Below, piece by piece: positions 1-64,000 of a stretch of 64,000 nucleotides of DNA. The number at the start of each line of letters is the position of its first letter. The stretch's first letter is position 1. Source of the stretch: Gammaproteobacteria bacterium (GTDB lineage: Bacteria; Pseudomonadota; Gammaproteobacteria; CAJXQU01); NCBI GenBank assembly GCA_965238175.1, contig CBDEGZ010000003.1, positions 1,344,001-1,408,000 of the forward strand. The letters are read 5' to 3'. The notes under the pieces are model-generated. The model saw nothing but the letters and a program-made list of their open reading frames with translations. It did not search any database and was not told where the DNA came from. The position numbers and the translations under genes are program-made.

Positions 1-45
1 AAATTACTTTTTTTAACTTAGTTCTTTGTTAGCACCTGTGTTTTT

Positions 46-639
46 TTAATCGTCATATGTGTCTTGAGTTTGTAATGGAAATATTTCCCAGTCATAATAT
101 TTAACTATTGATTCTTCAAATTTGTCATTTTCTTCGTGAAATGAATGACAATGTGGAACAGGGAAGCCAAATTCCTTTTCTGTATAGCCAAATTCTTTTA
201 TTGTTTTTTCAAATTGAACTAAAGGTCCATAAGCAAAAATAACATTGTGTTGGTCATAGACAATCAACCCATTATTATCAGTTGATCCAATCCAAATATG
301 GTGTCTACCATCAGTTTCGAAGTAATCTTTATATTCTGTTAAAAAATCAATTAATTCTTCCTTATTTTTAAAAAGAGGAGATTGGTATCTTCCAAGTTTT
401 TTTTGTGTTCTAGACACAACAAGAACATATAATAGATAATACGGAGAATTTACGTTTTCAATAAGCTTGCTCAAAAGTTCTACTTGATTTTTATTAGCAG
501 AAATCTTAATCGAGCCCTCTGTTTTCTCAAAAATATTCCCATAATCAAATTCTATATCAGATTTACCAAAATCGCCTATTGAAAACTTCACTTTTCTATT
601 ACTGTTTTCAGTTTTACAAAATGATTTTATTTTATTCAT
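46..639 (-). CDS. Hypothetical protein, cassette-like, probable Bacteroidetes origin
   Basis: 197-aa ORF, AT-rich; on the minus strand it is preceded by GTTAGCA and followed by TGCTAAC (core/inverse-core-like pair). Confidence 0.75.
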   Translation of the reverse strand: MNKIKSFCKTENSNRKVKFSIGDFGKSDIEFDYGNIFEKTEGSIKISANKNQVELLSKLIENVNSPYYLLYVLVVSRTQKKLGRYQSPLFKNKEELIDFLTEYKDYFETDGRHHIWIGSTDNNGLIVYDQHNVIFAYGPLVQFEKTIKEFGYTEKEFGFPVPHCHSFHEENDKFEESIVKYYDWEIFPLQTQDTYDD

Positions 640-659
640 AAATTTTATTTATTCTGATT

Positions 660-792
660 GCTGCTAACATCTCGTCCATGAGCAGTTGCGTAGATTAGCA
701 GTTAACTTTTTAGATATACCTCGAATTAAAAATTTTGCAACACTTTTCAAAATAAGCAAGAACAAGCAGTTATTTATGACCATTGTGAGCCA
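660..792. repeat. Degenerate attC-like/Flavobacteria-type intergenic repeat
   Basis: Starts GCTAAC, ends TTGTGAGCC; contains ATGAGCAGTTGCGT...AACAAGCAGTTATTTATGACCATTGT, recalled as resembling cassette-separating repeats of Flavobacteriaceae; lies exactly between two co-oriented ORFs. Confidence 0.5.
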
Positions 793-803
793 ATATTTCC
801 CCA

Positions 804-1122
804 TTATCCTCCTTGTCCATTTTCAAGATTAATGGAAAAATAATACGATGCAAAAAAAGACAGCCCAATAAATATAAAGTATAAAAGCAAAATTTTAAAA
901 CCTTTCTTTTGTTTCAAAAATAGCCAAAAGAAGTTCAGAGTAAAAAAAGCAATTTATTATAAATAACACTGGATACATTATTGATTTTAAAAACTGCTCA
1001 AACTCTGTAAGATGCCCATCAGGGAAACCAAGTATTTTATAATCTGTATAAATTATTACTCCAAAACCTACGGTTAAAATTAGTCCAAATAAAGCCATGG
1101 GTCTTTTTAGTTTATTTTCCAA
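804..1122 (-). pseudogene. Frameshifted small membrane protein
   Basis: ORF 895..1122 is hydrophobic; a second frame continues ...FIFIGLSFFASYYFSINLENGQGG* to a stop at 804-806, just before the attC-like site. Confidence 0.5.
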
Positions 1123-1129
1123 CTCTTTT

Positions 1130-1408
1130 TTACTCCCATGACTGGTAGTTAATATATGAATTCATTCCTATAGGTTTAAAGGTGAAGTATTCCTTCGCAC
1201 TCCCAATTCTTTTTCCCAAATACATCCTTCCATATCGACTTGGTCTATATGCAAATAAATTACTTGCTAAACTTGAGACAGAGCCATAACCATCAGAACT
1301 ATTTTCAAAGATCTGAAATCTAAATCTACAAATTGGGGTTTCTCCATTCCAGCCAATGCGCATTGGAACAAACCAAATCCAACTAAATCCAATAATTAGA
1401 ATTGACAC
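1130..1408 (-). CDS. Hypothetical protein (possibly a fragment)
   Basis: 92-aa ORF in a tightly packed minus-strand run; weak start. Confidence 0.4.
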   Translation of the reverse strand: MSILIIGFSWIWFVPMRIGWNGETPICRFRFQIFENSSDGYGSVSSLASNLFAYRPSRYGRMYLGKRIGSAKEYFTFKPIGMNSYINYQSWE

Positions 1409-1422
1409 AATTACTTTTGCTT

Positions 1423-1860
1423 TTAATTACGATCTCTATGGGTTATAGCAACTTGATATTCTTTATATCCTTTTTCAAAGGCTTCATCACTAAATAAAGC
1501 AATATATTTTGTCAGATCCAATTTAATACCACTCAGTTTTAATCGAGGTGAATTAAGTCTTTTTAGAGTGTTATTGACCATTTTAAATAGTCCGCCTCTT
1601 TCGCTCCGTACTTTATTTTTGATTTCGATTCCTTCTTTTGATAGGCGCATATTTGTTCCTTTTATTTCAATCAACCCCTTAGTGATTAATTTTTTGAATC
1701 CTTGTCGAAGTTCTTCAGGAAGGAAAATGGCGTGATTTACCATATCTCCTGCAGCAATAATTTGCGACAGGTCTATGGGCTTAAAACTAGTGCCATAATC
1801 CATGATGGCAACAAAAAACCATGCGTCACTTCGGTCAAAATACGTCGGGCTATCAGTCAT
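1423..1860 (-). CDS. Hypothetical protein
   Basis: 145-aa ORF with ATG start, co-oriented with neighbours. Confidence 0.7.
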   Translation of the reverse strand: MTDSPTYFDRSDAWFFVAIMDYGTSFKPIDLSQIIAAGDMVNHAIFLPEELRQGFKKLITKGLIEIKGTNMRLSKEGIEIKNKVRSERGGLFKMVNNTLKRLNSPRLKLSGIKLDLTKYIALFSDEAFEKGYKEYQVAITHRDRN

Positions 1861-1878
1861 TTCTTAATTATTTAGTTT

Positions 1879-2499
1879 TCATCCATAACCGTTGGTAAGC
1901 AATAGATGTAATTCGTCATCTGCTTTAAAGGCTAAGGCTAAATCTCGGCCACCGTTTTCAAAATACCCCAAAACAGTGTAGCCAGATCTTTCATCTTCTC
2001 CTACCGTGTTTAGAAAATCAGGTTTTATGTTGTAGGCTTGCCAATTTTCATCCATTATATCCAGCATATCAATCAGATCTGTTGCCAGTTTTTCAGCTTC
2101 ATCTTTTGGCAGTGTTTTCACTGTTGAGTGGGTACTGGAAAAAACTTTTTTTCCACCAATAAGAATGTCGGTCAACAACTCGATTACCTGCACTTTTGTG
2201 GGTTGTTTAATGGTAAACCCCGTATTGCCATTCCATATGTTTCCAGGCCTTTGTAATAAAACTGGGATAGGTGGTTCTTGCAGGTCTGAAAAAATTAACT
2301 GTGAATAGTGTGTCCAACCTCGTTCAACATCTTGTTTAACGATCTCATAATGAAAACTCCCAGTTTTCAGGTGTTGAATTAATGTTCTTGTGATGTCAAA
2401 TTCCTCATCTTCAAGAATATCCAAAGTGATCCAAAAGGTATTGGAATTGACGACGGTGTCTAGTTCATCTAAAAGTTTATTTCTTAATTTTCGATCCAT
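1879..2499 (-). CDS. Hypothetical protein
   Basis: 206-aa ORF with ATG start. Confidence 0.7.
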   Translation of the reverse strand: MDRKLRNKLLDELDTVVNSNTFWITLDILEDEEFDITRTLIQHLKTGSFHYEIVKQDVERGWTHYSQLIFSDLQEPPIPVLLQRPGNIWNGNTGFTIKQPTKVQVIELLTDILIGGKKVFSSTHSTVKTLPKDEAEKLATDLIDMLDIMDENWQAYNIKPDFLNTVGEDERSGYTVLGYFENGGRDLALAFKADDELHLLLTNGYG

Positions 2500-2543
2500 A
2501 ATTTGACTAGGTTTTAATTTCTGATTTGTGAAAAAAATAAAAG

Positions 2544-2870
2544 TTAATTCTTTTCCGGAAATCTTGGTAAATCGCCCATATAGGGATATTCAACACCTTC
2601 GTGTTCTTTAATTAGTTTAAATTCTTCTAGTTTTCCATCATTCAAAACGGCTTGCGCATGAAAGCCAGTGTCACACTTTTGACATACGGTGTAGGCCTCT
2701 CCAAACTGAATTCCCTCAGGGGTAAAATGCGTATAGCGAAAATCTATCTCATCACCGATTTTATAGTTTATTACATCTAAATAGCCAAAATACATTTGAA
2801 ATTCTACCAGGGTCGTTTTCTCACATTTTGGATAAATTATCTTTTCATAAGTGTAGTTGTACATTCCCAT
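2544..2870 (-). CDS. Hypothetical protein with partial Cys motifs
   Basis: 108 aa; MGMYN start, YPKC and CQKC suggest an eroded zinc ribbon. Confidence 0.6.
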   Translation of the reverse strand: MGMYNYTYEKIIYPKCEKTTLVEFQMYFGYLDVINYKIGDEIDFRYTHFTPEGIQFGEAYTVCQKCDTGFHAQAVLNDGKLEEFKLIKEHEGVEYPYMGDLPRFPEKN

Positions 2871-3027
2871 ATAACTTAAACCCTTAATTGTACGTTTATT
2901 TTACTTCTGATTTATTAGGCCAATCATAATATTTTTTTAAATATTTCTTTCATTTAGAATGTTTCTTCAAATAAGACCCAACATATTCTTATAAGATTCT
3001 TTGTTTTTCATACGCTAATTTCAAACA

Positions 3028-3411
3028 TTAATTATCTTCTTTCATCACTTCTTCGATTTTTGCTATAAAACTTAACCACTTTAGCCGTCTCTTGCATTGC
3101 GGACAAAATTTATCTTTCTCCAACGATGGTTTTTCAATCAATTTAACTATTTCAAAATCATAGTAGTCTATTCGAGTGCGATCTTTAAAACCAAACGCTT
3201 CTGGGCGATATGCACCAAAATCGACAGCACAAAAATTACATAACTGTAATTCTAACCCCTTGTAAACTTTGTAAATGCTATAGCTATGCTGCCCTTCTTT
3301 GAAGTGTTCAATCTCATGTTCAAAATTGCCACAATCATGACAGGGCGCACAACTAATTACTATCAATTCGGAATAGCATATAGGACATTGTTCTTTGTTC
3401 TTCGGTTTCAT
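3028..3411 (-). CDS. Cys-rich hypothetical protein (four CxxC motifs)
   Basis: CPIC, CHDC, CNFC, CPQC; a decayed paralog lies at 16285-16650. Confidence 0.75.
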   Translation of the reverse strand: MKPKNKEQCPICYSELIVISCAPCHDCGNFEHEIEHFKEGQHSYSIYKVYKGLELQLCNFCAVDFGAYRPEAFGFKDRTRIDYYDFEIVKLIEKPSLEKDKFCPQCKRRLKWLSFIAKIEEVMKEDN

Positions 3412-3494
3412 CTTCGGGTTTTGATTTTTCTAAATCATCAAAATATCTGATTTTAAATAAACTGTTCTACTTGAAATGAATTCTGGATTGTTGC

Positions 3495-4295
3495 TCAGTT
3501 CTTTTCAATTTCATACCACCATAACGAGTATTCCTGTTCCGTTTTATTATGGGATTTAGTTACAGCATCTTGAAAACCTGAAAGCCCAACTTCTCCTTTA
3601 TCAACATTCAAGGTCGGTGTAGTGCTTTGTTTTACCAATTCTTTCATTTTAGCAATTACTTCAGGTCTGTTTCTTTCTTCTTCGTTGATACAATCTGAGT
3701 AATCCAATGAAAATAATTTTTCTATATCTTCCTTGTTGGCTTGAATGTATGTTGGAAAGGAATAATAAAAAAAATCCTTGGTGTATAAAGAGTTCTTATC
3801 AGGGGTTACTAATTGCCTCCCCCCATCATCACTAACATCAAATAGATAAGCATCTGAAAGACTTCCTGGGGCTATTGAGAGGGTAAAATCTGTGACTTTA
3901 CTGTCTTTACTTCGAATACAACTTTCAAGCTTTTCACGCCATATTTTTTTAAATTCGAATTCCCCTCCCTTCATCCATTTATTATATTCCATGTCATTCA
4001 TAGTCACTATTTTTTCACGTCCTGTACTATCTATCTCCCTGGTAACGGCTACGGCTATACTCGGAAAATAAATTCTAAAGCGAGACATCTTGTTATCAGG
4101 AGCGAAAGTTGGGAGCGTTAAAAAAATATTTTTTGCATTTTTTAAGGAATCAATTTTTTCTTCTATTTTACTTCTAATACCAATTATATCTTTCTGTTTA
4201 ACTGGAACGGCATGATCGGCTAAAGTGCCTATGTCAAAACTTTTGAGTAACGCAAATGTTTGGTTTTTAATTAATACATTATTCTTATAGAGGCT
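3495..4295 (-). pseudogene. Hypothetical gene 5'-truncated by IS3
   Basis: Frame of ORF 3495..4088 stays open upstream (SLYKNNVLIKNQTFALLKSF...) right to the IS end at 4296. Confidence 0.55.
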
Positions 4296-4326
4296 TGAGG
4301 TTGCAACACTTTAACGGAGCAAATAA

Positions 4327-5187
4327 CTAAGGGGCATTTGCCCGCTCAAATTCTACAGGGCTAACATAGCCTAAATAAGAATGCCTCCGTCTTCGATTAT
4401 AAAACACTTCAATATAGTGAAATAGGCTTTGTTTGGCATCGCTACGTGTTCGATAATCCTCATCATCAACCAACTCTGTTTTGAGGCTGCCGAAGAAACT
4501 TTCAGCGACCGCATTATCATGGCATTCACCTTTTCGGCTCATACTACAAAGGAAGCCATTATCTTTAATGAGCTTTCGATAATCACCCGAGGCATAAGTG
4601 CTGCCTTGGTCGGAATGGACAATCACATCTTTTGCCTTGTCTCTGCGTGACAGCGACATCGTTAACGCATCAGTGACTAGCTTGGTGTCATTACGCTCAG
4701 ACATCGCCCAGCCAATAATTTGCCGTGAATACAAGTCCATCATGGTAGCCAAATATAACCAACCTTGCCGAGTACGAATAAAGGTCGTGTCAGCTACCCA
4801 GGCTTTATTTGTTTCATTGACACGAAATTCACGTTTGAGCCTATCGGGTGCAGGTGCTGTGGTATTTTTTGAATTGGTTGTAATCACAAACCGTTTGGCC
4901 ATCTTCGATTGAATGCCAGCAGTCTTCATCAAACGTGCAACACGCGGTCGACTTACTTTTTCACCTGAATCGAGTAGGTCTCGATGTATCCGAGGTGAAC
5001 CATAACGCTTAAAACTAGCTTGATGAAAACATCTTATTTTCGTCAGTAACCGTTGATTCGTTGAGTGTGTCTTACTTTGAGGCCTGTCTAACCAATCATA
5101 ATAACCACTGACTGAGACAGTCAGGGTGCGACATAATAACGACACAGAGTGATGGCGACGTTGTATTTTAATAAAGGCGTACTTCAC
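4327..5187 (-). CDS. IS3 transposase OrfB (DDE integrase core)
   Basis: WVADTTFI, HSDQGSTY, DNAVAESFF, YNRRRRHS motifs. Confidence 0.95.
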   Translation of the reverse strand: MKYAFIKIQRRHHSVSLLCRTLTVSVSGYYDWLDRPQSKTHSTNQRLLTKIRCFHQASFKRYGSPRIHRDLLDSGEKVSRPRVARLMKTAGIQSKMAKRFVITTNSKNTTAPAPDRLKREFRVNETNKAWVADTTFIRTRQGWLYLATMMDLYSRQIIGWAMSERNDTKLVTDALTMSLSRRDKAKDVIVHSDQGSTYASGDYRKLIKDNGFLCSMSRKGECHDNAVAESFFGSLKTELVDDEDYRTRSDAKQSLFHYIEVFYNRRRRHSYLGYVSPVEFERANAP

Positions 5188-5495
5188 TTGAGTTCGCCTG
5201 CAAAGTACACCGCGGCCTTTTTTAATATCTCAACTTCCTCCTTCAGCCGTGCATTATCTTGGCGTAAGGTGGTGAGTTCACTTTGTGCTTCTTTCTTAGG
5301 CCTTCCACGTTGTTCTGGGAATGCAGTATCACCTTTGTCGGTCAGTTGTTCTTTCCATTTATAGAGCTGATTACGCCGTATACCAAGTTCAGCGGCAATC
5401 TCAGATGACGGTTTATCTGATTGCTCCATCAAGCGTAACGCTTCTAGTTTGAATTCTCGGGTATAGGTTTTGTATGGTTTTCTGTTGCTGGTCAT
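5184..5495 (-). CDS. IS3 transposase OrfA (HTH)
   Basis: YTREFKLEA...EILKKA motif; A6G frameshift site; GTGA overlap with OrfB. Confidence 0.95.
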   Translation of the reverse strand: MTSNRKPYKTYTREFKLEALRLMEQSDKPSSEIAAELGIRRNQLYKWKEQLTDKGDTAFPEQRGRPKKEAQSELTTLRQDNARLKEEVEILKKAAVYFAGELK

Positions 5496-5907
5496 TTGGA
5501 TACTCCTAAAGGCATATTGTCGCCTATTTAATGTATCCGTTAAAATGTAGCAGGTTCAAAATGACCTCTTTTTTTCTTTCACGAACATTCATCGATAGCG
5601 TATACGAGGTTGGGAACATCATTAAAATTAAGCAATGATAAAACTCAAAAAAATCATATATATCTGATTGCTCCATCAAGCGTAACGCTTCTAGTTTGAA
5701 TTCTCGGGTATAGGTTTTGTATGGTTTTCTGTTGCTGGTCATTTGGATACTCCTAAAGGCATATTGTCGCCTATTTAATGTATCCGTTAAAATGTAGCAG
5801 GTTCAAAATGACCTCTTTTTTTCTTTCACGAACATTCATCGATAGCGTATACGAGGTTGGGAACATCATTAAAATTAAGCAATGATAAAACTCAAAAAAA
5901 TCATATA
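5414..5907. repeat. 247-bp tandem duplication of the IS3 left end plus flank
   Basis: 5414-5660 is repeated at 5661-5907; the OrfA start appears at both 5495 and 5742. Confidence 0.9.
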
Positions 5908-6130
5908 AAATAAGTGACTTTTAAAACAGCTATAAGCAAATGAAAAACCCACACAGAACAGATATTCAACAGCTTATTTTAATGCTGGGGCCCGCACTGA
6001 TTTTTGGTAGCGTACTGCTTATTAAAGCGTTTTATTTTATAGATGATTTCACTAAATATGCACTACTTTTATCATTATCACTGGCCCCTTAACCCTCTAT
6101 GCTTTAATCCTGCTTTACAATCGGTTCAAG

Positions 6131-6532
6131 TTGAAGTTTATTGGAATCATTGTTCTCAATATCCTGATCATGATCGGATATTTCAAAGGGATATCAGCTA
6201 TGCTTTACTCTCCTAGCCCTAATATGGGAGGAGCTGCCTTAGGGGCTTTCCTATTATTTGGTGCTGTTGTGATTCATTTTATAATCTTTGCGTATTTTGT
6301 TTGGTTTTTTAGAAGGAAAAAACGAAAATCAAAAGACATAAAAGAGGATTTAACCGACTTTCCTTTAGTGAAGGTTGTAATTCCAAAGGGGATTTCATTG
6401 GCTTTTATTATCCTGTTTTTTTATTTACGCTCTGTCAGATTTTATGAAGGTATTAAACTGATTTTATTTTCATTTCCAAAATGCTACAGGGTTTATCACT
6501 TGCGAAAATCGCAGTTAAAATCAACGTTATAA
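6131..6532 (+). CDS. Hypothetical membrane protein (possibly eroded)
   Basis: 133-aa ORF with hydrophobic segments, TTG start. Confidence 0.4.
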   Translation: MKFIGIIVLNILIMIGYFKGISAMLYSPSPNMGGAALGAFLLFGAVVIHFIIFAYFVWFFRRKKRKSKDIKEDLTDFPLVKVVIPKGISLAFIILFFYLRSVRFYEGIKLILFSFPKCYRVYHLRKSQLKSTL

Positions 6533-6634
6533 ATTTAACTCTTTAGCAAGGTTGAAAAGTTGGAATTATGCTTTGCTTGACACTTATGAGTTGACATATA
6601 ATTTGTAAAACAGAATTTTTTAAATGCATATAAA

Positions 6635-8479
6635 ATGAAAGAATTTTTTAAACTTAACAACATCGAAGTTGGTTTTGCCAACCATTCCGAAGTTTCTATT
6701 CAGAAAGGGAAGTTGAGTATTAACCTGCTTACGCCCAATTTAAAAATAACTCCGGAGCTTCATAACGGAATGTTAGACAGTGAAGAAGTGAACGTAGACT
6801 ATATTAGCTATGCAACAAGTTTGGCTATACCTGAAGGGAAATACAACACCCAGCTCGACTGCCCAGAAGACACCCCAAACGCAAACGTTTTTAATTTTCC
6901 GGAAAATGTTAATTTTTATGGTGTTCTTGATGTTCAAGAAGGGTATATACATCTAAAAGGTGAGTTAAGAAGCCGATATAGTCGTCGAACTATCCCCGTA
7001 GAAATAGTAAAGCAGTTTGATCCCAAACCCTTAATTCCTCCAAGAACCAGATTTAATTTAGGCGATGCAAAAATACAAGAGCCTCTAGAAGTCTATGAAT
7101 TAATCGTTCGGAAAGGCCGTCTAAATGAATTCCCAATGGAGATTTTAGCCTTTGAGAACTTGGAGAGTTTAGAGATTGAAGTTTCGTCCTGGCAGGGAGA
7201 CAAAAGCAGTGATTTTTCAGAAATCCCAGAAGCACTTTTTGAGTTAAAAAATCTACATACGCTATCCATTTCGGGAAGTAACATTAAAACACTTTCAGAA
7301 AAAGTAAGTGCACTCACAAAACTAGAAGAACTTCGTCTCTGCTACACTCAATTAAAAAGCCTACCCAATTCGCTATGTGATCTAAAGCGGTTACAATATT
7401 TGTCGTTGGACTGTAACGAGCTGGTTTCGCTGCCCGAAAATATCGGTTATCTTCCTGATTTAGAAGATCTCAGAATTGGATATAATCCGTTTACCTCATT
7501 ACCAAAATCGCTTACAGAAATTTCCAATATTAATCTTGAAGGGAAGCATAAAAAACTATTTTTAGATACTGCTTACAAAAGCAAGAATAAAAACGAAATA
7601 AATGAAAGTTTATTTAACCTGTTTAATCATCCCACACACAAAACTGCATTAGAAAAGGCTATACAAACAACGCCAGAATTAAAGAATTACAAAGATTTTT
7701 TATTGAATTGCAGCACACTAGCCACCTGTTTGGTGCCTGGAGATAAGCAAAAAGTAATTTCTGTTGGCGCTTCAAAAACCGGCGGAAGTCCAGATTTACC
7801 AAAAGGCTGGAAGCATCCCGCTGATCAAAATGGCAATTTTTATCTTTTTCATACGCAGATAAATTGCGAAGAAATAGGTCCTTATCAAAACTATCTGCCG
7901 AGAAAAGGGATGTTATACTTCTTTGTGAGTGACGAAGAATATGTCGAAGAGCCTTTGGTATTGTACTCAGAAGATGAAAACTTAGTCCGCATCCACTACA
8001 ACGAAGAAACAACATTTGTATTTTGTGATGACGTAGATGATGATGAATATAGAAACGAATTAGCCGTCAGCTTTCGAAACCATATATCTATTCCCGAATT
8101 TTATAACATCAAAAAAAATGCAACTGAAAGATTTCCGAAATATGCTCAATTCCTAAAAGATCAAGCAACACGTGACTTAGAAAACTTGAGGAATTTTGAT
8201 CAATTTGAACAATTCAATAAACACATTGATTTACTCCCTATTGATGGTGAACGAATGCATAGCATCAACAGTTTCGTCTTCACACAAGGTGAAACCCCAC
8301 AAGAACAAGCGGCAGACAAATTTGGCGGCGAGCCAACGGAATGGCTTGTGCTACTCAACATGGAAACTACGGGGGAGTTTATGTTTGGGGATGCAGGTAC
8401 ACTAACGTATTGCATGCATAAAAAAGACCTGGAAATTAAAGATTTTTCTAGAATTTATGCCAGCATAGAAAGTGGCTGA
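6635..8479 (+). CDS. Leucine-rich-repeat protein with C-terminal DUF1963/YwqG domain
   Basis: LxxLxxLxL/N.L..LP repeats at about aa 160-300; SKTGGSPDLP, QINCEEI, LPRKGMLYFF and FGDAGTL motifs. Confidence 0.85.
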   Translation: MKEFFKLNNIEVGFANHSEVSIQKGKLSINLLTPNLKITPELHNGMLDSEEVNVDYISYATSLAIPEGKYNTQLDCPEDTPNANVFNFPENVNFYGVLDVQEGYIHLKGELRSRYSRRTIPVEIVKQFDPKPLIPPRTRFNLGDAKIQEPLEVYELIVRKGRLNEFPMEILAFENLESLEIEVSSWQGDKSSDFSEIPEALFELKNLHTLSISGSNIKTLSEKVSALTKLEELRLCYTQLKSLPNSLCDLKRLQYLSLDCNELVSLPENIGYLPDLEDLRIGYNPFTSLPKSLTEISNINLEGKHKKLFLDTAYKSKNKNEINESLFNLFNHPTHKTALEKAIQTTPELKNYKDFLLNCSTLATCLVPGDKQKVISVGASKTGGSPDLPKGWKHPADQNGNFYLFHTQINCEEIGPYQNYLPRKGMLYFFVSDEEYVEEPLVLYSEDENLVRIHYNEETTFVFCDDVDDDEYRNELAVSFRNHISIPEFYNIKKNATERFPKYAQFLKDQATRDLENLRNFDQFEQFNKHIDLLPIDGERMHSINSFVFTQGETPQEQAADKFGGEPTEWLVLLNMETTGEFMFGDAGTLTYCMHKKDLEIKDFSRIYASIESG

Positions 8480-8720
8480 AAAAACTACTTCTTTAAAGAT
8501 AAACAATGAAAAAAGCGAATATCAATTCAATTCCTGCGCTTATCAATTGGTTTGGGGTTAAGTAAATCGAACTGTATGACTACTATGATTCCTAGCTTCA
8601 GATTACATTAATTATTTTTGATGCTTTTGAAAAGTTGGTTGCTCTGCTAGTTGAGGCCCATTCAGCGAATGAGGTGCGATATTACAAGATTAAACAACTT
8701 TAGGAATTAGTATTGGAAAT

Positions 8721-9008
8721 GTGCAGAGTGATCTGTTTGGTGGTTTTCAGAAGACTAGACAGAGTTTTGAGTTGTTGGCAGAGAACAGAATAGATTTTAT
8801 CAAAGCAGAAAAAGTTGAAGCGGGAGATGAAGTTCATTTCATCATTAACTTTAGGGGTTCTCCTATTATCGAGTATTTAGCCTTTCTTGAAGTTGATGGA
8901 GAGCTTTGCTTTCAGATACGATTAGCTCTATTTAACTATGAAGACGTAGATTTATTGAAGAAACTCGAAAGCATAAGACGGAAAATAAGGAAACTGAAGG
9001 TTGAATAA
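8721..9008 (+). CDS. Hypothetical protein or gene remnant
   Basis: 95-aa ORF, GTG start; upstream sequence looks like broken coding DNA. Confidence 0.35.
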   Translation: MQSDLFGGFQKTRQSFELLAENRIDFIKAEKVEAGDEVHFIINFRGSPIIEYLAFLEVDGELCFQIRLALFNYEDVDLLKKLESIRRKIRKLKVE

Positions 9009-9223
9009 TAGCTCCATGCTATCAAAAACAGCTCAAATTCAACGCTTATAAACTCGCCCCCTCATTTATCAAATGGTTTTAGTAAAATGAATTGATTGAA
9101 TTAGTATTGAATTATAAATAAATGAAACCAATAAATTATTCATTAAAAGAAACTTAAAAAAACATATATTTTATAATTAGCCACTATAGAGAAATGAGCG
9201 CAAAGGAATCTTATTAATTATTA

Positions 9224-10497
9224 CATTGCTGTCCCGTTAAGAACGAATAAAGTAGGCCTGAACTCCGTCTAATTTGTTACAATGAAATCACGACAAGTCA
9301 TTGAAAAACATAAGGAGAACAGGCCATGGCCGATTGTAATACTATCTTCTCACAAATACTAAAAATGATACCGAGACATGAGTTTGAGCCCTTGGCAAAT
9401 CAGCATCACCGTGGTCGTTCGTTTCGAACAGCTTCACGTTGGTCTCAGTTTGTGACACTGGCAATGGCACAATTGTCGGTTCGAAACAGCTTGCGAGATA
9501 TTGTCGAGAACCTGTCAGCTCAAGCGCATCGTCTGTATCATTTGGGTAGTGTAAAATTATCTCGCTCCAATTTGTCCCGTATCAATGAAGATAAACCTTA
9601 CACACTTTATGAGGCCTTGTTTGGTAAATTGTTAGCACGTTGTCAGGGGTTAACGCCAGGACAATCTTTCCGTTTTAAAAACACATTGTATTCATTGGAT
9701 GCCTCTACGATTGACCTGTGTTTATCCGTTTTCCCGTGGGCTGACTTTCGTACAACGAAAGGCGCGATAAAGCTGCATGTTGAATTGAACCATTCAGGTT
9801 ATTTACCCGAGTTTGTCCCGGTAACGGAAGGGAAAACACATGACGTGACGGTGGGTCGCACACTGTCTTTTCCCAAGGGAAGTATTGTCGCTATTGATAG
9901 AGCGTACAATGACGATGCCTGGTATAAGCAATTGACAGACAAGGGGATATTCTTTGTAACGCGCCTCAAAACGCATGCTAAATATCGTGTGATAGGTCGG
10001 AGCGATGTTTTGAAAAGCAAAGGACTGACGTGTGACCAAACCATTGAATTCACCGGGTTCCAAACCGCAAAAAAATGCCCTGCTCAGTTACGTCGTATTG
10101 GTTATCGTGACCCGAAAACAGGGAAACACGATGTGTTTCTCACCAATAATTTTACACTTGCAGCGAAAACGATTGCTGATATTTATAAAGCACGTTGGCA
10201 AGTGTAATTATTTTTTAAATGGATAAAACAAAACCTTAAAATCAAATCATTCATCGGCACAAGTAAGAATGCGGTGATGACACAGGTATGGATAGCAATG
10301 TGCATTTACTTACTGATGGTATTCATCAAATTTCAGTCCAGACTCAAGAAGAGCATGCAACAAATCTTACGTGTATTGCAACGTAATCTCTTTGATAAAC
10401 GGTCGTTGTTAGCGTTGTTGCAAGACGACCCGTTACCCGATGAGATAAATACAGTTCAGCAATTGGTATTGGTTTGAAAGTTAACGGGACAGCAGTG
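9224..10497 (+). mobile_element. IS4-family insertion sequence (inactivated)
   Basis: 17-bp IRs CATTGCTGTCCCGTTAA / TTAACGGGACAGCAGTG with one mismatch. Confidence 0.9.
9326..10477 (+). pseudogene. IS4 transposase with nonsense mutation
   Basis: DASTI, DRAY and YKARWQV*LFFKWIKQNLKI: the catalytic Glu codon of the YREK motif reads TAA at 10205-10207 and the frame continues to 10477. Confidence 0.9.
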
Positions 10498-10813
10498 ATT
10501 GCCAGATATAAACTCTTTTCTTGTTACAGTGTTTACCGGTGTTCTAATGTTTGTAGAATATACAATTAGATTTGGCTTGCTTTCCAGTAATAACCTTTAA
10601 TGACACCCTTAGTTTTTTATGTGGTTCACTAAGTGTCTTCGGAGTATTATTTGTTCGAAAGTCGGTGGTTTCAGAATTAAAACGAATTAGAAATAGAGGC
10701 CTGAGACTGAGAGGTAAATGTGAAATAGTTTAGAGTCAGGTCTTTTCATATCGGATTACTTATTCAGTTTAATCGCAAAATATAAATCTAAAAAAATGAG
10801 GTCGTACTCTAAG

Positions 10814-10972
10814 CCTTTTAAGAAAAATTATAGGGCTTGCTGAGTGACTAACATCAATCCAATGGTGACTTAACCAACTGCACGACAACAAAACTAGTCT
10901 CCTGGCATACAACAATGATTGTAATGCTTTTTACTCCCACAGGGGTAAGCGACTTTTTTCGTGGTTTAATAT
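10814..10972. repeat. Diverged direct copy of 13659-13816 (SEC-C tail of the peptidase gene plus downstream DNA)
   Basis: Shared TTATAGGGCTTGCTGAGTGACTAACATCAATC and CCTGGCATACAACAATG...TTTTTACTCCCACAGGGG. Confidence 0.85.
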
Positions 10973-11247
10973 GGCATGTTTGATTGGCTGGGGTTTGGGA
11001 ATAGCTGGTGACAAAAGCTAACGAAAAGAGGTGACGTATTTATTTTACGAGCCATTATTACGGACTATTTGTGGAAAATAAATCTGACTCCAAATATTCG
11101 TATGGATAAGCTTTTCTTTCTGCTCCTTTAAAATAGTCCATATTATGTTCGATTTCTAGATCCATAATTTTTCCTTTCATTAAAATCTGCTTCTCACTTT
11201 TCTCTGAAGGTTAGCGATGATAATATCGCTCTTTAAGGAGGAAGGCC

Positions 11248-11283
11248 GTGTTCAAAACACTGCAGAAGTCAGAGCACCGTTAG
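11248..11283 (+). CDS. Putative leader peptide MFKTLQKSEHR
   Basis: TAAGGAGG SD at 11234-11241, 6 nt before GTG; followed by hairpins and a T-run before the aminotransferase. Confidence 0.35.
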   Translation: MFKTLQKSEHR

Positions 11284-11401
11284 TTATCCCTATTCACATA
11301 GGTTATCGAAACAGTTTAGCTCGCTTTCTGGTTGGTTTGTCTCGAGCTTTTTGTTAATTAGTCAGAAACATAAATGTGTAGATACTTAGGGATACTTTAA
11401 A

Positions 11402-12793
11402 ATGTCGAAGCAAACTTCAAAAAAAACAAATGAATTAATCTCTCCACTTTCCGGACTTAGACGTCTTATTGAAACTAATCAAATTGAAGCACCTAGCGAC
11501 GACTTTCTTAACGATAAGTCTGCAGTCTGGTCTCCGCATAATAAGATCATAAACGTTACACCTGGTCCCGCCTTTGGGTCTGAATTGGTTAATCAATTTG
11601 CATCTACCCAAACAAGAGGTATGCGGGGTCCAGGCGCAGCGGGTTTTTTTACAGCAGTTCGCCAAGAATACGGAAAATTAGTAGATATGCCAAAAGGAGG
11701 AATGCCCCTTTTCTTCACCGGCTCTGGGACATCTGCTACCGAGGCTGCTGCAGGCTCTTTGCGTACTCCGGATGAAATGAATTCCGACAAGAAAGTCATC
11801 TTAACTCTGGAGATCGGCAGCTTCAGTACGGCAATGGGCCATTGCGTTGAAAACCTGGGTAGGGGTGTGATTCGCCTAAAAGGTGAAGTTGGTGAAGATC
11901 TGCCGTTTGGTCAGTGCAGAGAAGTCTTAGAAAAAGACATTGAAGGTAACATCAAGATGGTTATGGCTCCGCATAACGAAACGGGCACGGGAGTTACTGC
12001 TAGCATTCAGAAATTACGTGACTTGCTGGATGAACTAAAACATCCTGCACTTCTTGTAATCGACGGCATTTCTTCTATCGCCAGTATGCCATGCTCTATG
12101 GCTAAAATGGGAATCGATATGCTGATTGGATGTAGCCAAAAGGGTTTGATGGCTACGCCAGGTATCGGAATGATTACGCTCAGCCCAAAAGCGGTGCAGA
12201 AAATTCGTGAGTCTGATCAACAGATGAAAGAAGGGGGGCTTAAAAAAGGCGAACACTACCTTAATCTTGCCAAGATGATTGAGGCTATGGAAACCGCTGG
12301 CCTACACTTAGAAACGCCACCAAATTACGCCCAATTAGCCGTGGCTTTGGATACGCTCGCTATCGAGGGCATTGATCGAGTTTGCGAGCGCCATAGAGAT
12401 TGTTCTGAAATCTTCCGTGCCGCCGTACAGGCTGCGGGCTTTGAGCTGGTCGTAAAAGATATCAATACGGCATCTAATGCGGTGACTGCAATCAAAGCAC
12501 CAGAAGGTTATGGAGAGAAAGAAATCCAAGAAGTTCTATGGATAATGTACAACAAGCACGCCGTAGAAGCTGCCGCTATTCCAGGCTATCCAGATCTGGG
12601 CTGGCGTCTTTGCGCTACAGGCGGTATCCAGCCTCAACATGCACTCATGGCTTCAATAGCCTTCTTGAAGTCGGTTGAAGAAGCTGGAATACCGGTTGAT
12701 TATGATAAGGGATTGGTTGCTGCGTCTAAGGTGTATGGAGAGGTTCTCAGGTATCATCGCCCTCTCCCTGGACTTGATATGTACGGAAGATAA
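11402..12793 (+). CDS. PLP-dependent class V aminotransferase (alanine/serine-glyoxylate aminotransferase-like)
   Basis: TPGP, GSGTSATEA, HNETGTG, DGISS and SQKGL (PLP lysine) motifs. Confidence 0.9.
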   Translation: MSKQTSKKTNELISPLSGLRRLIETNQIEAPSDDFLNDKSAVWSPHNKIINVTPGPAFGSELVNQFASTQTRGMRGPGAAGFFTAVRQEYGKLVDMPKGGMPLFFTGSGTSATEAAAGSLRTPDEMNSDKKVILTLEIGSFSTAMGHCVENLGRGVIRLKGEVGEDLPFGQCREVLEKDIEGNIKMVMAPHNETGTGVTASIQKLRDLLDELKHPALLVIDGISSIASMPCSMAKMGIDMLIGCSQKGLMATPGIGMITLSPKAVQKIRESDQQMKEGGLKKGEHYLNLAKMIEAMETAGLHLETPPNYAQLAVALDTLAIEGIDRVCERHRDCSEIFRAAVQAAGFELVVKDINTASNAVTAIKAPEGYGEKEIQEVLWIMYNKHAVEAAAIPGYPDLGWRLCATGGIQPQHALMASIAFLKSVEEAGIPVDYDKGLVAASKVYGEVLRYHRPLPGLDMYGR

Positions 12794-12814
12794 GTCTGTC
12801 AAAATATGAAGAAA

Positions 12815-12862
12815 CTGAAGGAAGGGCACTATTACATTAACTAAAGAAAGTCCTTCCTTCAG
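12815..12862. terminator. Stem-loop after the aminotransferase
   Basis: CTGAAGGAAGG / CCTTCCTTCAG 11-bp inverted repeat; no clear U-tract. Confidence 0.35.
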
Positions 12863-13058
12863 CGGCATAATAGTTGGGGTCATTTTGACGCCAATTAATT
12901 TTATAGTTATGCCAGACAATTATTAAATCAAGAACTGCCTATTTTTGCAGATACCACACAAAATCAGTACAAAATTATTAGCGATGATAAAATCAAAATT
13001 CAACTTGAGTAGTCGTTTATTTCCCTGCTTTGATGAAAACTCTATTTAAAGAGATTGA

Positions 13059-13559
13059 TTGAGAAAAATGGCAAAAATGACTTACCCTTGTCCTTGCGCC
13101 AGTGGTAAACTTTATCCTGACTGTTGTGAACTGATGCATAGGGGGAAAATTGACTCACCCAATGCAGAACAAACCATGCGTGCACGTTATACTGCATTTT
13201 GTTATGGTGAAATTGGCTATTTAGTGGATACCACGCATCCCAGAAAACGGCGTATTGGAGATTCATTTTCATTATCCAAACTGATCAAAAAGATCCGTTG
13301 GGTGGGCCTTAAAATTATCGAGTATCAATCTGGGAGTGAAGTCTCTTACGTCGACTTTGTCGCTTTCCGTATTGAACAGGGTCAGTTTGCACAACAACAC
13401 GAGCGTTCAAAATTTGTCTTCGTCAAAGATGAATGGTTTTATTTCGAAGGTGAAGAATTACCCTCAATAAAACTACAACGTAATGAACTTTGTTTTTGTG
13501 GCAGTGGTAAGAAATTTAAAAAATGCCATGGAACTTTGCCTGGTAAGTTGCGGCATTAA
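13059..13559 (+). CDS. ychJ: YchJ/UPF0225 family SEC-C motif protein
   Basis: CPCASGK..CC, MRARYTAF, YLVDTTHP, HERSKF and a C-terminal SEC-C motif; true start probably ATG 13068 or 13077. Confidence 0.85.
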   Translation: MRKMAKMTYPCPCASGKLYPDCCELMHRGKIDSPNAEQTMRARYTAFCYGEIGYLVDTTHPRKRRIGDSFSLSKLIKKIRWVGLKIIEYQSGSEVSYVDFVAFRIEQGQFAQQHERSKFVFVKDEWFYFEGEELPSIKLQRNELCFCGSGKKFKKCHGTLPGKLRH

Positions 13560-13736
13560 ATGGGCAGACTCGATTTGATTTATCAGTAACACCAGCAATT
13601 AAATAGTCAATATGATACTTGACCACTTTATTATTCAATCCTCCCAATCCCTCTTAGTCCTTTAAGAAAATTATAGGGCTTGCTGAGTGACTAACATCAA
13701 TCACTATAGTGATTTACCAATTGCACGATAATAAAA

Positions 13737-14579
13737 CTAATCCCCTGGCATACAACAATGCTTGTAACGCTTTTTACTCCCACAGGGGCAAGCGGCTTTT
13801 TTCCGCGGTTTAATATCATTCGCAATATTCATCACATCCTGTTGATAAATTTTTGATAGCGAAGAGAATAATTGTGGATGCTTATTTTTTAGCATTTTCG
13901 GGCGTTCAAAAAAATATTCAGAAGCAACCGCAAAAAATTCCACTCTATTCGTTGTCGCATAATCCCTTATATTGCTTTTGTTATTATTTATCGCTTTGAT
14001 TTTTTGTTCGACTAACTCAAACCACGGGATAGAAAATGCATATTCTTTTAACCGTTCGGGATAACCATCACATTCGCCATCGGCCATATCGACCAAATGT
14101 ACAAATTCATGAATACCAACATTTTGTTTATCTTTACTATTTTCAAATCCTTGATGAAGTGCTGGTCTACATAGTGCCAGTTTTCCAGCCATTGGCCCTG
14201 TTCCCACCATGCCTGTGATATTAGAATCTGGCTGGCCACATTCGAAATTTGTATTAAAACTGGCAGGTAATAAATAGACTGCATTGAGGTTAAAGTAATG
14301 CCATTTGGAAAAACCCCAAACTGGAATAACTGCACTTGCTGCTACCAAAAGACGGTCTTCATCAGACACTGTGAATTGCCCCACTTCAATTTCTGTTGTC
14401 TGCAAAAATAGTGACACACGTTGTTCAAAAAGTAGCTTGTGTTCTTCACTCAATACGCGATAAAAGGTCACTTTCTCTATCAGAAACCTGGACCATTGTT
14501 GTCGCCATTGAAGTTCTTTGTGTTGTTTTTCTAACCCAAGAAATTTTTGTAGAACTTCTTTGATCCAATTAATCATCAT
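13737..14579 (-). CDS. MtfA-like zinc-dependent peptidase (M90) with C-terminal SEC-C motif
   Basis: NVGIHEFVHLVD, YATTNRVEFFAVASEYFFERP and CPCGSKKRYKHCC. Confidence 0.85.
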   Translation of the reverse strand: MMINWIKEVLQKFLGLEKQHKELQWRQQWSRFLIEKVTFYRVLSEEHKLLFEQRVSLFLQTTEIEVGQFTVSDEDRLLVAASAVIPVWGFSKWHYFNLNAVYLLPASFNTNFECGQPDSNITGMVGTGPMAGKLALCRPALHQGFENSKDKQNVGIHEFVHLVDMADGECDGYPERLKEYAFSIPWFELVEQKIKAINNNKSNIRDYATTNRVEFFAVASEYFFERPKMLKNKHPQLFSSLSKIYQQDVMNIANDIKPRKKAACPCGSKKRYKHCCMPGD

Positions 14580-14753
14580 TTAATCTCGTAAATTCTCAAA
14601 AAAATATAACAGCTCTTGTTTTATCACTTCGGATTTTAGTAAATGTTATTGTTAAAGTTTTCACAAGTGAAGAGATAAATCAGGTCAGATTGAACCTGCT
14701 ACATTTTAACGGATACATTAAATAGGCGACAATATGCCTTTAGGAGTATCCAA

Positions 14754-15065
14754 ATGACCAGCAACAGAAAACCATACAAAACCTATACCCGAGAATTCAA
14801 ACTAGAAGCGTTACGCTTGATGGAGCAATCAGATAAACCGTCATCTGAGATTGCCGCTGAACTTGGTATACGGCGTAATCAGCTCTATAAATGGAAAGAA
14901 CAACTGACCGACAAAGGTGATACTGCATTCCCAGAACAACGTGGAAGGCCTAAGAAAGAAGCACAAAGTGAACTCACCACCTTACGCCAAGATAATGCAC
15001 GGCTGAAGGAGGAAGTTGAGATATTAAAAAAGGCCGCGGTGTACTTTGCAGGCGAACTCAAGTGA
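14754..15065 (+). CDS. IS3 transposase OrfA
   Basis: Protein identical to 5184..5495. Confidence 0.95.
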   Translation: MTSNRKPYKTYTREFKLEALRLMEQSDKPSSEIAAELGIRRNQLYKWKEQLTDKGDTAFPEQRGRPKKEAQSELTTLRQDNARLKEEVEILKKAAVYFAGELK

Positions 15066-15922
15066 AGTACGCCTTTATTAAAATACAACGTCGCCATCAC
15101 TCTGTGTCGTTATTATGTCGCACCCTGACTGTCTCAGTCAGTGGTTATTATGATTGGTTAGACAGGCCTCAAAGTAAGACACACTCAACGAATCAACGGT
15201 TACTGACGAAAATAAGATGTTTTCATCAAGCTAGTTTTAAGCGTTATGGTTCACCTCGGATACATCGAGACCTACTCGATTCAGGTGAAAAAGTAAGTCG
15301 ACCGCGTGTTGCACGTTTGATGAAGACTGCTGGCATTCAATCGAAGATGGCCAAACGGTTTGTGATTACAACCAATTCAAAAAATACCACAGCACCTGCA
15401 CCCGATAGGCTCAAACGTGAATTTCGTGTCAATGAAACAAATAAAGCCTGGGTAGCTGACACGACCTTTATTCGTACTCGGCAAGGTTGGTTATATTTGG
15501 CTACCATGATGGACTTGTATTCACGGCAAATTATTGGCTGGGCGATGTCTGAGCGTAATGACACCAAGCTAGTCACTGATGCGTTAACGATGTCGCTGTC
15601 ACGCAGAGACAAGGCAAAAGATGTGATTGTCCATTCCGACCAAGGCAGCACTTATGCCTCGGGTGATTATCGAAAGCTCATTAAAGATAATGGCTTCCTT
15701 TGTAGTATGAGCCGAAAAGGTGAATGCCATGATAATGCGGTCGCTGAAAGTTTCTTCGGCAGCCTCAAAACAGAGTTGGTTGATGATGAGGATTATCGAA
15801 CACGTAGCGATGCCAAACAAAGCCTATTTCACTATATTGAAGTGTTTTATAATCGAAGACGGAGGCATTCTTATTTAGGCTATGTTAGCCCTGTAGAATT
15901 TGAGCGGGCAAATGCCCCTTAG
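15062..15922 (+). CDS. IS3 transposase OrfB
   Basis: Protein identical to 4327..5187. Confidence 0.95.
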   Translation: MKYAFIKIQRRHHSVSLLCRTLTVSVSGYYDWLDRPQSKTHSTNQRLLTKIRCFHQASFKRYGSPRIHRDLLDSGEKVSRPRVARLMKTAGIQSKMAKRFVITTNSKNTTAPAPDRLKREFRVNETNKAWVADTTFIRTRQGWLYLATMMDLYSRQIIGWAMSERNDTKLVTDALTMSLSRRDKAKDVIVHSDQGSTYASGDYRKLIKDNGFLCSMSRKGECHDNAVAESFFGSLKTELVDDEDYRTRSDAKQSLFHYIEVFYNRRRRHSYLGYVSPVEFERANAP

Positions 15923-16284
15923 TTATTTGCTCCGTTAAAGTGTTGCAACCTCAGATCATTTTAATATACTCTCTCTACGTTTACCCTTAATAAATTAACA
16001 AATAGTATGTTTAAGAATTACCATGACTCTTATTAAATGTTTCTAATGTTGTCGAAGAATATCCAGTAATGAGTTTAGCAATAGAGGGCGATACTGAATT
16101 TGATCAAGACCATTTTACTTTTTTAAGAACAATAAAAAGCAACCAACTGATTACCATGGATGGAAATGGTAAAAGATTAAAATAGACACTTTAGTTAACC
16201 CAACAATATGAAACATACATTTCAAGTAGAGCAATTTATTTAAAACCAGATATTTTGATGATTTAGAAAAATCAAAATCCGCAG

Positions 16285-16650
16285 ATGAAACCGAAGAACA
16301 ATGTTCGATATGCTATTCTGAATTGATAGTAATTAGTTGTGTGCCCTGTCATGATTGTGGCAATTTTGAACATGAGATTGGACACTTTAAAGAAGGGCTG
16401 CATATTTATAGTTTACAAGGGGCTAGAATTACAGTTATGTAATTTTTTTGCCGTTGATTTTGGTTCATATTGTCCAGAAGCGTTTGGTTTTAATGATCGT
16501 ACTCAAATAGATTATTCTGATCTTGAGGTAGTTAAATTGATTGAGAAACCATTGTTGGAGAAAGATAAATTTTGTCCGCAATGCAAGAGATGGCTGAAGT
16601 GGTTAAGTTTTATAGCAAAAATCGAAGAATTGAAGAAAGAAATTACTTAA
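16285..16650 (+). pseudogene. Frameshifted paralog of the Cys-rich ORF 3028..3411
   Basis: ATGAAACCGAAGAAC start and YKGLELQLCNF...EKDKFCPQCKR tail match; small deletions break the frame; about 70 bp of upstream DNA is also shared. Confidence 0.85.
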
Positions 16651-16679
16651 TGTTTGGGCGAAATTAGAGTAAAGCATTT

Positions 16680-16753
16680 AGGGTCAGGTCTAGCTATGAA
16701 TGCACTTTCGAAAAGACTAATATGCTAGATGATTGATAGTTAGACCTGACCCT
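16680..16753. repeat. 13-bp perfect inverted repeat pair (GGGTCAG/CTGACCC type)
   Basis: AGGGTCAGGTCTA (16680-16692) and TAGACCTGACCCT (16741-16753). Confidence 0.75.
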
Positions 16754-16777
16754 TAGTTTTAAAGTTAATTATAAATA

Positions 16778-17371
16778 TTACCTATAATGAGATCCTCCAA
16801 CCCACAATACAAAAGAACGACGAACACCTTTAGTTACTTTTGTTACTCTATGCAGCATATATGAAGGGAAAATAAAGACTGCGCCTTTTGCTTTATTCGC
16901 TGTTATGAAACTATTATCTTCATAATTTCCTCCTGTGAATAATTGTAAATCTCCCCCTTCATATTCACTGGGGTCAGATAATTGAACCGTGATAGAGATT
17001 TTTCGATGTGAAACGCCTTGACCCATATCTTGATGCCAGTGGTAATGACCTTTGTCTGTAGCGTCATATTCTGTATATTGTATTTGATCTTGGATGTGAA
17101 ATAAGTCAAAGTTCCAAAGCTCATCGTTGGCAGTAACAGCCATATCGGATAATTTTTCATATAACCAATACCAGCTATCCTCTTGAGGGATCCATTTAAC
17201 TTTTGAAGAACGAAAATCATCTCCCGCCCCCATAGCTATACCTTTTTGAGCTTCTAAAGATTGAACTCTGGTATGAATTTCATTTAATTCTTCTTTATTA
17301 AAACCTTCTTCATACAAGTAATGATTCTGGGAATCATTTTCCTTTTGGTTAAAGTTTAAACTATTAAACAT
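16778..17371 (-). CDS. 2OG-Fe(II) oxygenase (P4Hc/PKHD-type hydroxylase-like)
   Basis: YHWHQD (HxD), RKISITVQLSDPSEYEGGDL, FPSYMLHRVTKVTKGVRRSFV. Confidence 0.9.
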   Translation of the reverse strand: MFNSLNFNQKENDSQNHYLYEEGFNKEELNEIHTRVQSLEAQKGIAMGAGDDFRSSKVKWIPQEDSWYWLYEKLSDMAVTANDELWNFDLFHIQDQIQYTEYDATDKGHYHWHQDMGQGVSHRKISITVQLSDPSEYEGGDLQLFTGGNYEDNSFITANKAKGAVFIFPSYMLHRVTKVTKGVRRSFVLWVGGSHYR

Positions 17372-17841
17372 AATGTTTGTTTTCTAAGACCAACATTTAC
17401 TAAACTTATACCCGCTCTTTGGTGAAGAAAATTAAAGTACCGTTTTCGTTATATTTTCTACACCTCCTAAATCAAACTAAATCGCCAAGAGCTGGTAATA
17501 TTGCAGTATCTATTGTTCCTATTATCCTCCATGAAAGTGTTAAAAAATATGTCCTTATAACTTACCCTTTTTACACATTTGCTCTCTAACCTTAGCAGTT
17601 GATATTTCATGTGCCTCAGATGGGTACGCATTCTATTATAACTCCCCTTTCTATAATTAATAGACTCAATATCCGAAGTTTTAATAATGTTAACAATTTA
17701 GTTTTTAGGAGTTATTCCAGATAATATCATGTGAAGTATTATCTAAAGATGAGGAGAAGCCATTTAAGTTAAGTATAAACAGAATCGATTAAGAGCAGGA
17801 GCACAAGGTCAGGCCTGGTTATTAGCCATCTAGTACTAATA

Positions 17842-19067
17842 TGTAGAAATTCAGATTTGATCTGACAGTTACCCAATTATCAGTAACCGACTGTCAGGTT
17901 AAGTTTAATTCACAAACTTTTCCTTCCAGATAGCTTGTCCGTCGATGAGTGTTTCCATCGGCGTCCTCCCGCAGCACATTTTGCCTTGGTGAGTTCGTTG
18001 AGTATTGTATTTGAGCAACCATTCGTCAAGGTCGAGTTGCAGTTCATCAATCGATTGGTAAATTTTCTTACGCAAAGCGACTTGATAAAACTCATTGAGG
18101 ATCGTCTTATGGAATCGCTCACAAATACCATTCGTCTGAGGTGATTTGACCTTGGTTTTGGTGTGTTCGATATTGTTCAACGCCATATAAAGCTGATAAT
18201 CATGCTGGTCAGCTCGCCCACAATACTCCGTCCCTCTATCTGTCAAAATGCGCAACATAGGCAAACGTTGTTCTTCGTAGAATGGGAGGACGCGGTCATT
18301 GAGCATGTCAGCTGCCGTAATCGGTGTTTTAGTCGGGTACAGTTTCGCGTGAGCGACCTTGCTGTAAGTATCAACAAACGTTTGTTGATAAACCCGACCA
18401 ATGCCTTTGAAAGTACCGACATAGTAAGTATCTTGCGAGCCAAGATAACCAGGGTGTGCCGTCTCTATCTCGCCACAAGCCTCATCGTCGTCTTTTTTGC
18501 GTTCCATCGCCGCGACTTGAGACTCAGTGAGGATCAAGCCTTCACCAGCTACCTTATCAGACAATGCCTTCAGGCGATCTTTAAAGCAAGCAAGACCATG
18601 ACGAAGCCAGATACAACGAACGCCACTGGGTGAGACAAATGTTCCCCGTTTGCGCAGCTCGTTACTGGTGCGCGTTTGACCATGTGCGGGCTCTTCCAGT
18701 GCATACTCGAGCACAACGGTTTCAATAGCCGGGTCGATTCTGTTTTTAAGATTTGGGGTACGCCGATTACGATCAAACAAGGCTTCTACACCGCCTTCAT
18801 CAGCCGCTTCTTTGTAGCGATAAAATGTATCTCTGGACAAACCCATCATCTTGCAGGCTTTTGAGACATTGCCGAGTTCTTCAGCGAGATTGAGTAGACC
18901 AACTTTATGTTTTATAACTTTGTCATTAGTATGAATCATGAGAGTTACCTCTTTGTGTTTTGATGTTTACGTTGCAGTTACATCAAAGCGGGTAACTCTC
19001 ACTAAATCAAGCGTCGCTACGCTCCGCTTGATTTAGTGATGTGTCAGATTGGGTCTAAACTTCTACA
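17842..19067 (-). mobile_element. IS481-family insertion sequence, copy 1 (1226 bp)
   Basis: TGTAGAA...TTCTACA ends; flanked by direct repeat ACTAATA. Confidence 0.95.
17905..18939 (-). CDS. IS481-family transposase
   Basis: PGYLGSQDT, LTDRGTEYCG, PQTNGICERFH motifs. Confidence 0.95.
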   Translation of the reverse strand: MIHTNDKVIKHKVGLLNLAEELGNVSKACKMMGLSRDTFYRYKEAADEGGVEALFDRNRRTPNLKNRIDPAIETVVLEYALEEPAHGQTRTSNELRKRGTFVSPSGVRCIWLRHGLACFKDRLKALSDKVAGEGLILTESQVAAMERKKDDDEACGEIETAHPGYLGSQDTYYVGTFKGIGRVYQQTFVDTYSKVAHAKLYPTKTPITAADMLNDRVLPFYEEQRLPMLRILTDRGTEYCGRADQHDYQLYMALNNIEHTKTKVKSPQTNGICERFHKTILNEFYQVALRKKIYQSIDELQLDLDEWLLKYNTQRTHQGKMCCGRTPMETLIDGQAIWKEKFVN

Positions 19068-19403
19068 ACTAATAGCTGACTCTGAGGGATCCTCACGAAA
19101 TTGGTCTGGATGTTTAACTCCACAGCAGCTCTCCCATGAGTTGCTGTATGCATTCAAATGCCAAGCTCCGATCTGTAGATACCATCTCTCACAACCAATC
19201 GCAAGCTACTATTTTAAGTCACTTGTGATTGATAAAACTGAACAGATTCAATTGTTCTGTTTTTAAATTCCTGAAGAATTGTCTCACCACATTATTATGC
19301 CCAAAACATTTTGTGGGGCAGGCTCTTCCAACAATTACGACGACTCATACTGAAGTCGATGGGAACAAACTCTCCCACTTTATCGAAAATAAACTTCCCT
19401 TAA

Positions 19404-20060
19404 CTAATCCCTTAGACTCATAACTTTCCAACCATGTTTCTTCGCAATTTTTTCTAGTCCAGGATCAGGATCAACAGCAACAGGATTATCGACTTGTTCT
19501 AATAATGGGATATCATTACGAGAGTCACTATAAAACCAACTACCTTCGAATGAATGATCACGATTCTTAAGCCACGCTTCCAAGCGTGTGATTTTGCCTT
19601 CTGCGAAAGAAGGTGTTCCAGCAACATTGCCTGTATACCTGCCATTAATTATTTCGGGCTCGGTCGCAATAAGCTCATCAATTCCAAAGAGTTGAGAGAT
19701 AGGTTCGGTAATAAAACGGTTAGTCGCCGTTATGATCAGTAATTGGTGATTTTGTTGTCGATGGTGATTAACTAGGGCTTGGGCTTTTGGCAGCAAGATA
19801 GGTTTGATCATTTCTTTGAGATAATCTTGCCTCCAGGCGTTTAAAGTTTCCATATTGTTTTTGCCCAAAATTTCCAATTGGAAACTAAGGAAATCCATAA
19901 TGTCCAGGTTACCATTGAGATAATCCTGATAATAATTGGCGTGTCTGCGAGCATGCTCTGCTACATCTACCTTACCTCTTTTACAGAGGTAATCCCCCCA
20001 TAAAGTATCGCTGTCACCACCAATGAGTGTGTTGTCGAGATCGAATATTGCGAGTGTCAT
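19404..20060 (-). CDS. HAD-IB family phosphatase
   Basis: FDLDNTLI, ITATN, FYSDSRND motifs; conserved divergent position next to rppH. Confidence 0.9.
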   Translation of the reverse strand: MTLAIFDLDNTLIGGDSDTLWGDYLCKRGKVDVAEHARRHANYYQDYLNGNLDIMDFLSFQLEILGKNNMETLNAWRQDYLKEMIKPILLPKAQALVNHHRQQNHQLLIITATNRFITEPISQLFGIDELIATEPEIINGRYTGNVAGTPSFAEGKITRLEAWLKNRDHSFEGSWFYSDSRNDIPLLEQVDNPVAVDPDPGLEKIAKKHGWKVMSLRD

Positions 20061-20098
20061 AAGTTGCCTATTGGCTCAAATTTTGAAAGAATCATCAT

Positions 20099-20596
20099 AT
20101 GATAGATCGTGATGGATTTAGAGCAAATGTTGGTATCATTTTGACAAATGATAACGCAGATGTTTTTTGGGCGCGCCGTGTTGGTGGTTCTGATGCCTGG
20201 CAATTCCCTCAGGGCGGTATCAACCGTGATGAGACGCCAGAAATGGCTATGTATCGCGAATTGAATGAAGAAGTTGGCCTGGATCCAGAACATGTTGAGT
20301 TAGTGGGTTCTACCAAGAAATGGCTGCGCTATCGACTTCCTAAACGTTTTGTACGACATCATCAAAAACCTTTATGTATTGGACAAAAGCAGATCTGGTT
20401 TGTTTTGAAGTTGGTGGCGGATGAAGCTAACGTTGATCTTGGCATGGCCAGTAAACCCGAATTTGATCAGTGGCAGTGGGTTGATTACTGGCGTCCTTTA
20501 GATGAAATTGTCTCGTTTAAAAAGAATGTCTATCGAAAGGCTTTATCTGAGCTCGCACCACTGGTGCTGCCAGAATCAAAATTAGATACGCAATAA
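20099..20596 (+). CDS. rppH: RNA pyrophosphohydrolase
   Basis: [21 protein letters not shown], Nudix box RELNEEVG. Confidence 0.97.
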
Positions 20597-20624
20597 TTGT
20601 TCAGGTTTATCTAGTTTAATACTC

Positions 20625-21005
20625 TTACTTTGCTTTCATTTGCATTAGATCAGGAAGTAACTTCTGGGAGCTTTTTTGCGAAGCTTTACGTAAAAAGTAG
20701 CGTCTAAAATCCGGATCGAGATTCATTTTTGCCAGACCATTGTCAATTTCAGTCAAAGTCTTTTTGCAGGTTTCCATTGCAACATCAGCGACTTTTCTGA
20801 AATCTTCATGTTTATCAAGATTTGTCTTTGCCTCTTTTTTAAGACACTGATCATAACTGTCTCGATAAGACATCATTGTCGATGTTTCTTCTGCAGAGAG
20901 GTCTGTCGGGTAGCGATAACTTGTTTCAGCGTCGTCGGCAGCCATGACTTGCAGGCTAATAAAAGAGAGAAGTGTGATTAATAATTTCATAATTTTATTC
21001 CACAA
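20625..21005 (-). CDS. Exported hypothetical protein
   Basis: Signal peptide (…QVMA/ADD), two Cys. Confidence 0.7.
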   Translation of the reverse strand: MWNKIMKLLITLLSFISLQVMAADDAETSYRYPTDLSAEETSTMMSYRDSYDQCLKKEAKTNLDKHEDFRKVADVAMETCKKTLTEIDNGLAKMNLDPDFRRYFLRKASQKSSQKLLPDLMQMKAK

Positions 21006-21414
21006 ATGATACTACTTTAATTTCCCAGGTTTGGTCCTTACCATCTACTTTTGTACAGCCTAATTTCACAGGTTTTCCATCTGCTTCAATCGTACCCATT
21101 GCCAATCCAGCTTGTCTTTTTCCTGCAAACAGGCGGGTGAAACGATACTTAATGGCTTTGTTTGGATGAGTATTTTTAACAACTCTTAGTTTACCTCTAG
21201 CACTTAAAATCTGACATCTACCATCAAGTACAGATTCAAACTCTATGTAATTATCTGGTACCTCTTCTTGTGTAGAGGCTGATCCCTTATCTTCATCACA
21301 GGGGGCGGCTAATGCGTTTAATGAAAATATTCCAGAGACAAAAAATAATATACAAAATGTTTTCGATTTATTTTTCATAATGAGATCATAGTCAATCAAT
21401 GGAAACTTGTACAT
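20995..21414 (-). CDS. Exported hypothetical protein
   Basis: Signal peptide (…NALA/APC); start may be the second Met. Confidence 0.7.
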   Translation of the reverse strand: MYKFPLIDYDLIMKNKSKTFCILFFVSGIFSLNALAAPCDEDKGSASTQEEVPDNYIEFESVLDGRCQILSARGKLRVVKNTHPNKAIKYRFTRLFAGKRQAGLAMGTIEADGKPVKLGCTKVDGKDQTWEIKVVSFVE

Positions 21415-21500
21415 TGTTTAGGTTTAGGTAATCTTCCTGAATTGTATATGGCTATTTGCAAGGTTAAGACAATATTTTTCTAAACGAGTTCATATCCCTG

Positions 21501-22472
21501 TTATGTTGCAGTTGCAAGCAGTGTAGCTCTTCTCGGTGCAGGTAAGCCCTCGCATGTTTTATCAGGATCATCTGGATCTAAAAAATTAGCCAGGGAATGG
21601 TTCGACATCCAATCGGTAGTGCGTTGTTCTTGAGTGTTGGTTTTTGTGACATCGATAAGCTGAATATTTTTATAGCCACATCGTTTTAGCCAGGTTTCGA
21701 GTGTCAGACAAGTGGGTAGAAACCAGACATTACGCATTTGGGCATAACGATCTTCAGGTAATAATATTTGTCCTTCTTCTCCTTCAATGACCAGCGTTTC
21801 TAAAATCAGTTCTCCTCCGGGTTTTAAACATCCGAGGAGATCATAAAGATGATCAATAGGCGAGCGACGATGATATAAAATTCCCATCGAAAAAACGCTG
21901 TCGAATATTTTTGACTTTGGTGGGAGATCTTCAATCCCTAGTGGTAAAACATCGACAGGAATATCTCCAACAAAATGCTTGAGCACCTGAAATTGCATAA
22001 CGCTTAACATGCCAGGATCAATTCCGATAACGCGTTTTGCTCCTGAACCAAGCATTCGAAGACAGTGATAACCGCTACCACAGCCGACATCTAGTACTAA
22101 CTTGTTTTCTAGTGGCCGTATATGCTGAGACAATCGATCCCATTTCCAATCTGATCGCCATTCTGTGTCAATATGAATTCCAAAAAGATCGTAGGGACCT
22201 TTTCGCCAAGGAATGAAATTGCGTAATAATTCTTCGAGGTTTGTATCGATACTTTCTAGATCCTTCGTTCTACCAATTTGGACTGTTGCAGTATCAAAAT
22301 TGATGTTTGACGGTTTGATGTTTGGAAGCTGATCTAAAGTTTCATACCAGCCAGCCAGATGTCCATGCGAAGATGGAGCGAGTTTTTGATCGATTAATCC
22401 AGATAAGACTTGCGTCCATTCGTCCAGAGATAAATTTTCAAGGTACTGATAAAAAGAATTAAAAGTGATCAT
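21501..22472 (-). CDS. cmoB: tRNA U34 carboxymethyltransferase
   Basis: PWRKGPY, IDTEWRSDWKWDR, SMGILYHRRSP, DRYAQMRNVWF. Confidence 0.97.
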   Translation of the reverse strand: MITFNSFYQYLENLSLDEWTQVLSGLIDQKLAPSSHGHLAGWYETLDQLPNIKPSNINFDTATVQIGRTKDLESIDTNLEELLRNFIPWRKGPYDLFGIHIDTEWRSDWKWDRLSQHIRPLENKLVLDVGCGSGYHCLRMLGSGAKRVIGIDPGMLSVMQFQVLKHFVGDIPVDVLPLGIEDLPPKSKIFDSVFSMGILYHRRSPIDHLYDLLGCLKPGGELILETLVIEGEEGQILLPEDRYAQMRNVWFLPTCLTLETWLKRCGYKNIQLIDVTKTNTQEQRTTDWMSNHSLANFLDPDDPDKTCEGLPAPRRATLLATAT

Positions 22473-22486
22473 AAGTTATTTGTTGG

Positions 22487-23227
22487 TTATTCCTTTAGTG
22501 CGATCAAGGATGCGAAGTTAAAATATTGAAACCAGACTTCTGCACTTTTAAACCCGACACTATTAAGCCGCTGTTTGTGAGTTTCTAATGTCTCAGGGAT
22601 TAAAATATTTTCTAATGCCGATCGTTTTTGACTGATCTCCAGGTCGGAATAACCATTATTTTTTTTAAACATTTCATGCATTTTAATGTGTAATTTATTT
22701 TGATCAGGATCTTCGTAATCTAACTTTTCTGAGAGTATGAGAATTCCGCCAGGCAACATGCCAGCAAAAATGTTATTTAGAAATAATTCGCGATCTTCTA
22801 ACGGGATAAATTGTAGTGTGAAATTGAGTACCACAACGGAAGCGCTAGAGATGTTAATATCTCGAATATCACCACGAACCAGGTCAACATTAACATTACT
22901 CTCCTCACGAGCAAGTATCTTTCGACAATCCTCGATCATTGCGGGAGAGTTATCGACTGCAATGATCTTATCAATTTTTGAGTTATTTCTATTTTGCAAG
23001 TGATGACGCATTGATAGTGTTGCCGCTCCCAGCGAACAACCCAGGTCATAGCAAACGCTGTTTGGTTGAGCAAACTTATCGGCTAACAAGCCAATTGCCG
23101 ATATAATGGTTTGATATCCGGGGACCGATCGTTCGATCATATCGGAAAAAACATTAACCACATGCTCATCAAAGGCAAAGCCTGAAATGTCGTCAAGTGG
23201 TTTTGTGTAAATCGTGTCGCGAGTCAT
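22487..23227 (-). CDS. cmoA: Carboxy-S-adenosyl-L-methionine synthase
   Basis: FSDMIERSVPGY, YDLGCSLGA, LNFTLQF, EISQKRSALEN. Confidence 0.97.
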   Translation of the reverse strand: MTRDTIYTKPLDDISGFAFDEHVVNVFSDMIERSVPGYQTIISAIGLLADKFAQPNSVCYDLGCSLGAATLSMRHHLQNRNNSKIDKIIAVDNSPAMIEDCRKILAREESNVNVDLVRGDIRDINISSASVVVLNFTLQFIPLEDRELFLNNIFAGMLPGGILILSEKLDYEDPDQNKLHIKMHEMFKKNNGYSDLEISQKRSALENILIPETLETHKQRLNSVGFKSAEVWFQYFNFASLIALKE

Positions 23228-23252
23228 TAGAGTTGAAAATTATAAAAGAATT

Positions 23253-24134
23253 ATGAAAAAAGTTGATCAATGGACCCCAGAATACTGGAACACTTCTCCT
23301 ATGTTTGATGATCACCGTCGATTTATAGGTCAAGCCATAGATCGAACGAGTGAAAAAAAGCACTGGGAAGACTGGCCTGATTGTAATGAACTTAACCAAT
23401 TGTGGCTACAATGGCCACATAAAAATAAAACCCTATCCGGTTATGAAACCCAATTTGTGCCTCAATCGTCACTCAAGGATAGCGCGGTATATTATGAGGA
23501 ACATATTTTCTCTAGTGGAAAAATTCCTACAAGAGATCAAAACTGGCATGACTTTTTTAACGCACAAGTGTGGTTACAATTTCCCAAAATAAAAGCCGTG
23601 ATTAATGCACAGCACATAGAAGAAATAAAAAAGCATGATCAAAGTACAAGTTCAGAAACGAGTCAAAAAAACAGCCTAAACAATAGAAACAGGAAACGAG
23701 ATGCTTTGACGCTTTTTGATGAATCAGGGGTTATTTTTGTTACACCTGAGAAAAAGGTGATCGAAGACTTGTGTTCGCACCAGTGGAAAGAGCTATTTAT
23801 ACAAAAAAGACAACAGTGGTGGGAATCAATATCTGTTTATATTTTTGGACATGGACTTTACGAGAAAGCACTTTCGCCCTATGTAGGTATGACAGGTAAT
23901 GCGATGCCGCTAATAGTCGAGGAATTATTTTTTGATCAGAATAGAACATTACAAATTAAAGAGCTTGATCAAAAAATATCACATGCCATACAAGAGCAAA
24001 AAATATTAGAAACATCTTCATGCTTAAACCCCTTACCCTTGCTGGGTATACCTAGGTGGTGGCAAGAAAACAAAAACGAAAGTTTTTACGATAATAAAAA
24101 TTATTTCAGGCCTAAAAGAAACAATAAATCATAG
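23253..24134 (+). CDS. DUF3025 family protein
   Basis: YEEHI...IPTR..NWHDFFNA, RDALTLFDESG, FGHGLYEK, PLPLLGIP; start moved to the second Met to avoid overlap with cmoA. Confidence 0.85.
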   Translation: MKKVDQWTPEYWNTSPMFDDHRRFIGQAIDRTSEKKHWEDWPDCNELNQLWLQWPHKNKTLSGYETQFVPQSSLKDSAVYYEEHIFSSGKIPTRDQNWHDFFNAQVWLQFPKIKAVINAQHIEEIKKHDQSTSSETSQKNSLNNRNRKRDALTLFDESGVIFVTPEKKVIEDLCSHQWKELFIQKRQQWWESISVYIFGHGLYEKALSPYVGMTGNAMPLIVEELFFDQNRTLQIKELDQKISHAIQEQKILETSSCLNPLPLLGIPRWWQENKNESFYDNKNYFRPKRNNKS

Positions 24135-24157
24135 CCAATCAATAATATTAGGTAATA

Positions 24158-24622
24158 ATGAATACTAAAAAATCACTTGTAAATAATGGTCTTTACGTCG
24201 TTCTTGTCAGCTTGCCTGTCGCGGTGATAGGGTTACTCATATTGCAGAAAAATCTTCCAATGGGGCCGATCGTACTCGCAATGACAAACATTCCCATAGT
24301 GGGGTTGCTGATCGCAAAACGATCAGTTTTGAGTGCCGTTCCAGATCTTATTTTCGGCGCTATTGATACAGGACTTTTGACGATTCCTGTATTAGCGGGT
24401 GGTATAACGTTTGGCGTTGCTGGCGGTGTGATTGGAGATGCTTTGAGTGATGGTATAGCAGGTTTTTTTGAAGGATCTATTGCTGAATGGTTACGTGAAA
24501 AAGGGATTGAAGAATCGCGTGAAAGCGTAACAACAGGACTTTGTAAGATGGCTGGTTGCTTACTTGGTAGTGGTCTGGTTTTGAGTGTGGCTTTATTGTT
24601 TGGAATTGATCCTGGAAGATAA
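24158..24622 (+). CDS. Glycine-rich membrane protein
   Basis: 154 aa with several hydrophobic helices. Confidence 0.7.
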   Translation: MNTKKSLVNNGLYVVLVSLPVAVIGLLILQKNLPMGPIVLAMTNIPIVGLLIAKRSVLSAVPDLIFGAIDTGLLTIPVLAGGITFGVAGGVIGDALSDGIAGFFEGSIAEWLREKGIEESRESVTTGLCKMAGCLLGSGLVLSVALLFGIDPGR

Positions 24623-24729
24623 GGCACCTTATTTGTAACGGTAATTATTTATGTAGACACACCATTCTGAGGGTTGGTATAAGTTAAAAGGAAAACCATC
24701 CCTGGTTGTCTCTTTTTAATGACTGTTGA

Positions 24730-24900
24730 TCATAAATCTTTGAACAAGGCTCCTATAACAAGCAGGATGAACCCAACGGCTATGAGCCAGAATTGATTTG
24801 GTGTAGCAAACGGTATTGCGACGAAATGGCCGATTATGCCGAGAACTCCGATGACTAGCGCAATTAAAAATATATTCTGAGTTGGTGCACTTAAATTCAT
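24730..24900 (-). CDS. Small two-helix membrane protein, missed by the ORF track
   Basis: MNLSAPTQNIFLIALVIGVLGIIGHFVAIPFATPNQFWLIAVGFILLVIGALFKDL; AGAGG RBS upstream. Confidence 0.8.
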   Translation of the reverse strand: MNLSAPTQNIFLIALVIGVLGIIGHFVAIPFATPNQFWLIAVGFILLVIGALFKDL

Positions 24901-25019
24901 AATTTTTTCCTCTTCTAGTTATTGTTATTAGGCGTCAATAATTATGCGCCAAAAGAAACTATAAATCCAATGAGTTGAAAAATTGACTATTTAATGTCTA
25001 GGTAATACATATACTTGTA

Positions 25020-25670
25020 TTATTTATAGATAGATTCCAATTTTTTCTTATCTTTCCATTCACACAGATCATAAATTGGACACTCTTCACATTTGGGATT
25101 TCGTGCGATGCAAGTGTATCGTCCGTGCAATATCAACCAATGATGAGCATTAACCTTAAATTCGTCAGGGATAAACTTAAGCAACTTTTTTTCAACTTCC
25201 AGAACGTTTTTTCCAGGTGCAATTTTGGTTCGATTTGAGACACGAAATATATGCGTATCTACAGCAATGGTTGGCTCACCGAAAGCAGTATTGAGGATCA
25301 CATTTGCGGTTTTTCTACCAACACCGGGCAGGGCTTCTAATGATTCGCGATCGCGAGGTACTTCGCTTCCATGTTCGTCGACAAGAAGCTTACAGGTTTT
25401 GATCACATTTTCTGCTTTTGTATTAAATAAACCGATTGTTTTTATATATTTTTTTAGATCTTCCACACCAAGTTTATAAATCGCTTCTGGTGTGTTGGCG
25501 ATTTTATAAAGTGGCGTAGTAGCTTTGTTAACGCTAACATCAGTTGCTTGTGCTGATAGGATAACTGCGATCAATAATTCAAATGGACTGGTGTAGTTTA
25601 ATTCAGTGGTTGGATTAGGATTCTTTGATCTCAGTCGCGTGAATATTTCGCTACGTTTTTCTTTATTCAT
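25020..25670 (-). CDS. nth: Endonuclease III
   Basis: LSAQATD, LPGVGRKTANV, VDTHIFRV and the Fe-S Cys cluster. Confidence 0.98.
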   Translation of the reverse strand: MNKEKRSEIFTRLRSKNPNPTTELNYTSPFELLIAVILSAQATDVSVNKATTPLYKIANTPEAIYKLGVEDLKKYIKTIGLFNTKAENVIKTCKLLVDEHGSEVPRDRESLEALPGVGRKTANVILNTAFGEPTIAVDTHIFRVSNRTKIAPGKNVLEVEKKLLKFIPDEFKVNAHHWLILHGRYTCIARNPKCEECPIYDLCEWKDKKKLESIYK

Positions 25671-25702
25671 GTTATTTAGGTTGTTTAATTTACGTGACTT
25701 AT

Positions 25703-28700
25703 CTATTTTTCGAGCTTATATAAAAAATCCATACCAGAGTTTGTGCCAGAATCTGCTTCGATAGACCAGCGTTTGGATAAATCATAACGTAATTTTAATT
25801 GCGCAACAGGATCAAAAATACCGATCCCGTAACTAATATAAAGTTTTGGTGTGAGGTATTTTCCAAGTTTAACTGAGGCATCATCGGGGCTATCTCCACC
25901 AATAGAAAATTCATCAAGCCCAAACTGCTGACCGATATTTTGGGTTAGTATTTCGGCACCTTTAAATCCTAGTGATTGTGCAGCTCCGACCAGAAGCGCA
26001 CTGTCGCCAGAAGATGCCTCACTTATTGGCCGACCAATCATTACATAAGAAAGTATATCGTCCTGATTCATAGATGGTTTTGAAAACAAGGTAAGTCTGG
26101 GTTCGGTCGCAGGACCAGTCACGTGTACACCTGCAGTGACGTTTTTAGCTTTGCGGACAGCTTTTAGATCAAGATCAGGTGAATCGATAGGGCCGCCTGC
26201 AAATAATATTTTGCCATTCTCAATATCTAACTTTTGACCATAAGCGGAATATTGACCATCGTAAATATTTATTTCTCCTGTTCCTGTCGTTGGTTTCCCG
26301 GGAATACTGTTCATTTGTAAAGCACCTTTGAGAGAACCACTGAAGCCTGTAGCGGAGAGAGAAATTTTATCTCCAAGGATCACTTTAATATCGGTTGTGA
26401 TATTCATTCCAGCAGAGGATTCTTTAGTGGTTTCTTGTTCACCGATAATGACCACGTCTTTTGACACAGGGACTGCACTGGCGATTTCTTGAGGTTCGAG
26501 GTTTGCTTCTGGAATGAGAACTTCACCACTAATGTCTAACTTATTATTTTGACTACTGATATTGATTTTTGGAGACATAAGTACCCAGGCTTCAGGTAAG
26601 TTTAGAAGCTCAAATCTGTCGCCTTTAATTTCAAGCTTGATAGGGAAAGCGCTTTCGGTTTTGGATTCTGATGAGAGAGAGTCGAGATCAACAGTTCCGT
26701 TTAGATCAAGCTGACCTTCACCAGATTTCATTTGAGCTTGTAGTGCTAGTGTTTTGTTATTGGGACTGGTCACATCGAGTTTAATGTCTTCTAGCTGGAT
26801 ACCTGCACTGGGCAGGAAGACTTCTGCCGCGAGTCGTGTATGACCTTTAATTTCCGGTTTGCTAATCGTTCCAGCAATGCGTAAGTCCACATCAACATTA
26901 CCTTTAAGATCTTCAACTTCTGGAGTTAAGATCTGAATAAATGATAAGTCATCAATCTTCGTTGTGATTTGGCCGCTTAGTGGCAATGTTTTGAAATCGA
27001 CATTACCTGGATCAAATGATTTAGTTTCGAAGCTTGCCTTTATCGGACTGTTGGCTGGTTGCGCAAGATCAAAAAATAAAGAAGCTTTGGTTTTGCTTTC
27101 ATCTATGACAACGCCTAATGATGAAGGCTTATATTCAAAACGATTTCCATTTTCAGTATCAGCACCAGGAAGCGTAATAGAACCTGCTGAAGTATTGAGA
27201 TTTAAATTTCCGCGAATATTCTTGCTGCCTACTCCCGAAGCTGTCAATGTTGATGAGACTGTTCCAGCAAGGCTTATATCTTCAGGCATGAAAGTACTTA
27301 ATAAAGTCAGTGGTATTTGAACTAGATCTGAGTTTGTTTTCCACCCGCTATCGCTGTTCCAATGTAAGCCAGTACAAATAGAAGCTTGTTTTTGAGTTAG
27401 GCAAAGTTTATCAAGGTCGACCTTTTGACTTGATGCGACTAGATTTTCCGGTGAAGTTAATTTCCACAAACCAAGCTTTGATTCTTTGAGCGATATCTCT
27501 TGAATTACACCACTCCAAACTTCATTTTTCAAACCTCCTTTGCTGACAAAACGAAGGTTGTTTTGATCTTGTTTAACTTCTGCCTTTAGAGTGTGAGCAG
27601 CTACAGAGCCAGAACTAATTAGCTCAATATCGTCAATATTATTTACTCCCAGGATCAATTGTGAGGAATGGATCTGTATATCGAATTTCTGATCATTGGT
27701 TAAATTTTTATCCTGTGAAAGATCTAAGTTAACCTTGGAAGAAACTTCTCCGATTTGTAGGTCAGGTAATTTTATGTTTTTTCCTTTCAAGGTTACCGCG
27801 ACTGAAGGCGAAGTCGTAGAACCTTTAACGGTGCCTTGAGCATTTAGTTGGCCACCAGCTTCGGGAACAACTTGTTTTAAATTGGGAGAGTCTAAAGACC
27901 AAACAAGATCAAATTCTTTTCCGGCATTACCGCTAGCTTTTAATTCGGACTTGCCAGACATAAGGCGGAGAGTTTTTATATCAATAAGATCGTTTATTAA
28001 TTCAAGATCAGCAAATGCGTTAACGGGATAGCCGCGTAATTGTCCAATAATAGACGTATTTTTAACGATAGCTGAAAGCTGTCCTTCTATTTTATCTCCT
28101 GATACTTCAGCGGATAAATTCAACTTTCCTGGCCATTTACTTTCTAATTCTCCAGGCAATTTGCCGGGATCAATATTTTTCCCACCGAGTTGAAAATCCC
28201 AAGTTATCTTTTCACCCCAGCCGATCTTTCCAACCAGATCTATTGCCCCATTAAGTAGATCAGCATGGAGGGAGGATAGATCAAAATCAGAACTTGTGCC
28301 TTTTCCGGAAAGGATCAAATCATCAACCACTATTTGTGGATGATCAACTGAGGTTTGCAGTTTGATCAAATAGTCTTCCAGTTGACCAGAAACTTTAAAA
28401 TTTCCAGTCGGGCTTTTTATTGCTTGAGTATTACTTTCTACGGTTTGTTGCCAGACAATATTATTCCAGTCACCTGAGAGATCAAAAGACAATGGAGATA
28501 CTCCCCAATTAACTTGGCCTTTAGATTTGATCTGCCCAGATAAGAGCTTGCTGATTAAATCATCAATAATAAATTTTTGATCATTGCCATGACCTTCGAG
28601 ATTAAGCGCAACATCACCAACATCTGCTTGATTGATAGAGGTTTGAATATTTATTTTATAATTTTCAGGGCTGCCACTAAGTTGTAAAGTCCCTTGTTCT

Positions 28701-29818
28701 GTTTTTATATCCGGCTCGCCTTCCAGGGGCCAGCGTAAGTTTTGCCAGTTGCCATTCAGGTTTAATTGTAGAATATCAGCAAATTGAATTTCGCCGTTTA
28801 GATCAATAAGAGCATCTATTTCATTAGACTTGATGCTCAAGCTATTTAGTTTGATTTCATTAGAAATTGCTTGTTCTAGATCAATATTTCCGTTCCAAAT
28901 ACCAGATTCTTCACTGGTGATTAGATAGTCTCCAATGAGCTTTATTTGTTGAAGATTACCTTCAGCTTTTAATCCCATATTAAAAGATATTGTAGGTAAA
29001 TCTGTTTTGATTTTTTGTATTTGAAATTGATCTGCTTTAACAATGGCATTCCAATTTAAATCGGTGAGAGGTTGCTTTATTTTTGCGTTAACCGAAAGTT
29101 CCTCAGGCGAGATTAAATTTTGTTCAATCATCAATTCTTGAAGATCGCCAGCCAGTTTTCCTGCACCAGATAATTCAGGAAGATCTGGTAACTTGACGTT
29201 CCATTGGATATCAAAATCTAATGGATAATGCTCACGTGTTTGAACCATGCCTGAAATTTCAGTTGCAACGGTGATATCTCCAGTTTTCATTGCCAGTTGA
29301 AATGGGGCAACCTGGATTGCTTTTTGATCTGCATCGAGTGAAAAAGATATTTTGTCGAGTTTTTGAGTCGTATCGTTTTTTAGCGAATAATATTTTGCAT
29401 TTGTTAGCAAAAATTTCTCTATTGTAATGGGAATAGGTAACTGAAAATCTGGTAATTCGAAAGGTTCATCGGAAGGTGGTTTTGATGATAAATCATTTAT
29501 CGTAATGCCGTCGATATTGATCAGTTTAATGTATAACTCAGGGATGAGTTTTGAATTTAGTAAGTCTGCAGGTTGCCACTCAAATTCAAATTGATCCATG
29601 GTAATTTCTATCTCGTCGAGAGAGATCTTTAAATTTTCAAATTGCAGTTTATCCCTCAGTCTGCCTTTCAAACCGGATGCCGTGATTTGATCAGAATAAT
29701 GCTTGCTGATGGTTGTCCAGACTAGTTGTGTGCCTTTTTCTGTACTGATAAAAAAAATACTGATCAGTAGTAAAATAAGTAGAACAAAAAAGGCAGTTAA
29801 GATGCGCCACAAAATCAC
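25703..29818 (-). CDS. tamB: Translocation/assembly module TamB
   Basis: 1371 aa with N-terminal anchor and DUF490-like C-terminus (GKYLTPKLYISYG); coupled to tamA. Confidence 0.92.
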   Translation of the reverse strand: MILWRILTAFFVLLILLLISIFFISTEKGTQLVWTTISKHYSDQITASGLKGRLRDKLQFENLKISLDEIEITMDQFEFEWQPADLLNSKLIPELYIKLINIDGITINDLSSKPPSDEPFELPDFQLPIPITIEKFLLTNAKYYSLKNDTTQKLDKISFSLDADQKAIQVAPFQLAMKTGDITVATEISGMVQTREHYPLDFDIQWNVKLPDLPELSGAGKLAGDLQELMIEQNLISPEELSVNAKIKQPLTDLNWNAIVKADQFQIQKIKTDLPTISFNMGLKAEGNLQQIKLIGDYLITSEESGIWNGNIDLEQAISNEIKLNSLSIKSNEIDALIDLNGEIQFADILQLNLNGNWQNLRWPLEGEPDIKTEQGTLQLSGSPENYKINIQTSINQADVGDVALNLEGHGNDQKFIIDDLISKLLSGQIKSKGQVNWGVSPLSFDLSGDWNNIVWQQTVESNTQAIKSPTGNFKVSGQLEDYLIKLQTSVDHPQIVVDDLILSGKGTSSDFDLSSLHADLLNGAIDLVGKIGWGEKITWDFQLGGKNIDPGKLPGELESKWPGKLNLSAEVSGDKIEGQLSAIVKNTSIIGQLRGYPVNAFADLELINDLIDIKTLRLMSGKSELKASGNAGKEFDLVWSLDSPNLKQVVPEAGGQLNAQGTVKGSTTSPSVAVTLKGKNIKLPDLQIGEVSSKVNLDLSQDKNLTNDQKFDIQIHSSQLILGVNNIDDIELISSGSVAAHTLKAEVKQDQNNLRFVSKGGLKNEVWSGVIQEISLKESKLGLWKLTSPENLVASSQKVDLDKLCLTQKQASICTGLHWNSDSGWKTNSDLVQIPLTLLSTFMPEDISLAGTVSSTLTASGVGSKNIRGNLNLNTSAGSITLPGADTENGNRFEYKPSSLGVVIDESKTKASLFFDLAQPANSPIKASFETKSFDPGNVDFKTLPLSGQITTKIDDLSFIQILTPEVEDLKGNVDVDLRIAGTISKPEIKGHTRLAAEVFLPSAGIQLEDIKLDVTSPNNKTLALQAQMKSGEGQLDLNGTVDLDSLSSESKTESAFPIKLEIKGDRFELLNLPEAWVLMSPKINISSQNNKLDISGEVLIPEANLEPQEIASAVPVSKDVVIIGEQETTKESSAGMNITTDIKVILGDKISLSATGFSGSLKGALQMNSIPGKPTTGTGEINIYDGQYSAYGQKLDIENGKILFAGGPIDSPDLDLKAVRKAKNVTAGVHVTGPATEPRLTLFSKPSMNQDDILSYVMIGRPISEASSGDSALLVGAAQSLGFKGAEILTQNIGQQFGLDEFSIGGDSPDDASVKLGKYLTPKLYISYGIGIFDPVAQLKLRYDLSKRWSIEADSGTNSGMDFLYKLEK

Positions 29819-31581
29819 AGATCGGGTCCAATCATAATATGTAGCCGGATCGGTTTGTCTGGATCTGAAATTCCTGATGCAAGATCAACCCTGACCAGAC
29901 CTACCGGTGAGAACCAACGAAGTCCAAAACCGACGCTATATTCAATATCATCACCGAAATCATTAAAAGCATTACCTGCATCGACAAAACTTGCTAACGC
30001 CCAATTCTTCTTAATACGGTGCTCATACTCGAGACTACCGACGGCTAAATATTTGCCACCAATAACATCTCCATTGCTGTCTCTGGGGCCAAGATCTTCA
30101 TAATCAAAGCCGCGAATACTGTTGTCGCCACCGGCGAAGTAACGCAATGCGGTTGGTAATTTATCAAAATCGTTGACGCTGGTTGCGCCAATATTGCCAC
30201 GTACAATTACACGACCATTTTTCCAAAAAGATCGAATGTATTTTCCATTTAGACTAGCTTGTATAAGCGATACATCTGATAGAATACTTTCAGATGCACC
30301 ACGAATATTTAGATCAACATGGAAACCATTTTTCGTGTATGTCGGGTTGTTAGTTTCAGTCAGACTCCAGGTTATGCTTGGCATTAAAAGTACAGAACTT
30401 CTTTCAGTTGTGCCGATCTCGAAATTTTCTATTAAATAAGAAAGATTGATGGTTTCATCCCAACCCCAGCGTTTTTGTCGGTAATTTATGCCCAAATTTA
30501 ATGTATCACTTTTACTGGTATCTGTGTTTTCTCGTTCTAGTTTTCCACCAAAGTCCAGTTCACGTCCTTTTTTTGGGTAGTGTGGTAGCGTGTAATTAGT
30601 TGTAATGGTTGATAAAACCGGCGACAGTTTTATATCGGCACCTGCTCGATGACCACGATCATTAATGTAGCGGCTTTCCCAACCGAATTTTATCCGAGGA
30701 CCTGTATCGGTTCCAAAGCCGACTCCTGCGGTATAGCGATTGCGTTTTTTTGGCGATAATTTAACTTGAATAGGAACGTTATTATCCGAGATTAGATCTT
30801 GCTTTGGACGGACTTCTACATTTTCAAAGTAGTCTGTATTCGATAAAGTTTGTTGCAATTTCACCAGCAAACTATTTTCGTAAGGCTGGCCTTCTTCAAA
30901 GGTTTGTAGTTCTAATAACGTTGCGTAACTAATCGGGGATTTTGAATAACGAACTTCACCAAAGGAATATCGAGTTTCACTATTAAAATGCAGTGTGACT
31001 TTTGCGCTGTTCTTTTTCAGATCAACTTCAACTTTATTTTCAGAAAAAACAGCATCGAAGTAGCCACGCGCTGCTGCGAGGCGTTGTATGTCTTTTTTAG
31101 TTTTCTCATATAAACCATGGTGCATGACGTCACCTGATTTGAGGGGTAATTCTTCACGTAGTTTTTGAAACGCCTGATCATTAGCTGCATCACCAAAAAA
31201 TTGCAATTCTAATGTACCGACGGTAAGTGGTGCTCCAGCGTCAATTTCATAATGAATTTGCCAAACACCGTCAACTTTATTTAGTTCAGATTGAATAATC
31301 GGTTTGTAATAGCCTAAAGCCTGTAGTGCAATTTTGATCTCTTGATCGGCTTTTTTATGCAGCTTTTTAATATTGTTCTCGGTTAAACGTGGATTGTCTT
31401 TTTGCCTTTCTATGCTTAAGGAAGTGAGAATATTTTCTAATAGCGGATCTTCGACACCATCAATAGTGACGCTCACATTTTCCTTAGCGTGAGCAGGCAG
31501 GCTTATGTTTAGGTTGATACCCATGCTGATGGCTAGGTAAAAAGCAATGATACAAATGAGAGGGAAATTTTTAACGTTCAA
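29815..31581 (-). CDS. tamA: Autotransporter assembly factor TamA (Omp85)
   Basis: POTRA region, GFGTDTGPR, RYFAGGDNSIRGF, C-terminal IGPDL. Confidence 0.95.
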   Translation of the reverse strand: MNVKNFPLICIIAFYLAISMGINLNISLPAHAKENVSVTIDGVEDPLLENILTSLSIERQKDNPRLTENNIKKLHKKADQEIKIALQALGYYKPIIQSELNKVDGVWQIHYEIDAGAPLTVGTLELQFFGDAANDQAFQKLREELPLKSGDVMHHGLYEKTKKDIQRLAAARGYFDAVFSENKVEVDLKKNSAKVTLHFNSETRYSFGEVRYSKSPISYATLLELQTFEEGQPYENSLLVKLQQTLSNTDYFENVEVRPKQDLISDNNVPIQVKLSPKKRNRYTAGVGFGTDTGPRIKFGWESRYINDRGHRAGADIKLSPVLSTITTNYTLPHYPKKGRELDFGGKLERENTDTSKSDTLNLGINYRQKRWGWDETINLSYLIENFEIGTTERSSVLLMPSITWSLTETNNPTYTKNGFHVDLNIRGASESILSDVSLIQASLNGKYIRSFWKNGRVIVRGNIGATSVNDFDKLPTALRYFAGGDNSIRGFDYEDLGPRDSNGDVIGGKYLAVGSLEYEHRIKKNWALASFVDAGNAFNDFGDDIEYSVGFGLRWFSPVGLVRVDLASGISDPDKPIRLHIMIGPDL

Positions 31582-31590
31582 AACAGCTTG

Positions 31591-32232
31591 TTATCGATTA
31601 GTTTTATTAGATGATGTGGCTTTTAGAAGATTACTTAAAGCAATTAGAAGGCCAAGGCAAATAAAACCGCCGGCTGGCAACGATGCAAGAATAAAGGCTT
31701 TATTATTTTGCGCAAGCTGAAGTGAAAATATTTTACCCGACTCACCTACGATCAATTCTATGTCTCTAAATAAACTACCGTAGGCTATTAATTCTCGAAA
31801 TGCGCCGAGCGCAACTAATGTTAGCAAGACTACAAGGCTGTGAAAGGCTGCATCTCTAACAGATCTGATTACGTTATTTTGTGATGCAAAGACAATGGTT
31901 TTATCGAGGATTAAACAATTGGCCGCGACAATGAGTAGATAAACACCAAGTGCAGATCTTAAATCGGGATACCAAGCTTGCATGAGTAGATCGATAATGG
32001 TCACGAGTGTGGCGGTTATCAAGACATAGCACGCAACGGCTGCCGGTGGTGGAATAAAATAACGTGTTGCCGAGACAATTAAAGACGTGATCGTAAAAAC
32101 GATAAAAAAAATGATACCCATGCTGATGCTTAAAGTGAGTGAATAAGAAATGGCCAGTAGTGGACTCAAGCCGATCAAACGAAACAATACCGGATTGTCG
32201 TGCAATAAGGCGCTGAAGATTTGAGCGTTCAT
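31591..32232 (-). CDS. rnfE: Rnf/Rsx electron transport complex subunit E (divergent)
   Basis: NPVL..LIGLSPLLA, IVAANCLIL, GAFRELI, LPAGGF; ATGA overlap with rnfG. Confidence 0.85.
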   Translation of the reverse strand: MNAQIFSALLHDNPVLFRLIGLSPLLAISYSLTLSISMGIIFFIVFTITSLIVSATRYFIPPPAAVACYVLITATLVTIIDLLMQAWYPDLRSALGVYLLIVAANCLILDKTIVFASQNNVIRSVRDAAFHSLVVLLTLVALGAFRELIAYGSLFRDIELIVGESGKIFSLQLAQNNKAFILASLPAGGFICLGLLIALSNLLKATSSNKTNR

Positions 32233-32846
32233 GGTTGTGTTACCGGCTGAGGCTTTGCCCATATTTTTTCTTTCTCACGTTGATAAAAGGCAAGACATTT
32301 CTTTATGGTTTTAATCACGGCATTTGAACTAATTGTTGCACCAGATATGTGATCAACATTTAAAATTTTATCTTTATCAGGATAAACAAATGATGAACCG
32401 ATAAAGCGTTTTAACCAATCCGAAACTTTTTGATCGATAGCATCGCCGAACCCCGGTGTTTCAGTATGCTGAATCACCCCTGTCGCGAGAATTTCTCCAT
32501 CATAACTCAAACTTATCGCCAGGCTAATTGGGCCATTATAGCCATTTGGAGCGATAGGCAGAATAATAATCCCTAGAGGATTTCCATTATCTCGCGCGCG
32601 ATAAATGGGAACAGGCTTGGCAGTTCCCAAGTCACCTAATAAGATCAGTTCAACTTTGTCGTTTATTAGATCATTATCGTATTCTAAGGGCATTAATTGT
32701 TTGATCAGCAAATGTTGTTTGTTTGTTTTAATCTGGCTGATGGGAATGCGAGTATCATTATAAAAATAATGCGCGATCAAAAAGCTCGATAAGATAAAAA
32801 AAAGTAGAGGTGCAATTAATGAAATTCGCGAGAAAGTCATGATCAA
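32229..32846 (-). CDS. rnfG: Rnf/Rsx subunit G
   Basis: APNGYNGPI, HTETPGFGD, FMN-binding ISGATISS. Confidence 0.88.
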   Translation of the reverse strand: MIMTFSRISLIAPLLFFILSSFLIAHYFYNDTRIPISQIKTNKQHLLIKQLMPLEYDNDLINDKVELILLGDLGTAKPVPIYRARDNGNPLGIIILPIAPNGYNGPISLAISLSYDGEILATGVIQHTETPGFGDAIDQKVSDWLKRFIGSSFVYPDKDKILNVDHISGATISSNAVIKTIKKCLAFYQREKEKIWAKPQPVTQP

Positions 32847-32856
32847 TTAGCCAAAC

Positions 32857-33831
32857 TTAACTAGGTGCTTGAGGTCGAAAAAAGTGATCAAGTACGGGGA
32901 CGGTAGCATTCATCATTAAGACGGCGAAAGCTGCGCCTTCTGGATATGCGCTCCAGGTTCGAATGACATAAATGACTATGCCGATCAGAAACCCATAGAT
33001 AAAACGTCCTTTTTTTGTGCTCGGCGAGGTGACGGGATCGGTTGCAACAAAAAAAGCACAGAGCATGGTTGCGCCACTGAATAAGTGAAAAGATATTTCC
33101 GGATAATGGTCGGCATCGGATATTTGAAAAAGTACAGAGAATAAAATGAGTCCACAGAGAACACCGACGGGAATATGCCAGCGAATGATTCTTTTTTGAA
33201 TCAAAATCAATCCACCGATTAAAAAGGCGATGTTGATCCATTCATGACCAGATGAAGCAAAATTTCCAAAAATGCCAGTATTCTGGATTTCTGAAAGCAT
33301 ATGTGCAAGTCGCAGGCTGGTTTGCAAGCTATCTAACGGGGTTGCGCTACTTTGACTGTCTATGCTTATTGCCCATTGATTCATTTCTGCCGGAAAGCTG
33401 ATCAATAATGCCACAACTCCGACCATCGCAGGATTAAAAATATTGTTGCCAGTACTACCGTAAGCATATTTTCCAAGTGTGATCGAAAATGTGATCCCAA
33501 TCAATAGTATCCACCAGGGAAGAGATGGAGGGAGTGATAAAGCAAAAATAATAGCCATTACTGCGCCACTGCCATCTAAAGCAAAGGTTTGCAGATTATT
33601 GCCACGAAGGTGATGCAAGCCCACTTCTAGAATAAAGCCACAACAAATGGTTAGAATCAAATTGATCAAAACACCATAACCAAAAATGAAAATGCTCAAC
33701 AGCGTTCCTGGAATAAGGCAAAAGCCGACCAAAAACATCGCTCGCTGAACAGAGGGATTCACCAGCCAATAGTCTTGGATCTGAAGTATCTTCTGCAAAC
33801 CGTCAACTTGTTGGTCTGTGCTTTTTTGCAT
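32857..33831 (-). CDS. rnfD: Rnf/Rsx subunit D
   Basis: NIFNPAMVG, SATPL flavinylation motif, FVATDPVTSP. Confidence 0.9.
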   Translation of the reverse strand: MQKSTDQQVDGLQKILQIQDYWLVNPSVQRAMFLVGFCLIPGTLLSIFIFGYGVLINLILTICCGFILEVGLHHLRGNNLQTFALDGSGAVMAIIFALSLPPSLPWWILLIGITFSITLGKYAYGSTGNNIFNPAMVGVVALLISFPAEMNQWAISIDSQSSATPLDSLQTSLRLAHMLSEIQNTGIFGNFASSGHEWINIAFLIGGLILIQKRIIRWHIPVGVLCGLILFSVLFQISDADHYPEISFHLFSGATMLCAFFVATDPVTSPSTKKGRFIYGFLIGIVIYVIRTWSAYPEGAAFAVLMMNATVPVLDHFFRPQAPS

Positions 33832-33913
33832 AGGCGAAATGTACCATTATTTTGCCGATATAATCAGTACTACGTTAGAATGAGATTATTTTCTTTGAAG
33901 GGAAGGAGATTTT

Positions 33914-35131
33914 ATGCATGGAATGAAACCGCGACGCGATTGTGTTGGTGTCAAAGTAGGGGAAATTACTATTGGTGGTGGTGCTCCGGTGGTTGTTCAA
34001 TCGATGACTAATACTGACACGGCTGATGCACTTGCGACAGTGAAGCAGGTACAACAGCTAGCGGCTGCCGGATCAGAGTTGGTTCGGATCACCGTTAATA
34101 ATGAAGACGCCGCAAAGCAGGTAGGCAAGATCAAAGACATGCTTGATGCGGCCGGTTGTGCTGTTCCATTGGTTGGTGATTTTCATTATATCGGGCATAA
34201 ACTGTTGACCAAATATCCTGAATGCGCTGAAGCACTGGCTAAATACCGAATTAATCCGGGTAATGTGGGGTTTGGTAAAAAGCGTGACTCTCAGTTTGCT
34301 GCTATGATCGAAACCGCAATTGAATATGATAAGCCAGTACGTATAGGCGTTAACTGGGGCAGTTTGGATAATGCATTAATCACCAAAATGATGGATGATA
34401 ATGCAAAACTCCCAGAACCACGATCTCCCGAAGTTGTAACTCAAGCAGCGTTGATAGCATCTGCTATAGACAGCGCTAAACTTGCAGAAGATATTGGTTT
34501 GTCACGCGATAAGATTGTTCTTTCTTGCAAAGTCAGTGGCGTTCAGGAATTGATCTCGGTTTATTCTGAACTCGCTTCCCGTTGTGACTATGCATTGCAC
34601 CTTGGTTTAACTGAAGCGGGTATGGGATCAAAAGGTATTGTTGCTTCAACCGCAGCGATGGGCATTTTATTACAACAGGGGATCGGCGATACGATCCGTG
34701 TTTCACTAACACCAGAACCTAATGGTGATCGGACAAAAGAAGTGATCGTCGCACAGGAAATTTTGCAGACGATGGGGATCAGATCATTTACGCCTTTGGT
34801 AACTGCATGTCCGGGTTGTGGCCGAACAACGAGTACTTATTTTCAGGAATTGGCTGATTCTATTCAGGCTTATGTCAGAACTCAAATGCCAATATGGCGA
34901 GATCAATATGACGGAGTTGAAGATATGAGTCTAGCCGTAATGGGTTGTGTAGTGAATGGGCCAGGGGAAAGTAAGCAGGCCGACATAGGGATTAGTTTGC
35001 CGGGTACTGGTGAAGCACCTGTTGCGCCAGTGTTTATTGATGGTGAAAAGGTTGCAACTCTGCGAGGTGATAATATTGCCGAAGAATTTCAGGGGATGGT
35101 GGATGAGTATGTACAGACGAATTATTCATAG
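33914..35131 (+). CDS. ispG: HMBPP synthase
   Basis: [44 protein letters not shown]. Confidence 0.98.
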
Positions 35132-36794
35132 ACCTAGTATTTCAATAGTCACGCCTTCCAAAGTAATGTTAGTTGGATTATTTTTATTATCATCATTTTT
35201 AGTCCATGCGACTGAAGTAGTCTACCCAAAAACCAAACTCCTAGATGAGTGGATCTATACAGTTAAGCAAGGAGATAATCTTTGGAATTTAACGGAAGAT
35301 TTTCTGGTTGATATGCGTTATTGGCGCAAGTTGCAAAGACTTAATAATATTAATCAACCGTCAAAAATACTTCCGGGATCGACTTTACGCATACCACGTG
35401 CCTGGTCACGTATTCGTCCATCAGAAGCAACAATAAAGAGCTTTTCAGGCAATGTTAGTGTCACTGTTTTAGAAAAAAACCAAGCCGTCTCTGTTGATAT
35501 GAAATTAGTAGCGGGTGACCGGATCCAGACTGGCGCAGGGGCTTTTGCCAGATTGTTATTTGAAGACGGATCTGTCCTTATCCTAAGAGAAAACAGTGAG
35601 CTTATTGTGGAGACACTAGAATCTTATGGAAATAAGGATGTCTTCAATACCAACCTGGAGCTCAAGCGAGGGCGGTTGGATAATAAAGTTAACCCCGATA
35701 AAAAACCGGGTTCACGGTTCGAGATTAATACACCTTCGGCAACCGCCGCAGTACGCGGAACAAGTTATCGCTTAAATGTTATTGATCAGGAATCGATAAC
35801 AACCGAAGTACTAGAGGGCGAGGTTAATGTTGCCAATGAAGTGGGTGGAATCGGAGTTGAAGGTGGTTTCGGCACCCTTGTTAAGCAAGGAGTGCCACCA
35901 ACACCTCCAGTTGCTTTATTACCAGTGCCAGAGTTGTCTCAAATACCGACCTTGTTTGAACAATTGCCGATTAAATTCCAGTTGCCGGAGATAAAAGATG
36001 CACATGCTTATCGAATTCAAATAGCGCCCGACTCTGCATTTTTAGCCTTAAATTATGATGACCTATCGCTGTCAACAACGGTCAGTATTGATGAACTCAG
36101 GGATGGTGAATATTTCATAAAGGTTCGTGGCGTTGATCAAAATGCTTTGGAAGGCTTTGATTCATTGCACGGATTTATATTAAACGCAAAACCGGATGCT
36201 CCATTATTGATAGAGCCGCAAAGGGGACAAACTGTATCGAGTGAATATCGCAAATTTTCGTGGACAAAAAATGCTGACGCGACAGCTTATCATTTTCAGT
36301 TGGCAGATAATCTAAATTTTGATCAACCACGCATTGATATTCCAGAATATAAGGAAACTACCACTACAATTTCACACCCTTTACCACCCGGGAAATGGTT
36401 CTGGCGTGTTTCTGCATTGGACGCAGAAGGTGCAGGACCTTTAGGAAGTGTCAATGAATTTCAGGTAATGAAACCCGGGAAAAAAGTTGATGTTGCTTTA
36501 ATAGACGAAGCAGAAATTGTTTTTCGTTGGCCTGATGGTGAGGAAAGTGATCGATATCAGATCCAGATCGCGAGTGATATAGTCTTTCAGAAATTGATCG
36601 TTGATACAGAAGTTGATCAAGTCAGATACATCTTTCCACGACCGAAATTGGCGAGTACTTTATTTGTACGTATAAGGGTTATTGAAGCCGATGGATTTGA
36701 AGGTTCCTGGGGTTCTGTACAACAAGTTGATATCCCAGATGAACATCCTTTCTGGTTACTTGCTCTGGGACCTCTTTTATTGTTCTTGTTATGA
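35103..36794 (+). CDS. LysM-FecR domain protein with Fn3-like repeats and C-terminal anchor
   Basis: [10 protein letters not shown] (LysM), GDRIQTG...FEDGS and [13 protein letters not shown] (FecR); start placed at an internal Met. Confidence 0.85.
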
Positions 36795-36840
36795 AACAAG
36801 AATGATTATGAATATGAACAAGAATGACCAACTGTGAAGC

Positions 36841-39800
36841 ATGAAAACTGATTTAGATCGGGTAGATAAAATAATGCTGGGATTGTTGTTGATCCTAGTG
36901 ACAGCAGTTTTAAATTACACACACCTCACTCAAAAACTGGATAACTTTATTTATGATACACACTTGGGTCTTTGGTCGAGAGCACCCATAGAAGATATTG
37001 TGCTAGTCACGATTGATGATCGTAGTGTAGAACAGTTAGGGCGTTGGCCATGGCCGAGACGTTTCCATGCAAAGCTGCTAGAAGTGTTATCAGACAGTAA
37101 GGCCGTTTCACTGGATATTCTTTTTTCGGAGCCAGATACTAATGACCCGAAAGGTGATCAGATCCTTGCAGAGGCTATTGTTACGCACGGTAAAGTAATT
37201 TTGCCTGTCGCGTTAACGGATTCAGAAAATCCAACAGGACAAGCTCCCATGCTGGGTGAATTAAGTTCATTGCCTATTTTTGATCGTGCGGCTGCGAGTA
37301 GAGGCCATGTGGATGTTGAGCTTGATGATGGAATTAGCCGCAGTATTTTTCTTAAAGGAGGGGTGAATTCACCACAAATAAGTGCCTTGCCATTGGCTAT
37401 GATAGAGCAATATCAACAGATTGAAATACCGGGACAGAGAAATAAAAAATGGATAACAGTAGAAAAAATTCGTAGCAAGAATGATGGGGTTTCTCGTTGG
37501 GATGAGAACAAATGGGCCAAAAACAAATGGGTTAGAGATTACCGAATCTTGCTACCTTTTTCTAAAGATCCGCAACATTTCAAAAAAATATCCTATATTG
37601 ATGCTATAGACGAGCAATTTGATCGAACCATATTTACGGATAAATGGGTTTTGGTCGGTATGGATGTAACAGGTTTGGGTGATCGTATTTCTACACCGGT
37701 CACTCATTCAGCACAGTCTATGGCAGGTGTTGAGTTTGAAGCACATGTTTTGGATATTTTACTGAATGATCTCGCTATTCAGCCTTTAGATGATCATCAA
37801 AACTTGTTAGTGGCGCTGCCATTTTTAATTGCGCTCGTATTATTGTTTAATTTTTTTCGCGCAGACAGAACCTGGTTGGTGGCGGTACTACTGGTACTCG
37901 CAATAATAATGTGTTGCTTTGTTTTATCCCGACAAGGTTTTCTGGGAACACATTTCTGGTTTAGACCTGGTTCGGTATTGGTCGCACTTTTTATTGGTTA
38001 TATTTTATTACATCGTCAGCAGCTAGCGGGATTCATTTTCTTTTTAGGAAAAGAAAAAGAGCATGCGGAAGTCGCGTTAACGACAGTTAGCAATGCGGTT
38101 GTCATTACAGATAATCTGGGATGTGTAGCATTTATGAATCCTATTGCTGAAACGTTAACGGGTTACACATTTGAAGAAGTTCGAGGACAGCCATTATCTG
38201 ATGTGGTGCAATTTCAAGATCATAATGGAGTGCCTTCGCAGATTGATCTGGTAGCAAGAAGTCAAAGTACTCAAACCAGGGTCGAGCTTCCTGAAAATTA
38301 CTTTCTCAAACAGCATAATGGGAAGCTATTGGCGGTAAAGGCAAATGCTAAACTCTTCGTTGGTGATAGGGAAGAGGTGACAGGTGTCGTGGTCGCATTT
38401 GATCAACAAAATCCGCAACTACATCAAGCGACGGGTGTCATAGATCCGCTTACGGGCCTACCAGCATGTCCACTGTTAAAAGACCGATTAGAACATGCAA
38501 TTTCTATCGCAAGTCGAACAAAGCGTTTGATCGCTATTTTGTATTTGAACATTAATAATTTTAACAAAATTATTGATGGTGTTGGTATGAAAAACGCTGA
38601 TAATTTATTAAAAGAAATCGCTTCGCGGCTGACTGCTCGTGGTAGAAGTTGTGATACTGTCGCCAGGATAGAAGACGCTAATTTTGTCGTTGTTTTGGAG
38701 AACCTTGAAGATCTCGATTCTGTAGCGTCGGTGGCAATGACACTACTTGATGCAATTGGCAAGCCTTTCAGGATTATGGAACAGGTGGTTAGTGTAGAGC
38801 CAAATATCGGTATCAGTACTTATCCTAAAGACGGTATGAGCGCTGAAATATTGAAGAATAATGCGCTGATAGCAATGAATCGAGCGCGGAAAAGTCAGAA
38901 AGAAAATATCTCACAGTTTCGATTTTATTCTCAAGAAATGCATAAAAAGACATTGGATCAGATGTTATCTGAAAAAGATCTGCGTACTGCATTAACGGAG
39001 AAAAATTTCGAACTTTATTATCAACCCCGAATAGATTTTAGTAACGGGAATATTATTGCTGTAGAGGCTCTGATTCGTTGGCGTCGAAATGTTGGCGATG
39101 GTGAAGAGCTACTTTTACCGAGTAGCTTTATACCTTTGGCTGAGCGTTGTGGTCTGATTACAGAAATTGGAACTTGGGTTTTAGAGACAGCGTGCATGCA
39201 ACTAAAAACATGGGAAGAGGCCGGTTTGCAATGCCCTCGCATGGCGATCAATTTATCACCCAGACAGTTGCAGCATGATTTGCTAGATACTATTGCCCGT
39301 GTTTTAGACACGCTAGCATTGGAGCCACAGATACTTGAACTGGAAATTACTGAAAATGCGCTTGTCAGAAATGCTGATAGATGCATTGAAATTCTTAAAG
39401 AGTATAGAGCGGTAGGCGGTAAAGTTTCGATTGACGATTTTGGGGCAGATTATTCATCATTGAATTACCTTAAAAACTTTCCTGTGGATACGTTGAAGAT
39501 TGATCAGGTTTTTATCAATGATGTTTTGACGGAATCAGAGCATAAGGCAGTTACGTTAGCAGTTATTAGTATGGCTCATAGTCTAAACCTGCAAGTTGTA
39601 GCGCAAGGTGTCGAAACTAAGCCACAGTTCGATTTCTTACGTGCAAAAGGTTGTGATGAGTTGCAGGGAGATTTCTTTTCTAAGCCACTTTCATGTTTCG
39701 AGATGACAAAGATATTAGAAAAAAATCAGCATATCGAACTTGACGACGTTTCTGAACAGCTTGAGAGAACCTTGTTATTATTTGATGAGGATAGTGAAGC

Positions 39801-40131
39801 TCTGAGCCGTCAGGGGATGATGCTTGCGAATGAAGGTTATCGAATATTGATGGCCGATAGCGAAGAGCATGCTTTAAGCCTGCTTGCTAAACATCCCGTT
39901 GGAGTCGTGGTTTGTGACGAAGTAATAGGGCAGATGCATGGTTATAAATTGCTTGAGAAGATCAAAAGTTTGTATCCAGAAACAACATGTATATTACAGA
40001 TGTCTTCTATGGATCGAATAACAACATCTAAGATGAATAACTCTGGTGCTATTTCCAAATTTATCAATAAGCCAATATCAGAACTTGAATTCAAAGAATT
40101 ACTCAGAGAAAGTTTTAATCTTGACCTTTAA
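36841..40131 (+). CDS. CHASE2-PAS-GGDEF(degenerate)-EAL-REC signalling protein
   Basis: IDDRS..LGRWPWPR (CHASE2), MNPIAETLTG (PAS), RSCDTVARIEDANF, VEALIRW/DDFG, C-terminal receiver with VVCD. Confidence 0.9.
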   Translation: MKTDLDRVDKIMLGLLLILVTAVLNYTHLTQKLDNFIYDTHLGLWSRAPIEDIVLVTIDDRSVEQLGRWPWPRRFHAKLLEVLSDSKAVSLDILFSEPDTNDPKGDQILAEAIVTHGKVILPVALTDSENPTGQAPMLGELSSLPIFDRAAASRGHVDVELDDGISRSIFLKGGVNSPQISALPLAMIEQYQQIEIPGQRNKKWITVEKIRSKNDGVSRWDENKWAKNKWVRDYRILLPFSKDPQHFKKISYIDAIDEQFDRTIFTDKWVLVGMDVTGLGDRISTPVTHSAQSMAGVEFEAHVLDILLNDLAIQPLDDHQNLLVALPFLIALVLLFNFFRADRTWLVAVLLVLAIIMCCFVLSRQGFLGTHFWFRPGSVLVALFIGYILLHRQQLAGFIFFLGKEKEHAEVALTTVSNAVVITDNLGCVAFMNPIAETLTGYTFEEVRGQPLSDVVQFQDHNGVPSQIDLVARSQSTQTRVELPENYFLKQHNGKLLAVKANAKLFVGDREEVTGVVVAFDQQNPQLHQATGVIDPLTGLPACPLLKDRLEHAISIASRTKRLIAILYLNINNFNKIIDGVGMKNADNLLKEIASRLTARGRSCDTVARIEDANFVVVLENLEDLDSVASVAMTLLDAIGKPFRIMEQVVSVEPNIGISTYPKDGMSAEILKNNALIAMNRARKSQKENISQFRFYSQEMHKKTLDQMLSEKDLRTALTEKNFELYYQPRIDFSNGNIIAVEALIRWRRNVGDGEELLLPSSFIPLAERCGLITEIGTWVLETACMQLKTWEEAGLQCPRMAINLSPRQLQHDLLDTIARVLDTLALEPQILELEITENALVRNADRCIEILKEYRAVGGKVSIDDFGADYSSLNYLKNFPVDTLKIDQVFINDVLTESEHKAVTLAVISMAHSLNLQVVAQGVETKPQFDFLRAKGCDELQGDFFSKPLSCFEMTKILEKNQHIELDDVSEQLERTLLLFDEDSEALSRQGMMLANEGYRILMADSEEHALSLLAKHPVGVVVCDEVIGQMHGYKLLEKIKSLYPETTCILQMSSMDRITTSKMNNSGAISKFINKPISELEFKELLRESFNLDL

Positions 40132-40246
40132 AATATTGCATTAACACAAAGAGAATAAAGCCATTTCCACAAATTTTTTTTAACTTATATTTTCGCTGTG
40201 ATCCTACTCAGTTTTTTGTTGTCAATGGTATCGAAGTGTTAAATAA

Positions 40247-40292
40247 ACACTATATATAGTTGAAAAAATACTAGAAACACAATATATTGTGC
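40247..40292 (+). promoter_or_regulatory. Tandem NrdR boxes
   Basis: ACACTATATATAGT (40247) and ACACAATATATTGTG (40277) fit acaCwAtATaTwGtg, 30 bp apart, upstream of nrdJ. Confidence 0.88.
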
Positions 40293-40387
40293 TTTCGCAG
40301 GCGTTGGGAGGAATCAGCGTTGTTCATCTGAAAAGTGCTTTTCTGCACTTTTTCGTGGTCTATAATAAAACAATGAAAGGGGAAAGT

Positions 40388-42541
40388 ATGGAATCAGCAT
40401 CTGTTGTTATCGTTTCCGACGCAGAAGGGGGAGTTGATCTGCAACCTGCATCGCTCGATATCTGGGATAAGAAATATCGATTAAAAACTAAAGAAGGTGT
40501 TGCCGTTGATCAGGATATTGATGCAACTTATCGACGTGTTGCCAAGGCACTTTCAGAGGTGGAAACGACACCTGAGAAGCAAGAGCTTTGGCATAAGAAA
40601 TTTCTTTGGGCATTACGCCATGGTGCAATACCTGCAGGTCGGATAACCTCTAACGCTGGCGCGCAAGCATATAAACCAGCAACCTCAACGATCAATTGTA
40701 CTGTTTCTGGTGTGGTTCGTGACTCCATGGACGATATTCTTAATAAGGTGCATGAGGCCGGTTTAACCCTGAAGGCTGGTTGTGGTATTGGTTATGAGTT
40801 TTCTACCTTACGACCAAAGGGAGCTTATGTTTCCGGTGCAGGTGCTTATACGTCGGGTCCACTGTCTTTTATGGATATCTACGACAAGATGTGTTTTACC
40901 GTATCTTCTGCGGGTGGCCGCCGTGGCGCACAAATGGCGACATTCGATGTAGGTCATCCTGATGTGCTCGATTTCATTCGTGCGAAGCGCGAGGACGGTC
41001 GTTTGCGACAGTTCAATTTATCTTTATTGATCACTGATGAATTTATGCAAGCGGTGAAAAATGACGGGCAATGGAAGTTGGCATTTCCTCTGGATGATAA
41101 AGAAGTCGAACAAGATGGCATTGATCTAAATGATCAAAAACAAGTGATCTGGCGCGAGTGGCCAACACATAAAGGCTACATTGTTAATGAAACAGGTAAG
41201 GTTGCTTGCAAGGTTTATAAAACGATCCCTGCCCAACGACTTTGGGATGCGATTATGTCATCCACTTACGATTATGCTGAACCGGGTTTTATTCTGATCG
41301 ATGAATACAATGAAATGAATAACAATTGGTTTTGCGAAAATATTCGTGCGACCAATCCATGTGGTGAACAAGGGTTGCCTCCATACGGGGCTTGCCTCCT
41401 TGGTTCGATCAATTTGACGACCTTTGTATCTGCTCCCTTTACTGATAAAGCAGAATTTGACTGGGAAACCTTCCATTCAGTGGTTCGCGTATTTACCCGT
41501 ATGTTGGATAACGTTGTAGAGATCAACGGCCTGCCACTGGAAAAACAACGTGATGAAATTGAGCGCAAACGTCGCCATGGTATGGGTTACCTGGGTCTAG
41601 GCTCAACATTAACCATGCTAAAACAGAAGTACGGCAGTGATGAATCACTGGAATTCACTGAGCGTGTTAGCCGCGAGTTAGCGATGGCGGGCTGGCAAGA
41701 AGCACTGAGCTTGGCGGAAGAAAAAGGTTCGGCGCCAGTGATGGAAGAAGACTTTGAAGTCACAACTGAGATGCTCAGTCGTCGGCCAGAAATGATCGAT
41801 GATGGTTTCAAAGTTGGTGACACCGTTAAGGGTAAAGTACTGCATGCAAAGTATAGCCGTTATATGCAGCGTATCGCTAAGGAAGATCCTGATCTAGTAG
41901 AGCAACTGGCTAAAGTGGGGGCTCGCTTTACACATCACAGTTCCATAGCACCGACAGGGACGATCTCCTTATCATTAGCAAATAACGCCAGTAATGGTAT
42001 TGAGCCGAGTTTCGCACATCACTACTCACGCAATGTTATCCGTGAAAACAAAAAGACCAAAGAAAAGGTCGATGTTTTTTCATATGAATTATTGGCCTAT
42101 CGTACTTTAGTGAACCCTAAGGCGATGCCTTTCTCTGAAAATCCAGAAGAACAGTTACCGGACTATTTCATTAGTGCTGATTCAGTCGTACCTAAACAGC
42201 ATGTGGATATCCAGGCGGCATCACAAAAATGGATCGATTCTTCGATTTCTAAAACAGCGAATGTCCCTACAGATTTCGCCTTTGAAGAATTCAAAAACAT
42301 TTATGAATATGCCTATGATAAAGGTTTGAAAGGATGCACAACCTTCCGTTTCAATCCAGAAGTTTTCCAGGGTGTACTGGTCAAAGAAGCAGATCTGGAA
42401 AATACGACCTACCGTTTCTCACTGGAAAATGGTGATGTGATAGAAGTAAAAGGTAATGAAGAGATCGAATACGATGGTGAAATGCATACCGCTGCGAACC
42501 TGTTCGATGCACTTAAAGAAGGCTATTATGGTAAATTCTAA
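40388..42541 (+). CDS. nrdJ: Class II (adenosylcobalamin) ribonucleotide reductase, NrdJa
   Basis: PAGRI, TINC, RRGAQM, ATNPCGEQ, IAPTGTIS, KGCTTFR; start at MESASV behind an AGGGG RBS. Confidence 0.95.
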   Translation: MESASVVIVSDAEGGVDLQPASLDIWDKKYRLKTKEGVAVDQDIDATYRRVAKALSEVETTPEKQELWHKKFLWALRHGAIPAGRITSNAGAQAYKPATSTINCTVSGVVRDSMDDILNKVHEAGLTLKAGCGIGYEFSTLRPKGAYVSGAGAYTSGPLSFMDIYDKMCFTVSSAGGRRGAQMATFDVGHPDVLDFIRAKREDGRLRQFNLSLLITDEFMQAVKNDGQWKLAFPLDDKEVEQDGIDLNDQKQVIWREWPTHKGYIVNETGKVACKVYKTIPAQRLWDAIMSSTYDYAEPGFILIDEYNEMNNNWFCENIRATNPCGEQGLPPYGACLLGSINLTTFVSAPFTDKAEFDWETFHSVVRVFTRMLDNVVEINGLPLEKQRDEIERKRRHGMGYLGLGSTLTMLKQKYGSDESLEFTERVSRELAMAGWQEALSLAEEKGSAPVMEEDFEVTTEMLSRRPEMIDDGFKVGDTVKGKVLHAKYSRYMQRIAKEDPDLVEQLAKVGARFTHHSSIAPTGTISLSLANNASNGIEPSFAHHYSRNVIRENKKTKEKVDVFSYELLAYRTLVNPKAMPFSENPEEQLPDYFISADSVVPKQHVDIQAASQKWIDSSISKTANVPTDFAFEEFKNIYEYAYDKGLKGCTTFRFNPEVFQGVLVKEADLENTTYRFSLENGDVIEVKGNEEIEYDGEMHTAANLFDALKEGYYGKF

Positions 42542-43236
42542 TGACGATTAAAATAGATAATAAAATTGTTGGTTATAAAGTTATAAAAGAAAATGACGAA
42601 ACTTTACAGGCAGAAGAAGCCTCTCCGCTTGAAGATAAGCAGGAAGATAATGTTGTGCAGATGCATGAAAAAGTTGAACGACCAGACATGCTTTTGGGTT
42701 CAACTTACAAAATCAAAACACCATTAAGTGATCACGCACTCTACATTACAGTGAATGATATTGTCCTCAATGCGGGAACCGAGCATGAGCTGCGTCGCCC
42801 ATTTGAAGTGTTTATAAATTCAAAAAGCATGGATCATTTTCAATGGATTGTCGCTTTAACACGGATCATTTCAGCCGTTTTCCGTAAAGGGGGTGACGTT
42901 ATATTTCTGGTTGAAGAATTACGATCTGTTTTTGATCCAAGTGGTGGTTATTTTAAACCCGGTGGTAAGTTTATGCCATCGTTAGTTGCTGAGATTGGTG
43001 ATGTTTTGGAAAACCATATGCGTCTAATTGGTTTAATCAAAGATAGTGGGCCTGACAAGCATCAAAAAAAAATGATCGAAGAAAAAAAGGTAGAACTAAA
43101 AAAGTCACAAACCAGTGACGATGAGGGAGAATTTCCAAACAGTGCGACACTCTGTGTTAAATGTAATACGAAAGCGATGATTCAGATGGACAACTGTCTT
43201 ACTTGTTTGAATTGTGGTGAGAGTAAGTGCGGTTAA
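42541..43236 (+). CDS. nrdJb: NrdJb (TSCPD-type C-terminal subunit)
   Basis: HALYITVND, RPFEVFINSK, C-terminal CVKC...CLNCGESKCG; stop/start overlap with nrdJa. Confidence 0.92.
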   Translation: MTIKIDNKIVGYKVIKENDETLQAEEASPLEDKQEDNVVQMHEKVERPDMLLGSTYKIKTPLSDHALYITVNDIVLNAGTEHELRRPFEVFINSKSMDHFQWIVALTRIISAVFRKGGDVIFLVEELRSVFDPSGGYFKPGGKFMPSLVAEIGDVLENHMRLIGLIKDSGPDKHQKKMIEEKKVELKKSQTSDDEGEFPNSATLCVKCNTKAMIQMDNCLTCLNCGESKCG

Positions 43237-43260
43237 ATAATTTTTCTTGGTAAAGAAAAA

Positions 43261-43977
43261 ATGAAAAAATTTCATATAGAAGAAAGAGTTAGCGAACTAC
43301 ACTTGAAGATTTGGGAGAAGTATAAAGAGAAAATCCGAGGTGGTGGGCTAGAATTTATCGATTGTCTCTCACCTGAAATTGCGTGTGATCTTCTTGGTAT
43401 TTACTACGAAGAGTCAGAGCGGCTTGGTAATTTTGGAGATGATAAAGGACGTTTCGAGGTCGCTGGATGCGTTGATATTAAGCAAAAAGAAATTTATGTT
43501 TCAAAGGTTTTTCCAGCAAGAGCTAGACGTTTTACTGCTGGTCATGAAATTGGGCATTACTGTCTTCATTCTGATCAACTTGGAATAATGCATAAGGATC
43601 GGCCTGTAGGTTTTTCCAATACTCAGAAGATAAGGCAACCGTTACGGGAAAGGGAAGCTGAATATTTTAGTGCTTGTTATTACATGCCTGCTAAGGTTAT
43701 CAAAAGAGAATTTGAATTTAGATTTGGAAAAGTACCTTTCCAAGTAAATGGAGCTGCAGCTTATTGGCTTAGTCCAAGTGAACCTGATGTTTTATTAAAT
43801 TCAGGTGAGGAAAATGTAGCAAAAGCAATTGCTTCATGTGAGAATTTTAATAATAAACCAATCATCTCTATTGCTGATAGGTTTCAAATATCTAGTCAAG
43901 CCATGGCTATTCGTTTAATAGAATTAGGTATGTTTAACTTAGATAGTCAATCCCAATTCCAGAACAATTGGATGTAA
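43261..43977 (+). CDS. ImmA/IrrE-family metallopeptidase
   Basis: RFTAGHEIGH, EREAEYFSACYYMP, IADRFQISSQAMAIRL. Confidence 0.85.
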   Translation: MKKFHIEERVSELHLKIWEKYKEKIRGGGLEFIDCLSPEIACDLLGIYYEESERLGNFGDDKGRFEVAGCVDIKQKEIYVSKVFPARARRFTAGHEIGHYCLHSDQLGIMHKDRPVGFSNTQKIRQPLREREAEYFSACYYMPAKVIKREFEFRFGKVPFQVNGAAAYWLSPSEPDVLLNSGEENVAKAIASCENFNNKPIISIADRFQISSQAMAIRLIELGMFNLDSQSQFQNNWM

Positions 43978-44111
43978 TGTTATCGGTTTGCTAAATTTTC
44001 ATTGAATTATAGTATTTTCATATTCATTTTTTTTGCAAATAATAGTGATTTAAAAGATCGTAACCAGATTTGATTATTTAAATAAATATAGGTATTCAAT
44101 TAAAACTATTT

Positions 44112-46019
44112 ATGAAAGCGGCCTATTTTATTGGTTTTGTTTTTCTTTTATTTTCAATCTTTTTTTCATCTAAACTTTTTGACCAAGAACATTGTCTCGA
44201 ACTAGATAAAGGACTACAAGTTTGTGCTGCTAGTGATATGGCGAAGATTACTCGAACTGGAAAAACACCTTTCGAAGATGAAGCCTTTGACCTTTCAAAA
44301 GGAGAATTAATTCTTGATGCCGCACGTAATGAAACCATCGCTTTTCAGCTTATTTTAAAAACCAAAAAACCGCAACTTACTACAGAAGTAAAAATCAGTT
44401 TTAATGATTTCACCGGATCTAAAAACACAGTTATAGACTCAACAAAAAACGTTAGTCTTTTTAAGGCGCATTACCATTGGGTTGAATTCGGGAGCTATTA
44501 TTGGGGGACGAAAAGTGAAGTGCTCGATTGGCCAGATGACTACCCTGATGCCTTAATTCCGCAATTGAATACATGTCAAAGTTTTGAACAGAATATTGAA
44601 CAGATTAAAGCTCAAAGTGATCAAATATTAAATTTCGAAACAATTTCCCTTCCACAAAAAAGCGACGAGAACCAATCGGTTTGGATTGATATTTTTATTC
44701 CAAAAGATAAACCTTCAGGTGAGTATAAAACGTCTATAAAAATTCAATCAGGAAAGTTTATTAAAAAGATCCCATTAACGGTAAAAGTTTGGGATGCGAC
44801 TCTACCAGATAAGCCAACTATTGATGCGGTTGGTGAATTATATGACAGCTACGAGCAGGAAGGATTAGGTAGAGATTTTAGTCACGAAAAATGGAAAAAA
44901 ATGTCTCATTGTTATCAACAAATGGCGCATAGACATCGCATGGTTTTTATTGAACGTCTTTCTGTAAAACAAGGTGAGGCTTGGGATAATTATAATAAAA
45001 TTTATGACCCGATTTTGAATGGAAGTTTATTTACAGATCAATATGGTTATGTTGGCCCAGGTGTTAATACACCGGTTGCAATTTGGCGTACTCCGTGGCT
45101 ACAAAATTATAATGCGAGAGTTGCTAAACCTATTTCTGATCAGAAGATAGAAAGTTATGAATTTCTAGCCAAAAGTTGGTTAAAAAACATTGAGCAGAAC
45201 AACTGGGATAAAACCGATTTCTTTGCTTATATTTTCGATGAGGTTGATGGTGCAACTGATGGAGATAAGTTGGGTGATGTTGGTGAAGATTATATTTCCA
45301 TGGTGCACCAGCAAATGGATCGTGTGCAGAAAGCGATCGATAAAGGAATGAAAAAATCCCAAAATAATAAAACAAACAATAATAAATCGATAGATTTGAT
45401 TTGGACTAGTCATACAGATCCACAGACATGGCAAGGAATGGTGAGTGAAGATCTACAAGATATTATTCGTTTATGGGCACCAAGCGCGAATAGCGCAAAT
45501 GTCGATTATCTAACAGAACGTAAAAGTGAAGGCGATAAGATTTGGTTTTATCATAACGGCCATCCAGCAGTTGGCATTCATAGTATTAACGCTTCTGGAA
45601 TTGAAATGAGGAGCTGGGGTGTGATCACGGCAAAATATAATTTTGATGGTCATTTCATGTGGGCATTAAATCTATCAGATCAAGAGAAACCGTATCATTA
45701 CCCTAGTTATAAAAAAGAAGATGATCGGTTTGGAAATGGAACGATGGTTTATGCTGGAAACAAGCTTGGTACGATAGGAATGGAACCAATACCAGGCCCG
45801 ATTCCAACGATGCGTCTTAAGGCCTGGCGACGAGGCTTACAGGATGCGGAACTGATTCTGTTGGCTAAAAAATCTGGTTATCAAAAAGAAGTTGATCAGA
45901 TGTTAGAAAAATTAATTCCAACTGCTTTATCTAAAGGGCAAGGGCAAGCGAGTTGGTCTGATAATCCACAAGACTGGATCAAATTCCATCGTGAATTATT
46001 AAGGCTTGTTTCTAATTAA
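44112..46019 (+). CDS. Exported DUF4091/GH123-like protein
   Basis: N-terminal anchor, AARNETIAFQL, YPDALIP, YIFDE, GNGTMVY, MRLKAWRRGLQD. Confidence 0.75.
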   Translation: MKAAYFIGFVFLLFSIFFSSKLFDQEHCLELDKGLQVCAASDMAKITRTGKTPFEDEAFDLSKGELILDAARNETIAFQLILKTKKPQLTTEVKISFNDFTGSKNTVIDSTKNVSLFKAHYHWVEFGSYYWGTKSEVLDWPDDYPDALIPQLNTCQSFEQNIEQIKAQSDQILNFETISLPQKSDENQSVWIDIFIPKDKPSGEYKTSIKIQSGKFIKKIPLTVKVWDATLPDKPTIDAVGELYDSYEQEGLGRDFSHEKWKKMSHCYQQMAHRHRMVFIERLSVKQGEAWDNYNKIYDPILNGSLFTDQYGYVGPGVNTPVAIWRTPWLQNYNARVAKPISDQKIESYEFLAKSWLKNIEQNNWDKTDFFAYIFDEVDGATDGDKLGDVGEDYISMVHQQMDRVQKAIDKGMKKSQNNKTNNNKSIDLIWTSHTDPQTWQGMVSEDLQDIIRLWAPSANSANVDYLTERKSEGDKIWFYHNGHPAVGIHSINASGIEMRSWGVITAKYNFDGHFMWALNLSDQEKPYHYPSYKKEDDRFGNGTMVYAGNKLGTIGMEPIPGPIPTMRLKAWRRGLQDAELILLAKKSGYQKEVDQMLEKLIPTALSKGQGQASWSDNPQDWIKFHRELLRLVSN

Positions 46020-46106
46020 CCTGATGTGATGGTCTCCTCCCCCTAACGGCATCTAGGTGCCATGATTGAACTGACATACACACAATCAAAAGAGGAGAAG
46101 ACCAAA

Positions 46107-47120
46107 ATGAAGACTACAACAATCGGGTTAGACATAGCAAAAAACGTATTTCATGCTGTCTGCTGTAATCAACAAGGGCGTATAATCAAAAAGAAAATGT
46201 TAAAGCGAGCGCAGGTACTCTCCTTTTTTCAATCTCAACCTCCTTGTTTAGTCGCAATAGAATCTTGTGCAACGTCACAGTATTGGGCCCGAGCGATACA
46301 ACAACAGGGACATCAGGTGAAATTACTACCACCTCAGCATGTTAACGCATTTCTAATCGGCAATAAGAATGATTATAACGATGCCTTGGCCATCGCCGTT
46401 GCTGCGAAACAACCTCATTTAAAAAGTGTGGGCATTAAATCAGTTGAGCAACAAGACAACCAGGCACAACATAAAGCAAGAGACTTAGCGGTCAGACAAA
46501 GAACCGCATTATGTAACCAAATGAGAGCGCTTGTTGCAGAATATGGCATTAGCCTTCGTCCCGGCCTAAATACCCTACGTCAATCTATCCCGTTGCTATT
46601 AAGTGATGAGAACGAACGGTTGTCCGTTACTTTCAAAAGGATACTGCGCCAGCTAAAGGAACAATGGCAATCACTTGATGCCTGTATTGCGACATTTGAC
46701 CAATTGATCATTCAATCGGCAAAAAACAATGCGATTTGCCAACGCTTACAAACTATTCCAGGGTTTGGGCCGATGGTCTCGAGCGCGTATTTTAATGAAG
46801 TGGGAAACGGCGCTCATTATCACAAAGGGCGCGATGTGTCCGCCTCATTAGGACTTGTTCCACGACAGTACAGTAGTGGTGGTAAAGAGGTGCTACTGGG
46901 GATCAGTAAACGCGGCAATAAATACCTTCGTTGTTTGTTAATTCTAGGCGCGAAGGCCGTGGTATCAAGAGCCAAAACGAAAGGCGATAAACTGAGTCAA
47001 TGGATTAATCGTTTAGTTGAGACGCGGGGGCATAATCGAGCGTGTGTGGCGTATGCCAACAAAATGGCAAGAATGGCCTGGGCTATAACGGTTTCTGGTG
47101 ATGACTACTCACCGGCCTAA
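46107..47120 (+). CDS. IS110/IS1111 DEDD recombinase
   Basis: IGLDIAK, AIESC, KNDYNDA, GLVPRQYSSGG, SKRGNKYLR; start at MKTTT behind GAGGAG. Confidence 0.95.
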   Translation: MKTTTIGLDIAKNVFHAVCCNQQGRIIKKKMLKRAQVLSFFQSQPPCLVAIESCATSQYWARAIQQQGHQVKLLPPQHVNAFLIGNKNDYNDALAIAVAAKQPHLKSVGIKSVEQQDNQAQHKARDLAVRQRTALCNQMRALVAEYGISLRPGLNTLRQSIPLLLSDENERLSVTFKRILRQLKEQWQSLDACIATFDQLIIQSAKNNAICQRLQTIPGFGPMVSSAYFNEVGNGAHYHKGRDVSASLGLVPRQYSSGGKEVLLGISKRGNKYLRCLLILGAKAVVSRAKTKGDKLSQWINRLVETRGHNRACVAYANKMARMAWAITVSGDDYSPA

Positions 47121-47129
47121 ATAGAGAGA

Positions 47130-47340
47130 ACAAATCATTTCAACGAATTGCGAAGGTAAAACTAAAGATGGCATAACAGGTCAAACCAGCCTATTGAAAA
47201 CCTGTCGAGCTCAGGGGTAACTAATACCGATAACCTGATAAGGAAAATAGGCGCGTAATACATCCAGGTCAGAAGTTGAAAACTTCATTGAAGGCCGTAT
47301 ATATGACAGCAATCCTGTCCCTGTTATCTGAATGTTTTAT
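47130..47340 (+). ncRNA. Putative bridge/seek RNA of the IS1111 element
   Basis: Non-coding 3' region with stems (GCCTATT/AATAGGC) enclosing segments that match the target and donor junction; boundaries approximate. Confidence 0.7.
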
Positions 47341-47403
47341 CTTGCAATACGGGAGGAGACCATATATGAATTCGGGATAAGAATGACTATAAAAACATTA
47401 AAG

Positions 47404-48629
47404 TGTAGAAATTCAGATTTGATCTGACAGTTACCCAATTATCAGTAACCGACTGTCAGGTTAAGTTTAATTCACAAACTTTTCCTTCCAGATAGCTTGT
47501 CCGTCGATGAGTGTTTCCATCGGCGTCCTCCCGCAGCACATTTTGCCTTGGTGAGTTCGTTGAGTATTGTATTTGAGCAACCATTCGTCAAGGTCGAGTT
47601 GCAGTTCATCAATCGATTGGTAAATTTTCTTACGCAAAGCGACTTGATAAAACTCATTGAGGATCGTCTTATGGAATCGCTCACAAATACCATTCGTCTG
47701 AGGTGATTTGACCTTGGTTTTGGTGTGTTCGATATTGTTCAACGCCATATAAAGCTGATAATCATGCTGGTCAGCTCGCCCACAATACTCCGTCCCTCTA
47801 TCTGTCAAAATGCGCAACATAGGCAAACGTTGTTGTTCGTAGAATGGGAGGACGCGGTCATTGAGCATGTCAGCTGCCGTAATCGGTGTTTTAGTCGGGT
47901 ACAGTTTCGCGTGAGCGACCTTGCTGTAAGTATCAACAAACGTTTGTTGATAAACCCGACCAATGCCTTTGAAAGTACCGACATAGTAAGTATCTTGCGA
48001 GCCAAGATAACCAGGGTGTGCCGTCTCTATCTCGCCACAAGCCTCATCGTCGTCTTTCTTGCGTTCCATCGCCGCGACTTGAGACTCAGTGAGGATCAAG
48101 CCTTCACCAGCTACCTTATCAGACAATGCCTTCAGGCGATCTTTAAAGCAAGCAAGACCATGACGAAGCCAGATACAACGAACGCCACTGGGTGAGACAA
48201 ATGTTCCCCGTTTGCGCAGCTCGTTACTGGTGCGCGTTTGACCATGTGCGGGCTCTTCCAGTGCATACTCGAGCACAACGGTTTCAATAGCCGGGTCGAT
48301 TCTGTTTTTAAGATTTGGGGTACGCCGATTACGATCAAACAAGGCTTCTACACCGCCTTCATCAGCCGCTTCTTTGTAGCGATAAAATGTATCTCTGGAC
48401 AAACCCATCATCTTGCAGGCTTTTGAGACATTGCCGAGTTCTTCAGCGAGATTGAGTAGACCAACTTTATGTTTTATAACTTTGTCATTAGTATGAATCA
48501 TGAGAGTTACCTCTTTGTGTTTTGATGTTTACGTTGCAGTTACATCAAAGCGGGTAACTCTCACTAAATCAAGCGTCGCTACGCTCCGCTTGATTTAGTG
48601 ATGTGTCAGATTGGGTCTAAACTTCTACA
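47404..48629 (-). mobile_element. IS481-family insertion sequence, copy 2
   Basis: Same ends and length as copy 1, at least two SNPs; flanks ATTAAAG/ACTTATG are not a direct repeat. Confidence 0.95.
47467..48501 (-). CDS. IS481-family transposase
   Basis: One residue differs from copy 1 (YEQQ vs YEEQ). Confidence 0.95.
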   Translation of the reverse strand: MIHTNDKVIKHKVGLLNLAEELGNVSKACKMMGLSRDTFYRYKEAADEGGVEALFDRNRRTPNLKNRIDPAIETVVLEYALEEPAHGQTRTSNELRKRGTFVSPSGVRCIWLRHGLACFKDRLKALSDKVAGEGLILTESQVAAMERKKDDDEACGEIETAHPGYLGSQDTYYVGTFKGIGRVYQQTFVDTYSKVAHAKLYPTKTPITAADMLNDRVLPFYEQQRLPMLRILTDRGTEYCGRADQHDYQLYMALNNIEHTKTKVKSPQTNGICERFHKTILNEFYQVALRKKIYQSIDELQLDLDEWLLKYNTQRTHQGKMCCGRTPMETLIDGQAIWKEKFVN

Positions 48630-48866
48630 ACTTATGGTTGTGTTCCTGTGGTTCCAGATCGGCTTGCTTATCGTGAGTTTATAACTGATCAATTTCGTTA
48701 TGTTTCTTATTTTGATGATGCAGAAAAAGAGGTACAGGAATTAGCCAATCAATTAGAAAGTTTGTCGCAGGATTTTGAAAATAATAATTTGATCGAAGCA
48801 CTCGATTTATCGACATTATATTGGGAAAATTTAAAACAAAAATATCGGCAGGAATTCTCATTGTGA
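48630..48866 (+). pseudogene. C-terminal remnant of a DUF3524/glycosyltransferase-like gene
   Basis: Frame opens at the IS edge with TYGCVPVVPDRLAYRE, typical of GT-B/DUF3524 C-termini. Confidence 0.6.
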
Positions 48867-49207
48867 ACAATAAAAAAGATCAAAAAATTCGTGAAAAGCT
48901 GATGGCGATAAGAGACGAAATTTTATCAACTGAAGAAACCGGCAATGATGCAACTAAAGTCGTTGAGTTAGATCAATCAAGTGTTGGTCGGCTTTCCCGC
49001 ATGGATGCAATGCAAGCGCAAGCGATGTCATTAGAATTAAAACGAAGACGCGAGTTGGAATTAAAAAAGATTAGTGGAGTATTACTAAGACTGGATTCTG
49101 GAGGTTATGGTTTCTGCGTCGCTTGTGATGAAGAAATTTCTGCCGGACGCTTGGATTTTGATCCCACAACGCCGTTGTGTCTCGATTGTGCGGAACAAAA
49201 AGACTAG
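48863..49207 (+). CDS. TraR/DksA family C4 zinc-finger protein
   Basis: VELDQSSVGRLSRMDAMQAQAM, YGFCVAC...CLDC; GTG start overlapping the upstream stop. Confidence 0.9.
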   Translation: MNNKKDQKIREKLMAIRDEILSTEETGNDATKVVELDQSSVGRLSRMDAMQAQAMSLELKRRRELELKKISGVLLRLDSGGYGFCVACDEEISAGRLDFDPTTPLCLDCAEQKD

Positions 49208-49268
49208 GGGCTGATCCAGATAATACAACTTGAAGTATTATCTTAAAGATAAGAAGTCGTCGTTTAAG

Positions 49269-49344
49269 TAACCTGATGTGATGGTCTCCTCCCCCTAACG
49301 GCATCTAGGTGCCGTTAGGGGGAGGAGACCATCACATCAGGTTA
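49269..49344. repeat. 76-bp palindrome made of two IS1111 left ends
   Basis: 35-bp perfect arms identical to 46017-46051 around a TCTAGG centre. Confidence 0.95.
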
Positions 49345-49470
49345 TTTATGTTGACGAATAAGGCAGAATTTATGCCATTGTCTTGAGAAACTTGGTAGAT
49401 GTCACTCACTGACGAGCTTATTTGCGGACGGCTAGAAATTACCGGGGGTAGTTACTCAGATATTTCTAAT

Positions 49471-50364
49471 TTAATGAAGTGAAGAATTCCCGTCACTGAT
49501 CTGGCTATCGAAAACGCGTTCGACATCGATGGCATCTAACGAATATTGTGTATTACAGAAATCGCAGTTAATTTCGATTTTTGTATGTTCGACAATAATT
49601 TTATTGGCTTCAGATTTTCCAATTGATTGGATCATTTCTTCAATCTTTTGTTGGGAACACGAGCATTGATAGCGGATATCTTTTGGTTCAAACAAGCGTA
49701 AATTTTCTTCATGAAACAGACGATGAAGTAGTGTTTTTATATCTAAAGTTAATAACTCTTCTGCTTTAACAGTGTCACTAAGGGCAACTGAGCGATCCCA
49801 ACCGTCGTCATCTAGAATATTAGTCTGATCATATTTTTGATCGGGCAAACTCTGCAATAACAAACCTGCAGCTGAACTGTGATCAGCGGCGAGATGTACT
49901 TTGGTTTGCAATTGTTCAGAATGCTCAAAGTAGGTCTGTAAACAATCGGAGAGAGTTTTGCCTTCAAGGTTGGTGATCCCTTGATATCGTTCGTTATCTT
50001 TATCCGTAATCACTGAAATGACAATTTGACCTTCACCAAATAGATCCGGAAAATCAGACTCTGACAGATCATTTTCTTCCGATTCCCAATTAGCCATACC
50101 ACGAATTTCACCTTCGGAAGTGGCTTGCATAACTAACATTGAGACTGGCCCGCTACCGTTGATCTGCAATATTAGTGAGCCTTCAAATTTGATCGTGGCT
50201 GATAATAGACAGACGGCTGCAGCGGCTTCCCCAAGTACGTTTTGCAAAGCGGCCGGATAAACAGTATTACTGAGGATTTCTCCCCAGGCTTTGTCAAGAT
50301 GCACCCATTCGCCACGAATCTGGGTATTTTCGATCAAAAATCGGTGTAGGGTATCTTGTTCCAT
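49471..50364 (-). CDS. hslO: Hsp33 redox chaperone
   Basis: LSATIKFEG, YFEHSEQL, CSCS and CDFC zinc motifs. Confidence 0.96.
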   Translation of the reverse strand: MEQDTLHRFLIENTQIRGEWVHLDKAWGEILSNTVYPAALQNVLGEAAAAVCLLSATIKFEGSLILQINGSGPVSMLVMQATSEGEIRGMANWESEENDLSESDFPDLFGEGQIVISVITDKDNERYQGITNLEGKTLSDCLQTYFEHSEQLQTKVHLAADHSSAAGLLLQSLPDQKYDQTNILDDDGWDRSVALSDTVKAEELLTLDIKTLLHRLFHEENLRLFEPKDIRYQCSCSQQKIEEMIQSIGKSEANKIIVEHTKIEINCDFCNTQYSLDAIDVERVFDSQISDGNSSLH

Positions 50365-50365
50365 T

Positions 50366-51883
50366 TTAGCTCGTCTTTTTTTCTAAAATGATCTTCTGCC
50401 ATTCTTTCGGTCCTGTTTGATGAACCGCAGAACCATTCACATCAACAGCGACAGTAACAGGCATGTCTTCCACTTCAAATTCATGAATAGCTTCCATACC
50501 CATATCTTCAAAAGCAACAACGTGTGATTTTTTGATCGCTTTGGAGACGAGATAGGCAGAACCACCAACAGCCATCAGATAAACCGCTTTATGTTTTTTG
50601 ATCGACTCGATAGCAATAGGGCCACGCTCTGCTTTGCCGACCATGCCTATTAAACCGGTTTCAGCTAGCATCATTTCTGTGAATTTATCCATTCGTGTTG
50701 CTGTTGTAGGACCTGCAGGGCCTACAATTTCATCGCGTACAGCATCAACTGGCCCGACGTAATATATAAAGCGATTGTTAAAATCGACACCGTCAGGTAG
50801 GGCTTCACCTCTTGCAAACATGTCTTGAATACGTTTGTGTGCGGCATCACGCCCGGTGAGCATTTTGCCGGAGAGTAATAATGTTTGCCCTGGTTTCCAA
50901 GTGGCGGTTTCTTCACGGGTGATCGTATCAAGATTTACCTTCTTCGCAGTGGGACCAACATCCCAGGTGATCTCTGGCCAGTCGTCAAGATTCGGTGGGG
51001 TTTGTAAAGCTGGGCCCGAACCATCCAATACAAAATGTGCGTGTCGGGTTGCGGCACAATTAGGGATCATCGCGACCGGAAGATTGGCTGCGTGAGTTGG
51101 GTAATCCATGATCTTAACGTCAAGCACCGTTGTTAAGCCACCAAGACCTTGTGCACCGATGCCAAGATCGTTCACTGCATCTATGATCTCGATGCGTAAT
51201 TCTTCAGCACGGTTTTTGGGGCCACGTTCACGTAGCTCATGAATGTCGATGGGATCCATTAATGATTCTTTGGCCATGATCATGGCTTTTTCAGAGGTGC
51301 CACCGATACCAATACCGAGCATACCGGGTGGACACCAGCCAGCACCCATTGTTGGAACTGTTTTGACGACCCAGTCAACAATGCTGTCTGAAGGGTTGAG
51401 CATAACAAATTTAGATTTTGCTTCTGAACCACCACCTTTGGCCGCGACTTGTATATCGACAGTATTACCGGACACGACTTCCATATTGATCACCGCAGGT
51501 GTGTTATCGCCGGTATTTTTTCGGGCACCGGCTGGATCAGACATGATTGATGCACGTAATTTATTATCGGGGTCGTTATAAGCACGACGCACACCTTCAT
51601 TGATCATATCGGCGACACTCATTTGTGCATCCCACTGTACATCCATACCAATTTTAATGAAAACCGTAACAATACCAGTATCTTGGCATATCGGTCGTCT
51701 GCCTTCAGCACACATTCGAGAATTGATCAAAATTTGAGCCATTGCGTCTTTTGCGGCCTGGGATTCTTCTTTCTGATAAGCGGCATGTACCGCTTTGATA
51801 AAATCAATAGGGTGATAACTGGAGATAAATTGTAGCGCGTCAGCAACGCTTTCGATCAGATCTTTTTGTTTGATTAGGGTCAT
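50366..51883 (-). CDS. Class I fumarate hydratase
   Basis: PICQDTG, AKGGGSE, GAGWCPPG, GRDAAH, GPTTATRMD. Confidence 0.95.
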   Translation of the reverse strand: MTLIKQKDLIESVADALQFISSYHPIDFIKAVHAAYQKEESQAAKDAMAQILINSRMCAEGRRPICQDTGIVTVFIKIGMDVQWDAQMSVADMINEGVRRAYNDPDNKLRASIMSDPAGARKNTGDNTPAVINMEVVSGNTVDIQVAAKGGGSEAKSKFVMLNPSDSIVDWVVKTVPTMGAGWCPPGMLGIGIGGTSEKAMIMAKESLMDPIDIHELRERGPKNRAEELRIEIIDAVNDLGIGAQGLGGLTTVLDVKIMDYPTHAANLPVAMIPNCAATRHAHFVLDGSGPALQTPPNLDDWPEITWDVGPTAKKVNLDTITREETATWKPGQTLLLSGKMLTGRDAAHKRIQDMFARGEALPDGVDFNNRFIYYVGPVDAVRDEIVGPAGPTTATRMDKFTEMMLAETGLIGMVGKAERGPIAIESIKKHKAVYLMAVGGSAYLVSKAIKKSHVVAFEDMGMEAIHEFEVEDMPVTVAVDVNGSAVHQTGPKEWQKIILEKKTS

Positions 51884-52071
51884 GGATAACTCGAATAGAT
51901 GGTTAGACGGTGCATTGTATCTCAGGATTGATGGAGGCAGTATTGAAAAAGAATGTTTTACCTTTGGCTTAAAGTGTAAGAAAATGTTAAATACAGCTGG
52001 GCTTTCTTAATAAGCTAGAAGCAAAGTTGTGAATAATTTTAATAATATAATAATAAGAAGGAGGATATTTT

Positions 52072-52341
52072 ATGGAACAGTTAATGCCTTTACTGATCAA
52101 TCTGATCACGGGTGCCGTTGGCGGTAATCTTTTTGGAGCACTTTTAAAGAATTTCAGCCTCGGCACGTTGGGTAATACAATCGCGGGTGTTCTTGGTGGT
52201 GGACTTGGAGGTCAGCTGTTGAGTGGGCCGCTTGGTTCTATGTTAGGTAGTGGAATGATCAGTGGTATTGTGGGTTCATTTGTAGGTGGTGGCGGTTTGA
52301 TGGTGATTATTGGTTTGATAAAATCGATATTAGCCAAATAA
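52072..52341 (+). CDS. Small glycine-rich membrane protein
   Basis: [27 protein letters not shown]; GGAGG RBS. Confidence 0.85.
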
Positions 52342-52383
52342 TTTTAGCTGAGTCTCTTGCGATCATTTGATCGTAAGGGGTTA

Positions 52384-52490
52384 TATACCGAAACCACTTG
52401 AAAATGCAGATATCAATGCGGCCAAACCGCTACGCAACAAGGCATCGTGTGCAGAGAATGGTGGTTCCGTTTTCAAATGTGCTAACACCG
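52384..52490. repeat. Truncated ERIC-like/MITE remnant
   Basis: TATACCGAAACCACTTGAAAATGCAG...CAAGGC...GAATGGTGGTTCC, recalled as resembling ERIC-related MITE left arms; no matching right arm. Confidence 0.45.
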
Positions 52491-52499
52491 TTGGTAGAT

Positions 52500-53507
52500 T
52501 CAATCTATAAACAATCCAAATGCTCGACTACCTTCTCGGGTTTCAATCGTATTCACAATGTCTAAAGTAGTAATATCGATCACACTGACGGTTCCATCGC
52601 CCCAGTTAGCGACATAGATAAATCTGCCGTCTTTGGTGATATCAATTCCTTCCGGTGTTCCACCAACCTCGATAGTTGAGATTATTTCACCGGATTCAAG
52701 ATCGATTACCCCGACACTATCTTCATCTTGATTGGTGACAAAAAGCTGTTTTCCATCCAGAGTGACTACCGCACAATAAGGCCATTCACCAACGTCTAGT
52801 GTTCGTGAAATCTCTAAGCTTTCAGTATTAATCACAGTGACATTGTTGCTACGAACATTAATGGCATAGATCTCATCGGTGGCAGGGTTTTGAGCTAGAC
52901 CGAAGGGCGCATCTCCGGTTGGAAGTTCGCTGATTACTTTATTGTTATTGAGATCAATAATCGAAACCGTATCGCTATCTCGGTTAGCGACATAGAGATG
53001 ATTTTTTTCTTTATTGACCAACAATCCAGCAGGAGACTCACCGACTTTAATTTGATCAATAATTTTTTGATTAGAAGTATCAATCACTGAGACCTGATGT
53101 TCATACCAGTCAGCGACATAAATTTTTGTTCCATTTTTATTGCTGGCAATTCCAACCGGCCCTGTACCAACGGGGATCGTATTGATTAACTTCAATGTTT
53201 GCTTATCGATAATGCTGATATCTGTGCTTTCAGCATTCGTTATGAATATTTTTTCATCGCTAATTGCAATGCCTGCAGGACGGTGACCGACTTTGATCGT
53301 TGCAATAGTCGACTGTGTATTAGTGTCGATGACACTGATACTGTCATCAAGTTGGTTGGTAATGTAGGCGTGATGAGACTGCTTGGCTTGTGATTGAGGC
53401 TGCTCGCAGCCTGTTAAAAAAACACACAGTAAAAAGCAGGTAGGTATAAAAAAACCGAGGCACCCAAAATGTTTCGTGTTTGGCTTAAAGAATAATGTTT
53501 TGATCAG
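52500..53507 (-). CDS. YVTN beta-propeller lipoprotein (MxaE-like)
   Basis: About seven YITN/YVAN...VSVID...I.VG..P.G repeats; lipobox LTGC; start uncertain (CTG near 53507 assumed). Confidence 0.8.
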   Translation of the reverse strand: MIKTLFFKPNTKHFGCLGFFIPTCFLLCVFLTGCEQPQSQAKQSHHAYITNQLDDSISVIDTNTQSTIATIKVGHRPAGIAISDEKIFITNAESTDISIIDKQTLKLINTIPVGTGPVGIASNKNGTKIYVADWYEHQVSVIDTSNQKIIDQIKVGESPAGLLVNKEKNHLYVANRDSDTVSIIDLNNNKVISELPTGDAPFGLAQNPATDEIYAINVRSNNVTVINTESLEISRTLDVGEWPYCAVVTLDGKQLFVTNQDEDSVGVIDLESGEIISTIEVGGTPEGIDITKDGRFIYVANWGDGTVSVIDITTLDIVNTIETREGSRAFGLFID

Positions 53508-53526
53508 TACATTATAACTATAAAGA

Positions 53527-53624
53527 TGGTAAGAAAGGACAGGATTCGAACCCGTGCTTTGCCTAAACAAAGGAGCGCTCCCTTTCGGGCGACGCCCACC
53601 TTCAGCCACTCAGTCACCTTTCTT
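53527..53624 (-). ncRNA. tRNA-like RNA lacking an anticodon loop (8/5 fold, long variable arm, encoded CCA)
   Basis: AAGAAAGG/CCTTTCTT acceptor plus ACCA; D-loop GAGTGGCTGAA; ACGGG-TTCGAAT-CCTGT T arm; CTTTGT-TTAG-GCAAAG variable arm; CCC-GAAA-GGG where the anticodon loop should be. Confidence 0.85.
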
Positions 53625-53684
53625 ATTTTCAAATGTGGATAACATGTTTCCAATATAAATAATAAGTTAACTCGAAACGCTTAT

Positions 53685-54284
53685 CTAGCAGCCACCTTCT
53701 TCACAGATTTTTTTCAAATTCTGCAAGCCTATTTTATAGATTGCTGTAATCGTTGCAACACCGTCTTCATCACCCAGGCCTTCTGGGTATCTTGGCTCAG
53801 TTTTGTCATAGTTCAATTGGTAGACACGATAAAATTTGCCAGACCAGGTAACTTCAGTACCACCATCAACTTCTTTCACGGTGATAGTCGCAAGATAATT
53901 GTGAACAGGAACTGTTGGAACGTCGTGTTTTGTACCTTTGTACTCAACCGTTTTGACCGTGCTCATTTCGACGATTTTATACTTCATCATCATTTTTTCA
54001 TTGTCGAGTTTTTTCAGATCTTCAGTAATGGTTGGACCGCCTTCTTCACTGATAGTTAGAACACGTTTTTTGTCACCTTCCATTTTTGTAGAAACAACCA
54101 CAGGATGCCAATTGTGTAGACCTGCGAAATCACCCGCCATCGCCCAGACTTTTTCGATAGGCGCATTGATAATGATTTTTTCTACAACTTTTTGTCGTGA
54201 AGGACCATGGGCAGAAGCCATCATTGGAATGGCCATCATGGCCGCTAGTGCAAAACTTAAGATCTTTTTCATTATTAACTCCAA
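53685..54284 (-). CDS. mxaD: Periplasmic SRPBCC protein, MxaD-like
   Basis: Signal peptide then HGPSRQKVVEKIIINAPIEKVW...WHP, VTWSGKFYR, IYKIGL. Confidence 0.75.
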   Translation of the reverse strand: MELIMKKILSFALAAMMAIPMMASAHGPSRQKVVEKIIINAPIEKVWAMAGDFAGLHNWHPVVVSTKMEGDKKRVLTISEEGGPTITEDLKKLDNEKMMMKYKIVEMSTVKTVEYKGTKHDVPTVPVHNYLATITVKEVDGGTEVTWSGKFYRVYQLNYDKTEPRYPEGLGDEDGVATITAIYKIGLQNLKKICEEGGC

Positions 54285-54468
54285 AATATTTTCTAAAATT
54301 AACTCTTGCTAGTTAAAGAGTCCGGTAAACCGTGAATGAAGGCTAACGGATGTGTTCAAATTTTTCCAGTAATTTTCGGATCATCTTTCAGTAAAATCGT
54401 GCAGTCTGAAAACGACTTGTGACGAACAATAACTTGCAATCTGTGAATATAAACTGAATGATCATGGC

Positions 54469-55563
54469 ATGGTTTATTTGACATCGTTTCTACAAAATCT
54501 GCTCGAATTATGCTTGGCAGGAGCACCCTGGTTGGTGCTTGGCCTGATCGTGGGAGGATTGATCAAGGTCCTTATCCCAATGAGTTATCTGGAAAAGCAT
54601 CTTGGTGGCGAAGATTTAGGATCAATTATCAAAGCAGCCTTGCTTGGTGCGCCCTTGCCACTATGCTCTTGTGGTGTTATTCCTGCGGCTTTGGGTTTGC
54701 GTAAAGCTGGTGCCTCGAAACCGGCGACAGTTTCTTTTCTGGTGTCCACACCAGAAACTGGAGTGGATTCTGTGACGGTGACCTACGCATTACTAGGACC
54801 TTTTATGGCGATTGTCAGGCCCATTGCTGCAGTAATTTCAGCGATTACTGCAGGGTTATTGGTTGGGCAGGTGGTCAATGAAATTGACGAACTAACTGAT
54901 CAAATATCTAAGCCGGAAGATGGTAGTTGTTGTTCGACCGAAAAAGCTGAAGAGGTAGTATCCTGCTGTTCTGATGAAGATCATCAGGAAATTGATCGTG
55001 CAGAAAAACAAACATTCTTAATGCAAATTTTTTCAGGGATCGCATACGCTTTCACGGAGCTTTTTACCATGTTGCTATTCTGGTTATGTATCGGTTTATT
55101 ATTTGCTGCTGCAGTTCAAACTTTTATTCCTTCAACCTTCTTAACAGAATGGGGCAGTGGCTTACCTGCCATGTTATTAATGGTCGTTATCGGTATTCCG
55201 ATGTATGTTTGTGCAACCTCTTCGACCCCGATTGCTGCGGGTTTTATGTTGGCCGGTGTCTCACCAGGCACCGCATTAGTATTTTTGATGGCAGGTCCAG
55301 CAACGAATATTTCAACCTTGGGTGTAATTGGAAAAGAGTTAGGACGCCGATCTTTGATCGCCTATTTAATCGGCGTAGGTGTTGTTGCGATTATTGCAGG
55401 GTTGATCACCGATTTTCTGGTACAAAAATTAGGGGTTGATATACAAGGACAATTACAGGCAGGAATGGAAATGGTTCCCCATTGGTTAGCAGTCACGACA
55501 CTTGTGATGTTGATCATAGCTGCCATTTGGCCCATTATTCAGTCAACTTTGCGACCAAAATAA
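54469..55563 (+). CDS. DUF318/SO_0444-type metal-efflux permease
   Basis: PLPLCSCGVIP, STPETGVDS, PMYVCAT, AGPATN; Cys-rich linker. Confidence 0.88.
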   Translation: MVYLTSFLQNLLELCLAGAPWLVLGLIVGGLIKVLIPMSYLEKHLGGEDLGSIIKAALLGAPLPLCSCGVIPAALGLRKAGASKPATVSFLVSTPETGVDSVTVTYALLGPFMAIVRPIAAVISAITAGLLVGQVVNEIDELTDQISKPEDGSCCSTEKAEEVVSCCSDEDHQEIDRAEKQTFLMQIFSGIAYAFTELFTMLLFWLCIGLLFAAAVQTFIPSTFLTEWGSGLPAMLLMVVIGIPMYVCATSSTPIAAGFMLAGVSPGTALVFLMAGPATNISTLGVIGKELGRRSLIAYLIGVGVVAIIAGLITDFLVQKLGVDIQGQLQAGMEMVPHWLAVTTLVMLIIAAIWPIIQSTLRPK

Positions 55564-55587
55564 TAACTCCCTAATAATAGATCTTTA

Positions 55588-56490
55588 ATGAATAATAATT
55601 CTTTGATCGACATACCCCAAACTATTAGCCCTAGAACTATTAGACAATTCGTTGAATGGACGGTGCCGCAATTTGAACAAGCTGATCTATTTTATGGACA
55701 TGGAACTGACAACGCGCAGGACGAAGCAGTCTATTTGATTTTCAGTGTATTGCAAACCCCATTTGATGTTCCAGAGTCAGCACTAGATGCACCACTTACC
55801 GAATCACAATGTGTACAAGTGACAGCCATTATTCGGCAGCGTATAGAAACAAGACAACCGGCGGCTTATCTTTTAGGTGAAGCCTGGTTTTGTGGCTTAC
55901 CGTTTTATGTCAATGAAAATGTGTTAGTTCCGCGTTCACCGTTTGCAGAATTAATACTTGATAAATTTCAACCGTGGATAACAAAACAGCCGACCAATAT
56001 TCTGGATATTGGAACCGGTAGTGGCTGTATTGCAATTGCTTGTGGACTTGCTTTTCCCGAAGCAAAAATTGATGCGATGGATATTTCTGATCAAGCATTA
56101 GAAGTCGCAACAAAAAATGTAGAACGGCATGACTTAGTTGATCGAATGCGATTGATCAAATCTGATGTGTTTGCTGGAATAGATCAGAAAAAATATGATC
56201 TGATCGTCAGCAATCCACCTTATGTCAGCACAGAAGATGTAGCCGCTTTACCAGCTGAATATCACCACGAACCAGTGTTGGGTTTGGAAGGCGGCGGCGA
56301 TGGTCTGGACATTGTTCGACGTATTCTGGTCGAAGCAAAAGAGTATTTAACCGACGATGGGTTGTTGGTTGTCGAAGTCGGTTTAATGCAAGAAGCGATG
56401 GATGCAAGCTTTCCAGAATTACCAATTACCTGGCTGGATTTTGATCACGGTGGTGAAGGGGTGTTTTTGATCTATGCGACGAATTTATAG
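55588..56490 (+). CDS. prmB: Ribosomal protein L3 N5-glutamine methyltransferase
   Basis: FYGHGTDNAQDEA, VLVPRSP, LDIGTGSGC, SNPPYV, EYHHEP. Confidence 0.95.
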   Translation: MNNNSLIDIPQTISPRTIRQFVEWTVPQFEQADLFYGHGTDNAQDEAVYLIFSVLQTPFDVPESALDAPLTESQCVQVTAIIRQRIETRQPAAYLLGEAWFCGLPFYVNENVLVPRSPFAELILDKFQPWITKQPTNILDIGTGSGCIAIACGLAFPEAKIDAMDISDQALEVATKNVERHDLVDRMRLIKSDVFAGIDQKKYDLIVSNPPYVSTEDVAALPAEYHHEPVLGLEGGGDGLDIVRRILVEAKEYLTDDGLLVVEVGLMQEAMDASFPELPITWLDFDHGGEGVFLIYATNL

Positions 56491-56584
56491 CTCGTATTTA
56501 TGTTGATGTGGCCCCTTGATACCTTGATAATTTTTGTAATTAATTTCGGTATTTACATAGCACTTTAATTAAGCTTAGATTAAG

Positions 56585-57256
56585 ATGCTCATCTTATTCA
56601 AACGCAGAGATACTCTGAAATTGTCTATAACTAAAGAACTGTTCTTCTCCACACCAGTTTACTGTGTTGATATTGATGAGGGTGCTTCAGTAAATGAGAT
56701 GTTAAAGGATCGTATCCTTAGCTGGCGAGAACAAGACGGGCAGGGCGTTGAACTTTCAAATGTTGCTAGTGTAAATGCTTGGCAAAGTAAAGCCATCATG
56801 TTGGAAATGGCCGAGTTTGATTTCTTTTCTTCGATCGTTAACACACACATGAATGAGCTATTTCAAGACCAGCAATATCATGAAAACACTGAAGCTCAAG
56901 CAACCAACATGTGGGCAAACATCAACCCCAAGAAAGCCTACAATAGAGGACACACGCACCCGTGTTCATTATGGAGCGGAGTCTACTATGTCCAGACACC
57001 AGAAAATTGTGGGCAAATTACATTTCTTGATCCTCGCCCTCAGACGCAAATATTCGTCGCATCCGTTGCCGAAGGAGCTCATGGCAATGAACACTTCCCT
57101 ATAGTTTCTTTCGAACCCATTGCGGGCAGGTTGATTTTATTTCCGTCTTGGCTACACCATGAGGTGGAGCCTAATCTATCTGATCTACCGAGCCCTCACG
57201 GTGAGAGAATTAGCATCAGCTTTAACTATTGTCAACAAGACAAAACCACAAACTAG
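56585..57256 (+). CDS. TIGR02466-type 2OG-Fe(II) oxygenase
   Basis: [48 protein letters not shown]. Confidence 0.88.
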
Positions 57257-57298
57257 AAATCAAGGGGGCAGCCTGAATCTCAGACTCTATACTTTCCG

Positions 57299-57562
57299 TG
57301 ATCAATTTCAACCGTGGTTAACAAAAGAACCGACGAATATTTTGGATATTGGAACCGGCAGTGCTTGCATTGCGATTGTTTGTGCATTGGCATTCCCAAA
57401 GGCAAAAGTTGATGCGGTAGATATTTCTGATCAAGCATTAGAAGTTGCGACAAAAAATGTAGAACAGCATGACTTGGTTGATCGAATGCGTTTGATCAAA
57501 TCGGATGTGTTCGCAGGAATAGATCAGAAAAAATATGATCTGATCGTCAGTAATCCACCTTA
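57299..57562 (+). pseudogene. Internal prmB fragment (diverged copy of 55959-56222)
   Basis: 264-bp ungapped copy from FQPW to SNPP, followed by a stop. Confidence 0.9.
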
Positions 57563-57574
57563 AGGTAAATAAAG

Positions 57575-57662
57575 CGTTAACCGTCGAAGAATAAAAAATG
57601 CAGCATTGGAAAAACAACTCTGGCGAGTGAAACGAGACAATGAAATATTAAAAAAGGCGATT
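57575..57662 (+). pseudogene. IS3-type OrfA C-terminal remnant
   Basis: Translates to ...AALEKQLWRVKRDNEILKKA with an A6G site. Confidence 0.5.
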
Positions 57663-57788
57663 ATTTGTATTTGCTGTTCCTGAGATAATTAGAAATAAAA
57701 TATTTACTTAAGGATTGCGCACTTCATGATGCATAACCTTTTTTTTTGCTTCATAATCTGGGTTGTTAAATTTAAGAAGTTAGCCTGA

Positions 57789-59903
57789 ATGCAACGTGCG
57801 CAAAAGATCCTCAGTTCAACCTTTGGATACGATCAATTTCGACATTCCCAACAGGAGATTATTCAGCAATTACTGGATGGTAATGATGTGTTAGTTTTAA
57901 TGCCGACGGGGGGTGGTAAATCCCTCTGCTATCAGATCCCGGCACTTGTTCGTGAAGGCACTGCAATTGTCATTTCGCCATTAATCGCATTGATGCAGGA
58001 TCAGGTTGATGCTTTACGTCAACTGGGTGTTAAGGCTGCATTTTTAAATTCAAGTTTGAGTTTTAGTGAAGCAAAACTTATAGAACAACAATTGATCGAA
58101 GGCGAATTAGATCTGCTTTATGTGGCTCCAGAAAGGTTACATACCGATCAAATGTTGGCTTTACTTGATCGTTGTCCGATATCGTTATTTGCAATTGATG
58201 AAGCTCACTGCGTTTCGCAGTGGGGACATGATTTTCGGCCCGAATATCAACAGCTGAAGATCCTGCATGAACGTTATCCAAAAATTCCACGGATAGCATT
58301 AACAGCAACAGCTGATCAAAAAACGAGAGATGAAATAATTTCTCAACTACAGCTTGAAGATGCACAGGTTTTCATCAACAGTTTTGATCGCCCGAATATT
58401 CGTTATGCGATTACGGATGGTAATAATCCCAAACAAAGGTTATGGCGTTTTCTTGAAGAGAACCATAAAAATGATGCGGGCATTGTTTATTGTTTGTCAC
58501 GGAAAAAGGTCGAAGCTATCGCAGAGTGGTTATCTGATCAGGGTAGGGTAGCGTTACCTTATCACGCTGGTTTATCTCAGGAATTGCGTCAAAAAAACCA
58601 ACAACGTTTCTTGCGCGAAGATTCCGTGATTATTGTTGCAACCATTGCCTTTGGTATGGGCATAGATAAGCCGGATGTACGTTTCGTTGCGCATCTTAAC
58701 TTGCCGAAAAGTATCGAAGCCTATTACCAGGAAACGGGGCGAGCAGGTCGTGATGGAGAACCCGCAAATGCCTGGATGGCGTATGGTCTGCAAGATGTGA
58801 TCACATTGCGACAATTTATGCAGGATTCAAATGCCAGTGAGATGCATAAACGTGTTGAGCATCATAAGCTCGAATCGATGTTGGGTTTATGCGAATTGAT
58901 CACTTGTCGTCGTCATACTTTGTTAGCCTATTTTGATGAGGCTTCCATTGAAAAATGTGGTGCTTGCGACAACTGCATAAAACCGCCAGAAAAATGGGAT
59001 GGAACGGAAGCTGCGCAGAAAGCGTTGTCATCTATTTACCGAACTGAACAACGTTTTGGTGTGAATTACATCATTGATATTTTGTTGGGTAAAAGTGATG
59101 AAAGGATCCAGAATAATGGTCATGTTCAGATCAGTACTTTTGGTATTGGGAAAGAATTTTCTGGTGTTGACTGGCGCAGTATTTTTCGACAATTGATCGC
59201 ACTTGGATATATTGATATCGATATGGAACGACATGGTGCGCTACGTCTGACAGAGAAGTGTCGACCGTTATTACGCGGTGAACAAAAACTCGATCTACGT
59301 AAACAAACTAAAGAAGAAAAAATTACCAAAGAAGCTAAACAGAAGAGCCCCGTCCGTCCGCAGGATCAAGATCTGTGGGAAGCATTGCGAGCTTTACGTT
59401 TGAACCTGGCCGAAGAATCGGGTGTGCCACCCTATGTAGTTTTTCATGATGCGACTTTACAGGAAATGGTTAAAAAGCGGCCTCAAAACTCAAATGATTT
59501 ACGCAGAATTTCTGGTGTCGGCGATCAAAAATTAACACGTTACGGACAAAAGTTTCTTAATGAAATTGCCAAGCATCCATTAGATGAATTACTTGATAAT
59601 CATCTAAGCGCCACGGTTAATGAAACATTAATTCTATATCAACAAGGAATGACAATAGATCAAATTTCGCAACAACGCGATGTTAAACAAACAACTATTT
59701 ATACTCATCTGGCCGATGCTATAGAAGCAGGCTTGTTAGAAATTCGAGATGTGATCGATCTAGAAGATGAAGAGTACGAGGAGATAATCTTTGCTATCGA
59801 ATCCCTTGAAGATGAAGAAAAAGGACGGCTTAAACCAATCTACGAAGCGCTCGATCAAGAATATGACTATGGTATCTTACGTTGTATTCAGGCTTCGATT
59901 TAA
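57789..59903 (+). CDS. recQ: ATP-dependent DNA helicase RecQ
   Basis: MPTGGGKSLCYQ, DEAHCVSQWGHDFRPEY, QETGRAGRDG; RQC and HRDC regions. Confidence 0.98.
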   Translation: MQRAQKILSSTFGYDQFRHSQQEIIQQLLDGNDVLVLMPTGGGKSLCYQIPALVREGTAIVISPLIALMQDQVDALRQLGVKAAFLNSSLSFSEAKLIEQQLIEGELDLLYVAPERLHTDQMLALLDRCPISLFAIDEAHCVSQWGHDFRPEYQQLKILHERYPKIPRIALTATADQKTRDEIISQLQLEDAQVFINSFDRPNIRYAITDGNNPKQRLWRFLEENHKNDAGIVYCLSRKKVEAIAEWLSDQGRVALPYHAGLSQELRQKNQQRFLREDSVIIVATIAFGMGIDKPDVRFVAHLNLPKSIEAYYQETGRAGRDGEPANAWMAYGLQDVITLRQFMQDSNASEMHKRVEHHKLESMLGLCELITCRRHTLLAYFDEASIEKCGACDNCIKPPEKWDGTEAAQKALSSIYRTEQRFGVNYIIDILLGKSDERIQNNGHVQISTFGIGKEFSGVDWRSIFRQLIALGYIDIDMERHGALRLTEKCRPLLRGEQKLDLRKQTKEEKITKEAKQKSPVRPQDQDLWEALRALRLNLAEESGVPPYVVFHDATLQEMVKKRPQNSNDLRRISGVGDQKLTRYGQKFLNEIAKHPLDELLDNHLSATVNETLILYQQGMTIDQISQQRDVKQTTIYTHLADAIEAGLLEIRDVIDLEDEEYEEIIFAIESLEDEEKGRLKPIYEALDQEYDYGILRCIQASI

Positions 59904-59932
59904 TTATCTAATCGTTATTACGGAATCTCACA

Positions 59933-60355
59933 ATGGATCTTATGACTTACATATTGTTTTTGGTATTAATGCTAATAAGTATTTTAGCTATGGTTGTTTT
60001 ATTTTTAAATTATCAAGCACAACGGCGATCAAATTGCTTGGTTGTGGCGCGAAGGTACAGTGATGCTTCACAGATTTTGTCAGATGAATTAACAATTCGT
60101 ACCGAGATAATTGAGTTATTCAAACGACGAAAGTCTAAAGATAGACAGGAATTGATCGGCCTTGCGAAAGAAACAGTAGATGAACAAAATGATCGTATTC
60201 AGAAAATCGTTCTGCTACAAAAACAGATCGAAAATAAGTTTTCTCATCTAGACAATGAAGATCCTATTGAGGTTGAGAAGCAAGTACTGGTTGCACTCAA
60301 CAATAAGAGATTTGCAGAGATGACATTGAAGCGGTTTGAGTCACCGCCGGAATAA
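59933..60355 (+). CDS. Membrane-anchored hypothetical protein
   Basis: N-terminal TM helix and coiled-coil-like tail. Confidence 0.65.
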   Translation: MDLMTYILFLVLMLISILAMVVLFLNYQAQRRSNCLVVARRYSDASQILSDELTIRTEIIELFKRRKSKDRQELIGLAKETVDEQNDRIQKIVLLQKQIENKFSHLDNEDPIEVEKQVLVALNNKRFAEMTLKRFESPPE

Positions 60356-60428
60356 ACGTCCTTTTTTAGTTAAACCGATCTGAAATTTATGTCTGTGATA
60401 CTCGTTATAACTGGCAGCCGCTATGCTT

Positions 60429-60992
60429 TTAAATCGAACAAGTATCACCTTCACACTCCCCAGAATTTGTAGATTTGGGTGGTTCATTATTTTCAACAGA
60501 GATCAATAAATCACTCTTCTCTGCTAACAAGCCACCAATAATGCTACCAACTTGCATATCATTCATTTGACCAAAATGATTCAACTTAATCTCACCGGTT
60601 TTATCTAGAATAATGAGTGTGGGCGTGCCTCTCATCTGATAACTTGTCATTGTTTTTGGTACGGGGCTATGTTCTGACGGCTTATCTACCGCGATGGGAT
60701 AGGGAATTCTATATTCTGCTGCAAATGCTTTTAATGCATCAAAAGTCATTACATCGTGGTGCTCAAAAACGCTATGAAGTCCAATGACCTCTACATCTTT
60801 TCGTGCATAATAATCGTAAATAGCACGCGCTTGTGGAACACTATGAACAACGCAGGCGGGGCATAGCATCTGAAAAGCATGTATAACGATAACCTTCCCT
60901 TTTAGATCAGATAATAACAGTGGTTTTTCACTATTGATCCACGCAATGGTCTCCAACGCTGGGGCTGGGTTACATACTTCTGACTGTCTCAT
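60429..60992 (-). CDS. Redoxin/AhpC-TSA family protein
   Basis: AFQMLCPACV, GLHSVFEHH, MRGTPT. Confidence 0.88.
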   Translation of the reverse strand: MRQSEVCNPAPALETIAWINSEKPLLLSDLKGKVIVIHAFQMLCPACVVHSVPQARAIYDYYARKDVEVIGLHSVFEHHDVMTFDALKAFAAEYRIPYPIAVDKPSEHSPVPKTMTSYQMRGTPTLIILDKTGEIKLNHFGQMNDMQVGSIIGGLLAEKSDLLISVENNEPPKSTNSGECEGDTCSI

Positions 60993-61055
60993 TTGGGAGT
61001 CCTCTGAATTTTGCTACTAAAATAGTGAACGGACATCCTTGTCCTGTTCCTAAAC

Positions 61056-61811
61056 TTATTGGTTTACTTTACCCGGCAGGCTCAAATCACCGGAAGCAAT
61101 ATCCATAACATCAACAACACACAGTAATGGAGCATGTACACTTTGGTTAACTCGTAACCCAGCAGTGACGCCATCGTAAGTCACATGATCTATGTCGACG
61201 GTATTATCAAAAGCGACTTTAACTTCGATAATGTTATCGTTAAAAACGGGATCCCATCCTGGGCTATCTAGTAGAATGGGTAGGCCAGGCCAAGTTTTGG
61301 GTAATTTTGGATAACTACCTTCGGGTATATCAACAACGCCTAACGCACCTTTACCGCATTGCTCGTTAGACTGAAGGACAACCCAGTGGCTATGCCATAT
61401 ATTACCGTCATTGCTTGGATCGTTATCTGCGTTTTTATCGTACAAGGGAGTGTCATCAAAATCAGGACGTGCGGTAACCGCTAGCGCAAGAATGCCAGCA
61501 TTTTCCTCAAAGCCAACGGTGGAAGAATTGAGGTTAGTTGGCCAAACATACGAAAACACATTACTCCCTGCTAATTGGCCCGTAGGAGTAGGCAGGTTTG
61601 TTCCTGCTTTTTCAGCAACGTTCATATGGAAGCTGGCAATGTTATTTTTGATGGTTACTTTGGTATGAACAATATCAAAAGTCGGTTTTGTGTTGCCGGT
61701 TTTATCTTGCTCTGCATGTATTCCTTCAGAATGAGAGCCTCCTGCAGATGTCTGAGAACTGCTAAGCGCTATTGCTAGAATGCCTGTGTGTAAAAAAGGT
61801 AATGTTTTCAT
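61056..61811 (-). CDS. Exported hypothetical protein, probable metal binder
   Basis: Signal peptide; SYVWPT, PDFDDTPL, WHSHWVVL, TWPGLPI; in an operon with the redoxin. Confidence 0.8.
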   Translation of the reverse strand: MKTLPFLHTGILAIALSSSQTSAGGSHSEGIHAEQDKTGNTKPTFDIVHTKVTIKNNIASFHMNVAEKAGTNLPTPTGQLAGSNVFSYVWPTNLNSSTVGFEENAGILALAVTARPDFDDTPLYDKNADNDPSNDGNIWHSHWVVLQSNEQCGKGALGVVDIPEGSYPKLPKTWPGLPILLDSPGWDPVFNDNIIEVKVAFDNTVDIDHVTYDGVTAGLRVNQSVHAPLLCVVDVMDIASGDLSLPGKVNQ

Positions 61812-61826
61812 AGTTAGCTCCTGTTA

Positions 61827-61891
61827 GTATTGAGTCAAAACTAATAGTTGCACACAAGATCTTGGTTGTCAATAATGTTTCGATTCGATAC
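61827..61891. promoter_or_regulatory. Two putative MarR operators
   Basis: Quasi-palindromes GTATTGAGTCAAAAC (61827) and GTTTCGATTCGATAC (61877) in the divergent promoter region. Confidence 0.55.
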
Positions 61892-61902
61892 TATGTCTGC
61901 CT

Positions 61903-62499
61903 ATGGATATTCTCAATACACAACAGTTGTTAGAAAGGCTGGCTACACTGTTACGCGGTGAAAGTCGTAACCTACTTTTTGAATACGGTTTGCAACCCAT
62001 ACAGTTTGAAGCGCTTCATTATTTATTAATATGTAATCGGTATTCAGATACGCCTATGAGCGTTACAGAATATCTTGGTCAAACCAAAGGTTCAGTATCT
62101 CAAACACTCAAGGTGCTCGAGAAAAAAGGCTTAATAGAAAAAAATGCTGATAGTAGTGATAAGCGAGTTACACATTTAGCAGTGACTAAGCAAGGTCGTA
62201 AACTGATCAAGAAGATATTGCCATCACCCTTACTGTCGTTAGCAAGTAATTTTCTAGATGATCAAGCTATTGTCAGGGTTAACGAATTGTTAATAGCACT
62301 ACTTAAGTCAGCCCAACAAGCCAACGGTTTCAAGTCATTTGGACAGTGTGACAGCTGCCGACACAACACTAAATTAGGTAAAGACGACTATTTTTGTGGG
62401 CTTGTAAAAGAGCCATTGAGTAAGCTGGATGTTGAACTCATCTGCCGTGAGCATGAGCCTGATGAACCCAGAAAGAAAGGTATTACGGGAGAAATATAG
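61903..62499 (+). CDS. MarR-family regulator with C-terminal Cys motif
   Basis: NRYSDTP..VTEYLGQTKGSVSQTLKVLEKKG, DKR, FGQCDSCRH...C...C. Confidence 0.9.
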   Translation: MDILNTQQLLERLATLLRGESRNLLFEYGLQPIQFEALHYLLICNRYSDTPMSVTEYLGQTKGSVSQTLKVLEKKGLIEKNADSSDKRVTHLAVTKQGRKLIKKILPSPLLSLASNFLDDQAIVRVNELLIALLKSAQQANGFKSFGQCDSCRHNTKLGKDDYFCGLVKEPLSKLDVELICREHEPDEPRKKGITGEI

Positions 62500-62885
62500 T
62501 AAATCTTGAGTTCTTTCAAGCCAAAGTATTTGATGCTTCTCAGGCATCATAACTGTCTGCTTAAATTTGCTTGAAATTAAGTCTTGAAGAGCACTATATT
62601 CTTATATTGAATTAGTATATACCTATAAATTATAGTCTTTCCTGTTAGGAAACTTAAATACCCTATACGTCATTTTCTAAGATTAGCCTAGCTAGATGTT
62701 GTAGGAGAGCGGCTGGTAAGGATATTTACGTATTTACCACCTGTGGCAAAAAGCTATTATTGCTACGCTGCTTTTAGAGTATCGAATGGTATTTTTTATG
62801 ATCGTTATTTAGATATCCTTAAATATCGATAAAAATAATTCTAATGAATGTAGGCAAATTGATAAGGGTCTGATGGAGAATAAAT

Positions 62886-64000
62886 ATGAAGAAAATAATG
62901 AGTAGTTTAAACAAGGGGAAGTATTCGCTTGCTGCAATTGCCTTGGTTTTTGGTATTGGCGCTTCGCATCAAGCTGTAGCTGATGAAACTTGTATGTCAC
63001 CTTATATGGTGAAAATTGTTGGGCAAGAAGACTTTGCCTATATCTGGACTTTAGGTGTTGAAGGCTTGGGTGATGGTCAAGATAAAATGGTCACAATTGA
63101 TGTGAACCCTAAGTCTGATCATTATGGAAAAGTAGTTCACGCTGAGTCTGTTGGTGGAAGAAATGAAGCACATCACTCTGGCTTTACGGATGATCGTAAA
63201 TATCTTTGGGCGGGTGGTTTAGATTCTAATAAAATCTTTATATTCGATGTTCATACTGATCCTGCAAAAGCAACTTTAGTAAAAACGATTGATGACTTTG
63301 TAAGTAAATCAGGTGGCGTTGTTGGCCCACATACAACTTACGCACTTCCTGGCAGAATGATCATTACTGGTTTATCAAATAATCAGGATCACGGTGGTAG
63401 AACTGCGTTAGTTGAGTATACAAATCATGGTGAGTACATCGCTACATACTGGATGCCGACTGATGATAATCTTCATGGTGCTAAGAAATCTGGCAAAATT
63501 GCTGACGGTTATGGTTATGATATCAGAGCATTACCACGACGTAATATCATGTTGACTTCATCTTTCACAGGATGGTCAAACTACATGATGGACTTTGGTA
63601 AAATGCTAGGTGATTCAGAAGCAATGAAACGCTTTGGTAACACAATGGTTGTTTGGGATTTACATAGTCGTAAACCTAAGCAAGTACTTGATGTTCCAGG
63701 TGCACCACTAGAAGTACGATGTGCATGGGGTGCGGAAAATAACTATTGTTTCACTACAACTGCATTAACTTCGCAAATTGTCCTTGTCGAAGAGGATATG
63801 GCAGCTGGTGAATGGAAAGCAACGAATGTAGCTGATATCGGTAACCCTGCAGACATTCCATTGCCTGTTGATATTTCAATCAGTAGTGATGATTCTACTC
63901 TTTGGGTCAATACTTTTATGGATGGAATGACACGTGGCTTCGATATTACAGATCCACATAATCCTGTTCAAAAATATGAAAAACATATTGGTAGACAAGT
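62886..64000 (+). CDS. mtoX: Methanethiol oxidase (SBP56 family), runs off the window; missed by the ORF track
   Basis: Signal peptide then DETCMSPY, GQEDFAYIWTLG, NEAHHSGFTDDR, VGPHT, SSFTGWSNY; GGAG RBS. Confidence 0.9.
   Translation, partial: MKKIMSSLNKGKYSLAAIALVFGIGASHQAVADETCMSPYMVKIVGQEDFAYIWTLGVEGLGDGQDKMVTIDVNPKSDHYGKVVHAESVGGRNEAHHSGFTDDRKYLWAGGLDSNKIFIFDVHTDPAKATLVKTIDDFVSKSGGVVGPHTTYALPGRMIITGLSNNQDHGGRTALVEYTNHGEYIATYWMPTDDNLHGAKKSGKIADGYGYDIRALPRRNIMLTSSFTGWSNYMMDFGKMLGDSEAMKRFGNTMVVWDLHSRKPKQVLDVPGAPLEVRCAWGAENNYCFTTTALTSQIVLVEEDMAAGEWKATNVADIGNPADIPLPVDISISSDDSTLWVNTFMDGMTRGFDITDPHNPVQKYEKHIGRQ

Follow-up and report, generated by a model that had tools for sequence, protein, structure and literature searches.

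A species-specific gene mosaic with probable stranded TIRtron relics in a gammaproteobacterial genome

This analysis indicated, with an estimated probability of about 80%, that the region under study is a rearranged mosaic of ordinary genes and debris, specific to this species, in which relics of the terminal inverted repeats (TIRs, GGGGWSAS class) of a TIRYT transposase lie scattered. The region belongs to a window of 64,000 nucleotides, by which we mean the whole stretch of DNA that was analysed, from the genome of a gammaproteobacterium (G000). Four sites in it are real, namely the two arms of a hairpin at 16680-16753 and two single arms at 17805-17827 and 10732-10743; the hairpin represents an intact doublet, and the two others probably are decayed single arms. 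The "integron-like" pattern, striking as it is, arises mainly by chance in AT-rich spacers, with these few real relics in addition, and an array in which matched inverted repeats enclose every gene, as described in an earlier note, is absent. An IS3 and an IS481 element are also present in the region, as are a pseudogene and a gene fragment. Its features are the following:

10732-10743, minus strand: probable single-arm TIR relic, reduced to the outer core (core-matrix score 16.4)
10807-10972, minus strand: truncated copy of the 3' end of the peptidase gene (SEC-C tail) with its downstream flank (88% identity over 168 bp to 13651-13816)
11402-12793, plus strand: class-V aminotransferase gene, 463 aa (Pfam PF00266, E 1.3e-16)
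12874-12894, no strand: conserved palindrome with a 9-bp stem, the "collapsed junction" of the earlier note (DNA fold z -3.55)
13059-13559, plus strand: ychJ-like gene with SEC-C motifs and an NTF2-like middle domain (Pfam PF17775, E 4.2e-25; PF02810)
13737-14579, minus strand: M90 (MtfA-like) metallopeptidase gene with a SEC-C tail (Pfam PF06167, E 3.8e-56; PF02810)
14691-15953, plus strand: IS3-family insertion sequence (NCBIfam NF033516, 336 bits; 3-bp target duplication 14688-14690 / 15954-15956)
16285-16650, plus strand: Cys-rich pseudogene, first half broken (tblastn 61% identity to the intact paralogue, N-terminal stops)
16680-16753, no strand: two inverted TIR arms (16680-16701 and 16732-16753) that form a hairpin doublet, a TIRtron derivative that is non-autonomous and has no gene
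16778-17371, minus strand: 2OG-Fe(II) oxygenase gene, 197 aa (Pfam PF13640, E 3.3e-14)
17805-17827, minus strand: single degenerate TIR arm (23-nt matrix score 19.4, the best of the genome)
17841-19067, minus strand: IS481-family insertion sequence (NCBIfam NF033577, 279 bits; 6-bp target duplication 17835-17840 / 19068-19073)

The 74-bp hairpin consists of 22-nt arms, which are 91% complementary, and a 30-nt spacer. Its DNA fold reaches -17.8 kcal/mol (z -6.4), a value that was equalled by none of 200 shuffles. Alignment of the hairpin with five doublets of the sister species G005 gave 13 invariant columns for the left arm and 8 for the right one. A search of the entire 3.35-Mb genome with a 23-nt weight matrix derived from 14 arms of G005 ranked positions 16680, 16731 and 17805 highest; as the reversed genome, used as control, gave 5 hits of at least 16 and 2 of at least 20, single scores are non-significant, and the weight is carried by the clustering of these three hits within 1.2 kb. 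A 12-nt core matrix gave 26 hits of at least 16 in the genome and 11 in the control; three of the 26 (10732, 16680 and 16742) lie inside the 7.1-kb region. Clustering and a short core point to 17805 and 10732 as putative members of the family. By eye, the region of the 10732 arm is identical to 16677-16691 at 14 of 15 letters, and the stretch around it shows no fold (z +0.64). The candidate partner of arm 17805 beyond the IS481 element is weak, and no fold above chance was seen at this arm after removal of the element in silico (z -0.02; 145 of 300 shuffles fold equally well). The GGGGWSAS start fits the G005 arms fully; an A replaces the first G in both arms of the window hairpin, and arms 17805 and 10732 deviate at further positions. 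In the intergenic DNA of the window, the arms are arranged as one dimer between convergent genes and two singles. The copy number in G000 is tiny: the exact 13-mer has 2 copies there, the two arms of the one hairpin, and 17 copies within one mismatch are present in G005.

The transposase associated with these arms was found in G005, where a 281-aa ORF lies between two inverted arms with the sequence of the window hairpin and has doublets of those arms nearby:

L023, ORF 15633-16478: Y1 gene of G005, with arms at 15588 and 16478 (Pfam Y1_Tnp PF01797, E 4.7e-15)

The protein also matches the NCBIfam model of REP-associated tyrosine transposases (NF047646, 86.2 bits for a cut-off of 80), and about 140 residues beyond its Y1 domain have no Pfam match. 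Homologues in other bacteria were taken from the best 80 of 591 confirmed relatives, and the 51 loci whose flanks were complete were examined. The motif lies within 250 nt upstream in 40 of them, its complement lies downstream in 29 and both are present in 25, whereas the wrong orientation gave 3 and 2 in the same loci. Similar arms flank 40 of the 51 homologues, and the arm start is common to homologues from many phyla. The link that the earlier note had drawn between GGGGWCAG-type repeats and RAYT-like Y1 HUH nucleases is correct, and it accounts for sites 16676, 16746 and 17805 as well as for the left edge of the region near 10732. Genes of this type, which the note had suggested looking for, do occur in this genome outside the window. 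No transposase of G000 carries exactly the window arms, and the homologue of the G005 protein (281 aa, 45.6% identical), located about 373 kb from the window, has a different but related arm family. The related arm families of G000 include a 773-bp arm-gene-arm unit present twice (100% identical, with different flanks) and an 80-bp doublet present three times (95-96% identity), copies that indicate mobility of these families; the mobile units observed in this genome are arm-gene-arm or arm-spacer-arm, with the G-run outward. Given that a transposase of this type with exactly these arms is present in G005 and not in G000, the window copies are most likely stranded relics.

The enzyme acting on such arms would be a TIRYT-type tyrosine HUH transposase, i.e., a RAYT-like protein of TnpA-Y1 subclass 2.1. 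The doublet at 16680-16753 could form its hairpin in single-stranded DNA, and a transposase acting in trans may cut and rejoin doublets as single-stranded DNA, by analogy with IS200/IS605 and TnpA-REP. The contigs compared showed no joint at the doublet, a result that speaks neither for nor against this step. In IS200/IS605 elements, the source of the mechanism proposed for the window doublet, the hairpins are subterminal, long inverted ends are lacking and TnpA is shorter. Their Y1 HUH chemistry on single-stranded hairpin ends is treated by Quentin et al. 2018 (PMC6006769). Di Nocera et al. 2013 (PMC3733652) described TIRtrons and TIRYTs, which Quentin et al. equated with TnpA-Y1 subclass 2.1, and according to these papers TIRYT genes are flanked by TIRs that carry the GGGGWSAS motif and are often grouped in dimers or clusters. 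The findings resemble these descriptions in two respects: a RAYT-like Y1 HUH protein, about 280 aa long, between long TIRs with a GGGGWSAS-type start, and modest arm families found near the gene as singles, dimers and groups. Both were seen in G005 and, for two other arm families, in G000. The window differs from the class in that it holds gene-less remains only (one doublet and two decayed singles), in that the matching transposase gene is absent from G000 and in that the first motif G is an A in its hairpin arms. In addition, the literature gives the subclass 2.1 transposase a C-terminal HTH (Bac_DnaA_C, HTH_23 or HTH_28), whereas only Y1_Tnp, and no such HTH, was listed for the G005 protein in Pfam at E up to 0.01. 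A likeness also exists to REPIN-RAYT systems as presented by Bertels and Rainey 2011 (PMC3116915), in which two inverted short repeats and a spacer form a hairpin; this non-autonomous element is presumably mobilised by a trans-acting Y1 transposase that is encoded between copies of these repeats. In contrast to REPIN-RAYT and classical REPs, the arms described here start with a G-run motif, have no GTAG and number 2 to about 17 per genome. Classical REPs occur in hundreds of copies. They are characterized in PMC3733652 as short palindromes with a GTAG tag and a high copy number.

With regard to the remaining sites, all strings quoted in the earlier note do occur where it had placed them. Three of the ten (16676, 16746 and 17805) are TIR arms; the other seven represent noise, a stop codon or the conserved palindrome at 12874-12894. 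Apart from this palindrome, the remaining "paired" motifs match by chance in AT-rich spacers. The best pair, 11085-11098 / 12869-12882 of the aminotransferase unit, is complementary at 12 of 14 positions, and 43% of shuffles of the unit's own flanks do as well. According to our own reading of the sequence, the ychJ-unit pair is complementary at about 8 of 13 positions, the Cys-rich relic-unit pair at 8 of 9, and the peptidase-unit and 2OG-unit pairs only with an indel. The share of 200 flank shuffles that reached the observed value was 0.43, 0.195, 0.675, 0.945 and 0.975 for the five units, so that flank complementarity is at chance level. An inverted 14-mer match of at least 12 between gene flanks was found for 89 of 400 sampled genes of the genome and for 54 of 400 shuffled flank pairs. 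The check that had been proposed, a comparison of the inner-flank complementarity of paired sites with chance, gave the result of random pairings genome-wide: TGAC and GTCA separated by 300-3000 nt had a mean inner-flank match of 2.58 out of 10 (2.60 for random pairings), and 74 of 92,190 such pairs (0.080%) matched at 8 or more positions, compared with 0.068% in the null. Genome-wide, 95 occurrences of the 7-mer and its complement were counted, two of them in the window, which by our own arithmetic is lower than expected from base composition. The other quoted sites score at most 7.4 with the core matrix, for which hits of at least 8 number 644 in the genome and 729 in the control.

The earlier note had proposed that the genes at 11085-17812 are cassettes captured through TGACCCC...GGGGTCA sites by a Y1 HUH enzyme in trans, in a system distinct from attC. 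This proposal can draw on the membership of the motif in a Y1 HUH transposase family, on the Y1 genes elsewhere in the genome, on the 2OG block (16757-17813), which has an arm site on either side and is 93% identical to a copy at C3:515753-516815, and on the doublets of G005, several of which are 0.7-2.8 kb apart with ORFs between them. Nevertheless, we regard it as extremely unlikely. Besides the noise-level sites and the chance complementarity reported above, no family arm is present at the orthologous gene borders in G002, G003, G005 and G006 (maximum core score 14.6), and the aminotransferase, ychJ and peptidase genes are shared vertically (72-87% DNA identity) with differing neighbours. 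The G005 doublets belong to larger tandem duplications (352 nt, 99.4%) that include the start of the next ORF. The moved units bear arms at their own ends with the G-run outward, the reverse of the proposed bracket, and the "units" are consequently host DNA between elements: the genes between the arms are not cassettes. Comparison of the species-level relative G002 with G000 gave three break points of homology, at 13561 (the stop codon of ychJ, inside a weak site of the earlier note), where homology ends, at 13726 (about 95 nt from site 13620), where it picks up, and at 16000 (9-17 nt from site 15983), where it ends again. All three coincide with or are close to an end of conserved coding sequence, or fall in spacer that has diverged, and none scores arm-like; site 14683 is not conserved in G002. 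The picture drawn in the earlier note, of tandem genes separated by imperfect inverted repeats, resembles integron cassette arrays, but the window genes face both orientations, are larger and are mostly conserved elsewhere in the genus. A true integron is located at C3:2157-2176 kb, where co-oriented small ORFs are accompanied by attC sites of 60-130 nt. Its integrase (C3:2175053-2175916, about 770 kb from the window) scores 396.5 bits and is the only match above the TIGR02249 cut-off of 265. A profile built from 12 attC spacers of this integron placed none of its 57 hits (E up to 10) in the window.

Paralogous homology blocks have edges within a few bases of the arms, an observation that counts against the reading of the arms as mere relics: homology ends at about 16673, a few bases before the doublet, restarts at 16757, 3-4 bases past it, and ends at 17813, inside arm 17805-17827. 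Dispersed TIR copies could accordingly be break or recombination points that joined the Cys-rich and 2OG blocks and mark mosaic borders without capture, and the DNA of 16000-17812 had no match in other genus members by DNA search. We consider this unlikely, as the spacer between the convergent genes measures 127 nt, of which the doublet takes up 74, so that any block edge falls within about 25 nt of it; under the relic reading, the position of the edges would be a consequence of this short spacer. Moreover, an arm is lacking at the left edge of the 515-kb copy, its 8.5-kb surroundings contain no matrix hit of at least 11, and the relatives offer no clean empty site for that locus. It is very unlikely that neighbouring arm pairs let the TIRYT enzyme cut out or join intervening DNA and thereby shuffle gene-sized blocks at arm edges, in which case the 2OG block and the ORF units between doublets beside the TIRYT gene of G005 would be examples. 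If true, this would be a single-strand, HUH-driven counterpart of cassette exchange, and HUH transposases would gain a testable gene-shuffling role. That the hairpin simply ends convergent transcripts and resembles the arms by chance is highly improbable: it folds strongly and sits between the stops of two convergent ORFs with a short T run after it, but its invariant columns are shared with doublets flanking the Y1 gene of G005, the same arm start stands beside Y1 genes of unrelated bacteria, and the upstream terminator at 12802-12875, with its short GC stems, differs from a hairpin of 22-nt arms and a 30-nt loop. A terminator role may exist as a side effect.

The probable relics lie in a mosaic of genes and debris. 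Orthologues of the aminotransferase, whose NCBIfam matches are all far under their cut-offs, show 72-78% DNA identity in G002, G003, G005 and G006. In G002, the ychJ-like gene is syntenic with the aminotransferase gene, and the palindrome between them is kept with a compensatory change on both arms. This palindrome was rejected as a TIR (core matrix below 6) and probably is a protein or RNA signal of the aminotransferase-ychJ spacer. The metallopeptidase gene shows 87% identity in G002 and G006; its truncated copy at 10807-10972 translates into a SEC-C-like tail followed by a stop. The intact Cys-rich paralogue (127 aa, window 3028-3411, minus strand) is 88% identical in DNA to the pseudogene. 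The 2OG protein had no counterpart in other genus members except a remote 42% match in G005. The IS3 element has 7 full-length copies (99.8-100% identity) and the IS481 element 57 in the genome; both insertions have intact target duplications, and G002 carries the uninterrupted, empty IS3 site.

The new capture system distinct from attC integrons is therefore unsupported, and the true cassette system of this genome is the attC integron at 2.16-2.18 Mb. What was found is of an already known kind: the TIRtron class was described in 2013. Although the consequence beyond annotation is little, the window arms are now recognisable and can be masked as mobile-element remains, and the little-studied TIRtron/TIRYT class gains one more lineage.

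The inverted-repeat feature of the window is very probably a relic form of the known TIRtron/TIRYT class, in which RAYT-like Y1 HUH transposases (TIRYTs) are accompanied by terminal inverted repeats, here called arms. An earlier note had described positions 10729-17812 as an integron-like array of genes, each a unit bracketed by matched TGACCCC/GGGGTCA inverted repeats. Its observation stands as regards the quoted strings, all of which are present, and some real arms, but not as regards an array of matched brackets; likewise, it named the right enzyme family but the wrong arrangement, a cassette array. The following features were mapped in the region.

10807-10972, minus strand: partial copy of the last codons of the peptidase gene and its downstream flank (88% identity)
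11402-12793, plus strand: class-V aminotransferase gene (profile searches)
13059-13559, plus strand: ychJ-like gene (profile search)
13737-14579, minus strand: M90 peptidase gene ending in a SEC-C tail (profile search)
14691-15953, plus strand: IS3-family element (3-bp target duplication; 7 full copies in the source genome)
16285-16650, plus strand: Cys-rich gene, broken copy (intact 127-aa paralogue at 3028-3411)
16778-17371, minus strand: 2OG-Fe(II) oxygenase gene (profile search)
17841-19067, minus strand: IS481-family element (6-bp duplication; 57 full copies in the source genome)

Given these genes, insertion sequences (IS) and fragments, the setting is a rearranged, IS-rich stretch, with an IS4-like fragment (9224-10501) just upstream. 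The IS load of the source genome is heavy, with 57 IS481-family and 7 IS3-family full-length copies at 99-100% identity, some of them nested or side by side. No Rfam match was found in the whole window at gathering thresholds. The IS-rich part upstream also encodes a 614-aa protein (6635-8479) in which leucine-rich repeats accompany a DUF1963 domain. The small contig C1 of the source genome (10,967 bases) has a G+C content of 55.8%, versus 40.4% for the chromosome, and may be foreign or a contaminant.

The window contains two inverted arms arranged as a hairpin (16680-16753), a form referred to here as a doublet. The exact 13-mer of this hairpin occurs in the source genome only in its own two arms. 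The sister species G005 was found to carry 17 matches within one mismatch, compared with 4 for a backwards-pattern control, and in G001, G003 and G006 the control equalled or exceeded the count; G005 alone therefore stands out. The G005 arms, at locus L023 (G005:C1:1420000-1439999), form hairpin doublets at 7818/7869, 10122/10172, 11947 and 14794/14844, and they also flank a 281-aa ORF (15633-16478) on both sides. This ORF encodes a Y1 HUH protein (PF01797, E 4.7e-15) scoring 86.2 bits against NF047646, "REP-associated tyrosine transposase" (cut-off 80). When a 23-nt matrix made from 14 G005 arms was applied to the whole source genome, the three best matches were at window positions 16680, 16731 and 17805. 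As the reversed-genome control attains such scores 5 times, it is the close grouping of these three sites that carries weight. The 12-nt core matrix adds 10732; at scores of at least 16, 3 of its 26 matches in the source genome fall in the region, and the control gives 11 matches. The window hairpin has a DNA fold of -17.8 kcal/mol (z -6.4), G005 doublets reaching z -6.6 and -6.7, and when it is aligned with five G005 doublets, 13 columns of the left arm and 8 of the right arm are invariant. By analogy with related systems, such arms would be cut as single strands and acted upon in trans.

Several candidate additions to this picture were rejected. A TIRYT 3'-end relic at 17784-17795 consisted of a 12-letter by-eye match to the end of the G005 gene, with an ambiguous alignment; three TIRYT proteins searched against the window with tblastn gave no match below E 0.1. 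The idea that the IS481 element had interrupted a second doublet was also considered, but after reconstruction the site did not outdo shuffled sequences in folding, so 17805-17827 is called a single arm. Targeting of arms by the IS3 and IS481 elements was dismissed, the flanks of the 7 IS3 and 57 IS481 full copies showing AT-rich targets and few of these copies lying near an arm. The extra 9 bases common to some IS3 matches are attributable to chance. Two public runs of one sample contain the stretch in contigs and may be where the assembly comes from. They gave no joint at the doublet or at a unit edge, which carries no weight either way; the joints listed for them are IS-to-IS adjacencies known from other loci. 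One seawater run yielded an IS3 relative only.

To assess the brackets, we looked for the best inverted 14-mer match that a gene's two intergenic flanks share and compared it with that of shuffled flanks. Of 400 genes sampled, 89 had a match of at least 12, as did 54 of 400 pairs of shuffled flanks, and the five units of the earlier note were equalled in 43%, 19.5%, 67.5%, 94.5% and 97.5% of 200 shuffles, so the flanks of these genes are complementary only at shuffle level. A proposed check, whether inner flanks are complementary above chance, gave a negative answer: across 92,190 TGAC...GTCA pairs 300-3000 nt apart, the inner ten bases matched at a mean of 2.58, versus 2.60 in random pairings, and 0.080% of pairs (74 pairs) reached at least 8/10, versus 0.068%. 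Stricter motifs gave the same picture with few pairs. The quoted 7-mer is not a genome-wide repeat, with 95 copies on both strands of the source genome. The region is richer in the 6-mer, with 6 copies in 7.1 kb versus about 0.2 per kb elsewhere; of these six copies, three lie within genes' coding sequence and two form the arms of a single hairpin.

Most of the other quoted sites have a different character. The supposed collapsed junction at 12876/12886 is instead a palindrome with a 9-bp stem (12874-12894), between the aminotransferase and ychJ genes. In the sister species G002, both arms have changed in a compensatory manner, so that conservation applies to the palindrome and not to the motif; the palindrome may serve as an operator or as an RNA signal. 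Site 13555 overlaps the ychJ stop codon, and site 14683 is not conserved in G002, which also has the IS3 target uninterrupted. Sites 11085, 13620 and 15983 score at most 7.4 with the core matrix, a level met about once per 5 kb. The orthologous loci retrieved from G002, G003, G005 and G006 contain no arm-like site scoring at least 16 (maximum 14.6). The interval between the ychJ and peptidase genes holds about 2.85 kb with four extra ORFs in G002 (253, 105, 151 and 273 aa; L011, the G002:C50 locus, 7447-10051), versus 164 nt in the source genome. Upstream of the aminotransferase gene, 36 nt containing a small hairpin (11192-11227) have a 92% identical counterpart in G006 immediately before the peptidase gene (locus L012, 5314-5349) and another ahead of the aminotransferase gene of that species; these 36 nt may be a regulatory signal common to both genes.

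The source genome itself provides a control, as it carries a classical chromosomal integron (C3:2157000-2176000). Its integrase (C3:2175053-2175916; TIGR02249, 396.5 bits, cut-off 265), which has one TAG stop and a short N-terminal piece matched separately, faces about 25 co-oriented small ORFs with attC sites of 60-130 nt between them. A profile built from 12 spacers of this integron finds further attC clusters at about 2017000-2029500 and 1288100-1289450, with no integrase nearby, but none of its 57 matches lies in the window. The genuine cassette arrays of this organism thus bear no resemblance to the studied region.

Intergenic motif copies listed across the source genome led to two small repeat families adjoining Pfam Y1_Tnp genes, A with 10 copies and B with 15 (at most 6 mismatches), none of them within the window. 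Units that have visibly moved in this genome have arms at their own ends. A 773-bp family-A arm-gene-arm unit exists in two copies at 100% identity with unrelated flanks (G000:C3:925192-925964 and 631058-631830; partial copies at 3181881 and 2790809), and it looks recently mobile. It encodes a 236-aa Y1 protein scoring 73.5 bits against NF047646, under the cut-off of 80. An 80-bp family-B doublet is present in three copies at 95-96%. The G-run points outward in moved units and the proposed brackets have the reverse orientation; the "units" are therefore the DNA between elements. Repeated 1-kb segments and an ORF weakly resembling DUF637 are found close to both full 773-bp copies.

One rival explanation is that the arms bound or join DNA blocks, since the blocks of homology with paralogues have edges close to arms: one block ends at about 16673, and another begins at 16757 and ends at 17813, inside the arm at 17805. 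However, the two convergent genes are 127 nt apart and the doublet occupies 74 of these, so that two of the three coincidences are nearly forced, and we regard this explanation as improbable. The 2OG block has a copy at 515 kb, and visual inspection alone suggested an arm resembling family B at the right edge of that copy; this arm was discarded, as the ungapped matrix scores nothing there at 11 or above. The 515-kb copy has no clean empty site, and its flanks are far apart in relatives where both were found. The G005 doublets sit in larger tandem duplications (352 nt, 99.4%) extending into the next ORF, and thus no capture mechanism is needed for that array. Next to the G005 TIRYT gene (L023 7100-16530), doublets alternate with ORFs of 379, 390 and 237 aa, which have starts in common, small ORFs after each and sub-threshold likeness to DUF637 (hemagglutinin-type; E 0.006-0.009). 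Judged by sequence, this series resembles an orphan toxin-immunity-like module array, although the naming is weak.

The assignment to the TIRtron/TIRYT class extends to other bacteria. The 281-aa G005 protein has 591 confirmed relatives, and among the best 80 of these, 51 loci had both 1.5-kb flanks. In these 51, the motif was found at most 250 nt upstream in 40, its complement downstream in 29 and both in 25, and wrong orientations occurred in 3 and 2. For the first 45 loci, the best inverted repeats mostly share the opening dozen letters of the window arms. In the literature, such genes are named TIRYTs and the elements TIRtrons, with a common motif GGGGWSAS and arm families of moderate size, often dimers or clusters (Di Nocera et al. 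2013, PMC3733652), and TIRYTs are equated with TnpA-Y1 subclass 2.1 (Quentin et al. 2018, PMC6006769). The link that the earlier note made between GGGGWCAG-type repeats and RAYT-like Y1 HUH enzymes is borne out by this literature and by the occurrence of the motif beside genes related to the 281-aa protein; it is an old motif, coupled to a TIRYT-type enzyme.

Follow-up and report, generated by a model that had tools for sequence, protein, structure and literature searches.

As judged by sequence comparison, the 98-nt stretch at positions 53,527–53,624 (minus strand) of the window, i.e., of the whole stretch of 64,000 nt of gammaproteobacterial DNA that was analyzed, is an evolutionarily maintained gene for a tRNA-shaped RNA with a hairpin at the anticodon position. 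This element cannot read codons and so must do something else. On balance, we favor the reading that the locus is a member of a small and rare family of non-decoding RNAs derived from tRNA-Ser, a selected and horizontally moving tRNA mimic whose conserved arm would be a recognition element. The original prediction had at its core such a selected non-decoding mimic instead of a decaying pseudo-tRNA, and this core is supported, since homologues exist in other genera, where the hairpin is kept and changes in the helices are compensated.

A cloverleaf with a capped helix at the anticodon position

The predicted minus-strand sequence was reproduced exactly, and its fold is a class-II (serine-type) cloverleaf with a GAAA-capped helix in place of the 7-nt anticodon loop (Table 1). 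Direct reading of the sequence gives an 8-bp acceptor stem (AAGAAAGG/CCTTTCTT), a D stem (ACT/GGT, including one G·U pair) with GG in its 11-nt loop, a 5-bp stem (GGCGT/GCGCT, including two G·U pairs) that encloses 13 nt (CG-CCC-GAAA-GGG-A), a variable arm (CTTTGT/GCAAAG, including one G·U pair), and a T arm (ACGGG-TTCGAAT-CCTGT, including one G·U pair) followed by A-CCA. The acceptor length, the GG of the D loop, TTCGAAT, and CCA are thus read in the sequence as they had been predicted, and the class-II body also contains the G15–C48 pair, the elbow elements of the D and T loops, and the long variable arm. The 13-nt GNRA-capped hairpin proposed in place of the 7-nt anticodon loop was confirmed as a GAAA-capped helix that covaries in the homologues: the loop is replaced by a continued helix consisting of a small internal loop, 3–4 bp, and an invariant GAAA tetraloop. 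The description of every stem as fully paired stands when G·U is counted as a pair but fails for strict pairing, given the G·U pairs in the D, anticodon-arm, variable, and T stems.

Table 1. Coordinates of the element, its parts, and the adjoining sequence in the window.
Feature	Position	Strand	Basis or remark
Upstream gene: secreted SRPBCC (Polyketide_cyc2) protein, "mxaD-like" in the original prediction	53685..54272	(-)	PF10604, E = 2.3e-26
Upstream flank of the insert, 60 nt, came in with the element	53625..53684	(-)	Absent from the congeners' intergenic region
Anticodon-less tRNA-Ser-like RNA gene, 98 nt	53527..53624	(-)	Sequence, covariance model R1, covariation
Acceptor stem, 5' strand, 8 nt	53617..53624	(-)	Pairs with 53531-53538 (positions 1-8 with 87-94)
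D arm: 3-bp stem and 11-nt loop with G18G19	53598..53614	(-)	
Extended "anticodon" arm: G26, 5-bp stem, CG/A internal loop, CCC/GGG helix, GAAA cap	53574..53597	(-)	GAAA at 53583-53586
Long variable arm: 6-bp stem, 4-nt loop	53557..53572	(-)	
T arm: 5-bp stem, TTCGAAT loop	53539..53555	(-)	
Acceptor stem, 3' strand (53531-53538), A discriminator (53530), and CCA (53527-53529)	53527..53538	(-)	Sequence
Short downstream flank of the ~170-nt insert	53515..53526	(-)	Homology with the closest congener back at ~53514, by eye
Downstream gene: YVTN beta-propeller lipoprotein, usual start displaced	52500..53507	(-)	TIGR02276, PF21783

Folded as a single sequence, the element is at chance level (z = −0.47; 57 of 200 shuffles fold as well or better), and it is the comparative evidence, namely five homologues with covariation, that makes it more than chance. 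The check with ARAGORN and Rfam proposed along with the prediction gave a mixed outcome. At their thresholds, neither program calls the window element: ARAGORN reports 0 tRNAs in the window and Rfam 0 matches for the element at gathering thresholds, while RF00005, the Rfam tRNA family, reaches 16.7 bits at a relaxed threshold (cut-off 29) with a match through the acceptor and T arm only. Among the homologues, L101 (34.7 bits) and L085 (33.5 bits) exceed this cut-off of 29, L120 and L121 are absent from the Rfam match list, and L087 is the only one matched by tRNA-Sec (RF01852), at 28.1 bits versus a cut-off of 47. ARAGORN calls L101 alone among the members, as "tRNA-???" with a four-base anticodon. 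Outside the tRNA clan nothing was matched: in Rfam 15, no family except tRNA and tRNA-Sec matches any member at E ≤ 1, and none beyond the clan matches the window element at E ≤ 10. The covariance model R1 scores the window element at 109.9 bits, the members at 86.5–113.9 bits, and real tRNA-Ser genes at no more than 77 bits, and therefore separates the members from ordinary tRNAs. Genes of this kind are invisible to ARAGORN and marginal for Rfam and, hence, missing from annotations.

Homologues, covariation, and distribution

Pattern scans and the covariance model together yielded five homologues: one each in a Reinekea MAG and a high-GC metagenome contig, and the remaining three in genomes of another genus. 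The single pattern scans of genome and metagenome contigs demanded the CCC-GAAA-GGG core, and the genome scan also the D loop; L085 and L087 were each the single true member among 4 stretches from a pattern scan, and pattern scans of viral contigs (three) found no family member. In the large covariance-model searches, 27–67 candidates were scored per genome. One new match, in G143, was found among 100 relatives of G061, and members are also carried by G257 and G261, so that 3 of 61 genomes were positive in the covariance-model search, including G143. No full-length match to the element was found in 60 relatives, including 6 congeners and G045, and no family member in 150 other genomes sampled from the class, in 150 others sampled from the phylum, or in 149 others in the order of G143. 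Because the contig scans with a required core would overlook variants of the L101 and L121 kind, the members counted here set a minimum for the size of the family. No description of such an RNA family was found in the literature that was searched.

The family is small, rare, and scattered among marine-type bacteria. Moreover, its gene is accessory: it is scattered over unrelated genomes, lies in variable or island DNA, and is deleted in one species. In the latter, a sister species within the L101/L121 lineage (G258), the last 12 nt alone are left at the orthologous site, as a true relic.

The six sequences, which represent about four or five independent loci (L101 and L121 are orthologues), hold a cloverleaf with acceptor, D, anticodon, and T arms plus elbow nucleotides (30–31 pairs), and their D and T loops are conserved. 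Changes on both sides were found in 16 of the 30 pairs, with 98.3% of the cells paired versus 43–56% in slid controls; for three sequences, 13 of 30 pairs had changed on both sides and 97.8% of the cells were paired, versus 40–57%. None of 500 shuffles reaches any of the five covariation measures of the six sequences, in a test that kinship inflates. Alignment A3 was fitted to the structure of the model, and a plain MAFFT alignment (A1) gives the same picture, while RNAalifold independently predicts the same cloverleaf plus an invariant G26–C44 pair. Every helix is maintained by compensatory substitutions across the six members.

In the acceptor, 4 of the 8 pairs have changed on both sides, and the 8/5 acceptor/T geometry (a 13-bp helix) is found in five of the six members, L087 pairing 6 of 8 acceptor positions with the outer two pairs broken. 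The D loop is invariant in four members and carries one substitution each in L087 and L120, and two of the three D-stem pairs covary. The variable arm has changed on both sides in 4 of 6 pairs, and its loops vary (TTAG, GAAG, GTTT, GACA, and others). This arm was also considered as a displaced anticodon arm (5-bp stem and 7-nt loop with U-UAG-G), an idea that was rejected because the loop is unconserved and has 4 nt in the homologues. The T loop TTCGAAT is invariant in all six members, each of which also has A at position −2 and T at position −1, directly upstream of the element. The discriminator is A, A, A, C, U, and A across the six, i.e., never G, and CCA is encoded in three (A-CCA in the window element, L101, and L121; none in L085, L087, and L120).

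The covariance model and hairpin-covariation check proposed for the new arm came out in its favor, since the inner CCC/GGG helix covaries at all three pairs and the GAAA cap is invariant in all six members. Four members share CCC/GGG as the sequence of this helix, with GCC/GGU found in L101 and GCUU/AAGC in L121. The segment enclosed by the 5-bp stem measures 13 nt in the window element, 12 in L101, and 16 in L121, always with the covarying GAAA-capped helix. Among the window element, L085, L087, and L120, the arm is 87–100% identical and the remainder 62–90%, which makes the arm the best-conserved segment of these four divergent members; between the window element and L087, these values are 96% and 62%. 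The pattern is reversed between L101 and L121, with an arm 42% identical and a remainder 93% identical. This divergence, together with the deletion in G258, could mean that constraint is weak or lost in that lineage.

Insertion site, other neighborhoods, and the search for a partner

Compared with its congeners, the window genome carries the element as an insert of ~170 nt between two co-oriented genes. Five of the congener loci reach beyond the SRPBCC gene, and in these both flanking genes abut and the element is absent; the sixth (L037) ends at the contig end. As for a normal tRNA-Ser at orthologous loci, named in the original prediction as an outcome that would count against it, the six congener loci hold no tRNA, normal or other, and conserved homologues exist elsewhere. 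The labels mxaD-like and mxaE-like given to the flanking genes are only loosely supported: the upstream protein, with orthologues in all six congeners, shares its fold family with MxaD but lacks any NCBIfam match, and no other mxa genes flank the SRPBCC and propeller genes. A role tied to a methanol-oxidation transcript of these two genes is not supported, since there is no synteny among the six loci and the element is a lineage-specific insert.

The propeller gene, whose TIGR03866 score is below the cut-off, has its start in congeners no more than ~30 nt from the stop codon of the gene before it. In the window, no ATG, GTG, or TTG occurs from an element-internal GTG (53,609) to the propeller signal peptide, and the only candidate starts left are CTG (53,507) and ATC (53,504); the insert seems to have removed the normal start of the downstream gene. 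A promoter-like site (TAGATA-17-TATTAT) lies upstream of the element at 53,687–53,659, with five such sites versus 2.7 expected, which is not significant. Scans for a promoter consensus near L085, L101, L120, and L121 gave none upstream on the right strand, and a promoter noted by eye in L101/L121 was dropped because its spacer is too short.

The other members have different surroundings. Downstream of the element, G261 carries a Lamassu system, an integrase, and a transposase, whereas KilA-N/Bro proteins, a resolvase, a PAAR protein, and an integrase are found around the member of G143, the integrases of both genomes lying 11–12 kb downstream of the element. A hipBA-like pair is found near L085, and the genes flanking L101 and L121 lie on the strand opposite to the element. 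No neighbor gene is shared across the neighborhoods of the six loci and, thus, the partner of the RNA is probably a core host factor or a factor of an invading element. Several candidate partners were rejected: a dedicated synthetase (no extra class-II paralogue; 3–4 PF00587 genes per host, as expected from ThrRS, SerRS, ProRS, and one more), DUF2310 (present in one of five hosts only), and SelA (PF03841 in none of the five host genomes, in a search that matches E. coli and M. jannaschii as controls). An origin from a phage or plasmid was likewise rejected, as a blastn query of 261 nt found nothing beyond chance matches of 25–32 nt in the phage and plasmid collections. The idea that island borders can be drawn was rejected as well: direct repeats of the element of at least 14 nt were not found within 9–20 kb around four loci, nor were repeats of at least 12 nt of the tRNA genes close by in L123 (tRNA-Pro) and L124 (tRNA-Phe and tRNA-Leu).

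Known tRNA-like systems and interpretation of the family

The element resembles tRNA-Ser in its 3-bp D stem and 11-nt loop, which are near-identical to those of the tRNA-Ser(GGA) of the same genome (83% over 30 nt), and in its long variable arm, G15–C48, TTCGAAT T loop, and C11–G24. Unlike tRNA-Ser, it has no 7-nt anticodon loop (U33, three-base anticodon, and purine 37), and the family has an 8-bp acceptor in five of six members, a discriminator that is never G, a CCA that is not always encoded, and an accessory, sporadic occurrence where tRNA-Ser is universal. In the window's genome, ARAGORN and Rfam report Ser(GGA) and Ser(GCT) only, and a pattern scan for tRNA-Ser(UGA) gave only non-tRNA sites. 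The tRNA-Ser(UGA) gene is present in this genome, split by a group I intron and, therefore, the element is not the missing decoder.

With tRNA-Sec (RF01852), the family shares the 8/5 geometry, the long variable arm, and, through G26–C44, possibly also an anticodon stem of 6 bp. However, its D arm has 3 bp and an 11-nt loop instead of 6 bp and a 4-nt loop, there is no UCA anticodon, the Sec pathway (SelA) is found in none of five hosts, and the best RF01852 score is that of L087 given above. Beyond the geometry of five of the six members, the proposed analogy to tRNA-Sec is not supported, the D arm being serine-type. The tRNA-like domain of tmRNA is likewise an anticodon-less tRNA mimic with tRNA-like processing, but tmRNA has no full D arm and no variable arm, contains a long helix and a coding part, and is charged with alanine via G3·U70, whereas the family has both a D arm and a variable arm. 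The window genome carries an ordinary tmRNA elsewhere. YrlA and other Y-RNA-like RNAs, mascRNA, and the tRNA-Other of Bacillus cereus are also small RNAs with non-decoding or regulatory roles, in which the tRNA elbow is reused for contact with tRNA-binding proteins. None of them is known to have a serine-type variable arm together with a GAAA-capped anticodon arm, and the members match none of them in Rfam. Finally, allo-tRNAs and allo-tRNA-like sequences are serine-type non-canonical cloverleaves with lengthened acceptors that were found by genome mining (PMC5389517, PMC7609411). The allo-tRNAs have a 12-bp acceptor branch split 8/4 or 9/3 and an anticodon (Mukai et al., PMC5389517), unlike the 8/5 split (5-bp T stem, 13-bp branch) and the capped helix of the family, and occur in different phyla.

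According to the reading that we favor, transcription of the RNA would begin in the element's own upstream flank or result from read-through, RNase P would cleave after the conserved U(−1), and the end would be trimmed or CCA-tailed as in tRNAs. The RNA would then fold into an L shape whose tRNA body may bring it to a tRNA-binding partner, the specific contact being made by the sequence-specific GAAA-tipped arm and not by an anticodon. As its anatomy suggests, the RNA may work as a decoy, competitor, or adaptor, not as a decoder. The acceptor of L087, which pairs at 6 of 8 positions only, fits this reading less well. Tentatively, the family may also be a mobile class of anticodon-less tRNA mimics that act in conflicts of bacteria with mobile elements or phages. 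For instance, they might serve as decoys of a tRNA-targeting nuclease or modifier or inhibit it, or they might supply the RNA subunit or the sensor in some unrecognized defense or counter-defense function. Such a function would explain the residence in defense-rich islands, the patchy presence, and the rapid remodeling of the arm in one lineage.

It is doubtful that the RNA is an aminoacylated carrier that is CCA-matured, charged by an anticodon-independent synthetase (SerRS, or LeuRS for members with A73), and then either passes its amino acid on to an acceptor outside the ribosome or provides the scaffold for tRNA-dependent chemistry; an aminoacyl carrier had been one of the functions suggested in the original prediction. 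The serine-type body and invariant elbow are consistent with such a role, as is the exact placement of A-CCA in the window element and in L101/L121, i.e., in two independent lineages. The serine identity set comprises the long variable arm, G1–C72 (conserved in bacterial tRNA-Ser), G2–C71, and G73, the element on which serylation of the 8/5-shaped tRNA-Sec depends most strongly (PMC9976931). All six members have the variable arm and, if the acceptor is numbered as 7 bp, G2–C71, with A3–U70 in five of six; however, G73 occurs in none, and pair 1 of the 8-bp numbering is A–U, G–C, or unpaired. The proposal is further weakened by the encoding of CCA in only three members, by the absence of a dedicated synthetase paralogue in the hosts and of a transferase common to the neighborhoods, and by giving no reason for the sequence-level conservation of the GAAA arm.

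We also consider it unlikely that the family is a relic without function, a lineage of tRNA-Ser pseudogenes that islands carry along passively, e.g., as an attachment-site carrier, and whose tRNA look is inherited and not selected. Such an origin would suit the sporadic distribution, the island-like surroundings with integrases near the members of G143 and G261, the deletion in G258, and the fast arm divergence between L101 and L121. However, the derived arm is common to all members, which implies descent from an ancestor already without an anticodon, and since that ancestor the 16 of 30 pairs changed on both sides have left 98.3% of the cells still paired. Attachment-site selection on DNA would not keep the pairing of the acceptor, D, and variable arms, no repeat of the element of the size sought was found around the four loci, and the window copy arrived without any island. 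Uncompensated mutations, truncation, and flanking direct repeats, by which pseudo-tRNAs and attachment sites are recognized, are not features of the element.

Very improbable is a cis-acting signal of the SRPBCC–propeller transcript, such as an RNase P/RNase Z processing site or a 3'-end stabilizer between the cistrons: the element does lie on the strand of both genes, 60 nt past the upstream stop codon, without a terminator-like site between genes that are nearly contiguous in congeners, but the other five members occur in unrelated contexts (with opposite-strand flanking genes at L101/L121), six congeners dispense with it, and the insert seems to have removed the normal start of the propeller gene instead of serving it. 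Hardly credible is an unusual decoding tRNA whose 13-nt segment would be either an anticodon loop expanded for quadruplet or other reading or a mini-intron removed after transcription, because, despite the four-base anticodon called by ARAGORN in L101 and the RF00005 scores of L101 and L085 above the cut-off, the covarying helix ends in an invariant GAAA at lengths of 12, 13, and 16 nt, no U33 or purine-37 frame is conserved, the bulges form no bulge-helix-bulge (introns whose splicing is not known from bacteria), and the serine decoders of the genome are already complete once the intron-split tRNA-Ser(UGA) is included.

Non-decoding tRNA-shaped RNAs, such as the tRNA-like domain of tmRNA, Y-RNA-like RNAs, and viral tRNA-like structures, have each exposed a new use of the tRNA fold. 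In the present family, a complete class-II body has been kept by selection after a conserved capped helix took the place of the anticodon, and the gene travels between distant bacteria as a unit small enough for a lone insertion. If expressed, this RNA would be a simple case in which to test what benefit a codon-blind tRNA brings to a cell or a mobile element, and it would offer a handle on its partner.

Structure and relatives of the element

The sequence originally described for the anticodon-less tRNA-Ser-like RNA gene matches the minus strand letter for letter, and its parts are listed in the table together with the other features considered here; G.U pairs occur in four of its helices. 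ARAGORN detects no tRNA in the entire window and Rfam gives no match for the element at gathering thresholds, while the Rfam tRNA model at a relaxed threshold reaches 16.7 bits against a cut-off of 29 and covers only the acceptor stem and the T arm. Given these absent tool calls and an unremarkable folding energy (z = -0.47; 57 of 200 shuffles fold equally well or better), the case for the element as a single sequence would be weak.

Features of the element, its host genome (G000) and related loci
Feature	Position	Strand	Description
Element	window 53527-53624	-	98 nt
Acceptor stem		-	8 bp, drawn from sequence
D arm		-	serine-type, 3-bp stem, 11-nt loop with GG
Anticodon-position arm		-	5-bp stem around 13 nt, CG-CCC-GAAA-GGG-A, replacing the 7-nt anticodon loop
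Variable arm		-	6 bp
T arm		-	standard, followed by A-CCA
Insert in the window	window, roughly 53515-53684		~170 nt
Counterpart of congeners' hairpin	window 53456-53510	-	decayed
tRNA-Ser(UGA), locus L073	G000:C3:1899771-1900088	+	exons C3:1899771-1899805 and C3:1900033-1900088
Two odd tRNA genes	G000:C3:427287-427429	+	adjoining
tRNA 3'-end fragment	G000:C3:1779510-1779527	-	integrase genes at ~C3:1768633 and ~C3:1781273; tRNA-Arg at C3:1781869
Lamassu system of L123 (G261:C17:42000-61999)	L123, about 12243-17125		LmuA, LmuC, LmuB
Repeat of the G143 genus	L122:19432-19558 (G143)		~126 nt
Separate conserved stretch	L088:480-521; L089/L092:11978-12019; L090:1127-1168; L091:4195-4236		~100 nt

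When one genome per species was scanned for a D loop with a CCC-GNRA-GGG hairpin a short distance after it, four stretches came up, one of them clearly a homologue, from a Reinekea sp. MAG (L085); a metagenome scan for the hairpin with a T arm after it also returned four, with one homologue on a high-GC contig (L087). The covariance model R1, built from these two and the window element, scores its members at 110-114 bits, against at most 77 bits for real tRNA-Ser in the searched genomes. Among 100 relatives of the Reinekea genome it found one further member (genome G143, 86.5 bits), and a search near this genome added G261 (98.6 bits) and G257 (92.7 bits), i.e., 3 of 61 genomes counting G143. 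Covariance-model searches gave no further member in samples of 150 additional genomes from the class of the window's genome and 150 from its phylum, or in 149 others of the order of G143, and none was found in the scanned viral contigs or the phage and plasmid collections; outside the tRNA clan, the family matches no Rfam family. This anticodon-less tRNA-like family is real but rare, with at least six members, since pattern scans miss variants. A separate conserved stretch in soil-type metagenome and viral contigs (L088-L092) carries a CCC-GAAA-GGG hairpin and, about 20 nt on, a GGTTCGAATCC T-arm-like motif; ARAGORN makes no call on it, and it could be a further tRNA-like element.

Replacement of the anticodon loop by a capped helix is a derived trait common to all six members and, thus, their common ancestor already lacked an anticodon. 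In a plain MAFFT alignment of the first three sequences, two-sided changes are seen in 13 of 30 pairs and pairing is kept in 97.8% of the cells, compared with 40-57% when partners are slid by 1-3 columns. With all six in a model-fitted alignment, such changes affect 16 of 30 pairs, with 98.3% of the cells paired (slid controls, 43-56%), and none of 500 shuffles reaches any of five measures, although this set is small, two members from the G143 genus (L101 and L121) are orthologues and shuffle tests overstate significance for related sequences. RNAalifold alone recovers the same cloverleaf plus an invariant G26-C44 pair. Beneath an invariant GAAA cap, the inner helix of the new arm reads CCC/GGG in four members, GCC/GGU in L101 and GCUU/AAGC in L121. 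The original prediction of a selected non-decoding tRNA mimic, as opposed to a decaying pseudo-tRNA, is thus upheld by homologues in which hairpin and helices are kept by compensation. The variable arm was also considered as a displaced anticodon arm and ruled out, as its loop is not conserved.

In the window element, L085, L087 and L120 (from the G143 genus), the anticodon-arm segment is 87-100% identical and the rest 62-90% (96% and 62%, respectively, between the window element and L087 on the high-GC contig), which points to an arm that would be recognised sequence-specifically. The orthologues L101 and L121 show the reversed pattern (arm 42%, rest 93%), and in their sister species G258 a deletion of 122 nt between two CCTTT repeats has removed all but the final 12 nt of the element; in this lineage either the arm is under remodelling or the gene is drifting to loss. 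The element is a structure-selected, conserved anticodon-less derivative of tRNA-Ser with a specially conserved GAAA-tipped arm.

Insertion site and serine tRNAs of the host genome

The window corresponds to G000:C3:1344001-1408000. The element is present once in the 3.35-Mb genome, and BLAST against 60 relatives, six congeneric species included, gave no full-length match to its 98 nt but only 15-30-nt pieces from D arms or T arms of real tRNA-Ser. Each of the six congeners has an orthologue of the upstream SRPBCC gene, and in the five congener loci that continue beyond this gene the YVTN propeller gene nearly abuts it. The original prediction had named a normal tRNA-Ser at orthologous loci as a refuting outcome; these hold no tRNA-like sequence, and the conserved homologues lie elsewhere. 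As the two genes adjoin in congeners, the window carries an insert, consisting of a 60-nt upstream flank, the element and about 12 nt downstream. The propeller gene of congeners starts with ATG or TTG near the upstream stop codon, and the window has no ATG, GTG or TTG between a GTG within the element and the lipoprotein signal peptide; this start was probably displaced by the insertion. Congener loci (L032-L036) contain a GC-rich hairpin and a T run within the first propeller codons, terminator-like yet coding, while the window's propeller gene lacks an ordinary start codon. The labels mxaD and mxaE are supported for these neighbours at the level of fold family only, with PF10604 upstream, YVTN repeats downstream and no NCBIfam name for the upstream gene.

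In this genome, tRNA-Ser(GGA) and tRNA-Ser(GCU) are the sole serine tRNAs reported by ARAGORN and Rfam, and all six congeners possess an uninterrupted tRNA-Ser(UGA) of 91 nt. The genome has its own tRNA-Ser(UGA), missed by both ARAGORN and the Rfam tRNA model; its exons are those of the congeners' gene, split after U34 by a 227-nt insert that has a final G and is a group I intron (Rfam RF00028, 64.5 bits; cut-off 50). The Williams preprint gives 21 intron-bearing tRNA types. A role of the element as substitute for tRNA-Ser(UGA) is therefore ruled out and, since the serine decoder set is complete, another explanation is needed.

Other features were seen in the same genome. Two odd tRNA genes without encoded CCA score 48.4 and 57.9 bits with the Rfam tRNA model, and ARAGORN calls only one, as a 75-nt 'tRNA-Leu(caa)' without a long variable arm. 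An isolated tRNA 3'-end fragment (T arm, acceptor strand and CCA), flanked by integrase genes and with a tRNA-Arg nearby, looks like the far border of a tRNA-integrated island. Contig C1 (10,967 nt) has a G+C content of 55.8%, against 40.4% in the main contig, and a tRNA-Leu(GAG) unlike that of the chromosome; the contig may be foreign DNA or contamination.

Predicted maturation, possible charging and genomic setting

All six members have A at -2 and T at -1 relative to the first acceptor base, which would be consistent with bacterial RNase P favouring U at -1. In the window element, L101 and L121, A-CCA comes after the 8-bp stem, the 3' end of L120 is C-CAA (CCA if the stem is counted as 7 bp), and CCA is absent from L085 and L087. 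The element would be transcribed and matured like a tRNA.

That the element serves as a charged carrier is unlikely. According to PMC9976931, serine identity lies mainly in the variable arm and does not need the anticodon, bacterial tRNA-Ser have conserved G1-C72 and G2-C71 pairs, and the 8/5-shaped tRNA-Sec has G73 as its strongest serylation element. The discriminator is G in none of the six members; the sequence thus leaves room for aminoacylation without favouring it. No additional synthetase paralogue was found in five host genomes, and SelA is absent from all five.

In G261, a tRNA-Pro(CGG) gene precedes the element by about 1 kb, and beyond the element come DUF2310, a GmrSD-like nuclease, a transposase, a complete Lamassu system and an integrase; the sequence beyond the G143 element encodes KilA-N/Bro/ANT proteins, a resolvase, a PAAR protein and an integrase. 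The Reinekea element has a hipBA-like pair on one side and NUDIX and phosphopantetheinyl transferase genes on the other. The window element arrived alone, without an island, no flanking direct repeats delimiting an island were found at the loci examined, and maintained pairing distinguishes the element from an attachment-site relic. A functionless relic spread with islands is a less likely reading than a charged carrier. The distribution of the element is accessory, and it behaves as a horizontally moving gene residing where variable DNA accumulates. The Lamassu genes of G261 give very strong PADLOC matches, adjoin a tyrosine integrase and share one variable region with the tRNA-like gene and the tRNA-Pro(CGG). 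A repeat in G143 and at many sites of G257-G261 occurs dozens of times across genomes of the genus, its copies being 82-99% identical, and resembles a miniature mobile or REP-like element.

That the element is a processing signal acting in cis on the local transcript is very improbable, no neighbour gene common to the member loci having been found, and an exotic decoder or mini-intron is the least credible reading.

Relation to known RNA kinds

Canonical tRNAs have an anticodon loop, which the element lacks, and tRNA-Sec differs in its D arm, its anticodon and a pathway absent from the hosts. Allo-tRNAs are 8/4 or 9/3, whereas the element is 8/5. No published description of such a family was found in the literature searched, supplements and one table being outside its reach, and the family is rated as a variant of tRNA-derived mimics. 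On balance, we lean towards the element being a tRNA mimic in which the arm, and not an anticodon, would give specificity, and whose effect on a tRNA-binding factor may be that of a decoy, competitor or adaptor.
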